Part shown: positions 1 to 64,000 of the stretch, in pieces
Position numbering within the stretch: position 1 is the stretch's first letter
Layout: each line of letters opens with the position of its first letter
DNA from: a virus
Reading direction: 5' to 3' (one strand)
Length of the DNA stretch: 64,000 nt
Virus record (IMG/VR): IMGVR_UViG_3300046519_000190
Coordinates: 46,852-110,851 of that record
Made by a program: the position numbers and the translations under genes
Notes under the pieces: generated by a model
Told to the model about the DNA's origin: nothing
Seen by the model: only the letters and a program-made list of their open reading frames with translations
Database searches by the model: none

Positions 1-733
1 TCGGTTCATCGCTGCCGCTCGCTTCTGCGTCTGCGAAAGCCTTTTCGACTTTCTGGTTGCGCTCAGAAGCTTTAGCCGTCAGATCATCAACGACATAAGT
101 GCCGTCAGCCTGCATGCCTGGTTTCAGCCTGGTTTCAGCCTCTACCGTGATCGTCTCTTCGGCTTTAGGCTCGGTGAGTGCTTTCGCTTTCTTGAACGCC
201 GCGCGCAGGTCTTTCTCGATCTGACCGATTTCGGAGTTCGCGTCAATCTTGGCGAGAACAGGCTCGGTGATTGCAGAGTGATCGGCATCAGGGTCCAGGC
301 CAAATTCACCCGGCAGGCTCACCAACAGATCGATCACTTGCTCGGCCAGAGCAAGCTCTTTAGCCTGAGTGGCGTCTGGCGTTCCAACCATACCCAGCAT
401 CTTGGCTTGCTCAACGTCACCGCCGGCTGCTTCAAGCAATGCTGCGTCCAGTTGCTCCTGGGTGATTTCGGTTTCGAGGTCAGCAAGTGACGCCAGGTCA
501 TCGTCTTCGGCCGAAGGGGCGGGTTCAGCAGGCTTCGCAGCTACTGCTCTTGGACGAGTCTTGCGAGGTGGTTTCGGCAGCTCTTCAACGATTTCAGCAT
601 CGGTCACGTCGCTGTCGGTAACTGGATGCTTAGCCGTTGGGGCGTCAAGCTCGTCCAGTTGGCTGAGTTCGTCATCGTCAAGACCTGCAAGCAATGCTTC
701 CAGTTCGTCGATGTCGTTCACTTCTTTGGTCAT
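1..733 (-). CDS. Acidic, Ala/Glu/Asp-rich hypothetical protein, 3' end beyond the window
   Basis: Read by hand: ATG at 733, MTKEVNDIDELEALLAGLDDDELSQLDEL..., open to position 1; absent from the ORF track because no stop falls in the window. Confidence 0.7.
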   Translation of the reverse strand, partial: MTKEVNDIDELEALLAGLDDDELSQLDELDAPTAKHPVTDSDVTDAEIVEELPKPPRKTRPRAVAAKPAEPAPSAEDDDLASLADLETEITQEQLDAALLEAAGGDVEQAKMLGMVGTPDATQAKELALAEQVIDLLVSLPGEFGLDPDADHSAITEPVLAKIDANSEIGQIEKDLRAAFKKAKALTEPKAEETITVEAETRLKPGMQADGTYVVDDLTAKASERNQKVEKAFADAEASGSDEP

Positions 734-805
734 TGGGTGAGTCTCGCTGTTTGTGTGAGTGCGTCAGACGCTATTAAAGCGTACTGACGCTGGGGCTTCT
801 ATGGG

Positions 806-3800
806 TTACAAGTCGAAGATGTCAGCTACCTGCTGGAACACCTGGTCGAGTAAGGCTTGTTTGCTGGCGTCGAAACAGATCATCGCCGGGTTGAATCCGC
901 TGACCACAGTACAGTCGGTCTTTGGATCGAAGAAAGACTTGCCGCAGTTGTCTTCCCAGCCACCCTTGATATCCGCAACAAGCTGTCGAACCGCTTTGCT
1001 GCCGAGTGCGACGATCACCGGAGGCTTCAAGAGGGCGATTTCTCGATCCAGGAAGCGGGCACATCCGTTTGCGGTCGTGTTCTCAATCTCCTCTTCCTTG
1101 AGCTTGCGAGCCTTGATGAAGCTGGTGACGTACACATCGGACATCTTCAAGCCGGCTTTCGTCATCGCCGCTTTGATGAATGCTCCAGTATCACCCACCA
1201 TCATCTGACCCTTCTCTTCCTCTTTGTACGATGGGCCGTCCAGAACGATCATGACCTTCGGCTTCTTGCCCAGGACAGGTTGAGGGTGTCTGCGCCCAAT
1301 AAAGGGACAGCCGTCACAACCTTTGTTCGTTTGGAAGTCGTCGACAATCTGGATCAGTTCAGCGCTGACGTCGCCAGTGATTTCGATCACGCGCTCTGCC
1401 TTGACGTTGCTAACCACGATCCCAGGGAGAAGCTCCTTCTGGTCACGCAGACGATCCGGGTGTCGGCTGTCCAGTTGACCTGGCTCGATCTTCGCGAACG
1501 CACCGATCTTATCCAGAACCTCCTGGTGACGCTTGTTGCATGCGCGCCGGTCAACTTCGAGGATCAACTCCGCTTTGTTCTTGAACCCGCGACCCAGCTT
1601 CTTACGAGCTTCCACGATTGCGTTGGCAGACTTGTCGCTCATGCCCTTGATCGATTGGAACGGTGCATACAGGATCTTCTGCCCTCTCGCTGCGTCAAAG
1701 CCGACCTCGTAGCGGTTCGAGCTGTGGTTGATGTCAGGGGGTACGATGTAGATATCGTTCGCCTGAGCATCTTTGGCGAGCCCTGAGAGCTTCTGTTCAT
1801 CCAGAATCGACAGACAGGCTGCATAGAACGCTTCGGGGTAGTAGACCTTCACCCACATGGTCATGTAGGAAATGAGGGTGTACGCAACTGAGTGGGATTT
1901 GTTGAAGCCATAGCCAGCGAACTTCTCGATCTGCTCGAAGATGAAGGTCGCGGTTGCGTGATCCAGGCCCGACGTTGCAATACAGCCGTCTACGAACTTG
2001 TCGCGCTGTTCGGCCATCTTCACCGGGTCTTTCTTACCCATGATCTTCCGGAGTCCGTCAGCCTCTGGGAACGTGTAGCCCGCGAGGTCTCGGGAAATCT
2101 GCATAACCTGCTCCTGGTACACCATCACAGACATCGTGGGTTCCAGTGCCGCTTTCATGTTCGGGTGAAGGTACTCAGGCTCGGTGAATTCCTTCTTGAT
2201 GGACACATACATATCCATCAGACCTGCTTTGATAGGGCCTGGTCGGAACAGAGCTGTTGCGGCAACACAGTCGTCGAAGGTCAGATTGCCCCCGCTACCG
2301 AGTTCCTTGAGCAGCTTGCGCATACCCCCAGACTCAAACTGGAACACCCCGTAGGTCTTGCCCTCTGCGAACGACTGGAGAACTTTCGGATCGTCGAGTG
2401 GAAGGGTGGTGAAGTCCACATCGATGCCGGCGCTCTCACGAATGTAATCCCGTGCGAGTCGAAGGATGTCCAAGTTGGACAGACCCAGCACGTCGAGCTT
2501 GATCAAGCCGAAGTCTTCGACGACCCGCTTGTCCCAGTTCACGATGCCCACGCCCTGGCGAGTGTTGACTACGCCACGTTCAACGATGTCTGTTCCTGCT
2601 ACAACCACACCCGCTGCGTGCTTGGCGAAGTTCTTGAACGTGCCCTGCAAACCTACAGATGCCGCCCAAACTTCCGGGTGGTTCAGTGCGAGCTTCTCCA
2701 ACTCGGGTACGAACGCAACCGCTTTCTCAAGTGGGATTGGTACGCCCGACTCTTTCGGCACCAGCTTCGAGCAGTCGTACTGGTTCTCATGCAGACCATG
2801 AGCCTTGCCCACCGCTTGAATAGCGCCAGCACCCGCGATGGTGTTGTAGTTCGCGATCTGGACGACACGATTGCTGCCGAACTTGCCCACCAGATGATCA
2901 ACGATGTCCTGACGGCGACTGGACATGAAGTCGAGGTCGATGTCGGGCAAGTCGATACGTTCCGGGTTGATGAATCGCTCGAAAATCAGGTTGAAACGGA
3001 TTGGGTCCACGTCAGTGATGCCCATCAGATATGCAACCAGGCTACCACCTACCGAACCCCGACCCGGGCCTACCATGATGTCGTCGTTCTTCGACCAATT
3101 GACGATGTAGTGAACCAACTGGAAGTAGGGCTCGAACTCCATCTTCTGGAGAATGCTCAGCTCGTACTTCAACCGCTCCTGATACTTGGGCAGCAGACTT
3201 GCGTCGGGCTTGTAGCCGAACACTTCTTTACCCAGACGCTCTTTCCAACCCTGCTTGCAGATGGCCACGATGTCAGCCATTGGACTCGACGACATGACGG
3301 GCAGACTTGGGGTCATCTTCGACCACTTGTAAGGGTGGTCTTTGAAGTAGGCTTGAGTTTTGCACCAGGCTTGGTTGAAAAGATCGGTCGCTGCATCGTC
3401 GTCGAAACCCATAGCCACTACACGATCGATCGCCAACCCCATGTGTGTGACAACCTCAGTTGCCTCGATCACATGAAGGTCTTCGGGCGGCTCACGGCGA
3501 AACATCCCATCAACTTTGTCATGCGACAAGATGGAGTTCATCGTGTTGCGGAACTTCGCCTCGTCTTTCTGATTGAGCGTGGGCCGGGTCATGATCCCTT
3601 CAATGCCCCGTTCCTGCATGAGTTTCAGCGTGTTGAAGTTGTGCGCGTTGTAGTACGCACTATCAACTGGGATCAGCTCGCACAGTAGCTGTGAGACGTC
3701 GAGCGCATAGCAGAGTGAATCTAGTACGCTCTCACGATGTTTGTGCTGTAGCACGCTATAAGCGCTGCCCAGGGTCATCGTTAGGTTGCCCCGAGTCATG

Positions 3801-4204
3801 AACCAGATCAACTCGTCCAAGCTGATCTGCATACGAGCAGGCTTGGTGCAGTAGTGGTCTTCACGCTGCGCGAGGGTCAACAACTCGCACAAGTCTTTGA
3901 AGCCCTCCTCGTTCCTCACATACAGAGAGGGTACGAAGAAAGGATTGGGCGCTTTCTTTGGCTCGCCCCGCTTCGCTGCTACCCAGTCCAAGTCATGGAC
4001 GACCGCAATCTGCACGCCCAGTCCTACTTTCAGGCCCTTTGCTTTGCCTGCGATGATCGGCATCGAGTCGATTGACTCCACGTCCGTCACCACGATGCCA
4101 TCATACCCGGCAAGCTCCGCTTTCTTTGCGAGGGCTTCCGGGTCGTAGATGGACTCTCCAAGTGAAAAATGGGTCTTGGCCCCCAACAGGTTATTCATGG
4201 TCAA
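806..4204 (-). CDS. dnaE: DNA polymerase III alpha subunit (family C) with a C-terminal uracil-DNA glycosylase family 4-like domain
   Basis: GPGRGSVGGSLVAY, FERFINPER, PDIDLDF, KHAAGVV, KLDVLGL, GVFQFES, YQEQVM and FAGYGFNKSHSVAY motifs; last ~170 aa CDGCP...VMIVLDGPS..EE..G...VG..G...FLDREIALLKPPVIVALG is UDG-F4-like. Confidence 0.95.
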   Translation of the reverse strand: MTMNNLLGAKTHFSLGESIYDPEALAKKAELAGYDGIVVTDVESIDSMPIIAGKAKGLKVGLGVQIAVVHDLDWVAAKRGEPKKAPNPFFVPSLYVRNEEGFKDLCELLTLAQREDHYCTKPARMQISLDELIWFMTRGNLTMTLGSAYSVLQHKHRESVLDSLCYALDVSQLLCELIPVDSAYYNAHNFNTLKLMQERGIEGIMTRPTLNQKDEAKFRNTMNSILSHDKVDGMFRREPPEDLHVIEATEVVTHMGLAIDRVVAMGFDDDAATDLFNQAWCKTQAYFKDHPYKWSKMTPSLPVMSSSPMADIVAICKQGWKERLGKEVFGYKPDASLLPKYQERLKYELSILQKMEFEPYFQLVHYIVNWSKNDDIMVGPGRGSVGGSLVAYLMGITDVDPIRFNLIFERFINPERIDLPDIDLDFMSSRRQDIVDHLVGKFGSNRVVQIANYNTIAGAGAIQAVGKAHGLHENQYDCSKLVPKESGVPIPLEKAVAFVPELEKLALNHPEVWAASVGLQGTFKNFAKHAAGVVVAGTDIVERGVVNTRQGVGIVNWDKRVVEDFGLIKLDVLGLSNLDILRLARDYIRESAGIDVDFTTLPLDDPKVLQSFAEGKTYGVFQFESGGMRKLLKELGSGGNLTFDDCVAATALFRPGPIKAGLMDMYVSIKKEFTEPEYLHPNMKAALEPTMSVMVYQEQVMQISRDLAGYTFPEADGLRKIMGKKDPVKMAEQRDKFVDGCIATSGLDHATATFIFEQIEKFAGYGFNKSHSVAYTLISYMTMWVKVYYPEAFYAACLSILDEQKLSGLAKDAQANDIYIVPPDINHSSNRYEVGFDAARGQKILYAPFQSIKGMSDKSANAIVEARKKLGRGFKNKAELILEVDRRACNKRHQEVLDKIGAFAKIEPGQLDSRHPDRLRDQKELLPGIVVSNVKAERVIEITGDVSAELIQIVDDFQTNKGCDGCPFIGRRHPQPVLGKKPKVMIVLDGPSYKEEEKGQMMVGDTGAFIKAAMTKAGLKMSDVYVTSFIKARKLKEEEIENTTANGCARFLDREIALLKPPVIVALGSKAVRQLVADIKGGWEDNCGKSFFDPKTDCTVVSGFNPAMICFDASKQALLDQVFQQVADIFDL

Positions 4205-4743
4205 CTCCTGATGATCAATTTCTCATCGGCGATCCTGGCAATACCAAGACCTGTCACGACCGACACCCCAATACTTGCCTGCGATGCTGCTACAGACGGG
4301 CTGTGCCCTAGTTTGTCTTTCAGTTCCAGCATGTAGGTGTAGCGATCAACTGGCCCTTTCAAGAGCAGGTCGAACAAAACAGAAACGGCGAGAGGCTTCT
4401 GATCCCGGATTGGGTTCACACCCTCGATCAACATCTTGCGAAAGTTGACCTTCGTCCTGAGTAGGGAAGCTGCTACGCGCTGCGCGTTCTCAGGAATCAT
4501 ACTGATTAGTTTCTGGGCAGTCTCAGGCAAGTCAGCGTCGAATCTGGGTTGCTCTGCGAGCTTCTCAGAGCCTTTGTGAGACATCTTGAGGATTGCATCT
4601 ACGCTGATGAGGGGTCGAAGCTCCTCGATGCGCTGGCGAGCTGCTGTGCGGCACTCTGACGAGTATTCGCATGCCTGGCATACGATGGACTTGACGCTGT
4701 AGGTAATGGCGTTGCCAAAGCACCCGGGTTTGTCGAATTGCAT
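4201..4743 (-). CDS. Hypothetical protein with N-terminal Cys cluster (possible Zn binding)
   Basis: RBS AGGAG before ATG at 4743; CFG..x10..CQACEYSSEC; stop overlaps the dnaE start. Confidence 0.65.
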   Translation of the reverse strand: MQFDKPGCFGNAITYSVKSIVCQACEYSSECRTAARQRIEELRPLISVDAILKMSHKGSEKLAEQPRFDADLPETAQKLISMIPENAQRVAASLLRTKVNFRKMLIEGVNPIRDQKPLAVSVLFDLLLKGPVDRYTYMLELKDKLGHSPSVAASQASIGVSVVTGLGIARIADEKLIIRS

Positions 4744-4766
4744 CCACCGAACTCCTACGTTGAAGA

Positions 4767-4795
4767 CAAAAAAGCAGGTCACGAAGACCTGCTTT
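4767..4795 (-). terminator. Intrinsic terminator
   Basis: AAAGCAGGTC-ttcgt-GACCTGCTTT hairpin running into a T tract on the minus strand. Confidence 0.7.
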
Positions 4796-4812
4796 CTCAA
4801 TTGCTGCCGATG

Positions 4813-6042
4813 TTACGCGAGGATACGTTTCGCGACACCCAGCGCAGCTTCTTTTTCTGCTTCTGGCAGACGGTTGCAGTAGGCATACATCGCGCCTTCT
4901 ACGAAGTCCGCTTTCATCATGCCGATGCGAGCGATGTTGATGGCAACGCGAGGCCCGATGGTCAGCGAAACGATGTTCGGGAACGACTTGTGACGGATTT
5001 CGTCAGCGAACTGGCGAATACGTTTGGCGTCAGCTTCTGACAGGCCAGTCGCAGCGGCGATCATCGCGATTTCTTGCTTCTCTGGTGGGTAGTCCACCAT
5101 CGCTACAACACCGAAACGCTCGATGGTCGCGGCGTCTTGGGTGATGGTTGCTTGGTACAGGCCGGATTGGTCGCCAGTACCGTTCGTGTTGCCCGTTGCT
5201 GCGAATGCGAACAGAGGGTGAGGCTTGATCACACGCAGATGTGGCGGGGCGTTTTTGATGATCAGCGGCTCGCCTTCGAGGATCGCTTGGTACGCAGACA
5301 GAACGGTTGGGCTTGAACGGTCGATTTCGTCAGCCAGGTAGGTCCAGCCGTTCTGCATGGCAGTAGGCAGTGGACCCAGCTCGAACTCAGTGACCGATAC
5401 AGCAGAGCCATCCGGGTTGATGTGAGGCTTGACGACCCACTGGCCGACGATGTGCGACTCTTCGGTGTCGACAGTGTGCTGGAAGCGGAACAGACGACGA
5501 TTCAAACCGGCGCACATTTGCTTGAAGATCGAGGACTTACCAACGCCAGAGTGGCCGTACAGGAAGATCGGGGTACGCAGTTCGAGCGCCATCATCACGG
5601 TCTTGGTCAGATCGGGGTTCAGGATGTAGTTGTCGTTCCAGGCTGGGACCATGTGCTCGTCAGTACCGCCGCGACGGGCGTCAGCAGTGCAAGGGATGCC
5701 GGTGCCAGCTTTGGTGTACGCAGACTTGGTGCTCTTCGGGAAGCGGAAGACTTCGTGGAAGAAGACCTTCTCGACATCAGGATCGGCCGATGCAGCGGGT
5801 TTCGCGCCAGCACCAGGGTTGGCGGCGGCAACTTTAGCCTCTTCGGCTTCGCGCTTCGCTTTCATTTCGGCCATTTTCAGCTTGGCCGTTTCAGACAGCA
5901 GCTCTGCGTCTGGGAATTTGGCACGATAAGTTTCGAGGTCCATCGAAACGGCCGAGTCCTCGCTGTGCGCAGTCTTGAGGTGGTTTGCAATGCTGTGTAC
6001 TTCTTCGCCGCATACTTCGCACTTGATTTTATCGTTGCTCAC
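4813..6042 (-). CDS. CobS-like MoxR-family AAA+ ATPase with N-terminal C2H2 zinc finger
   Basis: CEVC..HLKTAH; Walker A GHSGVGKS; Walker B YLADEID; ATGNTNGTGD; ERF; GTG start chosen from RBS GAGG. Confidence 0.85.
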   Translation of the reverse strand: MSNDKIKCEVCGEEVHSIANHLKTAHSEDSAVSMDLETYRAKFPDAELLSETAKLKMAEMKAKREAEEAKVAAANPGAGAKPAASADPDVEKVFFHEVFRFPKSTKSAYTKAGTGIPCTADARRGGTDEHMVPAWNDNYILNPDLTKTVMMALELRTPIFLYGHSGVGKSSIFKQMCAGLNRRLFRFQHTVDTEESHIVGQWVVKPHINPDGSAVSVTEFELGPLPTAMQNGWTYLADEIDRSSPTVLSAYQAILEGEPLIIKNAPPHLRVIKPHPLFAFAATGNTNGTGDQSGLYQATITQDAATIERFGVVAMVDYPPEKQEIAMIAAATGLSEADAKRIRQFADEIRHKSFPNIVSLTIGPRVAINIARIGMMKADFVEGAMYAYCNRLPEAEKEAALGVAKRILA

Positions 6043-6132
6043 TGGTGAATCCTCTCTTCGTTTAAGTTTAAGTTGTCGCGTTTGATTCAGTGAGCGCATT
6101 TTGTACGCTCACTGACGGGCGTTCAATGGGGT

Positions 6133-8217
6133 TTAGCTGGCAAGCAGCGCGTCCCGGAGTTGCTTGAGGACGATGCCTGGCAGCTCTTCGACGTTATCCA
6201 GCTTGACGTTCTTGCGGTAGAAGTTCTGCACGGCGTTGGACATGATGCCGACACCGACGATGTTCGTACCGTCTTTCTCGATGCGCTTGACCACTGCTTT
6301 CAAGTGGGCGTTCAGCTTGGCACCAGGCACACCACCAGCAGGTTGACCATCGCTGAACACGATCATCATCTTGCCTTTCTTCTTGCCCCGATTGGCATGT
6401 CGGCACAGGGACTCGTAGGCATACTGCACAGACTCGCCGTCGATGTTCGAAGCCATCGATGACTGGACGTGAGCGTAGCTCGCCATGCGCTTCTTGACTT
6501 CGATGGAGAACTTCTCTTTGAAGGTCTTGAACATCGGCAGTCGAAGTGGCTCACAGCGATCCCAGGACCGGCCGCTGTTGTGCTCTTCGCACATTTCTTT
6601 GTACAGGTCTTTCGACCGCTGAGCGTACAAGTCGCCAGTCGTGAAGCCCATGATTTCGCAATCGACACCCAGACGACCCAGGACGTCTGCAAGCACCCAC
6701 GCAGAACACATGGCTGTATGAATCTTGGCACCGCCCATCGAACCAGAGCAGTCGATCACCAGCGACACGGCTACTTCCCGGGTCTTGTGCTCGATCTTGT
6801 TCTTGTAGATGTGGTCGTCGCCGGCAGTCAGACGATACAGGTTGTTCGACGACAGCTTGCCTTTACGCAGACCCTGTTGAGTCAGCGACTTGTTCCGGGC
6901 TGCGAACGCTCGTTCGAGGTTGCGAGACACTGGGCCGACCATGCCCATGATGGCTTTTTCCATGTCTTCGAGCCATTTCGGGCTGTAAGATGATGGCACT
7001 TTGGGCGCTTCGAGCTGATCCCATTCGCGAGTGAAGACGGTGTAGTCTTCCTCTTCCATTTCTGTCGAACACAGATCGGTGACGTACTGGCCAAACTCAG
7101 TGCCGATATCCTGGGTTTTGTTCCAGTCGAAGTCCTTGAGGTAGTTGGCGCCACCGTATTCAGCTTGTGCGGACTCGGTGTCTTCTTGAGGGCCTTTGTT
7201 CTCTTGCTGGCTGCTGATGCCGTCACCGCCGTCGCTAGCTTCTTCCTCACGACGCTCACCATCATTGCTGCCTTCGCCCTCATCTTCCTCGTCGGCATCG
7301 TCTTCGCCGTCTTCCTCTTCGCCGGCCCCATCTTCGGCTTCTTCATCTTCGGGAAGTTCTTCTTTGTCGCCTTTGCCGCCAGAACCTCCTTCTTCCTCTT
7401 CACCCTCTTCGTCGAGGGCACCGCCACCAGCGCCTTTGTTACCCTTCGGTGGCTTGCTGCCCTTTTTGCCACCACCTTTACCGCCCATGCCGCCCGCACC
7501 ACTGCCACCACCCTTGCCCGATTTGCTCGGGTCTTCATCACCGAATGGGTTGTTGCCGTCGCCTTCTGGGGGTTCACCCATGACCACGTTGCGAATCTGC
7601 TTCGCCATGTCGTAGCAGTCAGACGCTTTGGTCATCGTCTTCATCTTGGAAGCGATTGGGTCAAGCTGCTTCTGAATGCCGGCGATCAGGGACCACTTGT
7701 CGCTCATGTAGTCCTGGAAGAACTTCTGACCACCCCAAGCACGCAATGCGGGGATCGCGAGGACTTGGAACAGCTCTTGCTCTTCGGCGCCGTTTGCGAG
7801 GGCTTCTTTCAGCTTCGGCGTGATGAACTTGTCCACGAACGTTTGGTGCATGTTCGCGAGGTTGTGGCGAGAACCCTGGAAGTTCTTGACCATTTCCTTC
7901 TCGCAGAAGAAGGATTCGAGCGGGTTATACAGACCGCTCATATTCTCGTGAGTCGCACGCAGGTTCGATTTGCCGTCTGCGTACAGGACTTTGGAGATTT
8001 CGCTGTCGAGGAAGCCTTGAATCGCGTCGATCAGCTCTTCGCTGGCGTCGTCCGGGATCATCGGCAAGTTGACGCGCGTTGCCTTCATGGTACGTTCGTC
8101 ATACTTCACGAACGCCTTTACACCCGATTGGGTGACGAGAACTTTGCCGTCAGAGAGGATTTGCGCAATCTTGGTGATTGCTTCCCTCATGATAACGACG
8201 CGTTGAGTGCGATCCAT
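6133..8217 (-). CDS. CobT-like von Willebrand factor A protein with acidic/Gly linker
   Basis: MIDAS DCSGSM, FSDGQP, long D/E/G-rich linker, adjacent to the MoxR ATPase. Confidence 0.85.
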   Translation of the reverse strand: MDRTQRVVIMREAITKIAQILSDGKVLVTQSGVKAFVKYDERTMKATRVNLPMIPDDASEELIDAIQGFLDSEISKVLYADGKSNLRATHENMSGLYNPLESFFCEKEMVKNFQGSRHNLANMHQTFVDKFITPKLKEALANGAEEQELFQVLAIPALRAWGGQKFFQDYMSDKWSLIAGIQKQLDPIASKMKTMTKASDCYDMAKQIRNVVMGEPPEGDGNNPFGDEDPSKSGKGGGSGAGGMGGKGGGKKGSKPPKGNKGAGGGALDEEGEEEEGGSGGKGDKEELPEDEEAEDGAGEEEDGEDDADEEDEGEGSNDGERREEEASDGGDGISSQQENKGPQEDTESAQAEYGGANYLKDFDWNKTQDIGTEFGQYVTDLCSTEMEEEDYTVFTREWDQLEAPKVPSSYSPKWLEDMEKAIMGMVGPVSRNLERAFAARNKSLTQQGLRKGKLSSNNLYRLTAGDDHIYKNKIEHKTREVAVSLVIDCSGSMGGAKIHTAMCSAWVLADVLGRLGVDCEIMGFTTGDLYAQRSKDLYKEMCEEHNSGRSWDRCEPLRLPMFKTFKEKFSIEVKKRMASYAHVQSSMASNIDGESVQYAYESLCRHANRGKKKGKMMIVFSDGQPAGGVPGAKLNAHLKAVVKRIEKDGTNIVGVGIMSNAVQNFYRKNVKLDNVEELPGIVLKQLRDALLAS

Positions 8218-8298
8218 AGTTTCAACCTGTTTGAGTGTTTGTTTACAGAACAGAGTATGCGCGAAAGAAACTGGGGACACGCGGTCCCCAGCAGGTAG

Positions 8299-8487
8299 TT
8301 ATTCGAGAGGTATCACCTGCTCGACGTAGAAGGCTCGACCATTGTGAAAGTCCTCATCCATTGCATTGGCTGCAACGTGACCCATTTCGCGAGCGGCGTC
8401 TTCGTCATCGGCATAGACGCTGATGTGGCGAGTCTCTGGCGACCCTGAACATTCGCGGATCACGATCAAGAAGTTGGTTCGGCTCAT
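8299..8487 (-). CDS. Small hypothetical protein
   Basis: ATGA overlap with the ligase stop. Confidence 0.55.
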   Translation of the reverse strand: MSRTNFLIVIRECSGSPETRHISVYADDEDAAREMGHVAANAMDEDFHNGRAFYVEQVIPLE

Positions 8488-9884
8488 GCTGGTTCCACCG
8501 CGTTGTCGAACTGTTCCACAACCTGGGCGTAAGTGTCAGCCACAGACTTGTCCAGGCGACGATCGACATAGACTGGCAGAAACAGGCTGTGCTTCTTCTT
8601 GCCGTCTTTGCTGACCATGATTTCGTTGGACTTAACGGTGATGATGGCCCCGATCCACTCTTCGCGAGCCTCGTTGATTTCACGGCGCAGTTCATCGCTG
8701 AACCCGGTGCCCACGTTGACTTCGAGCAGGCTATCAGAAGTCCGGCACATCAGTGATCCGAAAGTCAGTTCGGTCTTGGCGCCCTCTTTGCCCTCTTCGA
8801 AGTCGAATACTTCCAGCTCGACAGGCACTTCCTGCTTGAGCTTGACCTGATCTTTGGAAGTACCGTCCTTCCAGATCATCGTCGGCTTCTTGACGATCGT
8901 GCCTTCTTGCTTGCGACGGCGAGCAGCCATGTAGTGGTCCATCGCTTCCTGATAGCTGCGAACCACTTTCGTTTCGATGATAGCGATCAGACTATCTTCC
9001 CGCTTCGCTCTGAGCATGCCCACAGCGCTGTTGAGCATGCGCAGACGATTCAGATAGGGGACGTTGTAGCTTCCCTTCTTCACAGCGCTGGTCAGCGGGA
9101 TAACATCCCACAGAACCGCTGTCAGCGTGTAGCCGGGTTGCAGCTCGGTGCCCTGGATCAGCTTGTTGATCATGCCGTTGCCGACTTCGCGAGCCAGGAT
9201 ATTGCCGGCCGAGTCTTCGACAAGAAGCTCACCGTGAGTCTGTGCGCCTGCTTCGAAGTCTTCGGTCAGCAGACCTCCAAACGCGATGCGGAATTGCTCA
9301 GCCAAACGGTCGAAGCTTGGGCTGCTTGGGAACGGTTGACCCTGACGGCTGGTGAAGTTGACGAAGGTCTTGTCGATGTTGCCATCAAAGAACATGCCGT
9401 CAGCTTTGATCTGGCTGATGACACCGGTGTTGAACGGCCATTCATCCAGCTTCGAGTCTTTCGGCAGCGAGCAGCGCATGTACGGGAAACAAGGGATGAA
9501 GTCTTTCTTCACCTTGTTCACGCTGTTCTCACCGAAGCCTGCTTTCAGGTCTTTGTTCATCACGCGCCACAACAGCTCGGCCGACTTCTCGTCGAGGCGT
9601 TTGTACTCAGTTTCGATGGCTGCTTTCGCTGCATCACCGGTCAGCGTGCGATCTTGCAAGTCTTTAAGCAGAATGAACGTCGATTCGCCCCACACGAAGT
9701 TGCCAGCGAAGCCGGTGTAACGAGCGGGACGAACCCCGAACGTGACGAAAGGGTTCAGAGCCAGGCTGAGGATGGACAGAAAGTCAGCCTCAGCCATGTA
9801 GCGTGTGAGCAAAGCCTGCTTGTCGTTCTTGCCGCTGACGAAGGCGATTTCTTCGATCGCCTTCATGACGTTTCTGGAGTTCAT
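8484..9884 (-). CDS. ATP-dependent DNA ligase
   Basis: KADG adenylation motif, HGELLV, EGTIVK, VKLK, OB-fold VGTGFS and SLFLPVY..RRLDK. Confidence 0.92.
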   Translation of the reverse strand: MNSRNVMKAIEEIAFVSGKNDKQALLTRYMAEADFLSILSLALNPFVTFGVRPARYTGFAGNFVWGESTFILLKDLQDRTLTGDAAKAAIETEYKRLDEKSAELLWRVMNKDLKAGFGENSVNKVKKDFIPCFPYMRCSLPKDSKLDEWPFNTGVISQIKADGMFFDGNIDKTFVNFTSRQGQPFPSSPSFDRLAEQFRIAFGGLLTEDFEAGAQTHGELLVEDSAGNILAREVGNGMINKLIQGTELQPGYTLTAVLWDVIPLTSAVKKGSYNVPYLNRLRMLNSAVGMLRAKREDSLIAIIETKVVRSYQEAMDHYMAARRRKQEGTIVKKPTMIWKDGTSKDQVKLKQEVPVELEVFDFEEGKEGAKTELTFGSLMCRTSDSLLEVNVGTGFSDELRREINEAREEWIGAIITVKSNEIMVSKDGKKKHSLFLPVYVDRRLDKSVADTYAQVVEQFDNAVEPA

Positions 9885-10561
9885 TGCTTAGCCTTCTCTG
9901 CTGCCCGGCGCTTGATGAAGTCCGCAGTGGACTCACCTGGCAATGGGCGAAGTGGATTGATGGTTGGGACAGGTGCTTCTGGTTCTTTCCAGGTGGGCGG
10001 CGGTGCAGCTTTCTTCACTGCCGGGACACTTTTCTCCGCGCTCTCTTTCATGAGGACGTTGACGACATCGGCCATGCCCGCTTCGACAAAGCCTGATTTC
10101 GGTTTGGGCGCTGGACGAGGTGCAGGTGGAATACGCTTCTTGGTTTCACGCACTTCACCTGGTCCACCACCGATCGCCCAACCGCGTGCATAGCTTGGGT
10201 TGGTCATATCGTACTTGCCGCTGCTGACTGCGCCGGCCGACTTGTTGTCTTTCTCGACAGCGACCGGGTCGGTGATGTGACGTGGGCGAGGCTTGAAGTA
10301 CAGCGCGTGACCTGCTGCAACCTCTTGTGCTTTGTGCTTCTTCGCAATGCAGTTGTTATGGCAGTAGGCTCGCTGGCACTCGACTGCGATACCAGACGGC
10401 AGATCGTTGTTCTCGATGCGGCGGATGGTGTGCAGGCAGACGGCATAGCTCGCATGCTGCCCACGCTCTTCACAGAAGTTATAAACCGAATTGCGGCCGG
10501 ACATGCTCGCTTCGACCGGAAGTAGAACTGCTAACTCCGGGTCTTCTTTTACTTCGGACAT
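9881..10561 (-). CDS. Hypothetical protein, Cys-rich N-terminus and Pro-rich C-terminus
   Basis: Coupled to the ligase start; MSEVKEDPE start follows AACGAGAG. Confidence 0.65.
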   Translation of the reverse strand: MSEVKEDPELAVLLPVEASMSGRNSVYNFCEERGQHASYAVCLHTIRRIENNDLPSGIAVECQRAYCHNNCIAKKHKAQEVAAGHALYFKPRPRHITDPVAVEKDNKSAGAVSSGKYDMTNPSYARGWAIGGGPGEVRETKKRIPPAPRPAPKPKSGFVEAGMADVVNVLMKESAEKSVPAVKKAAPPPTWKEPEAPVPTINPLRPLPGESTADFIKRRAAEKAKQ

Positions 10562-10631
10562 GGGAATGCTCTCGTTTGATTTGCACGCTTGCAGTGTACA
10601 AGCGCGCTTTAGGGGATGTGCGGGCTTGCTG

Positions 10632-11411
10632 TCAGCCGAAAGCGCCCCAGCCGCTGCCGTAGACCTCTTCACGGTCGATCTTCGGTTCTGGTTCGCGAAC
10701 ACCATGCGGGACACTTGCAACGTCTATAAACGTGCCGTCAACCGAGTGCATAATGCCTTCGACCACATCGGCGGTTTGCGGACTCGCGGTTTCACTGCGA
10801 GCTTGAGCGAGCAAGGCGCCTACACTGTGACCCTTGCCGTTGATGTTGCTCAAGAAGTTGCTTGTCGGCAGAAGGTTAGCAAGAGCTTTGCCCATGATGC
10901 GGCCGATCTTGTCATGACCACCCTCAACTCCATATGTCCCGGCCTGTATGTCTGTCATAGCAAGAATGGGCAGAGCTGCGTTTTTCGTACCTTTTGAAAG
11001 TTCGACAACGAACTCATGACCAACTTGGAGAGGCACTTCACGGCCAATGTAGTTCTCAACCGTGTAGCCTTTCGAGACTGCTTTGGACTTGACAACCGAG
11101 TACCACTCTCTTTCGCTGACGCGCTTGCATTGCGCCTGGCCTTTTACCTGATCATCTTTGCCCCACCAGGTAAGGGAGAAGCCGTCAACACCAGTAGGCG
11201 TTGTCGCGATGAACATCGATCGCCACAGCTTTCCTTCCGGGTGGCGGCACTCGATCATCGAAGCTGGGTAGGCTGAGCTTGAGCAATCGATCAGAGAGTG
11301 GACGGTTGGGTATTCATCTGGGCCGGTGTGATGTCCAGAAAGTTGCCATCTGACTGTCTCTGAAATCAGCTTGATTCCACAATCTGCTGGGCTGTAAGGG
11401 GTGATAAGCAT
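10632..11411 (-). CDS. Hypothetical protein with a WGR-like domain
   Basis: TWWGKDDQVKGQ...VVKSKAVSKGY matches the WGR pattern WG(R/K)..G..Q...K..KGY. Confidence 0.5.
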   Translation of the reverse strand: MLITPYSPADCGIKLISETVRWQLSGHHTGPDEYPTVHSLIDCSSSAYPASMIECRHPEGKLWRSMFIATTPTGVDGFSLTWWGKDDQVKGQAQCKRVSEREWYSVVKSKAVSKGYTVENYIGREVPLQVGHEFVVELSKGTKNAALPILAMTDIQAGTYGVEGGHDKIGRIMGKALANLLPTSNFLSNINGKGHSVGALLAQARSETASPQTADVVEGIMHSVDGTFIDVASVPHGVREPEPKIDREEVYGSGWGAFG

Positions 11412-11436
11412 GTCGAGCGATCCTGTTTATTTCTTG

Positions 11437-12543
11437 CTATAGACTGAATTTTGACATGATCGATACGGCATAGAGCGGGGTTAACTCTTTTGCCTGTACG
11501 AACGCCTGGCGAACGACTTCGGTATCTACTTCGTTCGGGTCTTTGTCGTTCGGGAGAATGGCCAGCTTGACCTTGAACCCATATGTGCGCAGCTTCACAC
11601 CCGTCTTGACAGCGTTGAGGATTGCGCTGGGTGATCCGTCCCACATCATGGTGATTTCTTGCAGGCCGGCTGCTTTCATCCGTTTCAGATCGGAGAGCTG
11701 GTCGTTTTCTGCGCCGGATTCAGCCATCGACAGGTGCATACCGAATGTTCCGCAGATACCCACATCCCTGAACGTGATGTCTTCGTCGAAAGCCTTCTTG
11801 ATTGCAGCCACGTCGAACGCGCCCTCGCCCAGTACGACCTCTTTCAAGCCCAGTGCGTTGTGTGCGTTGTAGATGAACCGCCCTGCACCCGCGAGTCCTG
11901 GTGGGAACAGGTACTTCTGGAAAGAATTAGGCTCAGTGCTTCGACCCTGGAACGTTACAAGCTTCCCGTCGATGCCATATACAGGAATGATGACTCGGTT
12001 TTCCCAGTTCTGGGTCTTCTCTTCACCACCGAGAGTGTAAGAGTAGACCCCGTGCTTGCTGTATCGCCACCCGAAATACTCGGCAAGCTCAATACCAAAT
12101 CCACGAGCCGACAGGTACTTGAGAGTCTTTCCGTTAATGGGCAGGGCGTAGCTGTCCGGGATGTTGATTTCATCGGGGTTCTCGTCTGCTGGGCGTGGAG
12201 CGCGTTTGCGGGTAGAAGACCAGCCCAGGGTCTTTGCGTAGCGCTTGAGGGCGTTGATCGTCTCACGGTGAGATTTGTCGTTGAGGTGATGGATGAAGCT
12301 GTACTTGTTGAAGCCGGGTTCGCCTGAGCATGACCCATGAAAGCAGCTACCCAAGCCTGTATCAGCGTTCAGGTAGACCTTCCAGTCGCGACCCCCACAG
12401 CGAGGGCACTCCTTTAGGTTGAGCTGAGTACCGGATCGCCCGCGAGTGACCCGGTAGTCGATGCTCTCCACGCTCAGGAAATCCTCCATGTCGACCATAT
12501 CAATCAGGTCTTGAATCTCGGAGTCATCCTTCGCAGTGGCCAT
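11437..12543 (-). CDS. DNA primase (zinc finger plus TOPRIM)
   Basis: CPRCGG...CFHGSC, RVIIPV..DGKLVTFQGR, KYL, EGAFD, KDPNE. Confidence 0.9.
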   Translation of the reverse strand: MATAKDDSEIQDLIDMVDMEDFLSVESIDYRVTRGRSGTQLNLKECPRCGGRDWKVYLNADTGLGSCFHGSCSGEPGFNKYSFIHHLNDKSHRETINALKRYAKTLGWSSTRKRAPRPADENPDEINIPDSYALPINGKTLKYLSARGFGIELAEYFGWRYSKHGVYSYTLGGEEKTQNWENRVIIPVYGIDGKLVTFQGRSTEPNSFQKYLFPPGLAGAGRFIYNAHNALGLKEVVLGEGAFDVAAIKKAFDEDITFRDVGICGTFGMHLSMAESGAENDQLSDLKRMKAAGLQEITMMWDGSPSAILNAVKTGVKLRTYGFKVKLAILPNDKDPNEVDTEVVRQAFVQAKELTPLYAVSIMSKFSL

Positions 12544-12544
12544 T

Positions 12545-12754
12545 TTACTTGCTCAGCATTTCAGGGTGGTCGTGAAGAGTCGCCAGCATCAGGTTCATCT
12601 GGCTCATGTCCGCGATGACTTCTTCGTTCGGACCCTGCTCGGCGATCTTCTCGTCGAGGTACTTCACTGCGGCCGATTCTTCACCGAAAGCCAGACGAGC
12701 GATTTCGCGCCAGTTGCCCAAAGTCGAATCATCACCACTCCACAATTTCTTCAT
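12545..12754 (-). CDS. Hypothetical protein
   Basis: RBS GAGG; tightly packed before the primase. Confidence 0.6.
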   Translation of the reverse strand: MKKLWSGDDSTLGNWREIARLAFGEESAAVKYLDEKIAEQGPNEEVIADMSQMNLMLATLHDHPEMLSK

Positions 12755-12784
12755 GTTGCACCTCTAAGTTATTGAAGTTGAAAG

Positions 12785-12812
12785 CATAACAGCCCGAAAG
12801 CGGGCTGTTATG
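12785..12812 (-). terminator. Hairpin, probable terminator
   Basis: CATAACAGCCC-gaaagc-GGGCTGTTATG inverted repeat. Confidence 0.55.
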
Positions 12813-12829
12813 GGTGTCGCAAAGGTAGA

Positions 12830-13039
12830 TCAGTCTTCGTCGGCTTCGTAGAAGTCGAAGCCTACAGCGTTCAGATCCAGGTCGTCAGGAAACTCGAGGG
12901 TGCGGCTATAGCCCTCATTCATGCCGAAACTGTCGTCCTCTTCGCACAGCTTGTCCAGAAGATCGGGGTCGCGGGTGAAACGAACGGCGCTGCTGCCGTC
13001 GCCCAAGTCTTGGGTGAACAGATAAACTTTCTGGGTCAC
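12830..13039 (-). CDS. Acidic hypothetical protein
   Basis: GTGA coupling to the upstream ORF, with RBS. Confidence 0.6.
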   Translation of the reverse strand: MTQKVYLFTQDLGDGSSAVRFTRDPDLLDKLCEEDDSFGMNEGYSRTLEFPDDLDLNAVGFDFYEADED

Positions 13040-13377
13040 AGGATTTTTCCTTTCAGGGATTTCACATGAGTTTTGAGGTCATCGAGCTTGTCGAGGTCAA
13101 TCTCGATCAGCACGGTGGTTGTGGTCAGTGACTTGCGCCACTTGCGAAACACGGTCTGCAAGTCACGCCCATCGTCAGTGCTAGTGGCATCGCAGATGCA
13201 GCCAGCAATGATGGTGATTTGATCGGTGTCAGCGCAGGAACCGGGTTCGAAACTGTCATCCGTTTGAGCGCCGTTGACAGTGTAGGAGTCACCTTCTACA
13301 AAGCCGTCTTTTGGCCACCAGGGTTCGCCCAGCTCCCAGAACTCTTTCAGCTCTTTGCCGTTTGTCTTAGTTGCCAT
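13036..13377 (-). CDS. Hypothetical protein
   Basis: Coupled ORF within an operon. Confidence 0.65.
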   Translation of the reverse strand: MATKTNGKELKEFWELGEPWWPKDGFVEGDSYTVNGAQTDDSFEPGSCADTDQITIIAGCICDATSTDDGRDLQTVFRKWRKSLTTTTVLIEIDLDKLDDLKTHVKSLKGKIL

Positions 13378-13793
13378 TACAGCTCCTTCCTTCGCACGTC
13401 GGCTTTCTGCATTTCGATCTGGGTCCAGGTATCTGGAGTGATCGCGTTGAGACGGTACTCAGCCTCTTCCAAGCTGATCTGTCTGTGATGCGCCACGAAC
13501 TCTGCCTGAGAGCTGAACACGGACTCATGATCCGCTTCCAGGCCGAGCAGTGTCGGGTGGTTCTGGTTCTCGATGTTCGCACGGAAGATTCGACTACCGG
13601 CACACTGAGGTGCTTGCAGCGCTTTCTCCTTCCAGTCGGGCGTTTCACTGGTGTAGTGACAGTGGCACGGGATGTAGAAAGGCCCGTTGGTCTGTCCCAC
13701 GTACACCTCTGGAGCAGACCCTCCCAAAGCCCCTGGGGCGATATCGCGACGGAACGCACACTCACGGCATGCTTTCTTCGGATCGCGGCTCAT
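13377..13793 (-). CDS. Cys/His-rich probable Zn-binding phage protein
   Basis: CRECAFR...PCHCH...QCAG. Confidence 0.65.
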   Translation of the reverse strand: MSRDPKKACRECAFRRDIAPGALGGSAPEVYVGQTNGPFYIPCHCHYTSETPDWKEKALQAPQCAGSRIFRANIENQNHPTLLGLEADHESVFSSQAEFVAHHRQISLEEAEYRLNAITPDTWTQIEMQKADVRRKEL

Positions 13794-14131
13794 ACAGCGA
13801 ACCAGGGCTTTTTGTGCCCAATCTTGCCAGTACCCCTGTTCGGGTTTGGATCAGTGGGTTTGAACCAGCCCACGTAGGTGATGCTCTGAACTTCCATCGA
13901 GCCGTTTGTACGATACTGTTTGGGCAAATCAATGACGAAACGAGGCAGAAGCTCCTTCTTCAAGAGGCGATGATTGCCCAGCACGTTGCGGTCTTTGACG
14001 CTAAAGGTCATCGACTTCGTTGCGCTACCGCCGTTCGGCTGACCCGGGTTCATGTGGTAGACGAACGTGATGAAGTAGTTCCAGTTGCGGCCGGTCAGCT
14101 TGGTGATCAGACGATCCATTGAGAATCTCAT
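13790..14131 (-). CDS. Hypothetical protein
   Basis: ATGA-coupled ORF. Confidence 0.55.
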   Translation of the reverse strand: MRFSMDRLITKLTGRNWNYFITFVYHMNPGQPNGGSATKSMTFSVKDRNVLGNHRLLKKELLPRFVIDLPKQYRTNGSMEVQSITYVGWFKPTDPNPNRGTGKIGHKKPWFAV

Positions 14132-14430
14132 TCGTCGTCTCCATCATCAGGTTTGGTTGCGAACATCGAGTTGTATTCGTCGATCACCTTCTTGGCGGTC
14201 TTGTATGCGAAGGCTTCGTCCATCGCGACAAAGCTGTCTTCGCCCTTTACCCAGGCTTCGTCTTCGTCCTTGCCGAAGTTGGACAGCTTGACTGCACAGA
14301 CGCCCAAGTTTTTAGGCTTGAAGGTGATCTTGATTTCAGGGCCGTAGGTGTTCGGCTCTTCCGAAGCATCGATGGTTAGAAGCACCTGGCCGATGTCTTC
14401 GAACTGGAACAGTTTGGCGAACTGTTTCAT
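14128..14430 (-). CDS. Hypothetical phage protein
   Basis: Coupled ORF starting MKQFAKLF..EDIGQVL. Confidence 0.65.
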   Translation of the reverse strand: MKQFAKLFQFEDIGQVLLTIDASEEPNTYGPEIKITFKPKNLGVCAVKLSNFGKDEDEAWVKGEDSFVAMDEAFAYKTAKKVIDEYNSMFATKPDDGDDE

Positions 14431-14660
14431 TTGGCTTTATCCCCGCTCATTGCCGCACGAATGGCACATGCAGCGGTGTCACCCTGGCTAGAGTAAGCAC
14501 ATTTGGCGTCGATAGGGTTTGCACCAGCCTGAATCGCCTGAGCGATCTTTGCATTGCCATCCATTGAGCAGCTAACCGGTGCCCATGCGATGAACACTGC
14601 GGCTAGCGCAACGACGATCCAAGCTACGATGTTGCGAAGTTCTTCCCAGTCCATATTCAT
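14427..14660 (-). CDS. Small membrane protein
   Basis: One hydrophobic segment followed by GANPIDAKCAY. Confidence 0.6.
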   Translation of the reverse strand: MNMDWEELRNIVAWIVVALAAVFIAWAPVSCSMDGNAKIAQAIQAGANPIDAKCAYSSQGDTAACAIRAAMSGDKAK

Positions 14661-14676
14661 TCTCGTTTGATGTGTA

Positions 14677-14715
14677 AAGAAAAAGACTCAGACGCGAGTA
14701 TGCACGTCTGAGTCT
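14677..14715 (-). terminator. Intrinsic terminator after the helicase gene
   Basis: AGACTCAGACG / CGTCTGAGTCT stem followed by TTTTTCTTT on the minus strand. Confidence 0.7.
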
Positions 14716-14734
14716 GGTGTGTTGCGGGCTACGA

Positions 14735-16207
14735 TCAGGTGATTTCGAGAATCCCTGTCATGAAGCGCATCTTGCTGAGCTCCTGCGTAATTTTCAGGGT
14801 GAACTCGCCGGCCTGGTTACGAGAGGCTGCAAAGTAGATTCGGGCTTCGCCTTTGGTCTTCTCTTCGTCCGTGCGGTTGATGGTCAACACCAAGTCAGCG
14901 ATACGGATTTTGTTGAAGTCTTCTGCGGCGTGTTCTGCTTTGGCCACGTCTGCTGTGAAGCCAGCTCGGTTGGTCTGTGTCGCTGTCAGAACTGCGGCGT
15001 TCTCTTCGTGTGCGATTGCCCGCAGACCCAGCCAAACCTGCTTCGACTCGTTGATGTCGTTACCGGATTTGATTTCAGCGGCCATGATGTCGGCGTAGTC
15101 GACCACGATCATGTCGAAGATGATGCCTTCGGCACGGTAGAATTCAATCACCTTGCGCAGATCAGCGCAGGTCATTTGACCCGACGGATACTCGACGACC
15201 TTGAGGTGGCCAGGCTTGCGAAGGCCAGCACGGTCTTTAACGCCCTTCTCGACGTCATTGCCCCGTGAACTGAGGTCGCTCATGTCGATGCCCGCCACGT
15301 TGGCGTCCATACGTTCCATGATGATCTTGGCGGCTACTTCGAGGGTCACGTACAGAACGTTGAAGCCTTTCTGAGAGCCCGCGAGAGCCCAGTGAAGCAG
15401 ACCCGTTGACTTACCCTTCTTGGCACCACCCATGACGACGGACAGTTCTTTACGGCCCCATCCGTGGTGGTACAACATCTTGTCGAGTTTCGGTAGACCC
15501 GAGGTGATACCGTCCTTCGTGATCAGGCCGGCTTCAACATCACGACGATACTGTGTCCGGGTTTCGATGTCGTTCCAGTAGTCGTTGTCTTCGACCACAG
15601 CCTGCGCGCCCGTTGCGAACGCCTTCTGCATGATCTTCTGAGCCTTCTCATGCTCGCCTTTCTCGACGAGTGGAATGGTCATCATGTATGCGGCTGTGAT
15701 TGCTTGCTTCTTGGCGAACTCTGCGACCTTATCTACAGCGTAGTCACGGGCCGGGAGAGCTCCAGTCAGGATTTTCTTGAGCGCTGTGACCATATCCGGG
15801 ACGTCATCGTCACGAATCGCCTTCTCAGCTTTCGCATCCTTGATCAGTTCAGCCCATTCACTGCGCTCGGGCAGACGACGGTACTTCTCATGATAGGTCG
15901 TTGTGATGTGAACCAGCGCCGACAGTGAGCGCTCTTCGAAGTATTCAGGTCGTACCAGGCCGTCTACGCGACGATAGAAAGCTTCGTCACGGCAGATCAG
16001 CGCCGCGATCTTCTGCTGAAACTCACCTTCGAACTGAAAGGCTTCTGAGCCTTCTGGGAGAGTAGGGAGCGGGGTGATGCGCTTTGCTGCCTGCATCACG
16101 GTTTCGAGTTCGTCATCCAGGTCGAGGTCTTCTTCCGGTGCGACGATACCCATCTGTCTGGCCATCTGCTCCGCCAGACTATCCTTGATTTCGGATTCGT
16201 CAGACAT
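14735..16207 (-). CDS. dnaB: Replicative DNA helicase, DnaB-like (SF4)
   Basis: GITSGLPKLD, Walker A GGAKKGKS, VTLE, IVVDYAD, TATQTNR, ADLV, RNQ. Confidence 0.9.
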   Translation of the reverse strand: MSDESEIKDSLAEQMARQMGIVAPEEDLDLDDELETVMQAAKRITPLPTLPEGSEAFQFEGEFQQKIAALICRDEAFYRRVDGLVRPEYFEERSLSALVHITTTYHEKYRRLPERSEWAELIKDAKAEKAIRDDDVPDMVTALKKILTGALPARDYAVDKVAEFAKKQAITAAYMMTIPLVEKGEHEKAQKIMQKAFATGAQAVVEDNDYWNDIETRTQYRRDVEAGLITKDGITSGLPKLDKMLYHHGWGRKELSVVMGGAKKGKSTGLLHWALAGSQKGFNVLYVTLEVAAKIIMERMDANVAGIDMSDLSSRGNDVEKGVKDRAGLRKPGHLKVVEYPSGQMTCADLRKVIEFYRAEGIIFDMIVVDYADIMAAEIKSGNDINESKQVWLGLRAIAHEENAAVLTATQTNRAGFTADVAKAEHAAEDFNKIRIADLVLTINRTDEEKTKGEARIYFAASRNQAGEFTLKITQELSKMRFMTGILEIT

Positions 16208-16445
16208 TGCAGGCTCCAAAGCACTTGATGGCCGACTTGAAGATTGTGCGGTACTGACCATCGCTGTGACGGGTGATGGTGATGGTGTAGTTGTCGAACT
16301 GCGTTACCTGACCGCGTAGCTGCGTGCCGTCGAGCATGTCGAATACAGCCAAGCTGTTCTCACGAATCAAGGTCTTGAGGATCGTCTGATGCCCGTTCTT
16401 GAAATCCTGGGGCTTCTTGTTGGAGTGGGTGTTCGGAGAGTTCAT
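16200..16445 (-). CDS. Hfq-like (Sm/LSm fold) protein
   Basis: HQTILKTLIRENSLAVFDMLDGTQLRGQVTQFDNYTITI...TIFKSAI aligns by eye with Hfq [39 protein letters not shown]...MVYKHAI. Confidence 0.8.
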   Translation of the reverse strand: MNSPNTHSNKKPQDFKNGHQTILKTLIRENSLAVFDMLDGTQLRGQVTQFDNYTITITRHSDGQYRTIFKSAIKCFGACNV

Positions 16446-16516
16446 GGTTGATCCTGCTAAGGGTGAGTGTTTGAGTGTTGCGATTGCGAGTATACGCGCA
16501 GCGAGAGCGGCAAAAA

Positions 16517-17242
16517 CTATTGGGAGAGAACTGCCGCACGGCGAAGCAGATCATTGCCGGTCTTGGGGAATGCGAACATGACCTGATCGCGGGTGATTTG
16601 GTTCTTGTCCATGATCGTGGAGAGCACACCTTCCGGCATGTTCGAACGCTTGATCTTGGTGAACAGGAAATTCAGGTAGTCGATCTGCTCCGGGCCTTCC
16701 TGAAAGTTGTCGGTGTTGAATGCTTCGTGGGCTGCGTAAAACGTGCTGTGAGACGTGCGGGCTACCCAACGCTCAACAACGTACTCGACCAGTGACGGAA
16801 GCCCTTGTAGGTGCTCTGGGACCGTTCTGGTGTACATCTGCGAGCTGCTGGGCAAGAAGTGCATGCGGGCTTTGTCGGCAAACAGCATTGCGTGCTCGCA
16901 ATAGAAGTCATACGGACACCCAATGCGGTCTGCCATCTGACGACCCTTCCAAAAACCAGTGATCGAGCGAGCGTCCAGTTCGAAGATGCAAGCCTTCTTC
17001 AAGCCTTTCATGTTCAAACCCATCCACAGGTCTGTACGCCGGCTGACAGCACGCTTGAGAGCCGCAGCATAGTGCTGAGCGTAGAGCTGGGTTGCTTGGG
17101 TGGGGTGCAGGAACCGGTAGTCCCAGAACTTGGTCTTATTGAGCTCCGCCTCTTCCTGGAGAAGCTTGATGGGGATGAACCGGAGTGCGAGCGCATCACA
17201 CTCAAGAGAGGACCATTCAGCGCCGGGATTTTGAGGGTTCAT
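16517..17242 (-). CDS. Hypothetical protein leading the helicase operon (possible initiator or loader)
   Basis: 241-aa ORF upstream of hfq-like and dnaB; function inferred from position only. Confidence 0.6.
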   Translation of the reverse strand: MNPQNPGAEWSSLECDALALRFIPIKLLQEEAELNKTKFWDYRFLHPTQATQLYAQHYAAALKRAVSRRTDLWMGLNMKGLKKACIFELDARSITGFWKGRQMADRIGCPYDFYCEHAMLFADKARMHFLPSSSQMYTRTVPEHLQGLPSLVEYVVERWVARTSHSTFYAAHEAFNTDNFQEGPEQIDYLNFLFTKIKRSNMPEGVLSTIMDKNQITRDQVMFAFPKTGNDLLRRAAVLSQ

Positions 17243-17399
17243 CGTGGAGTGCTCTGCGTGATTCGAGCGACGATGATAGAGAGAAATGATCTGGGTTTGC
17301 AACGTGGACTTGCTTGGTGTCCGCGTCCAACTCTTCCCTATTTATAACAATCTTGTCTTGTAAGAAGTATTAAATAAGGGAAGAGTTGGCGTGGATTTA

Positions 17400-18170
17400 T
17401 CAGTCGCGGTAAGCCTTCACGACTTCACGAACCAGAGGGTCGCGGGTGATGTCGTCTTCGTCGAACTCGAACCGGCCCATCGTCTTGGCGTTGCGGAAAC
17501 GGTGGGTGGCGTCTGCCAGGCCATTGTCATCGCCGGCACGGTCAGACTGACGCAAGTCACCTGCTACGACGACCTTCGAACCTTCACCCAGGCGAGTCAG
17601 GAACATCTGCATCTGGCCTTTAGTGCTGTTCTGAGCTTCGTCCAGCAGAACGAAACTGTTACGGAAGGTCGAACCACGCATCATCATCAGAGGTGCGCCG
17701 ACGATCTTCTTGTAGGCGACGTAGCTTTCGACCTTCTTGGCGCCCAGCTTGCCTTCCAGAACTTCAAGAGCTGGGCCGATCCAGGCTTTGAACTTCTCCC
17801 ATTCGGTGCCAGGCAGGAAGCCCATGTCTTCGTCGCAACCCACCATTGGACGAGTGATGATGATCCGTTCGATTTCGTTGGCTTCGAGCATTTCGCAGGC
17901 CAGGCTGATGCTCAGGAAGGTCTTGCCGGTGCCCGCGGGACCGGTGATGAATGCCAGCCGGGTGTCTTCGATGACCTGAATGCAGCGCGCCTGTGATTCG
18001 TTGCGAGGCTCCAACTCGCCAAAGCGGATTCGGTTCATTTCGCGTTCGAGCTTGGCATCCGTTTCCCGTTGGGATGCGTTCAGCTCTGGGAACTTTTGAC
18101 CATGCTTACGCTCGCGGCGTGCTTCTTCGCGGCGTTCACGACGATTTTGACGGCTTTGATTCCCGGACAT
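17400..18170 (-). CDS. phoH: PhoH-family ATPase
   Basis: GPAGTGKT, RPMV, GFLPG, MRGSTF, DEAQN, TRLGEGSKVVVAGD..QSD. Confidence 0.93.
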   Translation of the reverse strand: MSGNQSRQNRRERREEARRERKHGQKFPELNASQRETDAKLEREMNRIRFGELEPRNESQARCIQVIEDTRLAFITGPAGTGKTFLSISLACEMLEANEIERIIITRPMVGCDEDMGFLPGTEWEKFKAWIGPALEVLEGKLGAKKVESYVAYKKIVGAPLMMMRGSTFRNSFVLLDEAQNSTKGQMQMFLTRLGEGSKVVVAGDLRQSDRAGDDNGLADATHRFRNAKTMGRFEFDEDDITRDPLVREVVKAYRD

Positions 18171-18180
18171 AGCTCATTCC

Positions 18181-18531
18181 TTACTTCAATGGCGAGGGTT
18201 TGACTGTCACCGGCTTCTTGACGGGAGCGGTTTCAATCTTGATCTTCAACGGTGAAGGCTGCTGCTTATCACCGCCGTTGATATTCTGGATAGAGATACA
18301 ACGCAGAACCTGGATCGAGCATGACTTGAGTTCAGCCTCAAGATCATCTACCGCTTTGGTCCAGTCTTCGTTACTTTTTGGGCGCGCTCTTCCCGGCATT
18401 ACGCACGGGACTAGAGGACATGCTTCCACTTGCCCCGTATTTTGTGGGGTCAGTGGTTGCGGCGCGCTCGTACTGCATCCCGAGCTTATCAGGCACAGCC
18501 ATAGCCATGTAGTCGCGAATAGCCTTGTCAT
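18181..18531 (-). CDS. o-spanin (Rz1-like lipoprotein)
   Basis: Signal peptide with lipobox ISSG-C, CPLVPC, overlapping the i-spanin in another frame. Confidence 0.75.
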   Translation of the reverse strand: MTRLFATTWLWLCLISSGCSTSAPQPLTPQNTGQVEACPLVPCVMPGRARPKSNEDWTKAVDDLEAELKSCSIQVLRCISIQNINGGDKQQPSPLKIKIETAPVKKPVTVKPSPLK

Positions 18532-18820
18532 TTTTGATCAGCTCCTGGAGCGTGGCAGCGCGCGCTTTGTCTTGCTGCCTGATTTCATCCTGCATGTTTT
18601 GGACGTCTTTGCCAATCTCTAAAAGCGACTTGATGACGTTTTCACGACTCTGTGCCCACTCTCGTTCTTGGCTGATAGTGATGGTGTCTTTCTTGGCCTG
18701 GTCTTGCAGCGCAGTGATGGTCGCATCTTGCAAGGCGACACGACTCCGGCTGCGTTCAAGTTGCCAGGCACTGCCCAAACCAATCACTGCGATCAGGAGA
18801 ACCACACACAATCTCATCAT
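18371..18820 (-). CDS. i-spanin (Rz/LysB-like)
   Basis: N-terminal TM helix then coiled coil, directly after the endolysin. Confidence 0.8.
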   Translation of the reverse strand: MMRLCVVLLIAVIGLGSAWQLERSRSRVALQDATITALQDQAKKDTITISQEREWAQSRENVIKSLLEIGKDVQNMQDEIRQQDKARAATLQELIKNDKAIRDYMAMAVPDKLGMQYERAATTDPTKYGASGSMSSSPVRNAGKSAPKK

Positions 18821-19314
18821 GGGAAAGCACTCATGCAATAGGCTTCCTCGCGAAGCCGGCGTTGCCATACACCATAGCAGTTGTTGTCACGAACCGAGCA
18901 GTCCTGGCCACCTGCAAACTTCCAGCGTGGGAGCTGGTGACAAGCGTCCTCGAATTTACCCTGGACGAGCAGAGAGCGCGCTGTAGACGTTTTGAACTTC
19001 TGCCCACCCACGTTGAACGTGAAGCTTGTGAAAGAGACCAGAACGGGCTCAGGGAGCGTTACGCCCTGTGTTGTATCGAGCACGACTTGCATAGCTTTCC
19101 AGATGTCTGTGCGAAACAGGGTTTCGCAGGCAGCATTGGTGAGCACAAGACCTTTCTTCACTTCCGGGCCAGTGTGACCTCGACAGATCGTCCAGATTTT
19201 CACACTGTCCTGGTAGGCTTTCATGCTGATGCCTTCCTCTGGACCAATGAATGCGGCTGCGGCTGCGATGGCTCCAGCGAAAGTGGTGGCGATTACCTTG
19301 TTCTTAATCTCCAT
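18817..19314 (-). CDS. Endolysin, GH24 lysozyme with probable SAR domain
   Basis: Ala-rich N-terminal anchor; E-x8-D-x5-T triad (EEGISMKAYQDSVKIWTICRGHT); FNVG; RR..E. Confidence 0.9.
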   Translation of the reverse strand: MEIKNKVIATTFAGAIAAAAAFIGPEEGISMKAYQDSVKIWTICRGHTGPEVKKGLVLTNAACETLFRTDIWKAMQVVLDTTQGVTLPEPVLVSFTSFTFNVGGQKFKTSTARSLLVQGKFEDACHQLPRWKFAGGQDCSVRDNNCYGVWQRRLREEAYCMSAFP

Positions 19315-19543
19315 TTTTCTTCTCCTCTTTTGCCATCTTGCGTTTTTCGATCCAGCCTCTTCGCCACTCCATGATCTGCGCCCAGTATTTTGGAATCAAA
19401 AGACCGATCGACATCACCAGGTAAAGGAGCGTGAGGGCAGTGATCCATTCTGCTGGGGTCATGCCCATGAGAAGCGCTCCCGTTACTGCCGCCGGCGGTG
19501 CAATCTTTACTCCTTCGATGGAGATATCCAGGCCGGCGCTCAT
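19304..19543 (-). CDS. Holin
   Basis: Hydrophobic segments and a basic C-tail, overlapping the endolysin start. Confidence 0.7.
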   Translation of the reverse strand: MSAGLDISIEGVKIAPPAAVTGALLMGMTPAEWITALTLLYLVMSIGLLIPKYWAQIMEWRRGWIEKRKMAKEEKKNGD

Positions 19544-19635
19544 CTTTGAAAACCCTCGAATGGGATACAGAGCTTCATCATTGATCCAAAGTTGATGGAG
19601 TGCCGACATTCTATTTCATGGAGTGGCCTTTAGAG

Positions 19636-19666
19636 AACAAAAAAGGGCCAGACGGCCCTTTTTGTT
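19636..19666. terminator. Bidirectional terminator
   Basis: AAAAAGGGCC-agac-GGCCCTTTTT. Confidence 0.75.
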
Positions 19667-19680
19667 TCATCAATTTGACA

Positions 19681-19896
19681 TCACTTGGTCTTTGCGACGC
19701 TCGCCTTCTCAGGCACGGCAACAGAGACCGAAACTTGAGCGGTGTAAGTGCCCAAAAGTTCAGCGACGTGAACGACCGCTTGAGGGGTTACAGCCATCAC
19801 TTCCTTCGCTCGGGCATCGGCCGCTTCTTGGGTGTCGAAGCGCTCAGCGTTGACCGGATCGAAAGGACTGGTGGTATTGTAAACGAAATAGGACAT
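19681..19896 (-). CDS. Hypothetical protein
   Basis: RBS GGAG, 71 aa. Confidence 0.6.
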   Translation of the reverse strand: MSYFVYNTTSPFDPVNAERFDTQEAADARAKEVMAVTPQAVVHVAELLGTYTAQVSVSVAVPEKASVAKTK

Positions 19897-19914
19897 GGTG
19901 TTTCTCCGATTGAT

Positions 19915-20295
19915 TTAAGGTTGTTTCGCGGCGGCGTAAGACTTCGCGCCACCAATGCGAACTCCGGCCCAGAAGAGCCACGCTCGCCATTTTGCCACAC
20001 CTTCTGCTCGAAGTGCTCGGTACAGAATATCGTCGCAGTCTTTGCGGCTCAAGTTCCGTACCGAGTACAGGTAGTCATGAACGGTGGCGCTGTAGTTGCC
20101 GTACCCAGCCACCAGGGCATAGAGCACGAACAGCAGGATGTTATGCAGAGAGCGGATGCTGGCGTAGTCGGTTTCGAACTTGGCTGGGACAGTGATCATC
20201 CCGGCCTTTTCGTCTTCGAAAACGAGCACGTCCAGAAGAACGTGCTCCCACTTGCTGATTTGTTCCGTTTTCAGAGTGGTCCAGAATTTGCTCAT
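19915..20295 (-). CDS. DUF1353-like protein
   Basis: VPAKFETDYASI, VHDYLY, CDDILY..L...GV..WRA..FWAGVRIGG. Confidence 0.8.
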   Translation of the reverse strand: MSKFWTTLKTEQISKWEHVLLDVLVFEDEKAGMITVPAKFETDYASIRSLHNILLFVLYALVAGYGNYSATVHDYLYSVRNLSRKDCDDILYRALRAEGVAKWRAWLFWAGVRIGGAKSYAAAKQP

Positions 20296-20798
20296 GCAGA
20301 GGTTCCTTTGTTCGCAGAAGTGTTTGGCCAGCCTTCGTCAAGCATCGACTCAGTGTAGCTGCCATCCAGAACGGCGTCGACCAGCTCAGACTCTCTGTTG
20401 TAGCACTCCTGAACGTAGTCACCAACCTTGTCGCCGATGTAGATCAGGGTTGCTGCGTCCAGTGTCATGAAGCCGCCTGTGGTGAGCTTCCAGTTCACCG
20501 TGTAGGCCGAGTCACGTTGAGCCCGTAGCGAAGCCGCTGTGAGCTTCATCTGGGTTGTCCGGTCTGTGTAGACCGGCATCCCCTGGACTTCCATGCCGGC
20601 CGTCTCTTCGATGAAGCGACGATCAGCGATGGCTTTCAAGTTGTTGGCTTTAATTTCGTCCGCAGTGTACTCCGGGTCGGGAGTGTTTCCACCCTCGACC
20701 CAAGCCAGGTATTCCTGATAGCAGCGGTTTTCTGGATCGACGGGGATGATTGCCCCGTCTTCCACTCGCTCGATCCCATATGGATTCAATTTGTACAT
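20292..20798 (-). CDS. Tail fibre-associated protein (DUF4376-like)
   Basis: IPVDPENRCYQEYLAWVEGGNTP N-domain; RRFIEETAG...VNWK...YVQECYNRE; directly after the fibre gene. Confidence 0.75.
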   Translation of the reverse strand: MYKLNPYGIERVEDGAIIPVDPENRCYQEYLAWVEGGNTPDPEYTADEIKANNLKAIADRRFIEETAGMEVQGMPVYTDRTTQMKLTAASLRAQRDSAYTVNWKLTTGGFMTLDAATLIYIGDKVGDYVQECYNRESELVDAVLDGSYTESMLDEGWPNTSANKGTSA

Positions 20799-20808
20799 GG
20801 TCTTCCCC

Positions 20809-23800
20809 TTAGAAGTCGCAGTCTGCGGCCATAGTGAAGTCAGCGTCAGAGGTTGAGAGAGTGTTACCAGGCAAACGGAAGCTGCCCACCCCACCACTCG
20901 AATCCGGGCCGTAGTCTGCGCCACCAGTGTTACCCACAGTCAGATACAGAGTTGGCGAAGCGCGCTTCGTTACCTTGTACGGTCTGTGGTTCCAGCGAGG
21001 CTGGTTGGTTGCAACAGTACCTGGAACCTCTTCGTAATACCGTTGGCAACGACGAATCTCTTCGCTGTAGTCAATCCGCTCGAAAGTGGTTGCAGCCAGA
21101 CCTTGCTCAAGCTGCACGTATGCAACCTGAACCCATGCACCAGCAGAGCTGCCCCATGCAGAGATGCCAGTACCAGCCGGGCCGGTGATGTAGTTACCAC
21201 TCACCCACTTGTTGAGGTTTGCAGCAGTTACAGCCAGCGAACCGTTGTTCAGACCGCAGAAGAGGATCGACAAGCCGGCGCCCGTACCCTGACTGATGGT
21301 AAATGGCAGAGCTGGAAGGTTGATTTCCATTTTCTGCGGCGTACCAGCAGTCGCGGTGTAGCTGAACTGTGCCACATACGAGAAGGCGTTATCACCACTG
21401 CGAATCGAAACGTAATACTTGCCGCCTACCGACGCTGCGAACCAGAAAGACAAGCTGGCTGGCTGCGAGGAAAGCTCGTAGCAGTTGGCTTGTTCGATGA
21501 TATGGCTCGGGCCAGCCCAGTAGAAAGCACTCCCCAGGTTCGTTACCACGGCGTTACAAGTGGTTCGAGCCCAGAAGGTCGGAACGTTGTTCACACCAAC
21601 AGCGGCATTTCGAGACCCGGCGATAGTCCCGCCAGCCCCACCGTTGGTGAATTTCCAACGGTCACAGATGTAGCCGTTTGCAGTGCCTGCAATAGCTGCA
21701 CTGGTAGGACGGTTAGCAACCTGGAACGCGCCGTTCATGACGCGGTTACGACCCATCACGTTGAGCGAAGCTCGGTTACGATCAGGCCAGGCGTTGCTGA
21801 ACACTTCATACCAAATGCCAGTGAACACACCCCCGGTGACGATACGCCAGAACTCACGGTTGACGTTGGTGCCGCTGTAGCAGCGGTAGCGCTGATATTG
21901 GGTGTTCGCATCCCACTGCTGAACTTCCAACAAGTCACCGGCAGCGGAAGCGCCAATATCTGGAGGGAAGCCGGTAGCGCCAGTAGTAATACGGTACGCA
22001 CCGGAAGCCAACAGTTGGTTAATGTTGGTTGTCGATTGAGCTGGACCGCCGATACCGAAGTCACCCACCTTGAGCAGACGACCGGTAGTAGCGTCGAGAC
22101 CAGAACTGGTTGGAACCAGACCCAATGCAGTCTGAGCACCCGCTTGAGTGGTCGCACCAGTACCGCCCTGTGCAATCGACAGCGCTGTAGTCAGACCAGC
22201 CAGAGAGGTGATGTCAGAGTTTGCACCAGCAGCAGCGCTCTCTTTCCACGCAGTCCATACGCCACCAGCCTGAGTACGCCAGAACATACGGCTCGTGCCG
22301 CCCAACTGAACCGCCATCTGCATGCAGCCGCCAGCGTTGTATGGGGCGGTGATCACAGACAGGTTGCCCGCAAGCGGGATGTTCAGCGTCGTGTTAGTGG
22401 TACGACAGAAACCGCCCAGAGTCTCAGCGTTCAGATCGGTAGCCAGCGGGCCAATCGCAGTACCCACACCCAATGCAGCCAGAGCGTTCTGGACAAACGC
22501 GGTGCTCGCGGCGTCAGCGGTGTTGGTGCCATCAGCCAGAGTGGTGATACCCAGGCCGTTGTTGATGTTGACCTTACCAGTTGTGAGGTTGACAGCAAAC
22601 GGGCGGAAGGCGTTGTAGTTGCCGAACTGATCACCACTGTTGGTCAGCATCAGGTACAGCGAACCACCGTCGTTACGCCAGAAGGTGCCGTAGTTGCCAG
22701 AGACGATTCGGAAGTTGTTGCCGCTCGTGGAAGCAATCTCGCCAGCAGCGAGGATCGAATCGAAACCGGTGTTCGAGTAGCTGATGCCAGTACCGATCAC
22801 AGTCAGATCAGCGGAGCGACCTTGCGCAACCGTTTTACCAGCGTTACCTACAGCGCCCGCACGAATGGTTACACCGAAGTTGCCCGTGGTCAGGTTGTAA
22901 ACGGTGTATCTGCCGCTCACTGCCGGAACGATCACGCTCACGTCTGCGCCCAGAGCCCCTGTGAGGTACAGAACCCCGTTGGCTGCTTCTGCTGCGGTCA
23001 GAGTGACGTTGGTGTTGCTCAGCGCCTTACTAGTGATGCCGCTGATCATGCCTGCAACCAGAGCTGGGATACCCAGAGTGGCTTGAGCTGCCGCTGCGGT
23101 GGTGTCATCCAGCACAGTACGCATGAAGGTAGTCACACCGGTGTTCATGGAAATGATTTCGCTGAACACAGGAGGGTTTGCAGCCGAAGAGCAGAAACCA
23201 GTCCAAGTACGACCGTTCGAGTAATCAACGAACAGACCGGTGTAGCCGCCCAGAGTGTCGCGACGACCAGTGATAGTCCAGATACCGAAGCTCGGGTTTA
23301 CGCCAGCTTGGTCAGTCGGCACGGTGCAGCCGTTGGTCTTCGAGGCACCTACGTCAATGAAGCCGCTCCAACCAGATGGCTTGCCCCAGTCAGCGTCAGA
23401 GGCGAGAGCGATCTTGATACCGGCGACGTTGCCGATACCGAAGTCACCCACCTTCATCACGCTACCCTGAGTGGTATCCAGGTTCGAAGTGGTTTTGACC
23501 AGGTTGCTCGACGACCAGGATTCAGACCATGCAGTCCACACGTTGTTGTTCGACGAACGCTGGAACATGCGAGTTTGGCTCTGCGGCATTGCAATTTGCT
23601 GGCAGTAGTTGTTCGCATTGGTCATGGTGATCAGCTTGCAAGAACCTGCAACCGGGCCGTCTGTGCAAGCAGAGCCCATCAGGTAGAAGCCAGTCGCCTT
23701 CATGTCGTTGTAGCTACCCGACGCTACGTCTGCCAGGTCTGTTGCGCCCAGACCGAACGCGCCTACTTGCAGCAGAGCGTTCTTGGTGTTGTCGTAGAAG

Positions 23801-25731
23801 TCGTCTTGAATCGGCAGAGTCTTGCGCTTCGAGATATTCGGCTCTGCGATGTAGATCACACCGCCAGTAGGGAATGTCGATTCAGCTACAACCATCATTC
23901 TCATGCGGTAGGTGGTCGCCGAAGCTTTGACGGTGCCGTACACACGCTGCCAGCCGCCTTTGGTGTTGTCATACGTAGCAACACGAGTGTTCTGAATCGT
24001 AGCGCCAGTCGCTGTGTATTCACCAACGAACAGGCTCAGAGTTGTGCCGGTAGTCGCGTTACCGGTTGCAGTGAGGTATGCAGATAGATCGAGCTTCTCG
24101 CCTGGTGCGACTGGAATCCAGTCATCGGCGTTAACAGATGGGAAGACCAGGTATCCGGCGTTACCAGAAGCTGTGCGAGTCAAGGTTGCCATGCGAGCGC
24201 TTGGGCAACCTGCTGGGACGGCAGAGTCTGCTGCTACGGCGTAACCCAGAGTGTGACCAGCGCTGTTGATGATCGGCAAAGAACCGCTTGCAACCAACAT
24301 CGGGTTGGCTACCCAGTTGTCCGGCATCTTGTCAGTGCCACCCAGGTTGCCCGAGGAAGCGGCAGCAGCGGAAGCAGCAGCATCAGCAGCGCTTTGAGCG
24401 GCAGCAGTCTTGCTGGTGTTCGCGTTGGTCTCGGACGTTGCAGCGTTGGTAGCAGAAGTCGCAGCGGCAGTCTTGCTGGTGTTCGCAGCAGTAGCGCTGG
24501 CAGCAGCGTTCGTTTCGCTGGTCTTCGAGTTGGTCTCAGAAGTCTTCGCAGCGGTCTGACTTGCAAGCGCAGCAGCAGCCGAAGCAGCAGCGTTGGTTTC
24601 ACTGGTGCCGGCGTTCGTCTTGCTCGTTGCAGCCTGAGTAGCGCTGGTAGCAGCAGCAGTTGCCGAGCCAGCAGCAGCAACCTTGCTGGAGTTCGCGTTG
24701 GTTTCACTGGTAGCGGCGTTTGTAGCCGAAGTTGCAGCGGCAGTCTTCGAAGCCAGAGCGTTCGTTTCAGAGGTCGCAGCGGCCACTTTCGAAGCGTTTG
24801 CGTTGGTCTCAGAAGTCGAAGCGTTGGTAGCCGAAGTAGCAGCAGCCAATTTCGAGGTGTTCGCAGCAGTAGCAGAGCCGGCAGCGTTGGTCTCAGAAGT
24901 ACCAGCAGCGTTCTTGCTCGCCAATGCAGCGGCAGCACTCGCAGCGGCGTTGGTTTCCGAAGTCTTGGAGTTCGTTTCGCTGGTCTTCGAGTTCGTTTCC
25001 GAAGTCTTCGCAGCGGTCTGACTTGCCAACGATGCGGCAGCAGAAGTAGCCGAAGCTGTTGCGGAGTTTGCAGCGGCCACCTTCGACGCATTCACGGTGC
25101 TTTCGCTACCAGCAGCGTTGGTTGCGGAAGTAGCAGCAGCAGTCGCAGAACCTGCGGCCGCAGTAGCACTACCAGCAGCAGCGGTCTTCGAAGTGTTGGC
25201 GTTGGTCTCAGAGGTCTTCGCGTTGGTCTCAGAGGTCTTCGCAGCGGTTTGGCTCGCAAGTGCGGCAGTGGCGCTTGTCTTCGCAGCAGTCGCTTGGTTC
25301 TGAGCATCGGTGTAACCGAACGACAGAAGTTCCGGGCACGCGAACAGGCGAGTCGTACCGTAGCGGTCAGTGATCGGGTAGAAACCGTTGCCGTTCGGGC
25401 CACCAGTCTTCGTACCAGTCTGCCAATCGGTGAACTCGGCCATGTTGGTCTGACGGTCAGACAAGAAGGCTTCGATCTTGACGGTCAGATCACGGAAGTT
25501 GACCGCTTGCACAAAGCGAACGATCACGTATTTGAAGGAGCCGGATACCTTCGAAGCGACATCGACCTTGATATGAGTGTCGTCATTGACGGACACCGCC
25601 TCAAAGCACTGGTTGCTTTCGCAGATGATCAGGTCGCCAGGGGAAACGTTGGTCGAAAACGCAGTACCAACACCGACGAGAACGTCACTGTTGGCTGTCA
25701 GCGTCAGCGTGCCTTCACGATATGCTCTCAC
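20809..25731 (-). CDS. Long tail fibre protein
   Basis: Stf-like Ala/Ser/Thr repeats (SETNA/AATSA), three D-T-T-x-G-x-x-x-(K/Q)VG(D/A)FG(I/L)G-like modules, NRVMNGAF C-terminal domain, RCQRYYE. Confidence 0.9.
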   Translation of the reverse strand: MRAYREGTLTLTANSDVLVGVGTAFSTNVSPGDLIICESNQCFEAVSVNDDTHIKVDVASKVSGSFKYVIVRFVQAVNFRDLTVKIEAFLSDRQTNMAEFTDWQTGTKTGGPNGNGFYPITDRYGTTRLFACPELLSFGYTDAQNQATAAKTSATAALASQTAAKTSETNAKTSETNANTSKTAAAGSATAAAGSATAAATSATNAAGSESTVNASKVAAANSATASATSAAASLASQTAAKTSETNSKTSETNSKTSETNAAASAAAALASKNAAGTSETNAAGSATAANTSKLAAATSATNASTSETNANASKVAAATSETNALASKTAAATSATNAATSETNANSSKVAAAGSATAAATSATQAATSKTNAGTSETNAAASAAAALASQTAAKTSETNSKTSETNAAASATAANTSKTAAATSATNAATSETNANTSKTAAAQSAADAAASAAAASSGNLGGTDKMPDNWVANPMLVASGSLPIINSAGHTLGYAVAADSAVPAGCPSARMATLTRTASGNAGYLVFPSVNADDWIPVAPGEKLDLSAYLTATGNATTGTTLSLFVGEYTATGATIQNTRVATYDNTKGGWQRVYGTVKASATTYRMRMMVVAESTFPTGGVIYIAEPNISKRKTLPIQDDFYDNTKNALLQVGAFGLGATDLADVASGSYNDMKATGFYLMGSACTDGPVAGSCKLITMTNANNYCQQIAMPQSQTRMFQRSSNNNVWTAWSESWSSSNLVKTTSNLDTTQGSVMKVGDFGIGNVAGIKIALASDADWGKPSGWSGFIDVGASKTNGCTVPTDQAGVNPSFGIWTITGRRDTLGGYTGLFVDYSNGRTWTGFCSSAANPPVFSEIISMNTGVTTFMRTVLDDTTAAAAQATLGIPALVAGMISGITSKALSNTNVTLTAAEAANGVLYLTGALGADVSVIVPAVSGRYTVYNLTTGNFGVTIRAGAVGNAGKTVAQGRSADLTVIGTGISYSNTGFDSILAAGEIASTSGNNFRIVSGNYGTFWRNDGGSLYLMLTNSGDQFGNYNAFRPFAVNLTTGKVNINNGLGITTLADGTNTADAASTAFVQNALAALGVGTAIGPLATDLNAETLGGFCRTTNTTLNIPLAGNLSVITAPYNAGGCMQMAVQLGGTSRMFWRTQAGGVWTAWKESAAAGANSDITSLAGLTTALSIAQGGTGATTQAGAQTALGLVPTSSGLDATTGRLLKVGDFGIGGPAQSTTNINQLLASGAYRITTGATGFPPDIGASAAGDLLEVQQWDANTQYQRYRCYSGTNVNREFWRIVTGGVFTGIWYEVFSNAWPDRNRASLNVMGRNRVMNGAFQVANRPTSAAIAGTANGYICDRWKFTNGGAGGTIAGSRNAAVGVNNVPTFWARTTCNAVVTNLGSAFYWAGPSHIIEQANCYELSSQPASLSFWFAASVGGKYYVSIRSGDNAFSYVAQFSYTATAGTPQKMEINLPALPFTISQGTGAGLSILFCGLNNGSLAVTAANLNKWVSGNYITGPAGTGISAWGSSAGAWVQVAYVQLEQGLAATTFERIDYSEEIRRCQRYYEEVPGTVATNQPRWNHRPYKVTKRASPTLYLTVGNTGGADYGPDSSGGVGSFRLPGNTLSTSDADFTMAADCDF
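24370..25290 (-). repeat. Degenerate coding tandem repeats (KTSETNA / AATSATNA)
   Basis: Repeated 7- and 14-residue units in the fibre shaft. Confidence 0.8.
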
Positions 25732-25776
25732 TGTATCGCCTCATGTAGATTGGACTATCGGGTGACTATATCACGA

Positions 25777-25947
25777 TCAGGACTTCGGGTACTTGTCCTT
25801 GATTGCCTTGATATCGCTGTACATAGGTTCGATCTTTGGAAGAACCCCGTCGTTCATTGCATGCCAGAGAGCGTCAAGCTGTTCCGCAATGTTCGGGTAT
25901 TCCTCTTGCCGGAGTTTGACGTGATCCGACTTGTGCTCAATTTTCAT
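25777..25947 (-). CDS. 56-aa tail-associated protein (not in the ORF track)
   Basis: Hand translation MKIEHKSDHVKLRQEEYPNIAEQLDALWHAMNDGVLPKIEPMYSDIKAIKDKYPKS; fills the gap between tail genes. Confidence 0.7.
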   Translation of the reverse strand: MKIEHKSDHVKLRQEEYPNIAEQLDALWHAMNDGVLPKIEPMYSDIKAIKDKYPKS

Positions 25948-26359
25948 AGGTCAGATCCACCTGGATGTAGGGCCAGAGTTCGATGGTGATCGAGTGCTGA
26001 GCCTGAATGGAGAAGCTCAGCTCGATGTCAGTGCCGTCAGCCTTGTACTGCGAGCTGTCGATCTGGATGGATGCCCCTTTCGGGACACCTCTCAGCATAT
26101 TGTCGTCCAGTGTGACGCTCATGACCGGGCGGTCTGTGACTTCGCCGTCTTTGACGTACTGAGTCTTTGGGTTGCCCTTCTGTTCGACGAAGCTCTTGTC
26201 ACCGACTAGCTCCAGCTTAACCGGTGATGCGTGCGTCTCCAGAATCTTCCCCGAATCTGGATCGTAGACGGTCATGTAATTCATGACCATCCCTTGCAGT
26301 GCTTCTGGTTCGATTTCAAGCTCGCTCAGTGCGGCTTGCAGCAGCTCTTCTTCACTCAT
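25937..26359 (-). CDS. Tail-associated hypothetical protein
   Basis: Coupled to the J stop. Confidence 0.7.
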   Translation of the reverse strand: MSEEELLQAALSELEIEPEALQGMVMNYMTVYDPDSGKILETHASPVKLELVGDKSFVEQKGNPKTQYVKDGEVTDRPVMSVTLDDNMLRGVPKGASIQIDSSQYKADGTDIELSFSIQAQHSITIELWPYIQVDLTYEN

Positions 26360-29300
26360 TTCATCGCTCCGAGGATGACGACGCTCGCATTTACCTGGCT
26401 GTCACTGTCGATGGTGACGAAGTAGCTGCCGGCGCCCACGTAGAAGTTGTACACGGCGGTCGCGGTCGATTGGTTGTAGTCACCGTTACCGCCCCAGCCG
26501 TTGGTGTAACCAGCAACAACCCGAGCAAGCAGAGAACCCGCGGAGCTGTAGAGGTTGATGTAGATCGGCTGACCACCAAACGTCTTCGCGGAACGAACTA
26601 CGCTGGCGATGATGACCATGTTTACGGTGTTCTGGTAGCCAATCACGGCTGTTTGAGAGCCGCTGCCACCGATTTGACCGTAGTACGGGATCGTCACTGC
26701 GTTGTTGCCGATGCGGAACGAGTCTACCTGCAACTGACCGATTTTGGCAGTAGTGATCGTTGCGTCACCGATGTGAGCAGTACCGATCTGACCTGCACCG
26801 ATCTTCGCATAGGTGATCGCAGCGTCTTGAATGTGAGCGTTGGTGATCGTTGCATCTTGGATCACCGCGGTGTTCAAGAACACGATACCGCTGATCAACT
26901 GAAACGGCGCTACACCATAGCCGTTTGCAGGGTTCACCATCACTACGCGGTCGGCTTGCAGCAAGATTTGGCTCTGGCTGATGCCTTGTGCAGTGTTCTG
27001 GATACCGATACCCATGCCGGCGACGTAGGTCTGACCGTTTTGCAGAGTCTGAACCTTCACAGTCCACTGCGAAGACAGCTTGCCATCCATCGATGCCAGA
27101 GAAGACGACGCTACCTGAACCGCGGTTGTTGCGTTGTTCGCGGTTGCCTGAGCTGTATCCACCCGAGAAGACAATGCACCGTCAGAGTTTGCCCGAACAC
27201 TCGCCTCAGATTGGATAGCCGCGGCGATATCGCCCGCCATCTTCGAGGTCAGTGTGTCGATCCGGGTGCCCAAAGCGCCGTCAGCGTTCGCCCGAGCGTT
27301 GGTCTCATTCTGGATCGCAGTAGCGTTGGCGCCGTTCTGAGCAACAGTGGTTTCAATACGGCTCGACAATGCACCGTCAGCGTTCGCACGGGCAGTCTGT
27401 TCGGACACCAGAGCTGCGTTGATGCTGGTGCCGTTCGAGTTCACCGCGGCCGTCAGAGCCGACAGAGAGGTGGACAGCGCACTGTCCTGGCTCGCACGTA
27501 CCGTCTGTTCGTTCTGAATCGCAGCGTTAGCGGATGCGACCGAAGCCCTGACGATGGTGATGTCACTCGCCATCGCACTGTCAGCGTCGGCTCGAGTTTT
27601 TTGCTCGCTGACCAGGTTCGCGTTTGTGGTGTCAGTCTTCGAGTCCAGAGCTGTCAGCCGGGTTGCTTGAGCGCTGTCAGCCGTTGCTCGGGTAGTCTGT
27701 TCAACCGTCAGCGCAGCATTGGTAGCCGCAGTGGTCGACTTCAACGAAGTGATGTCGGTCGTCTGAGCGCTGTCCGCGGTTGCACGGGTCGTTTGCTCTT
27801 GAACCAAAGCCGCGTTGGTAGCGTTGGTCTTCGAGTCCAGACCGTTCAACCGGGTAGCAGAAGCCTCGTCAGCGCTTGCACGGGCAGTCTTCTCTTCGAT
27901 GATGGCTGCGTCTTGCTCTTCGAACTGAGCCTGGACAATCTCCAGCGAGTGAGCGACAGCCTGGCGATCGGATACCGCAGCCTCTTGGAGAGCAGTTACC
28001 TTCGCGTTGATGTTGTCGCCGATCGACACACCCAGTTCGGTGATCGACTGCTTGATCTGGAAGTTGTCGTCGTTCCGCAGCAGACCCTCAATCGAGTTAC
28101 CGGAACGAGCAGCTTGTGCCAGAGCGAACGCATCGTCCACGCGCTCTTTCAAACCGTCGGTGATTTCGTCGTACTTGGTATCGATGCCGTCGGTGATTTC
28201 CTTGACGTCATCCAGAATGCCGTCGATACCGTCACCGATGGTGTCGATGATGGTGCCCAGGCTTTCGTCGAGGTCAGTACGTGCGATCACACCGGCCACA
28301 GCAGATGTGCCGGCGGTGGAGTTCTTCGCAGACTCCATCCCACGACGGTTCACTGCCGTTACCCAGTACCAATACTTCATCAGACCAGGGATACCGGTAC
28401 GGGTGTAGGTCTCACCAGGAGTCCTGTCGTACACATACGCGGTCGTCGGGTCGTCTACGGTGTTCTCGTAGATTCGGATGTAGTCCAGGTCGATGATGTC
28501 CGGGTTCTTCCAGTTCAGAATGATCTGACGGAAATCGCCGACTGCTGTGAGATTTGTAGGGGGCTTGGGTGGGTTCAGCGTGCCCAGTGTCGTGTAAGTG
28601 CCCACAAGCTCTTGTGAGAGCTTTCCAGTCAGCGAGACACCCACGACACGGAAATCGTAAATGCACTGCCCAGCGACGTTCAGAAGCTCATAGGCTGGCT
28701 TCGTGACGTACTCTTGTGTCCAACCTGTTGCACCCGCGCCAGAGTTCATTCTCCATTGAACGTAGTAGCCCATCGACTTGCCTTCCCAGGACACGTCGAG
28801 CTTGGTGCCGATCTGACCAGACGAAATCAGGTAGGTGACTTCATCGATCTTCATCGACTCCGGGTTGGAGTTCGTTGGGTCGAGAATGGTGGTCGGGTAG
28901 TGCTCAAGGTTCAGACCTTGCTCAATCGAGGCGTACTTGCTCGGGTTGTGATCCACCACACTGATGGTGAAGCGACCCGGTGTGTCAGTCTGCGACACGC
29001 CAACGCATCGAGCGAGTTGTGGAACCAGGCTCAGCTCAGTAAGAATCCATACAGAGTTGACCAGAGGCAGCTTCACGTTTGCCTCAAAAGGCGCAGTGAA
29101 GGTGATGTCGGTCAAACCTGTGCCGGCCTGTACGACATTCTTCTCGACGAAGGTGCCGTCGGGCATCTGAATGGCGATCACAGAACCCTGAGCGATATCA
29201 GTCGGCGCATCGAGCGTGCAACCAAGTCGGGTCACAGCTTTGATACGGCCACCGTCACGTTTGCCGGCCTTATACTGGTCGTGAATCTTCACGATGTCGC

Positions 29301-30780
29301 CAGGAACGCACTGGAGCCCGCTCAAGCCCACATCGAAGGTGGTTACGTTCGTCTCTACCGATTCGGTGTAGAGAATCCACAAACCGATCCTGTGAGCTTG
29401 TGCGCGAGAGGTACAACCGAATGCGATTGTGTCCGTCTTGCGGTAGCCAAGGGTGTCGATGAGCTGCTTGTCTTCCACATACTCGATTTTCTGCTTGTAC
29501 AGGTCAGTCGGGTCGTTCCACTGAACCTGCACGACGCTGTGACGGTCCTTGCGAGCAGAACCCACACGGTTGAACAGACCATCGACCACGTTGGAGTTGT
29601 TGAACAGGAACTCAGGGTCGGCCGGCGAATCCTGTGTGACCTGAACCATACCGCCCGACCAGTACGACATACCCCGGAATACAGAACAGATGTCCTGGAT
29701 CACCTTGTAGGCTTCGCGCTGTGCAGTGATGACGGTGTTCAGGGTGAAGCGAGGCTCAGTCCCACCTTGACCGTCGTCCACCAGGCCGTCGCAGTAGCGA
29801 GCGATGGAGTACAGCTTGCCGACGTTGATGTTGGACTCTTTGATGAACTCGCCCAGACCATACCGCTTGTTGATCAGCAGGTCGCGCAGAATCCATGCCG
29901 GGTTGTTCGTGTACCCGATCTTGAACGAACCATCCCAGATACCCGTGTAGGTACGGTCGTCAGGGTTGTAGTTCGATGGGATGTTCACGTACAGACCATC
30001 GACCAGGTACGAACGACTTGGGATGTTGGTGAACTGCTCAGCATCGATGTTGAAACCAAACATCACCGAGTTCGGGTAGCTCAGTCGGCTGTTGATGATT
30101 TCGTAGTAGGAGTCGATGTAGGTATCGTTCAGCAGATACGAACTGGTCGAGTCCGGGGTGATACGAGTGATCTGGATTTTGTAGCTCGAACCAGGCTTCG
30201 GCAGACTGATCAGGTGCTCACGCTGGTACTTCGACCGCGACTTATCGTTGATCGAGACTGCGAAGTCTTCCGTGCCGGCGACCTTCACTGGCAAGAATGG
30301 ACCGTTGTCGACGGACATGGAGAAGCTGTAGGAGACCAGGGTGCCCGAGACGTCACCGCTCGCTTCGTCGGTAGACGACAGAGCTGGAAGCATCATGACG
30401 ATTCGAACGGCGTCCGCGTCGATGTCGTTGACGGTCAGCACGTATGGAGTCGCGTAGACGATCTTCAAGCCGATGTTGAACGGCGTGGAGATATCAGGGA
30501 AGCCATCGATCACTGTCTGATCTTGGCGGCCGTCACGGAACTCGTATGTGAAGCCGTTGTAGTTAGTCGTGCCGTCGGCGTTCTGGAGAGAGGTGCCATC
30601 CAGGAACACAGACTCGGCGCCGTTGACCAGGCCCTTGATCTGACCTTCACCCAGCAAGTCCAGAACAGACAGAAGCGCCTTACTCTTGATCGAGTCCGGT
30701 GCTGTGACTGGAGTTCTCGCTTCGTCGTCGCTGGACCCACCGCCAGCACCACCGACTCGCTTCAAATTATTGTCTGTCAT
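26356..30780 (-). CDS. Tail tip / host specificity protein J
   Basis: DLLGEGQIKGL, YTGIWDGSFK..YTNNPAWI, EPRF, FGCTSRAQAHRIG.W, FN3 domain, coiled-coil repeats, YVAGMGIG. Confidence 0.93.
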   Translation of the reverse strand: MTDNNLKRVGGAGGGSSDDEARTPVTAPDSIKSKALLSVLDLLGEGQIKGLVNGAESVFLDGTSLQNADGTTNYNGFTYEFRDGRQDQTVIDGFPDISTPFNIGLKIVYATPYVLTVNDIDADAVRIVMMLPALSSTDEASGDVSGTLVSYSFSMSVDNGPFLPVKVAGTEDFAVSINDKSRSKYQREHLISLPKPGSSYKIQITRITPDSTSSYLLNDTYIDSYYEIINSRLSYPNSVMFGFNIDAEQFTNIPSRSYLVDGLYVNIPSNYNPDDRTYTGIWDGSFKIGYTNNPAWILRDLLINKRYGLGEFIKESNINVGKLYSIARYCDGLVDDGQGGTEPRFTLNTVITAQREAYKVIQDICSVFRGMSYWSGGMVQVTQDSPADPEFLFNNSNVVDGLFNRVGSARKDRHSVVQVQWNDPTDLYKQKIEYVEDKQLIDTLGYRKTDTIAFGCTSRAQAHRIGLWILYTESVETNVTTFDVGLSGLQCVPGDIVKIHDQYKAGKRDGGRIKAVTRLGCTLDAPTDIAQGSVIAIQMPDGTFVEKNVVQAGTGLTDITFTAPFEANVKLPLVNSVWILTELSLVPQLARCVGVSQTDTPGRFTISVVDHNPSKYASIEQGLNLEHYPTTILDPTNSNPESMKIDEVTYLISSGQIGTKLDVSWEGKSMGYYVQWRMNSGAGATGWTQEYVTKPAYELLNVAGQCIYDFRVVGVSLTGKLSQELVGTYTTLGTLNPPKPPTNLTAVGDFRQIILNWKNPDIIDLDYIRIYENTVDDPTTAYVYDRTPGETYTRTGIPGLMKYWYWVTAVNRRGMESAKNSTAGTSAVAGVIARTDLDESLGTIIDTIGDGIDGILDDVKEITDGIDTKYDEITDGLKERVDDAFALAQAARSGNSIEGLLRNDDNFQIKQSITELGVSIGDNINAKVTALQEAAVSDRQAVAHSLEIVQAQFEEQDAAIIEEKTARASADEASATRLNGLDSKTNATNAALVQEQTTRATADSAQTTDITSLKSTTAATNAALTVEQTTRATADSAQATRLTALDSKTDTTNANLVSEQKTRADADSAMASDITIVRASVASANAAIQNEQTVRASQDSALSTSLSALTAAVNSNGTSINAALVSEQTARANADGALSSRIETTVAQNGANATAIQNETNARANADGALGTRIDTLTSKMAGDIAAAIQSEASVRANSDGALSSRVDTAQATANNATTAVQVASSSLASMDGKLSSQWTVKVQTLQNGQTYVAGMGIGIQNTAQGISQSQILLQADRVVMVNPANGYGVAPFQLISGIVFLNTAVIQDATITNAHIQDAAITYAKIGAGQIGTAHIGDATITTAKIGQLQVDSFRIGNNAVTIPYYGQIGGSGSQTAVIGYQNTVNMVIIASVVRSAKTFGGQPIYINLYSSAGSLLARVVAGYTNGWGGNGDYNQSTATAVYNFYVGAGSYFVTIDSDSQVNASVVILGAMK

Positions 30781-30782
30781 CT

Positions 30783-31352
30783 TCAACCCATCAGTTGGTC
30801 AATTGAAATCGATGCACTCACCGACTGACTGCCAACCAGGCAGCGGCCAAAAATGAGCGGTACTGGGATGCCCTGCGCTGACGTGTTCACCGGGCCGTTG
30901 AAGTAGTAGGACGTTCCGTCATCGCTTGAGCCGTCATCGCTCTTCGGACGTGGAGATAGCAACTCGATCAGACCACCCAGGGCCAAGCTGGCACCCATAG
31001 AGAATGCGGCCGGGCCAAGCCAGATTGCGGAAATCATCAGGATCACACCGACAACGATACGAGCACCAGCACTGGCGCCGCGCGTGATGGGTGTGAATCG
31101 GATGATCGCTGGTTGGGCTCTCTGCAAGCCGAAGGTGTCGTCGTTGAGGGCAACTTTCTTGCCGCTCTTGTCGACCACTGTTACTCGGTAGTTTGCATAC
31201 TTACTGGCGTTGGACTTCATCCAACTGGAGAATCCAGGGTCGTTGGCCTGGATGATTTGCAGGGCCTGGGCCGGAGTGGAGACAGCCAAGTCCCACTCCT
31301 TGCCGAAGCGTTTCCCTAGTGGACCATCAAGAATTACCTTCGTGAGTGCCAT
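30783..31352 (-). CDS. Tail assembly protein I
   Basis: LGKRFG, SYYFNGPVNTSAQGIPVPLIFG...VGS. Confidence 0.88.
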   Translation of the reverse strand: MALTKVILDGPLGKRFGKEWDLAVSTPAQALQIIQANDPGFSSWMKSNASKYANYRVTVVDKSGKKVALNDDTFGLQRAQPAIIRFTPITRGASAGARIVVGVILMISAIWLGPAAFSMGASLALGGLIELLSPRPKSDDGSSDDGTSYYFNGPVNTSAQGIPVPLIFGRCLVGSQSVSASISIDQLMG

Positions 31353-32097
31353 TATTCAATCCCGGATATCTGAGGTGAGCCACAGAATGCTTCTGCCAGT
31401 ACCCACCATAAATGGACCGGACAGACAATCTGTTTTCGCAATGATGGAGAATCATATCATCTCCAAGGTAAATCGCGACGTGATTCGCCACATTCCCGCC
31501 TGTCTGGATCAAAAACAGGTCGCCCTTTTCTGGTTGAGTGCCGAACAGTTTCTCGAACCCGAGTGTCTCGACAGCTTGTTCCATGAGCGGGTTGTTGTGC
31601 TCCCAGAATCGGGTGTCGCGGTTTTCACGCAGTCGTTCCAGTTCGATGCCGTACTCGCGCTTGTAGTAGTCCACCACCAGGGAGTAGCAGTCGATCACAC
31701 CGTAGTGATACGGCCGGCCGACATAGGGAAGCTCGTAGCCGGATGGCTCATAGACCGCAGTCTCGCTGAAAACGAAGTCTTCGCCCGACTTGTACACGGC
31801 TGTAATGAAGTAAGGCAGTTCAGATGCCTCACACTCAACCAGGTCTGACTCGGATGCGACATTCGTCCTGTTCGGATGCGAATGCCAGACACCGATGATT
31901 TCGCCCACCTCTGACGCCCGATGATACTCCTCGACACTGATGTCGAAAGTCGTCAGGGGTTGTAGTGCAGAGTTCTTGCAAGGAACGAACCCTTGCTTCT
32001 TCCCTTGCGCTACAACGAACCCGCACGCTTCATTTGGGAACTGAGCTGCTGCTTCGGTTTGAAACGCGCTATCGAGCGCAGAGACGTTAGGCTTCAT
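31327..32097 (-). CDS. Tail tip protein K (JAB plus NlpC/P60)
   Basis: PNEACG, WHSHP...SESD, DCYSLV.DYY, NHVAIYLG...ILHH. Confidence 0.9.
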   Translation of the reverse strand: MKPNVSALDSAFQTEAAAQFPNEACGFVVAQGKKQGFVPCKNSALQPLTTFDISVEEYHRASEVGEIIGVWHSHPNRTNVASESDLVECEASELPYFITAVYKSGEDFVFSETAVYEPSGYELPYVGRPYHYGVIDCYSLVVDYYKREYGIELERLRENRDTRFWEHNNPLMEQAVETLGFEKLFGTQPEKGDLFLIQTGGNVANHVAIYLGDDMILHHCENRLSVRSIYGGYWQKHSVAHLRYPGLNNGTHEGNS

Positions 32098-32785
32098 ATC
32101 GGGTAGCACCTGGGAAACCGCCAAATGGAAGGACACCTGTACCATACCGGCACTTGCATCCAGAAAGCATTTTCGAGCACACGTCCTTTGTAGCGTCGGC
32201 AGTGGGCTGGTCGAAGCGGTCGAAGAAAGCACCTGTCCAACCACACTCAGCACCACGATACTTCCAGGGACATGCGGACTTGAGCACCTGTCTGTAGGGC
32301 AGCATGACGCCCATCAGGTCGAATACCGATGCCAGTTCGAACTCAAGCTGGTAACGGTTCTCGGTTGTCTTCTGATCGATGAACCAGATGTCGTCTTCCA
32401 GATGCTGACTTGGGTCGGCTTCCGGGTTGACTCCACCTTCGAAGTTCACAGCGTCCAGGAAGCGGGCGAACGTGCGCTTGCGGGTCAGAACGCACCCGAG
32501 CAGGTCATCGTTGGCTGCAACCTCAGCGCTGAACAGACCACCGGTGTTTGCGACCTTGATCTTTGGACGAGGCAATGCACCCTGGGTAGTCATGTCGAAA
32601 CCGGTAGCTTCGATTGGCCAGGGTTGGTACACATTGTCCTGCCACACAACAGGTGCATTCAGCCCGTTGGTGCCAGAGTGGAAGTACAGAATGCCTCCGC
32701 TCTTCGTGCTGGTCATGTCGAGTTCGAACAACTCGATGAAGGACGAAGGCGAGAGGCTTTGAAGTTCTTCGGTGAATTTACTCAC
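32087..32785 (-). CDS. Minor tail protein L
   Basis: IELFELD, RKRTFARFLDAVNF, CPWKYRGAEC..C......C, LPFGGFPG. Confidence 0.92.
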   Translation of the reverse strand: MSKFTEELQSLSPSSFIELFELDMTSTKSGGILYFHSGTNGLNAPVVWQDNVYQPWPIEATGFDMTTQGALPRPKIKVANTGGLFSAEVAANDDLLGCVLTRKRTFARFLDAVNFEGGVNPEADPSQHLEDDIWFIDQKTTENRYQLEFELASVFDLMGVMLPYRQVLKSACPWKYRGAECGWTGAFFDRFDQPTADATKDVCSKMLSGCKCRYGTGVLPFGGFPGATRYEA

Positions 32786-33123
32786 GATTCAAATACCTGC
32801 TCGAAGGTTGACTTGAGCACAAGGTAGCCTTCCTCGGATGTGACTGTCCATTTTCTTGCGACATACACACCGGGTTCACCCAGCGGGTTGGTCCAGTTGA
32901 ACGCTTCAACGGCTCGACGAGCCCGCAGAAACGTCCTGATTGCCTGGATTTCACCGCTTGGGCGACCGCGACTGAACGTCACGGCCCAGCTTTGATGGTT
33001 CACGTTGATCACGTTGGAGAAACGGGATTCATACCCGTCTCCAAACTGGATGATCGACACTCTTGGCTCCTCGGTATTCTCCGAAGAGATATCGGGAAGC
33101 CAAGTGAATGTCTGTCTTGCCAT
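32782..33123 (-). CDS. Minor tail protein M
   Basis: FTW.P, QFGDGYE, F.WT.P, TFEQVF. Confidence 0.88.
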   Translation of the reverse strand: MARQTFTWLPDISSENTEEPRVSIIQFGDGYESRFSNVINVNHQSWAVTFSRGRPSGEIQAIRTFLRARRAVEAFNWTNPLGEPGVYVARKWTVTSEEGYLVLKSTFEQVFES

Positions 33124-33133
33124 TTGCTTCCCC

Positions 33134-36100
33134 TTACTTCCGCTTATCGATGATGCCGCCAGGTCGAGTCTCGGTCAGGAGGGTTTCCCGAACGATGTTT
33201 CGAATCTTGCCGGCCATGTCAGTCAGTGTGCTCTCGCTGGAGTCGCTGCTGGTGTTCTCGCTGCCATCGTTGTTGACCGTGATGTTGATGTTCACGGACC
33301 CGATGCCACCATCACCGCCACTCGATGCGCCAGCTCCAGTCATTGTAACCGGAATGGTTCGACCGTCGGGCAATGGCACATAAGCTTCTGGCTTCTTGCC
33401 TTCACCGTAGATCGCAACTTGTGGAGTGTTTGCGACACCGCCGTTTGCGTACTTCTTCAAGGCGAGCTGACCGTACTCAGTCATGATGCCGCCGTTGGCG
33501 AACTTGTAGGCGCTGCTGTAACCGGCTTGCGAAGCACCCAGGCTCGAAGAGGTTGCTGCGGCCGAACCTGCTTCAAAGCCGTTTGCGCCTGTACTGCCAC
33601 CGAATGCAGCCATACCGAGAGACAGCGCGCCGCTCAACCAACCACCGGCCGCAGAAGCGCTCGACGCAGCCTGAGCCATTGCTCGGGCGATCTGGATCTT
33701 CAACAGCTCCTGGAGGACGTAGACAACGAAGTCCTTCATGGCGAACTTACCAGTGGTCAGACCGGTAGCCAGCGTGTCGTTGAACTTGTCCATCGCGTCG
33801 CCCCACAGCGACTTGTACTGATCGGTTGCATCCTTGTTCACACGAATCCATTGCTCCAGACCGGATTCAGTGTCGCGCTGGTATTGCAGATCCAACTGAG
33901 TGCGGTAGGCGTTGTAGGAGGCCATCGCGTCGGAGTCTTGCGCGAGCTGTTTCTGGTGGTTGGCGTAGAACTCATCCGCCCACTTGCCCTGCCGATCGTA
34001 CTGCTGTTTTACCTTCTCGGTGTTGGTCAGCAAAGCATCGCTGATCGCGTTGGCGTCTTCCTGCATCTTCTTGGCGGTATCGCTGACCTTGAGGTCTTCG
34101 ATTTTCGCCTTGAGCACGTCAATCTGAGCCGCAGTGACTACCGCTTCGCCTTCGAGCTTCTTGAGCAGACCTTCACCCGAGCCGGCTACTTGAGCGTCAT
34201 AGGCTTTCTTCTTGGTTTCTTCCAGTTTGGTTTGCAGGTCGACGAGTTCTTCCTCGTAGCGAACTGCATCCGCGGACGCTTTCTCCCAGGGGTTGAGAGT
34301 CTCGACCTTGGCCAATTTGGCAGTGATCAACGAGCTGATCTGGCTGATACGCTCCTGAGCATCCTTGTACTCATTCGAGGAAGCGGTTACAGCCTTCTGA
34401 GCTTTCTCCAGCGCGAACAGTTGCTCGGCATACGACTTGCCGTCGGACACCATCTTGTCGAAGTTGGGCAGGTGTACGCCGCCCAGAGACTCCACAGTCG
34501 CTGCAAGTTGCGCGAGGTATGGGTTGGTCTCCTCAACCTTCGCATCGAGCGTAGCGAGCTTCTTACGCATCCCATCAACGAAGATGGTCAGCATGTCGAA
34601 AGCAACCTTCTGAGGTTTGCCGCCACCGGCCAGGAAGGTGTCGCTGAACTCTTTGGAAGATTCGAGCAGAGCTGTTTGCTGGTTGCCCAGTTCACCCAGA
34701 GACACACGCAGTTGGTTGGCAGCGATGACTTTGGCTTTGACAGCCTTGTCGTCGAGACCGATCACTGTGCCGTTGCTGGTGATTTCAGCCTTGTCGTTGA
34801 TTTCCTTCTGGATCTTGTCGAGCTGCTGATTGTACAGATCGGCTTGAGCTTGCAGCCGGGTTCTTTCCAGGGCCAGTTTCTGCGACTTGGTTTCGGCTTT
34901 GAAGGTATCAGTCTTGTCAGCGCCGGACTTCTCGCCTTCGGAGAGACGATCCGAGAACTTCTTCATGCCAGCTTCGTATTCTTTGTCGACCTTCGCCATA
35001 CCGTCAGACACAGCGGCGCGCGCAGCCTCAAACTCTACGTTGGCTTTCGACTTGATTACGTTGGCTTCACCGGTGCTGATCGCATCGAGCAACTGGGCGC
35101 TTTGCTTTTTCAGCTCATCGATTTTCTTCTTGTTGCCTTCAACGTCGATGTACTGACCGCTGAGAGCGCCAAGAGCACCCATGATCCCCGTTTTCTTGCC
35201 GGTAGCGAGGTCGTTGTCGTCTTCCAGACTCTTGATGTCTTTCGCGTTGGTCTTGATCTGCTCCTGAGCATCCATAATCTCTTTGAGACCGGCGCCCTGA
35301 CCCTTCGCATCGATCATCGCCTGGATACCAGCTTGTGCGGCCTTCTTGTACTCCCACCAGGAGTAAGCGCCGGCTGCAACTGCTGCTGTCAGCATACCGA
35401 TTGGACCGGTGGCGACCGCTGCGATACCACCGATCGTACCCAAAACACCGCGCATGGCTGTCATCGCACCAGTAGCTACACTGGATGCGCTCCGCATTTG
35501 CATCACGCCGTTGCTCAACTGAGTGAAGCTGGAAGCGATGTTTGCAAACTGGGTGCGTACTTGACCACCTGCACCCGCGAGCGAGCTGATGAATGTACCA
35601 GTGGCCGCTGTCAGAGCCCTGAGAATCGTCACAGCTTTGGTCGCTGCATAGATCGTCAGGAAGGCTTTGCCGAGTTCGATGATTTCAGAGCGATACTGGA
35701 TGATCCACTTGAGGCCATCGATTGCGCTGTTCATGACCTCAGTCAGACCAGCACCGAACGCTTTAGCGCTGGCGATAGTCGAAGGGTCTTTCAGGATATT
35801 GGTCAGCTCACGAATGCCCGACGTTACGCCGTGCATATAGGTGCCTTCACCGTAGCCTTCTTGGAAGCCACCAACGGTCAGCATCAGCTTGGTGAACTCT
35901 GTGCTCAATTGAGCAACAGCGCCGTTCCAGGTGTTCATCATCCGATCAGCAGCACCGGACGATGCAAGCTCCATTTCACGGAACATCGCGATGATCGCAG
36001 GCTCAGATTTGACCTTACCCTGGGAAATCTCTTTCACCAGTTTGGAGTAGGTTACGCCCAGGCCGTTGGCCATCTGTTGGATTGCGGTCGGAACAGCCTC

Positions 36101-36694
36101 ACCGAGTTGCTGACGCAGCTCTTCCATCGAGACAACACCCTTACCGGCCATCTGTTGAATCGCAACAGAGGCTCGTTTCAGGGCTTCGTCGTTACCACCG
36201 AACTGTGCAACCGAGTCGATCAGAGCGTTGAAGCCTTGTTCGATCGGCTCAATGCCGGACACTCGCAGCTTCACGAACGAGTCGGTGATTGCCTTGAGAG
36301 AGAAGGGTGCGTTCGAAGCTTTGGTCAGCAGCATGTTCACGTCAGCCATTGCCTGAGCAGTAGCTTTGACAGGATCAGTTTCCTTGGAGAAGGACTTCAT
36401 GAGCTGGATCGAACGCTGCATGTCGGCGTTGACGTCGATAATCGCCTTCTGCCAGCCCACAGTAGCGTCTGCGACCGTTCGGAACGCATCACGCACAAGG
36501 GCAAGGGTCAGGACTGTATCGCGAAGCAGACGCCCAAACGCACTGAAACTGGAATGGGTACTGTTGACTGCCCGGTTCGCACCTTGCGCACCGAGCACAA
36601 ACTGACCAAGGGCACCGGTGGCTTGACGCAAGCCCACGGTGAATTGACTGCCGTTAAGACTCAGGTCTAGGACCAGTTCGCCCAGGTTGGCCAT
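33134..36694 (-). CDS. Tape measure protein
   Basis: 1186 aa, helical; QMAGKGVVSMEELRQQLGE; FANGG...GEGKKPEAYVPL. Confidence 0.92.
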   Translation of the reverse strand: MANLGELVLDLSLNGSQFTVGLRQATGALGQFVLGAQGANRAVNSTHSSFSAFGRLLRDTVLTLALVRDAFRTVADATVGWQKAIIDVNADMQRSIQLMKSFSKETDPVKATAQAMADVNMLLTKASNAPFSLKAITDSFVKLRVSGIEPIEQGFNALIDSVAQFGGNDEALKRASVAIQQMAGKGVVSMEELRQQLGEAVPTAIQQMANGLGVTYSKLVKEISQGKVKSEPAIIAMFREMELASSGAADRMMNTWNGAVAQLSTEFTKLMLTVGGFQEGYGEGTYMHGVTSGIRELTNILKDPSTIASAKAFGAGLTEVMNSAIDGLKWIIQYRSEIIELGKAFLTIYAATKAVTILRALTAATGTFISSLAGAGGQVRTQFANIASSFTQLSNGVMQMRSASSVATGAMTAMRGVLGTIGGIAAVATGPIGMLTAAVAAGAYSWWEYKKAAQAGIQAMIDAKGQGAGLKEIMDAQEQIKTNAKDIKSLEDDNDLATGKKTGIMGALGALSGQYIDVEGNKKKIDELKKQSAQLLDAISTGEANVIKSKANVEFEAARAAVSDGMAKVDKEYEAGMKKFSDRLSEGEKSGADKTDTFKAETKSQKLALERTRLQAQADLYNQQLDKIQKEINDKAEITSNGTVIGLDDKAVKAKVIAANQLRVSLGELGNQQTALLESSKEFSDTFLAGGGKPQKVAFDMLTIFVDGMRKKLATLDAKVEETNPYLAQLAATVESLGGVHLPNFDKMVSDGKSYAEQLFALEKAQKAVTASSNEYKDAQERISQISSLITAKLAKVETLNPWEKASADAVRYEEELVDLQTKLEETKKKAYDAQVAGSGEGLLKKLEGEAVVTAAQIDVLKAKIEDLKVSDTAKKMQEDANAISDALLTNTEKVKQQYDRQGKWADEFYANHQKQLAQDSDAMASYNAYRTQLDLQYQRDTESGLEQWIRVNKDATDQYKSLWGDAMDKFNDTLATGLTTGKFAMKDFVVYVLQELLKIQIARAMAQAASSASAAGGWLSGALSLGMAAFGGSTGANGFEAGSAAATSSSLGASQAGYSSAYKFANGGIMTEYGQLALKKYANGGVANTPQVAIYGEGKKPEAYVPLPDGRTIPVTMTGAGASSGGDGGIGSVNINITVNNDGSENTSSDSSESTLTDMAGKIRNIVRETLLTETRPGGIIDKRK

Positions 36695-36700
36695 TGCTTT

Positions 36701-37038
36701 TTAACTCCCGCCTAAAAGTTTGTTGAATTTGGCGGAAACAGATGGTTCCGGGGCTACGATTGCGTTCCGCCGAATCGTCACTTTCTCGCCAATTTCCAGA
36801 GTAAGTCGACCAACGTGGTCGTTGATACGCTGGAGCTGTTCTTGGGATTGCGGCGGATGGACAAGCAGGTCTGACTGAATGTTGCGGATTTCGTGTTCCG
36901 CTTGAATCCTGCCGATCTGTTTCTCCATCATCCAAAACCGACGTGCTGGCATAGCCAGCACATGGGTATCAGTCCAACCGTAAAACCAGCAGAAGCGGGA
37001 AAAGATGAACGAGAAGTCAATCGCTTCGACGGTTAAAC
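36701..37038 (-). CDS. Tail assembly chaperone GT extension (-1 frame of G)
   Basis: The -1 frame is open from the slippery site: GLTVEAIDFSFIFSRFCWFYGWTDTHVLAMPARRFW...LLGGS*. Confidence 0.75.
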
Positions 37039-37413
37039 CTTTGGGGCTTCGACCTCAGACTCGACGACACCTTCACCGTTCAGCTTTGCTTCCTGCGCGG
37101 CCAGTGCTTCTTCGGCCATCTTCTGCGGGTCGCGGTTGGCGAACTCGAATACCGCCAGCATCTGCGGCATCGACAGACCACGTACCACCGATTCCGGGCA
37201 TTCCGGGATGATGGTTTGAATGGTCTTGATCATGTTCTCGAAGAAGGTTTCTTCACTTTGGCCCTTGCCCTTCCCTTTGGAAGCGGCGGCCTTTGCTACC
37301 TTGATGCTGTCCAGCAGTACGCCGACAGAGCGTTCGACCACACCGTATTCGACACCACGAATGGCGATCACACGGTTCAGTTCGGTCAGTTCGTCCAGGT
37401 TCAGAAGATCCAT
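37033..37413 (-). CDS. Tail assembly chaperone G
   Basis: Between major tail and tape measure genes; ends C CCA AAG GTT TAA. Confidence 0.8.
   Translation of the reverse strand: MDLLNLDELTELNRVIAIRGVEYGVVERSVGVLLDSIKVAKAAASKGKGKGQSEETFFENMIKTIQTIIPECPESVVRGLSMPQMLAVFEFANRDPQKMAEEALAAQEAKLNGEGVVESEVEAPKV
37039..37045 (-). other. -1 programmed frameshift site C CCA AAG
   Basis: In-frame X XXY YYZ heptamer two codons before the G stop; compare lambda G GGA AAG. Confidence 0.8.
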
Positions 37414-37464
37414 TGTTTAAGCTCCAATGCAGCGCCCCACAGGAGGGGCGCTTGGTGAGGATGA

Positions 37465-38007
37465 TTAAGGCTTGTTGACGGTAACAGATTTGTCGCCGTA
37501 GGTGAACAGGATACCGGTTTCGGAATCCGGGTAGCCTTTGAACTCGCAGTTGAACACGCGCTCGGCGTCGTACTTGTATGCGAAGTTCATCGCACCAGCA
37601 GTAGCGGCCAGCGGGATCACCAGGTCTTCCGAGTGGTCGCTGTCGGCGTTGGCAATCGGGTGCAGGGTCAGAGTTTTGGCTCGTTCCAGCAGCGACAGAC
37701 CAGTACCGGAGCTGACGACAACGTTCTTCTTCGGCGCCTGCGGGTCAGTGTTGTCGGTCAACAGGGTCGCACCAGGGATGATGGTGGCCATGTTTTCCAG
37801 AGTGGTTTCCACCAGCGGGCAAGTGACCGTGATGGTACGACCCATGATGTATTCGTTGGCGACGGTATCGCCGAACTGGTCCACCTTGGTTTCGTGAGTG
37901 GTGGTGGCAACAGCAACTTCGACACCACCAGTGGTGAAGCCCAAGTCAACGTTGTCGTAAAGCACGCGGCAGGTGCCCATGCGGATGTTTTCGGTACTCG
38001 ATGCCAT
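37465..38007 (-). CDS. Major tail tube protein
   Basis: DLGFTTGGVEV...VDQFG..., Thr-rich, located before G. Confidence 0.8.
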   Translation of the reverse strand: MASSTENIRMGTCRVLYDNVDLGFTTGGVEVAVATTTHETKVDQFGDTVANEYIMGRTITVTCPLVETTLENMATIIPGATLLTDNTDPQAPKKNVVVSSGTGLSLLERAKTLTLHPIANADSDHSEDLVIPLAATAGAMNFAYKYDAERVFNCEFKGYPDSETGILFTYGDKSVTVNKP

Positions 38008-38014
38008 TTTCGGG

Positions 38015-38392
38015 TTACTCCCAGTTAGCTGCAAAATTGTAGTTCACGGAAGCCTCGAATTGGCCTCCTTCGGTGCGTGGAAACACCAATGGGTCGTGTT
38101 CTGGCTTGATGAACCGGAAGTTCACCTCACCTCGTACTGCGCCCTCTGTCGTCAGCACCGGCATCAGATCGTTAGCCAGGTTGTAAGCGGCATCGATAGT
38201 AGCTGCTCGGACGATGACTTGGAAAGTGCCTTTTTTCAGACCGTGATACGGGTCGATGCCGACCGGTACGCGAGCCATCACCAGAATGCCGGTGTTGATA
38301 CCAGCCGGCATGTGGGTGTGAAACAGTGTGCGGCCCGGGATACCCAGGCCAGCTTGCTGAATGGTTGCTACAACCGCTTCTTGCAACTTCAT
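38015..38392 (-). CDS. Tail terminator / neck protein
   Basis: Position; FQVIVRA...A..LA. Confidence 0.65.
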   Translation of the reverse strand: MKLQEAVVATIQQAGLGIPGRTLFHTHMPAGINTGILVMARVPVGIDPYHGLKKGTFQVIVRAATIDAAYNLANDLMPVLTTEGAVRGEVNFRFIKPEHDPLVFPRTEGGQFEASVNYNFAANWE

Positions 38393-38841
38393 CGGATCGC
38401 TCCTTTAACGGCTGCTACGATGACTGCGCGCGCCTCTTTGGACTTCTCTTTCAGAGCCCGTGTGAGGTACTTGTAGCCAACAGTGTGACTGCTACCATCC
38501 TGCTTTGCCTGGGACAGCGGCCCCAGGTTGTAATTTGGGTCTTCGTGCATCTTGATCGAGTAGTCGTAGCCGTCGTGCGCTTCCAGATTGAGACGGCTGA
38601 CATCGACACCCACTTGAACTTGAACCTGGCCGAACTGACCCAGAGAGTTACGCTCCCTGGTTTCACTTGCGACGATGGCATTCTCAAGATCACCAGTGTC
38701 GATTGGCGCGTTTGCACGGGCTTCCTCGACAATGATTTGGGCAGCTTCACGAAGACCTGCAAGAGAACCGGCTTTGGTCCTGGCTTCTGTACGAGCAAGG
38801 TTTTTCAGGACTTTATCCAGACCGGTGATCTTCAAACCCAC
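38389..38841 (-). CDS. HK97 gp10-like neck protein
   Basis: ITGLDKVLKNL, APIDTGDLENAI, MHE, KYLTRAL. Confidence 0.8.
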   Translation of the reverse strand: MGLKITGLDKVLKNLARTEARTKAGSLAGLREAAQIIVEEARANAPIDTGDLENAIVASETRERNSLGQFGQVQVQVGVDVSRLNLEAHDGYDYSIKMHEDPNYNLGPLSQAKQDGSSHTVGYKYLTRALKEKSKEARAVIVAAVKGAIR

Positions 38842-39182
38842 GTCTGTAGCTCCACCTGGTAGTGATCGATCTGGCCGTACATATCGTAGACAGGTCGAAC
38901 ACCTTTGACCTCGTATTCATCAGCACCAACGGTCAGCAGATCGTTGTTCTGAGGTACGAAGCTCGGGTGGATGAGGGCTCGTCCTTGCTCGACGTTCTCG
39001 TCAGCGAAGGACTTGGTGCCAGATTTGTCTGCACGCACGGAAGTTTGCTGCACGCCATCCGTAACACGGACGATGGACAGACCAACTTTCACTTTTGGAC
39101 CAAAGAGACGATCGCCAGTGACTGTGAAGTCTTCACTGGCGCGTTTGATGTACCCGATGGTCGTAGGGATAAATGCGCTCAT
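38832..39182 (-). CDS. Head-tail joining (closure) protein
   Basis: Position and beta-rich composition; HYQVEL. Confidence 0.65.
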   Translation of the reverse strand: MSAFIPTTIGYIKRASEDFTVTGDRLFGPKVKVGLSIVRVTDGVQQTSVRADKSGTKSFADENVEQGRALIHPSFVPQNNDLLTVGADEYEVKGVRPVYDMYGQIDHYQVELQTWV

Positions 39183-39189
39183 GCCCACA

Positions 39190-39894
39190 TTATATGCCGA
39201 CGTCAAGGGGTTGGAGAAGGGATTTCGAGTTGTGGTGGAAATATTTCCCTTGAACCTGGTCGTACTGCATCAGGTTTATCTCTTCACCGTCCTTGCTACC
39301 ACCATCGATCCGGGCTTGCTCGATGTCTCGGGCTAACATCACATGCACCATGATGGTGTTGTACTGCTGACGGAAGGCCCAATTCACTTCCCGGCCTACG
39401 TACTCGACTGTTGGGATGGCCATCTTGCCCGTGATGTTGAACGTCAGGTCATGCGTCAGTTGCTCGCTGGTTGCCACAAAGCGACCTGCGATCAGTTGCT
39501 GCCTGACGAATTCGAGGGCTGTCTTTACGTCTCGCGCTACAGCTCGCTCAATGACGTTCTCAAGCTCAGCGGCAAAGCCCCTGTGAAGCGCGTCAGCGAC
39601 TGATAGAGCTTTCGGGCTGATCGACGCATCAGTCAGGGCTTTGCTCGTCTCTAGCGCGCTCTCAGCGACTTGGCCCAGATCATCCAGGATGTTCATTCGA
39701 CTTGTGGACAGATAGCTCTGACCGATCGACTCCACAACCTGGTTCATGGACATCATCGTGACAGTCCCATTACCCAGACCGGACAGCAGCTCGACAACCG
39801 CTCCACGAAGGGCTGTCTCAAACTGAGCGTAGCCCGTCCGAAGACGAGCCACACTTGCCGTCAGGTCAGCGTTATCCCGCGATACGTGTGACAT
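39190..39894 (-). CDS. Virion morphogenesis hypothetical protein
   Basis: Within the head-neck operon; C-terminal FHHNS. Confidence 0.6.
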   Translation of the reverse strand: MSHVSRDNADLTASVARLRTGYAQFETALRGAVVELLSGLGNGTVTMMSMNQVVESIGQSYLSTSRMNILDDLGQVAESALETSKALTDASISPKALSVADALHRGFAAELENVIERAVARDVKTALEFVRQQLIAGRFVATSEQLTHDLTFNITGKMAIPTVEYVGREVNWAFRQQYNTIMVHVMLARDIEQARIDGGSKDGEEINLMQYDQVQGKYFHHNSKSLLQPLDVGI

Positions 39895-40660
39895 AACTGA
39901 TGATCCCTTTCAAAGCGAGAGCAGTTGCACGGCACACCGGGAGTTCCAGTGGTTTGACTGTGCGGTAGAAGTGAGCGGATTCACCGGCGCTGTGCGACAG
40001 CAGACCAGCGAGACGTTGTTTCTCGGGCGTGTTACCAGAGAGCAGGAAGTTGGCTTCAATGACCTGTGCGCGGATCAGTCGCTCTTTCTGGTCTGGGTGA
40101 AGCTTGGCCCAGGTTTCAGTCTTGAGCTGGCGAGTGGAGTAGATTTTCTCCAGATCGCTTTCGAAGATGCCGGTGTCGTCCCACATACGGTTCTGCGGCC
40201 AGTAACGAGCGCGACGATGCGGAGGACAGAAGTCCACATGAACGTCACCGATGTTGTGGTATGCCTGGATCAACGCCGCTTTCTGCTGATCAACCGGGCT
40301 CAGGTTGAACGGTACGATGTCGACCATGAATTTGGCTTGCAGGGACAGATCGCCCCAGGTGCCGAAAGAGTTGTCGAGTACCCGAAGCAAGTCCTTGGCT
40401 TCGATGATGACCTCTGTTCGTTCTGTGCCGATAGAAACATCGGCCGCGAACAGCTCGACCACAAACACAGCGAACGCACTCCAGCCACTGATTGCAGATG
40501 CCTCAGCAGGGAAGGTGACAGTTGCGCCTGTTACGTCGATTTGGTCCGGGCTTTGCCACGCCACTGCACCTGCGATTTCGACAGAGAGCGATGCTTTGTC
40601 AGCACCACTCAATGTCAATGGCAGAGTCAGGGCGGAACCGCTCAGAAGAACGTCCGCCAT
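39872..40660 (-). CDS. Head-tail adaptor-like protein
   Basis: QKAALIQAY, AQVIEA, S.SAGES..FY; position. Confidence 0.6.
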   Translation of the reverse strand: MADVLLSGSALTLPLTLSGADKASLSVEIAGAVAWQSPDQIDVTGATVTFPAEASAISGWSAFAVFVVELFAADVSIGTERTEVIIEAKDLLRVLDNSFGTWGDLSLQAKFMVDIVPFNLSPVDQQKAALIQAYHNIGDVHVDFCPPHRRARYWPQNRMWDDTGIFESDLEKIYSTRQLKTETWAKLHPDQKERLIRAQVIEANFLLSGNTPEKQRLAGLLSHSAGESAHFYRTVKPLELPVCRATALALKGIISYVTRIAG

Positions 40661-40665
40661 GACGG

Positions 40666-41328
40666 TTACTCCTGCTCGGCAGTAGCGTCGGCTACTGGGG
40701 CTTCAACAGCGTCAACCGGCACTTCGGTCGGAGCAGGGCGCTCTTCTTCCTTGCTTTCGAGGTCGGTCACGACATTGCCATCGGCGTCGGTGGTTTCGAC
40801 AACAGTGGTCGAAACAACGTCAGCGTCGGTTTGAGCGGTCAGAGCTTGCTCGACAGCAGGCTTGTCGTGAAGAGCCTTCTCGGCCATCAGGTCAGCGATG
40901 ATGCCCTTGATGCTCTTGCCGTTGACGCCGTAAGTTTCAGCGAAAGCACGCAGGCCGGCGATACCTTCGCCGTCAGCAAGCTTCGACAGGTCGTCGTGAG
41001 TGAAGCTGTAGTCAAAGCCGGGTTTGACTGGATCGATCACTGCGCCTGCGGTGACGACAATCGGTGGTGGAGTCGGCAGAGAGCCGCCCTTTGTCAGAAC
41101 GGGGTTGGAGTTGATGCCCATTTCGTCGGCGTTCTTGTTGCTCAGGTCGACCATACGCTGAGTGACGGATGGGTTGGCGCCAGTTTCGAACTCTTCGACG
41201 CGGACGATCGATGCCATGCGCTCGGCTTCACTTGCCGACACGTCTTCGCAGACGCCATCGACGAAGTAGGAGTTGCCCAGGTAGCCGGTGTAGTTCGCAA
41301 AGCCAGGGTCAGTGATGCGGATCTTCAT
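40666..41328 (-). CDS. Head-associated hypothetical protein
   Basis: RBS GAGG before MKIRIT; directly after the capsid gene. Confidence 0.65.
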   Translation of the reverse strand: MKIRITDPGFANYTGYLGNSYFVDGVCEDVSASEAERMASIVRVEEFETGANPSVTQRMVDLSNKNADEMGINSNPVLTKGGSLPTPPPIVVTAGAVIDPVKPGFDYSFTHDDLSKLADGEGIAGLRAFAETYGVNGKSIKGIIADLMAEKALHDKPAVEQALTAQTDADVVSTTVVETTDADGNVVTDLESKEEERPAPTEVPVDAVEAPVADATAEQE

Positions 41329-41355
41329 GTGATTTTCCTCAGATTCAGAATGTGA

Positions 41356-41386
41356 AAAAGGGGGCTTGGTTTCCCGAGCCCCCTTT
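41356..41386 (-). terminator. Terminator after the major capsid gene
   Basis: AAAGGGGGCT / AGCCCCCTTT stem with T run on the minus strand. Confidence 0.7.
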
Positions 41387-41414
41387 ATAGCAGTTGCCGG
41401 AGCAACCTGCCACC

Positions 41415-42317
41415 TTACACGTTGGTGATGCCTTTGACAGCAGCCAGCGATTTGGTGGACTTCAACGCCAGACCCACGTACCACTTCAAGCGAGTACGGG
41501 TGGCGTCTTTGTTCTGCACGGTGCCGATGTCTTCGACACGAACACCAGCAGAATCACCGCCGTACAGGCCGTGCAGGCCGTCGACTTCGTTCAGGCGCAG
41601 TGCGTAGACCGAGCAGGTCTGAGCAGTGGTGCCTTGGGCAGTCAGCGGGATGAAGTCGTTGATGATGATCGGGATGCCGTCGTGAGCCGGAATCTGACCG
41701 TAGTTGTCCAGTTGCAGCATGCCGCCGGTGTTACCACCAGCCAGACGCCACAGGGCTTTCAGAGCACGCAGAGTGCCGGTACGCATCATCAGGGCGTCAG
41801 GACGACGACCTTCCAGTTTGTCGATCAGCTCGTCCAGCATGGACAGGCTGATAGCTGCGCCGTTAGCGCCAGCTTCGAAGAAGTTGCCGGTGTCAGCAAC
41901 CAGCTTCGCGATACCGTCGAAGGACTTCGGATCGACGTCGCTGTTACCTTGCACCAGCGCGCGGCGGAAGGTAGTAGCCATACCCTTGGCTTTCATGGCG
42001 ATCTGAAGAGCCAGTTGGCTGTTCTTATCGGACATGGTTTGGTCCAGGAATTTGTCGACGTCAACGTCGCCAGCGATGATGCGCAGCTTGGTCACGACCT
42101 CTTCAACGTCGCTGGTGCCTTCTGGCACTACGTCGTTGACTTCGAGGAAGGTGCCTTCGCTGTTGGTCAGTTCACGGATGTACACCAGGGCTTTACCCTC
42201 GGTGCGTGCGAACGGCAGGAGAGCGAGCAGATCATCGCGATGGATGATTTCCTCGATCACGCCGCGGAGCATCTCCTCTTGGGAGAGCGTTTCAGCTACA
42301 GATCGCAACAGTGGCAT
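41415..42317 (-). CDS. Major capsid protein (HK97 fold)
   Basis: GVIEEI..LPF, GDVDVDKF, FDGI, LDELID, GIPIIINDFIP, RLKWYVGLAL; strong RBS AAGGAG. Confidence 0.9.
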   Translation of the reverse strand: MPLLRSVAETLSQEEMLRGVIEEIIHRDDLLALLPFARTEGKALVYIRELTNSEGTFLEVNDVVPEGTSDVEEVVTKLRIIAGDVDVDKFLDQTMSDKNSQLALQIAMKAKGMATTFRRALVQGNSDVDPKSFDGIAKLVADTGNFFEAGANGAAISLSMLDELIDKLEGRRPDALMMRTGTLRALKALWRLAGGNTGGMLQLDNYGQIPAHDGIPIIINDFIPLTAQGTTAQTCSVYALRLNEVDGLHGLYGGDSAGVRVEDIGTVQNKDATRTRLKWYVGLALKSTKSLAAVKGITNV

Positions 42318-42388
42318 TCTCTAACTCCTTCGTTAGATATTTGAATCAATTGGGTTCTTTAACCATCAGCACCGAACCAATCAGGCTC

Positions 42389-43288
42389 TTACTGATTTTT
42401 CTTGGCCAAACCCGCAGCAATTCGTGCGACACCAGGAGAAATAGTCTTCGACTCGTCTTCTGGCTTCTTGCCGCCCAAATCAGCGTTCTGCGAACCTGCA
42501 CCTGGCTTGCCCTGCGCACGAACCATCGCTTTGGCTTCCGGGTGTGCAGCATACAACGCCGCGATGCCATCTTCAAACGATTTTGGCTTGCCGTCTGCAC
42601 CCACGATAGGGGTACGTTCGGAGGCGCCGCGTGGCTTGTCATAAACAACTGCCACACCGTCCACGATGTCTACGTGAGTACCGAACTCTTTCCGGGCAAT
42701 CGATGCCGGGATGAGGGACTTCTCACGGATGAACGCGCTCTCGCTGAATGCGCGGCCAACGGTCAGGTTCACAAGGCTCTCGTCCTTCTGGCTCAACAGG
42801 AGCGTTTGTTGCTCCAACTGGCCTTTCAGGGTTTCGATTTCCTTCGCATGCTCGGATTTGACCTGCTCCAAGATACGGTCGTACTCGCCGCGTTTTTCGA
42901 GCTGGAGGCGCTCGGCCTCTTTCTTCGCTTCGATCAACGCCTTCAACTCGTCAGGCTTGCTTTCGCCGGCAGCGTCTTTGTACGCTTTCAGCTCAGCTTC
43001 GGCGCTCTTCGCCTTGTCCTTCAAAGCCATCAGCTCTTTCAGCAGTTTCGCTTCTGCGTCGGAGGGTTTGCCGTCACCAGGGTTTTGCTTGTTCTTCTCG
43101 GCTTCCAGACGGTCGGCTTCGGCCTTGTCAGCAGCGGCTTTATCAGCAGCAGCCTTGTCGGCTTTGTCCTTTTCGGCAGCAGCGAGTTGCTCGGCGGTCA
43201 GACCACCTGGCAGATCGTTACCGTCGCCATCAGCTTCTTCGAGATAGACGCCTGCGCGACCCAAGAGCTTGATCAGATTCTGGTGCAT
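42389..43288 (-). CDS. Capsid scaffolding protein
   Basis: Charged coiled coil (KRGEYD), G.GS tail, directly upstream of the capsid gene. Confidence 0.75.
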   Translation of the reverse strand: MHQNLIKLLGRAGVYLEEADGDGNDLPGGLTAEQLAAAEKDKADKAAADKAAADKAEADRLEAEKNKQNPGDGKPSDAEAKLLKELMALKDKAKSAEAELKAYKDAAGESKPDELKALIEAKKEAERLQLEKRGEYDRILEQVKSEHAKEIETLKGQLEQQTLLLSQKDESLVNLTVGRAFSESAFIREKSLIPASIARKEFGTHVDIVDGVAVVYDKPRGASERTPIVGADGKPKSFEDGIAALYAAHPEAKAMVRAQGKPGAGSQNADLGGKKPEDESKTISPGVARIAAGLAKKNQ

Positions 43289-43312
43289 TTTTACGTTCTC
43301 CTGGCTGTTCTC

Positions 43313-44908
43313 TTAGCCATTGGTTTTGCCGGTCTCTCGGCTTTGTGTATCGGTTTTCTTCGAGGAAGCGTCTGCGCGGTTGCGTTTGGCTTCTTCTACG
43401 ACTCGGCTCGCTGTCGAGGAACCGGCCCCGTTTGCCGCCAGCGCTTTCTCTTGCTCTGTCGGCTCGTTGGACCACTCTTTGACTTCTGCACGAATCTTGT
43501 CCATCAAATCCTTCGACAGATCGGGGAACAGCTTGGCAACCAGACGGTTGACTTGCTCTTCCATTACCAGCGGTGGCAGGCCCATCAGGCGCAGCTTCAT
43601 CGCGGTATCGATTTCGTCGTACATGGTACGAACGTCGAATTGGCTTTCTACCGGGTACGTTACCAGATTTGCATCTTCTGGCAAGGTCTCACCGGTCCAG
43701 GCTGCAATCACCTGCATCATTTTGTACTCGACAACTTCCAGCGCGTCGGCCTTGGCACTGAGCAGCGCTACTACGCGCTCGAAGTCCTTGGTCTTGGCAA
43801 CACCGGAGCTGTTGTCGATACCCTGTGAGTTGTCCTGCTTGGTACGTTCACCAGCAAGACCCACAGAATGGTAGATTTCGTTGATCAGTTGGCCGATGGC
43901 CGACAGGATCAGGGTAGCCTGACGAGGGTCTGGAGACAAGAAGACTGGGGCGTTGCCCGCTTCACCGTCATACAGGAACACTCGCTTGGTGCCCATTTCG
44001 AGAACCTTGTTGTACGCATCGTCACCTGGGAGAACGCCCTGTGCTGGCATTGCCAATTGGGAGAACGCCTGGTCCTGAATAATTGCGTCAAGGTTCGAGG
44101 CGTAGTTCGAGACTGCGCGGTCGAGGTAGGCAACGTCTGCGATCAAAGCAGGGCAATCCCACTTGTCGCTACCGATGCTGTTGTTCGCCGGGATGACTGG
44201 AACCAGACCGAGATTGTGTTCGCCGCTACCAACGACTTCCCACTTCCCACCGTCCTTCGCTTTCGCGTTCGCCTTGAACTCGAACAGAACCCATTCCATC
44301 CGGGTCCACAGACGATAGCGTTTGTACAGCGCACCCGATCCATTGATTGGGTCAGCGTCGTCACGGCAGTGTTCTTCGATCAGAACCCACAGCAGCTCAC
44401 CAGCTTCGTCGAATGCGTAGTCAGGAACTTGCTGAGGCGGAACCAGGTAGGCGTACAGATCAGGCTCAGCGACTTCGGCAGCAGAAGCGTCGACCGGGAC
44501 ATCAGTCACGCGGTTGTCGATGACAATCCAGGGACGACCGAAGATCGACTGCTTGAGCGAAACCACACGCATGAATTCGTCGATGTCCAGACCGGTCGAG
44601 TCGACCTTCTTCCAGAACTTCTGGATGGATTCTGGGGCATCGTCAACCCTGCGGTTGATTGGAGCGCGGAACAGGTACTTGTTGACCAGATCCACAGTCT
44701 CGCGGGTATGGTTGAAGCGGTAGGCACGCGCAACACGGTCGCTGTATTCGCGATCACCTTCCTTGATGTAGCGGAAGATGTTCTCTTTGAACCAACCGCG
44801 CCCGCCCTTGTAACTGGCTTCGAGGAAACACCAATGCGGCACCAACTCTTCGTAAAGAGGGTGCTTGCGCTCAACGATGGCTTTAGCCGTTTTACTGTCG
44901 ATTGGCAT
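43313..44908 (-). CDS. Portal protein
   Basis: KHPLY...W......YKGG, Y..R..RA..FN, HNLGLVPV, SGVAK; follows TerL. Confidence 0.88.
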   Translation of the reverse strand: MPIDSKTAKAIVERKHPLYEELVPHWCFLEASYKGGRGWFKENIFRYIKEGDREYSDRVARAYRFNHTRETVDLVNKYLFRAPINRRVDDAPESIQKFWKKVDSTGLDIDEFMRVVSLKQSIFGRPWIVIDNRVTDVPVDASAAEVAEPDLYAYLVPPQQVPDYAFDEAGELLWVLIEEHCRDDADPINGSGALYKRYRLWTRMEWVLFEFKANAKAKDGGKWEVVGSGEHNLGLVPVIPANNSIGSDKWDCPALIADVAYLDRAVSNYASNLDAIIQDQAFSQLAMPAQGVLPGDDAYNKVLEMGTKRVFLYDGEAGNAPVFLSPDPRQATLILSAIGQLINEIYHSVGLAGERTKQDNSQGIDNSSGVAKTKDFERVVALLSAKADALEVVEYKMMQVIAAWTGETLPEDANLVTYPVESQFDVRTMYDEIDTAMKLRLMGLPPLVMEEQVNRLVAKLFPDLSKDLMDKIRAEVKEWSNEPTEQEKALAANGAGSSTASRVVEEAKRNRADASSKKTDTQSRETGKTNG

Positions 44909-44968
44909 TAGGGTATCCACTTTTGAATGGCACTATGGTAAAGGACTTCTTCGCCATAGTGCAAGCGT

Positions 44969-46240
44969 TTATAGAGAGTGTCCAACGAGAACGATTTTCT
45001 TCACCGGATGCTCCAGTTCGATGCAGTAGCCCATTGCGTCCGTGATGTGCTCCATGCTCGCTGCCTTGTCGATGTCTCGACTGCCAGCCTTGTACAGCGT
45101 CTGCTCCAGCGACTGAACCACGTTCGTGCAACCTGGGTTCACTTTCAGGGTGATCTTCCCGCTGGCGTCCAGCAACAGACGGTTCACGCTGTTCACCCGA
45201 TCTGCAATGAGTGGGTGCTTGCGACGGAACTTGATCCGATTGAATCCCTTCTGCCTGAAAATCTCAAGGTCAGATTCACCGCGAGCGTGCTGGCGTGCAG
45301 CGCCGGCCGGGTCCGGGAAGATCGTGATGTTGCTCATGTACCGCCAATAACGCTTCTCCAGCTCCTCGCACACTTCCAGGGTGTTGGAGTTGTGCAGGAA
45401 AATCTCGTCGACGATCCACAGTTCACCGTTCGTTTGAGGCTGCATGATGCACGCGGACATTGGGTCGATGTTGAAGTCGACGCCAACGAAGATCGGGCGG
45501 CCCGGGTTGAACTTGACCTTTGGGTCGCAGTGTACGTGCCGATCGAATGGGTAGTAGACCCTACCACTCATTGTCTCGAAAGATGCCTCAAACTCCTGTC
45601 TGAACGTGCGAGGGTCCATGTCTCGCCGAGCTTCGATGATTTCGCTTTCAGGGATGAAGGGCGAAGTGATCGTTGGGAACTGATACGAGGACCAGGCTTT
45701 GCGAGCAGCGTCCTGACCGAACTGATAGACCTCATACAACTGGTTGTAGGCTTTGGGGGTGCCGATGAACAGCGCCTCACCGCGGTCTTTTGCCAGCGTA
45801 GGTCGAATGATCGTTGTCCAGGTGTCTGGACGGATGTCTTGGAATTCGTCCATTACGACGAAGTTCAGACCAACACCCCGGAGTGTGTCAGGGTTATCAG
45901 CGCCCTTGCACTCGATGACCGACCCGTTCCGCAGGGTGATCGACATTTCGGTTTCGTGTTCGCGCACAATCCACTTGCGCGGGATCGAAGCCTTGAGGTC
46001 GTTCCACATGATCTGCTTCGCCATCCGATAGGTCGGGGCGATGTACCAGATTTTCTGGTTCGGGATTTTGGCCCGCTGGATCATTTCGGTTTTGGCGAGT
46101 GCAGTCTTACCCCAGCGTCGGCCGGCTACAACGACTCGAAACCGGGTCGTGTCCAGAAACACCTCAGCCTGCTTTGGATGCAGGCCGATTTGTGTGGCGA
46201 GTGGGGTTAGGCCGCTTGGCGCAGCGTTGGTGATCTTCAT
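44969..46240 (-). CDS. terL: Terminase large subunit
   Basis: VAGRRWGKT, LRG.GL.FVVMDE, IGTP, FRQEFEASF, GVDFN, DPAG, H.TDAMGY. Confidence 0.95.
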   Translation of the reverse strand: MKITNAAPSGLTPLATQIGLHPKQAEVFLDTTRFRVVVAGRRWGKTALAKTEMIQRAKIPNQKIWYIAPTYRMAKQIMWNDLKASIPRKWIVREHETEMSITLRNGSVIECKGADNPDTLRGVGLNFVVMDEFQDIRPDTWTTIIRPTLAKDRGEALFIGTPKAYNQLYEVYQFGQDAARKAWSSYQFPTITSPFIPESEIIEARRDMDPRTFRQEFEASFETMSGRVYYPFDRHVHCDPKVKFNPGRPIFVGVDFNIDPMSACIMQPQTNGELWIVDEIFLHNSNTLEVCEELEKRYWRYMSNITIFPDPAGAARQHARGESDLEIFRQKGFNRIKFRRKHPLIADRVNSVNRLLLDASGKITLKVNPGCTNVVQSLEQTLYKAGSRDIDKAASMEHITDAMGYCIELEHPVKKIVLVGHSL

Positions 46241-46959
46241 CAGGTCACCGCCGGCTCATCACCTTCGACTACGATGTCATCTTCACCTTCGTCAAGCGCG
46301 GCATCCAAAGCATCCAGGTCGTCTGGACTCAGCTCGGTGCCCAGAAGATCGTCATCGTCGATTTCACCGTTCGCTTCTGCTTCCTCGCGACGCTGCTGGT
46401 CACGAAGTTCAGCCACGTCGTTTTCGGTCATCAACTTGATGTGGAGTTCCGGCATCTGCTCATCTGGATTCAACGCCTGGTCGAGACCCAGGATACGGGC
46501 GCCGGTGTTGTAGTTCAGGTGAATGATCTTCGAGGCTTCGTTCAGAGCTTTCAGGTCATTGAGCTTGTCGGACAGAGGCGTATTGTCCTTGATGGACTTG
46601 GCGACGTCGGAATAAGCCTTCTTGTTGAACAGCTCCAGAGCCTTGAGCGCGACCATTTTGATGTCGTGCGCCTGGACAGCAAGCTCTTCGGCCTGAGCAG
46701 CACTGGTTTTTTCGATGGCACGTTTGACCGCAGCGCTCACTTTCTTGGCGTCGGAGCCTTTCGTGAGGGTGTCACGCTTGAACCGGCGACTCAATGCGGT
46801 TGCACTGACCCCGACGGTATCGGAAATTTCTTTGAGGCTGTAGTCCCCGGAAGTCCACATCGTCTTCGCCCTGGCGTATTCGCGGGGCGTCAGTCGTTTG
46901 GCTTTTTCATCTTCCGGCACAGATGGAGTATCAATGGTTTCGGTCATAGCATCCGTCAC
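46240..46959 (-). CDS. terS: Terminase small subunit
   Basis: N-terminal HTH (SLKEISDTVGVSATALSRRF), acidic tail, abuts TerL. Confidence 0.75.
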   Translation of the reverse strand: MTDAMTETIDTPSVPEDEKAKRLTPREYARAKTMWTSGDYSLKEISDTVGVSATALSRRFKRDTLTKGSDAKKVSAAVKRAIEKTSAAQAEELAVQAHDIKMVALKALELFNKKAYSDVAKSIKDNTPLSDKLNDLKALNEASKIIHLNYNTGARILGLDQALNPDEQMPELHIKLMTENDVAELRDQQRREEAEANGEIDDDDLLGTELSPDDLDALDAALDEGEDDIVVEGDEPAVT

Positions 46960-47201
46960 GAAAAATAGGTGAGAGGCGGTCCTCTCACCCTCATGGACTC
47001 ACTCGTTAGCGCCATCATTGGACCGGATCACCTGGAAAATGTCAAATAAACGCTTTTTCTAAGGCATCCTTGAGGCAGTACGGTATTGCCTCTTGCTTCC
47101 GGGCTTGCGCTCGACGATTATACTGCTTGTCCCTTCTAACAACTTGTAAGAACTCTAAGAAAAAGAAGTAGTTATAAAGAAGGGAAAACAAGGCACCCGG
47201 A

Positions 47202-47540
47202 TCAAGTCAGTTCCAACAAGACCACATCATCTTCCTCAGACTCTACATACACCGGAACATGAGCAGGTTTTGGAGGTGTAACAACCCGGATTGCTACCGC
47301 TGTTGGTGCCAACGTCTGCTTCATCCTCCCATCTCTCATCTCTTTACCACCCGGAATGATCCAGCCCTGCTTTTTCAGGATAGCAAGGCTACACATCATG
47401 GACTCACGGGTGGATTCGTAGGGAACCCGGCTCATGATTTGGTAGACGTCAACGTCTGAAACCCGGGTGCCTGATGCGTCCAAGTTTCCACGTACCACCA
47501 CTTTCATGATTTCGCGTTGTTTCGTGGTCATCGCTTTCAT
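47202..47540 (-). CDS. Winged-helix-like hypothetical protein
   Basis: MTTKQREIM...SMMCSLAILKKQGWI; coupled to the GNAT gene. Confidence 0.6.
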   Translation of the reverse strand: MKAMTTKQREIMKVVVRGNLDASGTRVSDVDVYQIMSRVPYESTRESMMCSLAILKKQGWIIPGGKEMRDGRMKQTLAPTAVAIRVVTPPKPAHVPVYVESEEDDVVLLELT

Positions 47541-48418
47541 AGCAGGTCCAACCTCAATGGCTCTGACGGACCTTGCAAGTCGAAAGCCCGGAGCGGTAAC
47601 GATTGTGGAATCTCCCTACCCAAGTCCGGGTTGGTCCAGATTCCGTAAACTGGGCTCGCGAACACAAGCTGCTGTAGCTCACGCAGGAGGTGCTCCGGCT
47701 TCATCCCTTGCACTTTCCCTGTACCCGCATTCAGATTGCTCCCTGTCTTCTCCCTCGCGCTGTGACGGTAGTAGAACTCTTGCATCGCGGTCATCACACG
47801 CGCTCGGTGAGCTGGAGTGAAGCTGTTGAGCTCCTCCATGATCGCCTGGTGGTCAGCAGGGTGGCCTGCAAACTGGCTCCGCATGAACTTCAAGCCCTGC
47901 ACGTAGGCAGCAGCAGGCTTCAAATGAGCATGTTGGAACCCGGCTTTCACATCAAACGGATTGAATTTGGACATCGAGGACTGAATCTCGATGAACCTCA
48001 TCCCATCCATTCGCATGGCCAGGTTCACCATTCGATACGAAACCCCAACACCGCGGTACATGGTGTCCGTCACGATCCGTGCAGCCCGGCGAAAGTTCGC
48101 ATTCAGGAACGTTGCCCGGTGTACGTTGGTGAAATGGCTGTCATTGCCCGGTTTCAGCTTGGGGAATACCTGGTGACGAGGCGCCAGAAGCAGGCTTACC
48201 GTGCTGAGTACCACAATACCAACGAGACAACCATCATCAGTAACACAACGCCAGTACCTGGGTCCGGCGGGTAGATTCTCAGCCTTGTAGTGAAGGTCGT
48301 GAAGTTCATCCCAGTCTTCCTTGGTGCCCCGTTCGACACGCATGGTATCCAGCAGAGAGAACCGCGGCTTGGCGGCCGGGTTCCGTTCGACAACGATTTC
48401 CCATTCAGGCTGGCTCAT
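47537..48418 (-). CDS. GNAT-fold acyltransferase-like protein
   Basis: LHDLHY; RIVTDTMYRGVGVSYRMV (acyl-CoA motif A); MSKFNPF..KAGF. Confidence 0.75.
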   Translation of the reverse strand: MSQPEWEIVVERNPAAKPRFSLLDTMRVERGTKEDWDELHDLHYKAENLPAGPRYWRCVTDDGCLVGIVVLSTVSLLLAPRHQVFPKLKPGNDSHFTNVHRATFLNANFRRAARIVTDTMYRGVGVSYRMVNLAMRMDGMRFIEIQSSMSKFNPFDVKAGFQHAHLKPAAAYVQGLKFMRSQFAGHPADHQAIMEELNSFTPAHRARVMTAMQEFYYRHSAREKTGSNLNAGTGKVQGMKPEHLLRELQQLVFASPVYGIWTNPDLGREIPQSLPLRAFDLQGPSEPLRLDLL

Positions 48419-48740
48419 CTTCACCACCGCTATCAACATCGACCTTGCTGCATGCCAGCATCAGCGCGTCCGACACCTCTTGGTTGGTCTGGATGTTCGA
48501 GTCCCAGATCGTGAAGCACGCACCGTTGGGGCCAGCAGCCTGGTCACACATGACGATGATGGCTTTGCTCCAGTCACCGCCCATTGCGTGAAAAGCTTCC
48601 GCGGCGAGAGCCAGGCCGGCGACGTAATCCTTGAAGATCGGGTCTTTCGCAGCTTTCCATTCGGTCGCTGGAACCACATCAAGGTCTTGTCGACCGACAA
48701 CCTGACGGCTCTTGAAGTTTACTTTGATCAGCTCAGACAT
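48405..48740 (-). CDS. Hypothetical protein
   Basis: Overlapping-operon ORF with RBS GGAGG. Confidence 0.6.
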   Translation of the reverse strand: MSELIKVNFKSRQVVGRQDLDVVPATEWKAAKDPIFKDYVAGLALAAEAFHAMGGDWSKAIIVMCDQAAGPNGACFTIWDSNIQTNQEVSDALMLACSKVDVDSGGEDEPA

Positions 48741-49113
48741 TTTTCGCGCCTCCAATAGCAGTAGTGGCTTCGTTTCTGATCAGAGTGTTGATTCTGGTGG
48801 CGAGAGCTGCATCGCCAGCATTGGCAACGGCACTGATGTTGATGCTCGGGTTCATTTCCGCGCGGAGCTCCATCGATCGCAGGCCAGTGTTGTTCTTCAT
48901 GAAACCTGGAGCGACGGCAACACCGCCACCCCACATTCCCATGTCAGCGGTCTTTTCTTCGTCGCGCTTGGTGCTCAGCACCTCACCGGCCCGGGCTTCG
49001 CAGACTTCAGCCAGACGATCACGGATCTTATTCCACTGATCCTCAGTTGGAGCTGTGTCGCCGTTGATGTCTACGAAGCCTTTCAGCCAGATTGCGAAGT
49101 CGTTGGAGTTCAT
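48733..49113 (-). CDS. Hypothetical protein
   Basis: F..WLKGFV.I....PT.DQW..I...L N-terminal motif; coupled ORF. Confidence 0.65.
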   Translation of the reverse strand: MNSNDFAIWLKGFVDINGDTAPTEDQWNKIRDRLAEVCEARAGEVLSTKRDEEKTADMGMWGGGVAVAPGFMKNNTGLRSMELRAEMNPSINISAVANAGDAALATRINTLIRNEATTAIGGAKNV

Positions 49114-49745
49114 GCTGCCACCTCTACTTTGATTTTGTCCTTGAAGCGCTTGTCCACGTAGATGGTGGGAGCCAGCTCTTCGCGAAGGTCTTTGTGTGTG
49201 GTGGCAACGATCACAGTTGCACCAACTCTTGCTGCCTGCTTGCGCAGGTTGAAGGCGACAACTTTCGCAGTCACCCGGTCCAGTACAGCGCCGAACTCGT
49301 CAGCTACCCAGACGTTCGCACCAGAGGTCATCAGGAGCGCGATCTTGAAGCGGTAGCGCTGCCCGTCAGACAGCTCGCTTGGCTTGCGGATCATCAGGTA
49401 GGCGTCGTTCAGACCGGCCAGGGACAGAATCTTGATAGCTTCGTCGGTGCTACCCCCGATCTGATCAACGAGAGGCTTCTCTTGGAGAGAAACCTCGTCG
49501 ATATCAGTGACCATTTCGGTCGAGCGCATCTGTTTTGCCAGCTCTTTGAGCAGCAGAGACTTGCCCGACCCGGATTGGCCAGTGATGTACAGCACGTCGC
49601 CCTGATTGACCTCGATTTCAAAGTCTTTGTAGACGGTGAATTCCTTGTCTTCCAGCCCCAGCCCGAAGCCTTCTGCGACTTCGATCACCCGACGGCTACG
49701 AATCACCGAGCTGGGGAACGTCTTGTTGACGACATACTTGGTCAT
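49110..49745 (-). CDS. Stand-alone ABC-type ATPase
   Basis: Walker A GQSGSGKS, signature LSDGQ, Walker B VWVADE, H-loop TTH; no permease nearby. Confidence 0.9.
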   Translation of the reverse strand: MTKYVVNKTFPSSVIRSRRVIEVAEGFGLGLEDKEFTVYKDFEIEVNQGDVLYITGQSGSGKSLLLKELAKQMRSTEMVTDIDEVSLQEKPLVDQIGGSTDEAIKILSLAGLNDAYLMIRKPSELSDGQRYRFKIALLMTSGANVWVADEFGAVLDRVTAKVVAFNLRKQAARVGATVIVATTHKDLREELAPTIYVDKRFKDKIKVEVAA

Positions 49746-50434
49746 TTTCCATCATCCTCGTCTTTGGCTTTCTGGTCAGCCCAGTCTTCCATTGCACGCA
49801 GCAGAGCTTCTGCCGGGTCGCAGTTGTAGTAGTCCTGAGCTTCGCCGATGAAGCGCTTCAATTCACGGGACTGTGTGCCGCTGATTTTGCTTACACCAAT
49901 GGCTTTGGTCAATGAGACTTCGCCTTCATCGGTGGTCTCGATTTCCCTTTCGGTTCGAGTGGTCTGCTCAGCAACTTCCGGCGCGATGTCTTCGCTGAGG
50001 CTACCCAGGTCGATGTCACCCAGGTCGTCGATAGCGAATTGCAGGTCGCGCACGTCAAAGAACTCGCCCATGTCGATACCGTCGTCGAGAACCAGGCTCT
50101 TGAGCTCCAGACTCAGCAGGCCGGTGTCGTGACCACCCTCTTGAACCTTGTTGTCGATCAGTCGCAGAGCCTTCGCTTGCTCTTTGGTGATGCCCTTGAC
50201 GACAGTGACCGGCACCTTTTCTTGGAGCAGATCGATCGCAGCCAAACGACGGCCGTGACCAGCGATGATCGTACCGTCTTCTTCGACGACAATCCGGGTG
50301 GTCCAGCCGTACCGACGGATCGAAGCAGCGATCTTGGCCACTTGCTTGGGGTCATGACGCTTGCTGTTAGCAGCGTATGGAACGAGCCGATCGATGGACC
50401 AGGTTTCGTCCTTCTTCTCGTAGGTGTCAGTCAT
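49742..50434 (-). CDS. ParB/Srx N-terminal domain protein
   Basis: LVPYAANSKRH, IAASIRRYGW, IIAGHGRRLAA, LIDNK. Confidence 0.88.
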   Translation of the reverse strand: MTDTYEKKDETWSIDRLVPYAANSKRHDPKQVAKIAASIRRYGWTTRIVVEEDGTIIAGHGRRLAAIDLLQEKVPVTVVKGITKEQAKALRLIDNKVQEGGHDTGLLSLELKSLVLDDGIDMGEFFDVRDLQFAIDDLGDIDLGSLSEDIAPEVAEQTTRTEREIETTDEGEVSLTKAIGVSKISGTQSRELKRFIGEAQDYYNCDPAEALLRAMEDWADQKAKDEDDGK

Positions 50435-50579
50435 TTTCGAAGTCTCTGAAATTGGTGTTTTCCCAGGAGATATCCCGATCAGGATTCATTGGGCGATTGC
50501 GTTCGGCCAACTCCTCCTGACGGCGCTTGGCGTGCCGCTCGAACACTTCCTGACGTTCCTGTGGAGTCATGTCCCGCAT
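50427..50579 (-). CDS. 50-aa hypothetical protein (not in the ORF track)
   Basis: MRDMTPQERQEVFERHAKRRQEELAERNRPMNPDRDISWENTNFRDFEND, RBS GAGG, fills the gap between the two ParB genes. Confidence 0.55.
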   Translation of the reverse strand: MRDMTPQERQEVFERHAKRRQEELAERNRPMNPDRDISWENTNFRDFEND

Positions 50580-50590
50580 ATGCTTGCCTC

Positions 50591-51379
50591 TCATTCGAAG
50601 AGGTCTCGCAGCAGGTGAACCAGCGCATCGCCGTCGTTGGTCAGATCGTCAGAGGCAACGTAGCCCTCGTCGATCTTGGTCTTCTTGAAGAGTTCAGCCA
50701 GCTTGGCCTGATCTTCCATCGACACCCGGAAGCGAATGATCTGGTGGGTCTTGAGAGGCTTGCCGGCGCCCAGATCGAGGGTTTCGTCTTCCTCGTCTTC
50801 CTCTTTCTTGGAGCCGTCGTCGAGCGCGTCGTCGATGTCCAGATCGACAGTCTCGGAAGTCAGGTGGCTGAAATACTCGGCCAGCTCTTCCTCGTCGATA
50901 GGCATTGTGTCCAGGAGTGAAGCGGCATCGCCGATGTCTGGATCACTAAGCAGAGCAGATAGGCGGTCAAGGTTGTCAGACCCATAGCGGTAATTGTCGA
51001 GCAGAGTTTCGCGTTTGGCTTCGGCATCACTGATTTTGCCTCGATTGATAATTGGGACTTCTTTCCAGCCCAGGCTGATAGCAGCTTCTGTCCGGTGCTG
51101 GCCGCCGATGATCTGATAGTCACCATTGTCGAGCTGACGGACAACGATCGGGCGTTTGATGCCGTCACGCTTGAGGGATGCTTCCAGCTTCTGCTGGTTG
51201 ATTGGGTCGACCGCATTGGGGTTCCAGGGGTTCGGTCGCAGTTCTTGCGGGCTTACATACTCGACACCCATTTCGAAGGTGGGCGTGATCGTCGCAGCTT
51301 GAAGAGCCGCATCGACGGTCGCGAGGTCATTCAAGTCCATTTCGAGGTCGTCGAGGTCAGAAAAATCGTCAGTAGCCAT
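50591..51379 (-). CDS. ParB/Srx N-terminal domain protein
   Basis: LRPNPWNPN, PIVVR, YQIIGGQHR..AA..LG. Confidence 0.88.
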   Translation of the reverse strand: MATDDFSDLDDLEMDLNDLATVDAALQAATITPTFEMGVEYVSPQELRPNPWNPNAVDPINQQKLEASLKRDGIKRPIVVRQLDNGDYQIIGGQHRTEAAISLGWKEVPIINRGKISDAEAKRETLLDNYRYGSDNLDRLSALLSDPDIGDAASLLDTMPIDEEELAEYFSHLTSETVDLDIDDALDDGSKKEEDEEDETLDLGAGKPLKTHQIIRFRVSMEDQAKLAELFKKTKIDEGYVASDDLTNDGDALVHLLRDLFE

Positions 51380-51459
51380 TAGTTTGCCTTGTCTGGGTTG
51401 GTGAATAACCTTACAGTTGGAGTACAATAGCGGTTGACATCGAATAGTGGAAGTGATCC

Positions 51460-53148
51460 ATGTCCAAAACTTTGAAAATTGTCCACAACGCCGTCAGGGC
51501 GAAACTGGTAGAACCGGATCGCAATGCTCGGCTGATTGTGAACGAGCTGCTTTCGTACAAGATCGAAAGCGGGATCAAGGGCATGGGCGTCGCTCATGGT
51601 TCCATGTTCGACATGAACAAGGATTTCTTCCCGACAGGCTTTGTTCGCCTGGTTCGCAAGACCCTCGAAAAGCACGGATACCGGATCATCGTGCAGAGCA
51701 AAGCTGTACCTGAGCCCCAGGGGCCGGCAAACCCTGTTGTAAGCTCGTTCCCGCCCGATCCCCGTTACGACTATCAGCCCAAGACGATGGAGCGTCTGGT
51801 GCAGCTACAGCGCATGACAGCTCAAGTCGCTACCGGTGGTGGCAAGTCTGAAATCTTCAAGCTGTGCTGCGAGCGCCTGCAACTGCCGACCCTGTTCATC
51901 ACCACTCGAAAGTCCTTGATGTACCAGATGGCCAAAGGATACCGATCGGTGAAGTCTGCTCGGCCAGTGGGTTTCCTGGGTGACGGTCACTGGAACCCGG
52001 AACCTACCGGTGTGAACTTCGCCATCGTCGACACCTTGACCTCAAGGCTCGAAGAGTCCTCGTTTGAGATTGAGCTGAACCGGATCGTCGATAAGCACGT
52101 AGCCATGCTGGAGAAAGAGACGGAACGAGTCTTCAAAAAGGCTGGTCTGCCGCTCAATCCATCGGTTGCCCGCAAGGCTGATGCCGCGACTGTCGAGAAG
52201 ATGACTCGCTACAGAGCGGCGATCGCCAAGAAGTACGAGCTGAACGAGCGTGAAGTGCGCACCAAAGCTCAGGCTGTCGCCGACAAGAAGGCCAAGACAC
52301 GCGCAGAAACCCTCAAGTTTCTGGAGTCTGTAGGCTTTCTGACTCTCGAAGAGGCTCATGAAGTGTCCGGCACCGGGTTCTTCGGTCTGTGCAACGCCAT
52401 GACCAACGCTCACTACCGCCTGGCATTGACCGCTACCCCGAACATGAAGGACTCGGAAGAGGCCAACATGCGCCTGGCAGCAGTTGCAGGCACGATCGGT
52501 ATCCGCGTCACCGAGAAAGAGCTGATCGACAAGGGGATTCTGGCAACACCTCTGTTCAAGTTCGTCGATAGCCGTCCACCAGTTGGCGTCACCCGAGGTT
52601 CTGCGTTCCCCGTTGCTTACGAGCGCGGCATCGTCAAGAACGCCGGCCGTAACACGCAGATTCTCCAGCACGTCATGGAAGCCAAGAAGTTCGGTCTGAC
52701 GACCATGATCTTGGTGCAACGTACCGATCACGGCGACATCTTGAAGAACCTGCTCAAGACCGCTGGCTTGAAAGCCGAGTTCATCAGGGGTGAAGATTCC
52801 CAAGAGCAACGGCAAGCAGCCCTCGACGCTTTGGGTGCAGGCAAGCTTGATGTGTTGATCGGGACAACGATCCTCGACGTGGGCGTTGACGTCCCTTCTG
52901 TTGGTCAGGTGATCCTGGCTGGCGGGGGCAAAGCTGAGGTGGCGGTGCGTCAGCGTATCGGTCGTGGATTACGGTCGAAGAAGTCCGGCCCCAACGTCTG
53001 CTTCGTGGTCATGTTTCAGGACACCTGGAACAATCACACCAACAGCCACAGTCGTGAGTGTCTGCGGATCATTCAAGAAACGCCGGGGTTCGCAGAGAAC
53101 ATCCTCAAGGTCTTCGATTTCGAAGGGGCGGGATTCACGAAAGTCTAG
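51460..53148 (+). CDS. SF2 DEAH-type helicase
   Basis: YDYQ, ATGGGKS, EEAH, TAT, LDVGVDVP, QRIGRGLR. Confidence 0.9.
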   Translation: MSKTLKIVHNAVRAKLVEPDRNARLIVNELLSYKIESGIKGMGVAHGSMFDMNKDFFPTGFVRLVRKTLEKHGYRIIVQSKAVPEPQGPANPVVSSFPPDPRYDYQPKTMERLVQLQRMTAQVATGGGKSEIFKLCCERLQLPTLFITTRKSLMYQMAKGYRSVKSARPVGFLGDGHWNPEPTGVNFAIVDTLTSRLEESSFEIELNRIVDKHVAMLEKETERVFKKAGLPLNPSVARKADAATVEKMTRYRAAIAKKYELNEREVRTKAQAVADKKAKTRAETLKFLESVGFLTLEEAHEVSGTGFFGLCNAMTNAHYRLALTATPNMKDSEEANMRLAAVAGTIGIRVTEKELIDKGILATPLFKFVDSRPPVGVTRGSAFPVAYERGIVKNAGRNTQILQHVMEAKKFGLTTMILVQRTDHGDILKNLLKTAGLKAEFIRGEDSQEQRQAALDALGAGKLDVLIGTTILDVGVDVPSVGQVILAGGGKAEVAVRQRIGRGLRSKKSGPNVCFVVMFQDTWNNHTNSHSRECLRIIQETPGFAENILKVFDFEGAGFTKV

Positions 53149-53152
53149 ACAA

Positions 53153-53180
53153 GAAAAAGCCCCTTTTCAGGGGCTTTTTT
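53153..53180. terminator. Bidirectional terminator between the helicase and the tRNAs
   Basis: AAAAAGCCCCT-tttc-AGGGGCTTTTTT. Confidence 0.8.
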
Positions 53181-53237
53181 GGTTCGGCGAAGGTTGATCA
53201 ATCCCTCTCTTGACTATCCCGCTGCCGGGACCGAATT

Positions 53238-53313
53238 TGGCAGGCCATGATGGACTCGAACCACCAACCAGCGGGTTTGGAATCCGCCGCTCTCCCAATT
53301 GAGCTAATGACCT
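53238..53313 (-). tRNA. tRNA-Trp (CCA)
   Basis: AGGTCAT TA GCTC AATTGGGA GAGC G GCGGA TTCCAAA CCCGC TGGTT GGTGG TTCGAGT CCATC ATGGCCT G CCA. Confidence 0.9.
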
Positions 53314-53318
53314 ATGTT

Positions 53319-53404
53319 TGGTGGATGAAGATGGTATCGAACCACTAGCCAGAGGCGGCGCATTTACAGTGCGCTGTGACTTGCCCAGTCACTCTACTTC
53401 ATCC
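53319..53404 (-). tRNA. tRNA-Tyr (GTA), atypical 8/4 fold
   Basis: GGATGAAG TAGA GTGACT GGGCA AGTCAC A GCGCA CTGTAAA TGCGC CGCCTCTGGCTA GTGG TTCGATA CCAT CTTCATCC A CCA. Confidence 0.8.
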
Positions 53405-53409
53405 AAAAC

Positions 53410-53487
53410 TGGTTGCGGGAGCTGGATTTGAACCAGCGACCTTCGGGTTATGAATCCGGCGCTCTAACCAAGCTGAGCTATCCCGCA
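53410..53487 (-). tRNA. tRNA-Met (CAT), fMet-like
   Basis: TGCGGGA TA GCTC AGCTTGGTTA GAGC G CCGGA TTCATAA CCCGA AGGTC GCTGG TTCAAAT CCAGC TCCCGCA A CCA. Confidence 0.88.
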
Positions 53488-53507
53488 ATGGAGGCGACTT
53501 TATCAGG

Positions 53508-54110
53508 TCAAGATGCCTGGAGCAACCCCATGAGTGCGGTGAGCTTGTTGTCTGCTCGCGCTGTCTGCTGACGTAGTTCGTGTCGCTGCTGTTCGCTCAT
53601 GTCGCTTAGTATCTGCTCATACAGAGCGTCTGCCGCTTGAATCTGCGCACTGATCAGCGTTTTCTGTTTGCGTTGCTTAGAATCGCTCTCAGAAGCTTGA
53701 CCGCTTTCGCTGATCAGGTTCTGGATGCTCTCGAAGTCACTCAGCGCCCGCGTTCCCAGGTCTGCACGGCCGATTTCAGACATTGCAGCCGGCAAGAACT
53801 CGATGTAGGTCTTGAACGCTGCTCCCTTTGTCAGTCGAGTCATGCCGGACCCGCCTGTATACGCGCTCACGGTGATCTTGCCGATGTGAGCAAGGTTCGA
53901 CTTGTTCTGGCAGAGACTGTGAGCGGTTGACACGATCTTCATATGGTTCTGCGAGTACCAGCTACTGAGCCGGCCCTTGAAGAGATAGTTGACCGTCTGT
54001 GGCTCCATTCCCTGTTCGAGCTGATCGATGACGGTCGATCTGAGAGCGGACATGAAGGTTATTAAATCGTGGGCTATCGACAGAAATACATGACTGGCCG
54101 ATGACTGCAT
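53508..54110 (-). CDS. Hypothetical protein
   Basis: 200-aa ORF upstream of the tRNAs; GAGAG before the ATG. Confidence 0.55.
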   Translation of the reverse strand: MQSSASHVFLSIAHDLITFMSALRSTVIDQLEQGMEPQTVNYLFKGRLSSWYSQNHMKIVSTAHSLCQNKSNLAHIGKITVSAYTGGSGMTRLTKGAAFKTYIEFLPAAMSEIGRADLGTRALSDFESIQNLISESGQASESDSKQRKQKTLISAQIQAADALYEQILSDMSEQQRHELRQQTARADNKLTALMGLLQAS

Positions 54111-54242
54111 TTTCGCACTCTCTATGCGTGTTTAAGTTCGCGCAGTATCGAGCTGTTTCTGAGGCACTGCTATATGCGAAACACGGCGATATCTCAATGC
54201 CGTTACAGTGTCGGGGATCACAAATCCCACGCAGGCAGTTGT

Positions 54243-54282
54243 AAAAAATTCGCTTGCAATACTTACACAGCATCTATAGAGT
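54243..54282 (+). promoter_or_regulatory. Sigma70-like promoter
   Basis: A-tract, then TTGCAA-N17-TAGAGT. Confidence 0.5.
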
Positions 54283-54320
54283 TCGTCACATCAGCAGCGA
54301 GCACAGCGAGCAAACACAGA

Positions 54321-54854
54321 ATGAAAGCATATGTAGGAGCGGGAGCAAGCGATACGCCCACCGAAGTGCTGGAAATGATGGGTCAAATCGCTGGAGTGAT
54401 GTCCGCTAAGGGTTTCACATTGCGGTGTGCAGAACACAGCGAGGCTGATAGAGCGTTCATCAAAGGTTCAAAAGGTCGATTCCACTCGTTCGTCCCGTTC
54501 AACGTGATTGACGAGAGCCTGGATAACCCCGACGGACCCGAGTATGTGAACAGCGTCTGGGCAATCCCATCAGATATTGATCCGGGATCATCGGATGCCA
54601 CATTCGCTCGAAGCCTCGATCCCAAGTTTCTGATGCTTCCGAAGGTTGAGAAACAGTGGGATGTGGTAGCAAATTCGCTGATCTACGGTCTTGATCGTGT
54701 CAGCGTGGCAAAGATGTTGATCGTGTGGTCTACACCTCATGATCACGTCTACAGGTACATCACAAAGGCTGTTGCAGCCGGCGTGAAGGTGTATAACCTG
54801 GCTCTGACAAAAGATCGAGCCGTAATGCAGTCGTTGATCGACAGAGGTGCTTGA
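54321..54854 (+). CDS. SLOG/DprA-like Rossmannoid protein, degenerate motifs
   Basis: YVGAGASDTP..VL..M..IA......GFTLR......ADRAF..G, and GVKVYNL, resemble phage YAGIGSR.TP / SGGA.GAD proteins. Confidence 0.6.
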   Translation: MKAYVGAGASDTPTEVLEMMGQIAGVMSAKGFTLRCAEHSEADRAFIKGSKGRFHSFVPFNVIDESLDNPDGPEYVNSVWAIPSDIDPGSSDATFARSLDPKFLMLPKVEKQWDVVANSLIYGLDRVSVAKMLIVWSTPHDHVYRYITKAVAAGVKVYNLALTKDRAVMQSLIDRGA

Positions 54855-54855
54855 A

Positions 54856-54960
54856 ATGAAGGTTCAAATTGAGACATCCAAATCTGCAAAGGTTGTTGGT
54901 TGGATCGTGCTGATCGCCTGCATCATCATCGCTTTTGGCTTCACGATGACCAAATACTGA
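54856..54960 (+). CDS. 34-aa single-TM protein
   Basis: MKVQIETSKSAKVVGWIVLIACIIIAFGFTMTKY, RBS GAGG. Confidence 0.55.
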   Translation: MKVQIETSKSAKVVGWIVLIACIIIAFGFTMTKY

Positions 54961-54967
54961 GGTTCGC

Positions 54968-55087
54968 ATGAGCAACAATAACACCGTCGTAAAGAACACC
55001 CGGCTGATTCGCATCAGCGCTGTCACCGGTCTGGTCGTTCTCGTAGGCTTCTTGGTCTACGGCTACTTCCAGTATTTCGCAAACTAA
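54968..55087 (+). CDS. 39-aa single-TM protein
   Basis: MSNNNTVVKNTRLIRISAVTGLVVLVGFLVYGYFQYFAN, RBS GAGG. Confidence 0.55.
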   Translation: MSNNNTVVKNTRLIRISAVTGLVVLVGFLVYGYFQYFAN

Positions 55088-55132
55088 ACCCGGGTCATCT
55101 GACCACAACTCTCAAACGATAAGGATTACACC

Positions 55133-55564
55133 ATGCTCAGCATGTTCAAGCGCAAGAAACGTGAAGCCCAAGCAGCCGTAGCTGTCATGACCAACCGCGA
55201 TCTGATGCAAGCCGTCGTCTTCGGCGCCTTCTACGTCGCAGCGGCCGATGGCGATCTGAGCGCGGCCGAAATGGCCAAGCTGGAAAAACTGATCAGCAAC
55301 ACCCCTGAGCTGAAAGGCTTCGGCCCCGAGCTGGGCAACACGATGGATCTGGCCGAAAAAGCATTCACCGAAGGCGGTGCTCGCATCCTGCGTCAGCGCG
55401 CTGAAAAAGAGCTGGCCGATCTGGCTCACAGCCCTACCGATGCAGTCACCGTGATCAACATCATGCTGACCATCGCTGACGAAGACGGCATCGGCGCAGA
55501 AGAAATGGTCATCCTGGAGAAATCCGCGAAGATCATGGGCCTGAACCTGAAAGACTATCTGTAA
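55133..55564 (+). CDS. TerB-family protein
   Basis: VAAADG..S..E and IADEDGIGAEE...L......MGL. Confidence 0.85.
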   Translation: MLSMFKRKKREAQAAVAVMTNRDLMQAVVFGAFYVAAADGDLSAAEMAKLEKLISNTPELKGFGPELGNTMDLAEKAFTEGGARILRQRAEKELADLAHSPTDAVTVINIMLTIADEDGIGAEEMVILEKSAKIMGLNLKDYL

Positions 55565-55566
55565 AG

Positions 55567-55758
55567 ATGGCCTGGGTGCGTGAGCTTGGGAGTAGCCTAC
55601 GGGCTGCTCTCATCATGATCCTTCTTCTGGCTGTCGTGCTGCTCGATTCGGTGTCCCGGATCATCAGCATGTTCGAAGATGGGGTTTGCGTTGCATTGAT
55701 CCTGGTCTTGATCTGGCCACTGCTCAAGAACCAAAAAGAACCGCCCGCAGTAAAGTAG
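55567..55758 (+). CDS. Small two-TM membrane protein
   Basis: Hydrophobic with a D..SR..S..ED core, 2 nt after the TerB-like gene. Confidence 0.65.
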   Translation: MAWVRELGSSLRAALIMILLLAVVLLDSVSRIISMFEDGVCVALILVLIWPLLKNQKEPPAVK

Positions 55759-55854
55759 AAAGCCCTTCTAAGCCTTCGGACCGAGCACCGGCCCATTAAG
55801 CCGGGAGAGCTGACCTCCTAAGGGGAGGCATAGTAAGGGCGGTCTTACTGAAAG

Positions 55855-55882
55855 GAAAAGCCCCTGTAGTCAGGGGCTTTTC
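55855..55882. terminator. Perfect hairpin, terminator-like
   Basis: GAAAAGCCCCTG-tagt-CAGGGGCTTTTC. Confidence 0.65.
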
Positions 55883-55884
55883 AC

Positions 55885-56010
55885 TGATGATTTAGGTCTG
55901 AACCATTGGTGTTGTCGTCTAAACGTAAAGACGCGGACTGTGGCCACAGATGATCCCGTATGCTGGCGACGAAACGTCGGCCAATACGATGGTTCAGACC
56001 TAAGTCTTCA
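55885..56010 (+). ncRNA. Putative structured RNA: ~20-bp closing stem with three internal hairpins
   Basis: GATTTAGGTCTGAACCAT / ATGGTTCAGACCTAAGTC enclosing CGTCT/AGACG, CTGTGGCCACAG and CGACG/CGTCG. Confidence 0.6.
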
Positions 56011-56106
56011 CTGGAAGCGATTGGACTTGCAAACAGCGGGGTGGCCACCTCTCTATAGTCCTTGACTGTGACCAAGAGATTGAGGTCCAATCGCTTCCAA
56101 TGAAGA
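56005..56106 (+). ncRNA. Putative structured RNA: 22-bp closing stem with two internal hairpins
   Basis: TCTTCACTGGAAGCGATTGGAC / GTCCAATCGCTTCCAATGAAGA. Confidence 0.6.
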
Positions 56107-56111
56107 TTTAC

Positions 56112-56187
56112 CGGGTTGTACGAGAATTGGGATATCGGCCAAGCGTGGAGCTTGGTGTTGGTGGAGGTTCGAGTCCTCCCAACCCGA
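56112..56187 (+). tRNA. tRNA-like element, Pro(TGG)-like and atypical
   Basis: CGGGTTG TA CGA GAATTGGGATA TCG G CCAAG CGTGGAG CTTGG TGTTGGT GGAGG TTCGAGT CCTCC CAACCCG A; G33 instead of U33, no encoded CCA. Confidence 0.6.
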
Positions 56188-56408
56188 CCGAATTCGTCAG
56201 GCGTGGCGATGTTGTGCTGGTAAGTTTGTTGTGGCTCGAACAGGTGTAATGAAGTAGCGGTGACAATCTCCGAGGATCGTGGGAGTCACTACGAAAAGTC
56301 ACAGAGCCTGTCGAGGTGCCTGGAGGTTTCCTCCTTTACTCCGGGTGCGCAAATCTGTGACCTCCTAAACCCCGCTGTCTGAGGGGAACGATTCCATGCA
56401 GACGACCT

Positions 56409-56444
56409 AGCCCCTAGATTTGTTCAATCTAGGGGCTTTTTCTT
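56409..56444 (+). terminator. Intrinsic terminator ending the ncRNA array
   Basis: AGCCCCTAGATT-tgttc-AATCTAGGGGCT-TTTTCTT. Confidence 0.8.
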
Positions 56445-56592
56445 GTCTGCGATATTCTCGTCTGAATCACTCGACATTCTGTCTCTGGGAAGCGCTCTCT
56501 GATGCGTTTTGAGACGTTTTCTCTATGATTGTGCGTCTGTGTAGCGCTCACAAAAAAGCGCGCTATTAGCGCGCTCTAGTGAAGCTTGCCAA

Positions 56593-57135
56593 TCAGATGG
56601 CAGGATGAATCTCTCGCAGGTCCTCTGGCTCAACCCACTTCCAGGACACAGTGTCGAAACACCGGAGCTTGCCACCGCTGTTGCTGTCGAACTCGATAGC
56701 CTTGTTGACGGCCGCAACCGCATCCACGCCCATCGACATCGCGGTCATCGCGAATGGAGTACCCGAGCCTGCTGCGAGTGGCAGAGAAGCCGAGAACGGA
56801 ACCATTTCTTCTGTCACCAGCCAGAACTCACCCTCTTTGGTGACGATGACGATCCCGATGCTTGCGTTCTGTGGGTCGGGGTGAATGCCGAAGATGCTGA
56901 ACAGGTCTTCCGGGTCGCGTCTGAAAAAGTCGCCGCCACTTGAGAGCCAGTGAAGCAAGGCTGTGATGTTGATCACGTTGCCCGAGCAACCGATTACGGC
57001 TCGAGTTTTCTTGCCGTTGATAGTGATCGCCAGCTCATGGAGCTTTTTCTCAGCACGACCAACAATCATCCCGTCCCCAGTAGTGCAACGTCCATCTGAG
57101 GCCAGGTAGCGTCCATCAAAAGCAATAGTGGTCAT
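56593..57135 (-). CDS. Ntn-hydrolase, HslV/proteasome-beta-like peptidase
   Basis: M-TTIA N-terminal Thr, ASDG, KK, AGSG..FA..AM..G, D..SGG. Confidence 0.8.
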   Translation of the reverse strand: MTTIAFDGRYLASDGRCTTGDGMIVGRAEKKLHELAITINGKKTRAVIGCSGNVINITALLHWLSSGGDFFRRDPEDLFSIFGIHPDPQNASIGIVIVTKEGEFWLVTEEMVPFSASLPLAAGSGTPFAMTAMSMGVDAVAAVNKAIEFDSNSGGKLRCFDTVSWKWVEPEDLREIHPAI

Positions 57136-57225
57136 ATCTACTTCCCCGCGAATTTGGGCTGACTGCCCGTGATGTACGCATTATCATAGACTTTCAAAAC
57201 CCTTTCACACCACAGGAACTTTCCG

Positions 57226-57483
57226 ATGTTGAACCATTACACCATCTACACCATGCCCAACTGCCCGCACTGCGTTGCAGCCAAAGAACTGTTCAAGCGC
57301 GAGGGTCTGAACTTCACTGAAATCACTCAGTTCACCCCGGAAGAACTGATCGCCGCGGTTGGCCCCGTTCGCACGCTTCCACAGATCATCGTCGAAAACT
57401 CAGAGCGCTTTCACATCGGCGGCTACACCGATCTGCTGAAATACCGCGCCGGCGAGATTCCTGTCCTTCGCAAGCTGGGCTGA
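57226..57483 (+). CDS. Glutaredoxin
   Basis: CPHC, TLPQI, IGGYTDL. Confidence 0.92.
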   Translation: MLNHYTIYTMPNCPHCVAAKELFKREGLNFTEITQFTPEELIAAVGPVRTLPQIIVENSERFHIGGYTDLLKYRAGEIPVLRKLG

Positions 57484-57524
57484 TATCACGTAACATGGAT
57501 GACGCACTCATAGGAGGCGTCATC

Positions 57525-57749
57525 ATGTTCTATCTGGTCACACAATCACAAAATGGCCATCGTCTCGTTGATTTCAGCGACAAGATGGACGAGCTTCTCC
57601 CTCAGATCGACCCTCTTCTAAGCCAAAACGCCGCTGCACTGCCCGTCATCTATGATGAAAAGGCGATGCGAGCGGCGTTTTTGGTTGATGGGTTCGGAAT
57701 CATCGCTCAGGAAGGCGATGGCTACCTGGTATCACTGGACGATCTTTGA
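57525..57749 (+). CDS. Hypothetical protein
   Basis: RBS AGGAGG before MFYLVT. Confidence 0.55.
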   Translation: MFYLVTQSQNGHRLVDFSDKMDELLPQIDPLLSQNAAALPVIYDEKAMRAAFLVDGFGIIAQEGDGYLVSLDDL

Positions 57750-58334
57750 GTCACTCTGGGTGCCGGCGATGTCTGCACCCATTTTCACGAAGTCTTCCCA
57801 AGACTTGCTGGTCATGATCCGGGTCACATCACGATCCAACTTGATCAGAATCGCAGCCGGCACTGTCACCAGGCCATTCTCTTCAAGCCATTCCCGTTGC
57901 AGCGCTCGGATCAGCTTCTTCTTCAAGTCAGGGGCTTTGTCCGCGAGCAGCTTGTTGTGGCTGACCAGATAGATGGTCGTCGCACGCTTGCGCACCGGGC
58001 TGTAGACCAAAGCGTTCATGCTCAGCACGTTTACTCCGCTGAAAGCCCACAGCAGCGTCACCCTGTTGCTGACCTTGAGCGTGCGCGAGGGCTGAACATC
58101 GCCCGAAGCTACAACCTGATCGATCGCAGCCTTCAAAGCGCCCTCTGGGCCAGCGTAGAGGCTGTCAGCGTAGTTCCCGGACAGAACCAGCTCGCCGTTA
58201 CGCTTGATTTTCGTCTGCCAAGACTTGTTCCGATGGTTTCGAGCGATGCCTCTGGGTACGAGGTACGTCTGGTCATCGACGACTACCTCACGGCAGGGCA
58301 GACTCGTTTCGCCGAATTGCAGGTTATGTTTCAT
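57732..58334 (-). CDS. Hypothetical protein with AP2-like DNA-binding N-domain
   Basis: PRGIAR.....SWQTKI........YAD..Y.G..GALKAAI. Confidence 0.55.
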   Translation of the reverse strand: MKHNLQFGETSLPCREVVVDDQTYLVPRGIARNHRNKSWQTKIKRNGELVLSGNYADSLYAGPEGALKAAIDQVVASGDVQPSRTLKVSNRVTLLWAFSGVNVLSMNALVYSPVRKRATTIYLVSHNKLLADKAPDLKKKLIRALQREWLEENGLVTVPAAILIKLDRDVTRIMTSKSWEDFVKMGADIAGTQSDSKIVQ

Positions 58335-58451
58335 ATCGAAAAATCTCTTTGTGTATAGTGCTATTTTGCAAGCGTTTACAAGATAAGTCAACTTAGGACA
58401 AAGAAAACCCGCGATCCCAGTCCATGCGGTCGCGGGTTATTCTCAAGTAGG

Positions 58452-58769
58452 TCAAGAGAAGTGACCAGAACCCTCCGGCCATTGAGGTTCGTTATCAGGT
58501 TCGTCTTCCTCATCGTCTTCCTCTTCATCGGGAGGCTCAAGACTGAACGGAAGCGCCCCCAGGATCAGCTTGGCGACGTGCAACCCGGCCCGGAAGCCTG
58601 CGAGCTTTTCGCCCTCAATGAGAATGTCGCTGTCGTCTTCCTCATTGCGGAGTTTCAGCCCCTTGTCGCCCGGCGTATTGAGGATTTCGTCGATCTGACT
58701 CAGCCTGGACTCATGCCACTTGACTACCATGTCAGCCAGATACTGAATGCCATCTTCTTGGTCAGCCAT
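58452..58769 (-). CDS. Phage hypothetical protein with acidic tail
   Basis: WHE.RL...GFRAGL..A...LG.LPF. Confidence 0.65.
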   Translation of the reverse strand: MADQEDGIQYLADMVVKWHESRLSQIDEILNTPGDKGLKLRNEEDDSDILIEGEKLAGFRAGLHVAKLILGALPFSLEPPDEEEDDEEDEPDNEPQWPEGSGHFS

Positions 58770-59238
58770 CGATCACTCTCCCGATCATGTTGTTCACGTC
58801 ACTGAGCTTCGCCCAGAAGCGGATGGTTTTCAACTTGCGCGAGGCAGTGAACAGCGGATCACCGATCGCACTGACCCATTGCTTACTCCGGAAGGTCACG
58901 CTGTCGAAGTCTTGCCCGCCCTGGCGAATATAGATGCGGTCCATCTTGAGCTCCGTACCTTCGCGAAAGGTGAACAAGTGATTCCACTCGCCGCTCCAGT
59001 AGTCGTAGTTACCACCGCGATGCCCGGGATAGGGCGTGTACACCCAGTCGGTCTTGTCGATTTCTGCGGCACGCTGACCCAGAGTCAGACGACCCCAGTC
59101 ATCGTGCGCTCGATATGGAGGTGTGATCCCGGCCTGGTCGATCAACTTCTGGTTCCGGGACTCTTCGTACAGGTTGAACGTCCAGTCTTTTTCGAGCTGG
59201 ATGACAGTGCCCAGAGGCGGTATGAAAATCTGTGGCAT
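58762..59238 (-). CDS. Hypothetical protein
   Basis: IPPLGT..QL..DW.F.L..E.RN; DRIYIRQG..DFDSVTF; RFWAKL.D.N. Confidence 0.7.
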   Translation of the reverse strand: MPQIFIPPLGTVIQLEKDWTFNLYEESRNQKLIDQAGITPPYRAHDDWGRLTLGQRAAEIDKTDWVYTPYPGHRGGNYDYWSGEWNHLFTFREGTELKMDRIYIRQGGQDFDSVTFRSKQWVSAIGDPLFTASRKLKTIRFWAKLSDVNNMIGRVIDG

Positions 59239-59501
59239 TACTGCAATACCTCGCCGTCGTCGCTAAGCACAAACAGAGTGCGGTTTTCAGGGGTCATCAC
59301 CACATCATGGTGCGATAGCAGATCATACGCCTGACACTCCAGATTACTGGCGCTGTCGATCGCCGCGTACTCGACCGGGATCAGCAAATGCCGGCCGCTG
59401 GCTTGTTCAAGAGTGAAGATCGCAACCTGCGGGTCTTCACGAAACTTGGCCGCTCGAACGCTTGCGTCGTCGACCAGTTTCTTCAGTTCACTCAGCCTCA
59501 T
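59238..59501 (-). CDS. Hypothetical protein
   Basis: Coupled ORF. Confidence 0.6.
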   Translation of the reverse strand: MRLSELKKLVDDASVRAAKFREDPQVAIFTLEQASGRHLLIPVEYAAIDSASNLECQAYDLLSHHDVVMTPENRTLFVLSDDGEVLQ

Positions 59502-59716
59502 AGCTCAACGTCTCCGCGCGCCGCTGCGTGGTCTACGACACCCTGGCCATGTCCCGACAGCCACAGGCTGTACAGGTCTTCGGTTTCAAGGCTGTTGTAT
59601 GTACCGTCTTCGTGCTTCGAGAAGTCCAGCTTCCCGGCCCGCAAGACGATGTTCCTCATGGTGTGCAGTGCGCAGTGTTCAAACAACGCCTGCAATCGTT
59701 TGGCATTTGAAGTCAT
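59498..59716 (-). CDS. Hypothetical protein
   Basis: RBS AAGGAG before MTSNAK. Confidence 0.6.
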   Translation of the reverse strand: MTSNAKRLQALFEHCALHTMRNIVLRAGKLDFSKHEDGTYNSLETEDLYSLWLSGHGQGVVDHAAARGDVEL

Positions 59717-59960
59717 TGTCGCTCTCCTTAAAACTGTGAAGCTGGTCACGCACGTATTGTCCGCCCGCAACCCAAAGTTGGAATAACTGTCTGGTGCTGC
59801 TCTGAATCCACTGACTTTCGTCTTCTGGATCGCGGTAGCAGTCACGGGGCTTGAGAACCCGGGTCTTTACTGCTGCCACTTCGAACTCAGCCATCTGGGC
59901 AAGTCGTTCTTGGTACAGAAGCGTCTCGGCAATCGAAACGCCAATGTGTTGGTTTGTCAT
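59679..59960 (-). CDS. Hypothetical protein
   Basis: ATGA-coupled ORF. Confidence 0.55.
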   Translation of the reverse strand: MTNQHIGVSIAETLLYQERLAQMAEFEVAAVKTRVLKPRDCYRDPEDESQWIQSSTRQLFQLWVAGGQYVRDQLHSFKESDNDFKCQTIAGVV

Positions 59961-60433
59961 CGGTCAAGCACCTTGAAAGTCTTCGCCACCACCTGGGTGT
60001 AATCGATGCCCCAGGCGTCGAAATCGTCATCCAGCAGACTCTGCAAGTGCGGAAGATCGATTTTTAGCCAGTTTATGACCATGTTGTTGGTGTAGCCTGC
60101 AACGCCCGTGTTTTTCTGCGCCCAACTGCGTATCAGCCAGAACACAGTAAGAGCCTCAACGCGCTCCGCCAGATAGAACGCTCGCGTGTGCGGGATGTAC
60201 CCGGTGACCAGATTCGCAAAGTTGGTGTACTCCGCGACATCCATCTCACCATCTGGGTTGAGCATGTCCAGCTTGGTGGCAATCTCAAAGCGCGTCAGAG
60301 CCTCTTCATCCTTCTGCATGATCATGTAGTCACGCACAACCCGGACGTTCATTGCGTGGTCTTCTATGAAGCCAAGACCGCTCTTGCTCTTCTCGGGCTT
60401 GTCGCTCGCACCCCAAATCTCACTGAGCCTCAT
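59957..60433 (-). CDS. Hypothetical protein with N-terminal EIWGA motif
   Basis: Coupled ORF starting MRLSEIWGASD. Confidence 0.65.
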   Translation of the reverse strand: MRLSEIWGASDKPEKSKSGLGFIEDHAMNVRVVRDYMIMQKDEEALTRFEIATKLDMLNPDGEMDVAEYTNFANLVTGYIPHTRAFYLAERVEALTVFWLIRSWAQKNTGVAGYTNNMVINWLKIDLPHLQSLLDDDFDAWGIDYTQVVAKTFKVLDR

Positions 60434-60819
60434 GAGACGTGGGTGAAAACGATGTAGGTCAATCGACGCTCAAGCTCTTCCTCGCTCAAGCCCGCAAAAC
60501 GCAGCGTGTCGATGGTTTCTTGCTTCTGCGCTGCGGTAATAGGCTCTTCGGGGCTGAACATGGTAAAGCCCAGCGTTTCACCCTCGTAGCTGTCCGCGTA
60601 GTCAACCACACGCCCGGCGATCATGTACTCGCAGCTCATGCAGTCGTCCACGACAACCACCGGCTGGTCACGAACGTCTTTCTGTATACGGTACGGCAGA
60701 CCCATGAAGCGGTCGCTTCTGTAGTCACCATTTTCATGGTCTTCGAAGAACATCCTTTCTCCCTCTTCGAAGCTCAGCTTCACGCCGAACATCACCAACT
60801 GCCGTTCACGGGTGCTCAT
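60430..60819 (-). CDS. Hypothetical protein
   Basis: Coupled ORF; DCMSCEY.IAG. Confidence 0.65.
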   Translation of the reverse strand: MSTRERQLVMFGVKLSFEEGERMFFEDHENGDYRSDRFMGLPYRIQKDVRDQPVVVVDDCMSCEYMIAGRVVDYADSYEGETLGFTMFSPEEPITAAQKQETIDTLRFAGLSEEELERRLTYIVFTHVS

Positions 60820-61154
60820 AGTGTCATTCCCATTAATCTGACGTTGTTCGCCAGGCTTTCGTAAATTTGAGGCAGACGATCGAGGTCAAACTTCTCCACA
60901 TCGTCTGTGCAAAGCCAGTCCATCTCTTGGTTCGTGCAACCAAGCATGCGGGTGATTTTGTCCGCGTTCATCCTCGCGTTCTCTGGACGCAGGAAAAACT
61001 CGTCGATCTTTCTCACGATGGCCAGCTTGCCCGCTTTCACACCGGCTTCGAAAGCCTCTTTGGGTGTCATTCCGGTGGTGTCCACGTTGTCCATTTCTGG
61101 CAGAGGCGCAGAGTTCTCTGTCGCACCCCAAATATCACTGGTTTTAAGCGTCAT
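60816..61154 (-). CDS. Hypothetical protein with N-terminal DIWGA motif and possible C-terminal HTH
   Basis: MTLKTSDIWGATE; MNADKITRMLGCTNQEMDWL....EKFDLDRL. Confidence 0.65.
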   Translation of the reverse strand: MTLKTSDIWGATENSAPLPEMDNVDTTGMTPKEAFEAGVKAGKLAIVRKIDEFFLRPENARMNADKITRMLGCTNQEMDWLCTDDVEKFDLDRLPQIYESLANNVRLMGMTL

Positions 61155-61518
61155 CGTTTATTATCTCTGTTGGGAAAAATTCAACACCTTTGCCGACAAG
61201 TTCTACCACGTCTTCGGTGGTCAGTCCCACAAGAATAGCTGCCACGTTCTGCATCCGCGACGCTTGAAGCGGGAAGCTCTCGAAGTATTCAGGCTCCAAG
61301 CTGATCACCGCTCCAAACGCTCTTGGACTCATGCAGAAGCTCTTTCTAAGGGTCTGCATGTCTTCCGCATTACAGAACTCGCCTTTGTCTTGCAGGTCGA
61401 CGATCTTGTGGTGGATAAAATCCAGCGAGTCCCTCACAGACATCAGAAACCGATCCTCTTGCTTGCTTTCCTGGGGCTTGTCTGCGTCTGTAGCGCCCCA
61501 AATCTCTCCCATCTTCAT
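61144..61518 (-). CDS. Hypothetical protein with N-terminal EIWGA motif and possible HTH
   Basis: MKMGEIWGATD; LRKSFCMSPRAFGAVISL. Confidence 0.65.
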   Translation of the reverse strand: MKMGEIWGATDADKPQESKQEDRFLMSVRDSLDFIHHKIVDLQDKGEFCNAEDMQTLRKSFCMSPRAFGAVISLEPEYFESFPLQASRMQNVAAILVGLTTEDVVELVGKGVEFFPTEIINDDA

Positions 61519-61665
61519 AGGTACTCTCGTTCTGTCTGTGCTTCTTTGTGTACAGCTTGTCTGTTTTCAGCGTTTATAAGTGTAAACGCTTGCACAAGGT
61601 CTATGTTGGCTCCCAACAAAAAGCCCAGAACGAAGTCCGGGCTTGACGTTCATGAGGTAACAGCG

Positions 61666-62085
61666 TCAGCGCACGCTTTTGAGAAGCGGGATCGTCTTCT
61701 GTGTGGTCAAGTCATAGATGGCAGTGGCTTTCTCAATGGCCTTTTGGACATCGGTAGGCATGTGTGTCTGGAGCTTGTTCATGGACTGTGTTTCGAGCAC
61801 CAGGATGTCACGCGCCAATCGTTTGATTTCCTGACTCCGGGTTTTGGCTTGCTCGATAGCCTTGTGACGGTGAATCTGGATCTGCATGTAGTCGTCTTCG
61901 TCGTGGGGGTCGAGTCCGCCATTCTCAGCAAGCCGGCGAAGCCGGGCTTCGTGTAACTGGGCGTCCCCGTATTGGTTCAGGGCTTTACGCTGGTGGGGCG
62001 TGTGGAACCCGAGTTTATTCCACAGGCGTTCAAGTCCGTTACGGGGTTTGGGCATTTCGAAGTGGTCGTGTAAGGGCTTAGGCAT
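61666..62085 (-). CDS. Hypothetical protein
   Basis: 139-aa ORF with AAGAGAGA before the ATG. Confidence 0.55.
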   Translation of the reverse strand: MPKPLHDHFEMPKPRNGLERLWNKLGFHTPHQRKALNQYGDAQLHEARLRRLAENGGLDPHDEDDYMQIQIHRHKAIEQAKTRSQEIKRLARDILVLETQSMNKLQTHMPTDVQKAIEKATAIYDLTTQKTIPLLKSVR

Positions 62086-62206
62086 GTTGGTCTCTCTTGT
62101 GTAAGGGGTTACGTGGTTAAGTGTTATGTGGCTACGTGGTTAAGTGTTTACGATCCGGCTGTGTAAGGGGCTATGTGGTTAATTCCTACTCCTGGTTGTG
62201 TAAGGG
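62068..62206 (+). repeat. Interspersed direct repeats GTGTAAGGG (x4) and A(C/T)GTGGTTAA (x3)
   Basis: GTGTAAGGG at 62068, 62099, 62161, 62198; ACGTGGTTAAGTGTT at 62111 and 62134; ATGTGGTTAA at 62173. Confidence 0.75.
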
Positions 62207-62319
62207 CTGTTCCTGGGAGTCCGGGACAATGGCGCCAATAGGGCCACACTTTCAAACTACCATCTAAGACTTTGACAACTTACTCCAACTAGTAAGTTGT
62301 CTTATATATTAACTAACAA

Positions 62320-62646
62320 CTAGTGTGCAAACTTAGCGCACAACTTAGCGCGTACAATAGCGCGTATATCAGAGCGCATTGTATATACACTAGTGCGAGT
62401 GCAACTAACATCTAGTGCGATGCGTACAACATGACGCTTGATAGCGTCATATACAGCGCTTGCACTAGCAGCGTCTAACATCACACTAACGTTATCAGAG
62501 CGATGCAGATAGTAACGCTTATGAGCGCGCACATAGCGCAATTGAAAAAGCGCGTTACTTGCGCACGTCACATAGTAGCGACGATCTGTTACGAGCGCGC
62601 TAGCGTGCGCTGTGAGACGTTTTGCGTGTGTCATGCTCATACTCAC
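62320..62646 (-). CDS. Possible basic protein with no Gly, Pro or Trp
   Basis: 108-codon ORF, but downstream of a terminator and with no clear RBS. Confidence 0.35.
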   Translation of the reverse strand: MSMSMTHAKRLTAHASALVTDRRYYVTCASNALFQLRYVRAHKRYYLHRSDNVSVMLDAASASAVYDAIKRHVVRIALDVSCTRTSVYTMRSDIRAIVRAKLCAKFAH

Positions 62647-62659
62647 TGCTTGAATCAGA

Positions 62660-62692
62660 GAAAAGCGCTCTCAGACGATCTGAGAGCGCTTG
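62660..62692 (-). terminator. Intrinsic terminator built without GG/CC
   Basis: AAGCGCTCTCAGA-tcg-TCTGAGAGCGCTT-TTCTCT. Confidence 0.75.
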
Positions 62693-62705
62693 TGTGTGCG
62701 CTTGA

Positions 62706-63260
62706 TTAAGCGCTGTAAATCGCAATCAACTCTTTGAGTACAACTGCATCTTTGTTCAAGTTGATAGTCTTTTCAGACTTCGAGTAAGTTGCGAAGTTGA
62801 AGAAGATCGCGCACGTTTTGAAATACTGCGCTTGCGTAGTAGTTTCGTGTTGCATTTGTGCGCGCACTTGTTCAAGCGTCATGCTCACTGCATCTTTTGC
62901 GACGATGAATTGCAGCACAGCGTCAAGCGCACGATCGTTAACTTTTTGTTTGTTTGCGATTGCTTCGAGAATCGCAATCGAACGCTTTTTCAGTTCACGC
63001 GATTGCTCAGAAAGTTGCGCAGCGTCAACTTTGTACTTGCTCAGACTTGCGAGCGCTTTTTCGCTCATGTTCGACAGCGCTTCTGTGTAGCGCTCGTGAG
63101 TCGACGCAGTTTTAGCAGTAGCGTTGAAGCTAACGCGCTCTTCATCAGACTGCGCTTGCTCAGCTTGCTGCAAAGCTTGCGTTTTAGTGTTGCTGTAGTT
63201 CACAGCAGCGTTAGCGAAAACTTCTTTAAAAGATGCAGCTTTAGCATTGATAGTAGTCAT
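62706..63260 (-). CDS. 184-aa helical protein with no Gly, Pro or Trp (possible C-terminal winged helix)
   Basis: Has its own promoter, a GAGAGAG RBS-like element, ATG at 63260 and a terminator right after the stop. Confidence 0.75.
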   Translation of the reverse strand: MTTINAKAASFKEVFANAAVNYSNTKTQALQQAEQAQSDEERVSFNATAKTASTHERYTEALSNMSEKALASLSKYKVDAAQLSEQSRELKKRSIAILEAIANKQKVNDRALDAVLQFIVAKDAVSMTLEQVRAQMQHETTTQAQYFKTCAIFFNFATYSKSEKTINLNKDAVVLKELIAIYSA

Positions 63261-63337
63261 GATAATACTCTCTCGTTGTGAGCTTCGCGATATTGCGAAG
63301 TCTCTGCAAGTCGCGTTGTGCGTCTTGCTTGAAATGA

Positions 63338-63377
63338 ATATTAGCAGACTCAAAGTCCTGTGCAAGCGATTTTTCGA
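63338..63377 (-). promoter_or_regulatory. Sigma70-like promoter for the Gly/Pro/Trp-free gene
   Basis: TCGAAAAATCGC-TTGCAC-N16-TAATAT with extended -10 TGn. Confidence 0.6.
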
Positions 63378-63577
63378 TTATTTCTCAGATCGGAAAAGCA
63401 TAAGCTTAGATCGAAAAAATGCTTGCTCTGCAAGCGTTCACTGTGATAGTCGCGCAGCGCGCACATAGATAAACGACGTTCCGGCTCAGAACTGGCTTTT
63501 CGGCATTTTGTGGCTAAAGCCCGGTTTCGGGCCACATTCCGAGGCAAGCCGCGGCTTGGGTTCCCGTGGAAAATAAA

Positions 63578-63617
63578 TCGAAAAAACGCTTGCAACCGTC
63601 CCGTGGCGTCCTAGAAT
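63578..63617 (+). promoter_or_regulatory. Sigma70-like promoter
   Basis: TCGAAAAAACGC-TTGCAA-N16-TAGAAT. Confidence 0.6.
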
Positions 63618-63643
63618 GAACACATACCAAAGGAGATACCGCA

Positions 63644-63859
63644 ATGAACTCAATCACCTCGCTCTTCCTGTCCATGATGATCGTCTGCCTCGCCATCCCA
63701 GCCGCCCTCGCCGTGACCGGCGCAACCGCCCAAGGCGCCCGGGAGCGCGCCGCGGAAATCCGCTACCAGGAAAAATCCGGGACTGCCAAGCTAAACGGGG
63801 CCATTTTCCGGGCCAACCTCAAAGCCGCGGCCAAAGCCTGCCCCAACTGCCAAATGTGA
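63644..63859 (+). CDS. Small secreted or membrane-anchored protein ending in CPNC
   Basis: RBS AAGGAG, hydrophobic N-terminus, upstream promoter. Confidence 0.6.
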   Translation: MNSITSLFLSMMIVCLAIPAALAVTGATAQGARERAAEIRYQEKSGTAKLNGAIFRANLKAAAKACPNCQM

Positions 63860-64000
63860 CCCAAACCCGCCCAAGGGCCACCAAAAGGCTGGCCCGCCCT
63901 GAATCCCTCCCAATGTGACTCCCAAGCTCCCACGGGCCATCCCACGGCCCAAGGCACCCGGCGACCCCGCAGGCAACCATAGGCGGCTCCATAGAGCCGT

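What the first reader, a model, noticed from the sequence alone, without database searches (positions are those of the whole stretch)
62287..63356. A 1.07-kb locus with no CC or GG dinucleotide, encoding Gly/Pro/Trp-free protein
Seen: no CC or GG in 1070 bp of roughly 45% GC DNA, where about 100 would be expected by chance. Only two occur in the next ~120 bp, to 63480. The ban covers the 5' UTR, the RBS (GAGAGAG rather than GGAG), all codons and codon junctions, the terminator stem and ~370 bp beyond it. It therefore acts on nucleotides, and the 184-aa protein has no Gly, Pro or Trp as a result. Established: the type I-F CRISPR-Cas PAM, common in Pseudomonas, is 5'-CC-3', and SpCas9-type PAMs are NGG. 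Inference: (a) a PAM-free island protecting an essential early or maintenance gene, possibly an anti-CRISPR or other anti-defence factor; or (b) phage DNA carries a bulky modification at GG/CC, perhaps from the ParB-ABC-GNAT cassette, and this locus must stay unmodified to be read by host RNA polymerase. I know of no description of such a locus.
Basis: partly seen in the sequence, partly recalled or inferred. Interest (0 to 1): 0.95.

Follow-up and report, generated by a model that had tools for sequence, protein, structure and literature searches.

The report
GG/CC-free early phage gene unit
One complete early transcription unit of a 111-kb Pseudomonas phage, two genes included, contains no GG or CC on either strand, and distant relatives keep the same ban, so some still-unidentified factor must read that two- to three-letter DNA word.

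Summary
Window 62286-63356 has no CC or GG. The gap is 1,072 bp, against a next-longest gap of 158 bp in the 110,851-bp genome (P about 1e-58).

The tract is one transcription unit. It holds a strong sigma70 promoter with UP element, gene A (184 aa, coiled coil plus winged helix), a terminator, fast-evolving gene B (108 aa) and a closing hairpin. CC/GG-dense flanks lie on both sides.

All five GenBank Nickieviruses (about 74% DNA identity) and most metagenomic relatives keep the ban. Of 74 gene A homologs, 63 have no Gly, Pro or Trp. Recoding the same proteins with the genome's own codon usage gives 45 and 25 CC/GG sites, so selection acts on nucleotides.

New here:
- The core ban is on trinucleotides, GGB/VCC. 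One lineage keeps GGA/TCC at expected frequency and another tolerates GGT/ACC.
- One lineage bans GGB on the sense strand only.
- Rhizobium phage RHEph10 has the same kind of tract around an unrelated protein.

The reader of the motif is unidentified. My best guess (about 0.3) is the family's predicted ParB-ABC-acyltransferase DNA modification, with this unit kept unmodified. A type I-F PAM is disfavoured. This scan had already found similar tracts in other phage genomes. I found no published description.

The parts
62286..63356 (.). CC/GG-free tract (0 CC, 0 GG on either strand); strongly depleted zone continues to about 63480 with 2 sites
63338..63377 (-). Promoter P1 of the unit: UP-like ATCGAAAAA (63377-63369), -35 TTGCAC (63365-63360), 16-nt spacer holding the boundary GG/CC (63357-8), -10 TAATAT (63343-63338)
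   Evidence: Read from sequence. The -35 block GTGCAAGCG is invariant in 6 phages. The ATCGAAAAAnGCTTGC module occurs only 3 times in the genome, all here. Consensus match only; the transcription start is not mapped.
63268..63274 (-). Ribosome-binding site GAGAGAG (no GG) 7 nt before the ATG of gene A
62706..63260 (-). Gene A: 184 aa with no Gly, Pro or Trp; N-terminal helical hairpin (residues 3-63) plus C-terminal winged helix (106-184); no Pfam or PHROG family
   Evidence: pLDDT 96; MarR/ArsR/TubR-like, Z 7-8.3, rmsd 2.2-2.5 A over about 73 aa
62657..62691 (-). Hairpin terminator T1 (AAGCGCTCTCAGA / TCTGAGAGCGCTT followed by TTTTCTCT), kept by compensatory changes in relatives
62320..62646 (-). 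Gene B: 108 aa, basic, no Gly, Pro or Trp; fast-evolving; open in all six Nickieviruses (100-128 aa); clear homologs only in L014 and L010
62274..62301 (.). Closing hairpin (11-bp stem) whose loop holds the first CC/GG after the tract; the stem sequence varies but pairing is kept in relatives
62250..62278 (-). Invariant block CTAAGACTTTGACAAC; on the minus strand it reads TTGTCA-N17-TTGAAA, a candidate promoter (P4) for the next early operon
   Evidence: invariant columns. Promoter role inferred from the sequence only.
62076..62206 (-). CC/GG-dense downstream flank: iteron-like array of CCCCTTACACA / TTAACCACRTA units, C-rich on the local sense strand
   Evidence: 4 of the genome's 5 copies lie here
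63413..63617 (+). Divergent promoters P2 (TTGCTC 63423-28 ... GATAGT 63445-50) and P3 (TTGCAA N16 TAGAAT, 63590-63617), each with the same UP-like module
63480..64000 (+). CC/GG-dense upstream flank (22-35 sites per 100 bp), including a C-rich CCCA-type stretch at 63860-64000

Best explanation
Shown: strong purifying selection keeps one complete early transcription unit (promoter core, leader, gene A, terminator, gene B, closing hairpin) free of a very short DNA word. The word is GG/CC here and GGB/VCC at its core in relatives. Something in the infected cell therefore reads that word, and this unit alone is exempt.

It would mark cytosines in (V)CC on DNA that is packaged. On the incoming, marked genome, unaided host sigma70 RNA polymerase would then read through only this unmarked unit. 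The template strand would matter most, which fits the lineage that bans only template-strand VCC. The products would be a winged-helix regulator (gene A), probably binding the flanking iteron-like arrays, and a small fast-evolving protein (gene B). They would then open the rest of the programme, whose leaders are packed with the marked word.
For: Selection on a short word:
- The ban is absolute over 1,072 bp.
- It is kept in 5 isolates at about 74% identity (65% for hairong) and in IMG/VR relatives.
- 63 of 74 homologs lack Gly, Pro and Trp.
- Codon resampling excludes a protein-level cause.

Unit-level extent:
- The ban runs from inside the P1 spacer to the loop of the closing hairpin.
- L020 has the same gene A' - terminator - gene B' layout.

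Specificity typical of an enzyme or reader:
- L018 has six trinucleotides at 0 (about 110 expected) with GGA/TCC at expectation.
- L022 tolerates GGT/ACC.

Template-strand logic:
- L020 has 3 sense-strand GGB (about 60 expected) but 42 VCC.

The ban belongs to the unit, not the protein:
- In G001 the tract sits on a gene A paralog.
- RHEph10 has a 1.2-kb tract around a non-homologous 204-aa protein.

The cassette:
- It is syntenic in all tract-bearing genomes, 6-15 kb downstream.
- It is predicted in print to acylate a DNA nucleobase (PMC7824862).
- Dinucleotide-specific phage base modification exists (iggy, GA; PMC10484667).

Flanks:
- CC/GG-dense flanks on both sides in every genome fit heavily marked leaders.
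Against: - No modification has been shown for any of these phages.
- BUCTxx99 carries the cassette in the same synteny and has no tract. JGB6 has only about 300 bp, and SSU5 shows about half depletion.
- No phage gene tracks the ban across the nine genomes compared.
- Iggy has 97% of its GA sites modified yet no GA/TC-free unit. Motif-free early units are therefore not a general result of motif-directed modification.
- Most lineages also ban the non-template strand, which the template-block idea does not need.
- Other units with sigma70-like promoters (P3, P4) are full of CC/GG.
- The ban is strong in Pseudomonas and Rhizobium members and weak in enterobacterial, Xanthomonas and Stenotrophomonas members. 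That pattern would fit a host-encoded reader equally well.
Confidence: 0.3

Rival explanations
1. A phage-encoded DNA-binding factor reads the word. Candidates are the winged-helix gene A product, a ParB-like protein that loads at the dense arrays and spreads, or the factor that reads the genome's CC-box promoters. It would bind GG/CC-rich DNA for host shut-off, promoter switching, coating or partition. Its own control unit would be cleared of sites so that it is never road-blocked or silenced.
For: - Dense CC/GG arrays sit directly on both flanks in every genome.
- A local iteron-like array lies next to a winged-helix gene.
- The ban type changes between gene A subfamilies.
- Two ParB-like genes are conserved in all relatives.
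- Earlier scan notes report CC-box promoters across this genome (I did not check them).
Against: - A duplex binder should give a symmetric ban, yet L020 is one-stranded.
- RHEph10 has the same ban around an unrelated protein.
- Avoiding a composite operator or promoter does not require removing every dinucleotide.
- BUCTxx99 has both ParB genes and no tract.
Confidence: 0.2
2. Escape from a host DNA-level defence (a restriction-like nuclease, a CRISPR PAM check or similar) during a window when only this DNA is exposed, as in T5 first-step transfer or T7 transcription-driven entry. Gene A and/or gene B would be the counter-defence made in that window.
For: - Defences act on T5-like phages only through sites in the first-injected region (PMC10644984). 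The same holds for Autographiviridae (PMC12455610).
- PhageTerm classed Nican01's ends as long DTR, as in T5 (PMC11256456).
- Gene B is fast-evolving.
- The strength of the ban varies with host group.
- One-strand avoidance is a known escape from Type III R-M.
- One relative's contig starts 250 bp upstream of its tract.
Against: - The physical ends are unknown, and the Nican01 record starts at the terminase by convention.
- The tract sits at an internal divergent promoter hub (P1/P2/P3), and the DNA just upstream of P1, which would have to enter too, is CC/GG-dense.
- No known nuclease reads only 2-3 bp.
- The TCC and ACC exemptions do not fit a CC PAM.
- CC/GG is not depleted genome-wide.
Confidence: 0.15
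3. An RNA-level reader. An endoribonuclease or RNA-binding repressor, from the host (abortive-infection toxin) or the phage (host shut-off), acts at GG(B) in RNA. This first message is written without the site, as ACA-less mRNAs escape MazF and GCU-less mRNAs escape MqsR.
For: - The ban matches a transcript from start to closing hairpin.
- L020 bans GGB on the message strand only.
- The RBS is rewritten to GAGAG in full-ban genomes, while AAGGA is kept where GGA is exempt.
Against: - In most lineages the banned set is exactly reverse-complement symmetric over the same interval. An RNA reader explains that only with a precisely co-extensive antisense transcript, for which there is no evidence.
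- All other phage messages are full of the motif.
Confidence: 0.1

Closest known systems
Site-free first-injected regions (T5/BF23 first-step-transfer region; leading region of Autographiviridae)
   Same: A short early-expressed region whose lack of target sites decides whether defences can act. It has strong host-type promoters and a repeat-rich boundary region next to it (PMC10644984, PMC12455610).
   Different: In those phages the avoided sites are ordinary 4-13-bp R-M or CRISPR targets, avoidance is partial and host-specific, and the region is the physical leading end. Here the word is 2-3 nt, the ban is absolute and reshapes two proteins, it covers exactly one transcription unit, the flanks are rich in the word, and the position relative to the genome ends is unknown.
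Genome-wide PAM or restriction-motif depletion in phages (for example CC depletion in P. aeruginosa phages)
   Same: Selection against a very short motif, with CC/GG being the type I-F PAM (PMC12174588, PMC4246573).
   Different: Those are modest statistical depletions across whole genomes. Here the genome-wide density is normal and one 1.1-kb unit is completely cleared. Relatives show trinucleotide exemptions and a one-strand form.
Toxin-resistant motif-less mRNAs (MazF ACA-less, MqsR GCU-less genes)
   Same: Whole genes written without a 3-nt word so that they escape a sequence-specific reader. (From my own knowledge, not checked here.)
   Different: Those bans are on the message strand only. 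Here both strands are cleared over the same interval in most lineages.
Motif-directed phage DNA hypermodification (DpdA dPreQ0 at GA in iggy; Mom; predicted ABC ATPase-GNAT base acylation)
   Same: Phage enzymes that mark nearly every copy of a 2-nt motif exist (PMC10484667). A predicted base-acylating ABC-GNAT module (PMC7824862) is syntenic in this phage family.
   Different: No modification has been shown here. Iggy shows no motif-free unit, so the link between modification and a motif-free early unit has no precedent.

Membership tests
T5-type first-step-transfer (pre-early) region | Lies at the leading physical end, within a long terminal repeat | not testable with these tools
   Nican01 is classed 'DTR (long)' (PMC11256456), but the repeat is not located, and the records start at the terminase or at arbitrary points.
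T5-type first-step-transfer (pre-early) region | The whole early-entering segment, including both divergent units, lacks the targeted sites | tested here: not met
   Only the leftward unit is cleared. The divergent P2/P3 side and the DNA upstream of P1 are CC/GG-dense.
CRISPR type I-F PAM (CC) avoidance | Symmetric loss of CC and GG regardless of the neighbouring base | tested here: not met
   Met in this window. In relatives, however, TCC/GGA are at expectation (L018), ACC/GGT are tolerated (L022), and L020 is cleared on one strand only.
CRISPR type I-F PAM (CC) avoidance | Hosts carry type I-F systems with spacers against these phages | not tested
   No host genome survey or spacer mapping was done.
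Restriction-site avoidance | The avoided motif is a defined 4-8-bp recognition site | tested here: not met
   All contexts of GG/CC are absent, while GCGC, CGCG and similar are abundant.
Toxin-resistant motif-less mRNA | Ban on the message strand only, confined to the transcript | tested here: not met
   The ban is confined to the transcript, but in this window and most relatives both strands are cleared. Only L020 fits.
Motif-directed phage DNA modification with an exempt unit | A DNA-base-modifying enzyme is encoded | tested here: inconclusive
   Two ParB_N proteins and an ABC ATPase were detected by Pfam. The 300-aa and 126-aa partners have no Pfam or PDB sequence match. G001's fused 359-aa form is a genuine ABC ATPase with a C-terminal extension. 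The acyltransferase role rests on PMC7824862 and on record annotations.
Motif-directed phage DNA modification with an exempt unit | Virion DNA carries a modified base in GG/CC context | not testable with these tools
   This needs LC-MS/MS or native long-read data. None was found in the papers read.
Motif-directed phage DNA modification with an exempt unit | Cassette presence predicts a tract | tested here: inconclusive
   The cassette is present in all tract-bearing genomes (G000-G005, RHEph10). BUCTxx99 has the cassette but no tract, and SSU5 and JGB6 have weak or short ones.
Winged-helix (MarR/ArsR/TubR-like) DNA-binding proteins (gene A) | Winged helix-turn-helix fold | tested here: inconclusive
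   In the AF2 model (pLDDT 96), residues 106-184 superpose on MarR, ArsR and TubR chains at Z 7-8.3, rmsd 2.2-2.5 A over about 73 aa. Foldseek E-values are no better than 0.2. There is no Pfam hit, and DNA binding is untested.

The most novel reading that the evidence does not exclude
A large family of roughly 100-115-kb phages and phage-plasmids uses a base modification at (V)CC as a genome-wide transcription lock on the packaged DNA. One unmodifiable 'key' unit, written without the target word at the cost of Gly, Pro and Trp, would be the only part that host RNA polymerase can read on arrival. Its products would unlock the rest. This would be a new principle of temporal control and self-exemption, and the first phenotype for the predicted ABC-acyltransferase DNA-acylation system.
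Probability: 0.2. Interest if true: 0.92.

Novelty: new variant of a known kind. Interest (0 to 1): 0.8.

Why it matters
Motif avoidance in phages is known only as a modest statistical bias or for ordinary restriction sites. Here a two- to three-letter word is removed completely from a whole transcription unit. The cost is three amino acids and the preferred codons, and the ban has been kept across deep divergence and across unrelated proteins.

That implies a reader of GG/CC (core GGB/VCC) strong enough that a single site is harmful, yet no such reader is known. The lineage-specific exemptions (GGA, GGT) and the one-strand form give a precise, testable fingerprint for finding it.

These phages are candidates for biocontrol of Pseudomonas syringae, so their early programme has practical interest.

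Tried and rejected
- Chance, composition or assembly artefact: rejected.
- Protein-level cause (a helical Ala/Lys-rich protein): rejected by codon resampling and by the 194 bp of cleared non-coding DNA.
- Mutational decay by a CC-directed deaminase: the expected TC/GA excess is absent (both are below expectation) and both ORFs are intact and conserved.
- Known RNA family: only one sub-threshold Rfam match (Pyrobac-1, 25.6 bits against a gathering score of 40).
- Pfam and PHROGs for genes A and B: nothing. The protein atlas returned only unnamed clusters.
- G001 as a 'no-ban, no-cassette' control: this failed on both counts. The cassette is there in a fused form, and the tract sits on a gene A paralog.
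- TmcA/NAT10 (ATPase-GNAT, ac4C at CCG) as a homolog of the cassette enzyme: not supported. The ATPase is ABC-type, so the analogy is conceptual only.
- Gene-content screen for a phage gene that tracks the ban: none found.
- Iggy as a positive precedent: negative.
- Remote homology of gene A to the RHEph10 and SSU5 unit proteins: none by hhalign.
- Rho avoidance: the message keeps UC, and in L020 it is C-rich.
- G-quadruplex or R-loop avoidance, and protection of GG from oxidation by flanking GG 'sinks': these were considered. None explains an absolute two-strand ban or the GGA/GGT exemptions.
- Secondary CC/GG-free islands of 100-158 bp: they look like Ala/Thr/Lys-rich coding segments and were not pursued.
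The first IMG/VR scan with a single protein found nothing. The metagenome scan gave only 3 loci.
Full report
**The observation.** Window 62287-63356 (1,070 bp, 46% GC) has no CC and no GG, where the window's own rates predict about 65 and 62. The window is the last 64 kb of a 110,851-bp IMG/VR phage record that assembles as a circle, with a 127-bp end overlap. In the whole genome the gap between successive CC/GG sites has a mean of 8.5 bp. The tract's gap is 1,072 bp and the next-longest is 158 bp, giving P about 1e-58. No other dinucleotide class has a comparable gap. An unbiased strand-specific scan of all 80 di- and trinucleotides ranks GG and CC at this spot first, at log10 P about -25. 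GC and CG steps are in excess inside the tract, so the tract is not simply AT-rich.

**Anatomy.** Read on the minus strand, the tract is one transcription unit.
- Promoter P1 is TTGCAC-N16-TAATAT, preceded by ATCGAAAAA. That UP-like/-35 module occurs only three times in the genome, all at this hub, where it serves P1 and the divergent P2 and P3. The last upstream GG lies in the P1 spacer.
- A leader follows, with the RBS GAGAGAG.
- Gene A runs from 63260 to 62706 (184 aa).
- A hairpin terminator follows, kept in relatives by compensatory changes.
- Gene B runs from 62646 to 62320 (108 aa). It is open in all six Nickieviruses, with excess third-position change.
- An 11-bp-stem hairpin closes the unit, and its loop holds the first GG after the tract.
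- Next comes an invariant block that reads as a candidate promoter for the following early operon.
- After that lies a C-rich leader with an iteron-like array, CCCCTTACACA/TTAACCACRTA. Four of the genome's five copies are here.

Both flanks are enriched in CC/GG, at 20-35 sites per 100 bp against a background of about 11.

**Conservation.**
- The nearest GenBank relatives are the five Nickievirus phages of Pseudomonas syringae, at about 74% DNA identity (65% for hairong). Each has a CC/GG-free gap of 1,083-1,137 bp at the syntenic place.
- Gene A has 74 homologs in the large protein collection, down to 37% identity. Of these, 63 have no Gly, Pro or Trp.
- IMG/VR loci show absolute tracts of 1,069-1,490 bp in L010, L012, L014 and L015, and near-absolute ones in L011, L013 and L017.
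- With the two protein sequences held fixed, resampling codons from the genome's own usage gives 44.7 +/- 5.5 sites in gene A (minimum 23 in 20,000 trials) and 24.8 +/- 4.3 in gene B, against 0 observed. ACC, the favourite Thr codon, and GCC are never used.

Selection therefore acts on the nucleotide word, and the loss of Gly, Pro and Trp follows from it.

**What is new: the word and its strands.** In more distant relatives the ban resolves into trinucleotides.
- L018 (the same phage as L019 and L023) has GGA 13 and TCC 15, against 15.2 expected for each. GGC, GGG, GGT, GCC, CCC and ACC are all 0, where about 110 sites are expected. The ban there is exactly GGB/VCC on both strands.
- L022 clears GGA, GGC and GGG but tolerates GGT/ACC.
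- L020 clears GGB on the sense strand only: 3 sites in 1.2 kb against about 60 expected. It keeps 42 VCC, normal C-ending codons and AAGGA ribosome-binding sites.
- G001 first looked like a no-ban control. It turned out to have a second gene A paralog sitting in a roughly 700-bp GGB/VCC-free tract with a dense upstream flank.
- Rhizobium phage RHEph10 belongs to the same broad family by its replication, structural and cassette genes. It has a 1.2-kb tract with 6 sites where 168 are expected. That tract holds a 204-aa protein with no detectable homology to gene A.
- Xanthomonas phage JGB6 has only about 300 bp, SSU5 shows about half depletion, and Stenotrophomonas phage BUCTxx99 has none.

The ban therefore belongs to a unit (its position and role), not to a protein. 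Its core is GGB/VCC, and it is graded across lineages.

**The proteins.** Gene A has no Pfam or PHROG family. It folds with high confidence (pLDDT 96, pTM 0.88) into a long helical hairpin plus a C-terminal winged helix. The winged helix superposes on MarR, ArsR and TubR domains at Z 7-8.3 and rmsd 2.2-2.5 A over about 73 residues. Scores at that level indicate the fold but say nothing about function. A DNA-binding regulator acting on the neighbouring repeat array is a reasonable inference. Gene B is small, basic and fast-evolving.

**Who reads the word?**

- The rest of the genome has normal CC/GG density.
- The flanks are dense in the word.
- The TCC and ACC exemptions are not expected of a CC PAM.
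- One lineage is cleared on one strand only.
- A Rhizobium phage shares the trait.

*A first-entry model like T5 or T7.* This is the closest documented logic (PMC10644984, PMC12455610), and Nican01 is reported to have long terminal repeats (PMC11256456). However, the ends are not located, the tract lies at an internal divergent promoter hub, and the DNA just upstream of P1 is rich in the word. Strand-biased avoidance is a known escape from Type III restriction, so the one-strand form does not strictly exclude a duplex nuclease.

*An RNA-level reader.* This fits the transcript-shaped extent and L020. It does not fit the exactly reverse-complement-symmetric ban over the same interval elsewhere.

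*A phage DNA-binding factor.* This fits the dense flanks and the local repeat array. It does not fit L020 or the unrelated protein in RHEph10.

A ParB-ParB-ABC ATPase-(acyltransferase) cassette beside the terminase is syntenic in all tract-bearing genomes. The Aravind group predicts it to acylate a DNA base (PMC7824862). A mark on C in (V)CC that hinders RNA polymerase mainly in the template strand would explain the unit-shaped extent, the enzyme-like changes of specificity and the one-strand form.

Against option b:
- No modification is known for these phages.
- BUCTxx99 has the cassette and no tract.
- No gene tracks the ban.
- Phage iggy, with a proven GA-directed dPreQ0 modification, shows no GA-free unit.

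I therefore put this model at about 0.3, a phage DNA-binding reader at 0.2, a host DNA-level defence at 0.15, an RNA-level reader at 0.1, and something not yet thought of at about 0.25.

**Earlier scan findings and the literature.** Notes from this scan report the same kind of tract in at least six other phage or phage-plasmid genomes, including a GGV-type ban and Rhizobium phages. I confirmed the Rhizobium case and the relaxed SSU5 case on sequence I fetched myself. The phenomenon is therefore recurrent within the scan. In the searchable literature I found only statistical PAM or motif depletion (PMC12174588, PMC4246573). I found no description of an absolute, unit-level GG/CC ban.

**Limits.**
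As a result, genome termini, read depth and expression could not be examined, and only homologs reachable through IMG/VR, GenBank and one metagenome scan were studied at the DNA level.
- Promoters and terminators are consensus or conservation calls, not mapped ends.

Noticed in passing
window 63369-63377, 63413-63428, 63580-63595: The module ATCGAAAAA(A)nGCTTGC (UP-like A-tract plus extended -35) occurs exactly three times in the 110.8-kb genome. All three are at this divergent hub (P1 leftward, P2 and P3 rightward), which suggests it is the strongest host-type promoter cluster of the phage.
   Followed up: partly
window 62076-62206: A local iteron-like array of CCCCTTACACA and TTAACCACRTA units lies in the C-rich leader of the next early operon, and one copy overlaps the first codons of the gene at 62085. 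It could be a regulator operator array, an origin or partition site, or a Rho-loading leader.
   Followed up: partly
window 63860-64000: A very C-rich stretch of CCCA-type repeats follows the 71-aa membrane-like ORF (63644-63859), with up to 35 CC/GG per 100 bp. It resembles a rut-like or factor-binding leader, and it mirrors the dense flank on the other side of the tract.
   Followed up: no
window 54234-54336, 56488-56589, 3670-3768, 53538-53701; genome 39513-39671, 29837-29993, 18754-18858: Secondary CC/GG-free islands of 95-158 bp. Several are not AT-rich (51-58% GC, with an excess of GC/CG) and lie inside coding regions. They look like Ala/Thr/Lys-rich helical segments written in the same 'style' as the tract.
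   Followed up: partly
G001 (IMG/VR 3300028388_003330) 74008-74783 and 76801-77352: This relative has two gene A paralogs. The copy nearer the family consensus (P0074) has normal CC/GG and 7 Gly, 3 Pro and 1 Trp. The divergent copy sits in the GGB/VCC-free tract. This natural pair could be compared experimentally.
   Followed up: partly
L031:4201-5280 (G001) compared with window 47540-49745: The cassette's ATPase-acyltransferase is one 359-aa protein in G001. In this window and most relatives it is split into a 211-aa ABC ATPase, a 126-aa ORF and a 300-aa protein.
   Followed up: partly
RHEph10 (JX483881.1) 98923-99809: The GenBank record annotates plus-strand ORFs (gp147, gp148) across its GG/CC-free tract. 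The minus-strand 204-aa ORF (99195-99809; 1 Gly, 0 Pro, 0 Trp) looks more like a real protein, so the annotation may be on the wrong strand.
   Followed up: no
BUCTxx99 (OR529408.1) 56349-57566: AAG is absent from the plus strand for 1,217 nt (log10 P about -10). This is the strongest motif-gap anomaly in that genome. It is unrelated to GG/CC and unexplained.
   Followed up: no
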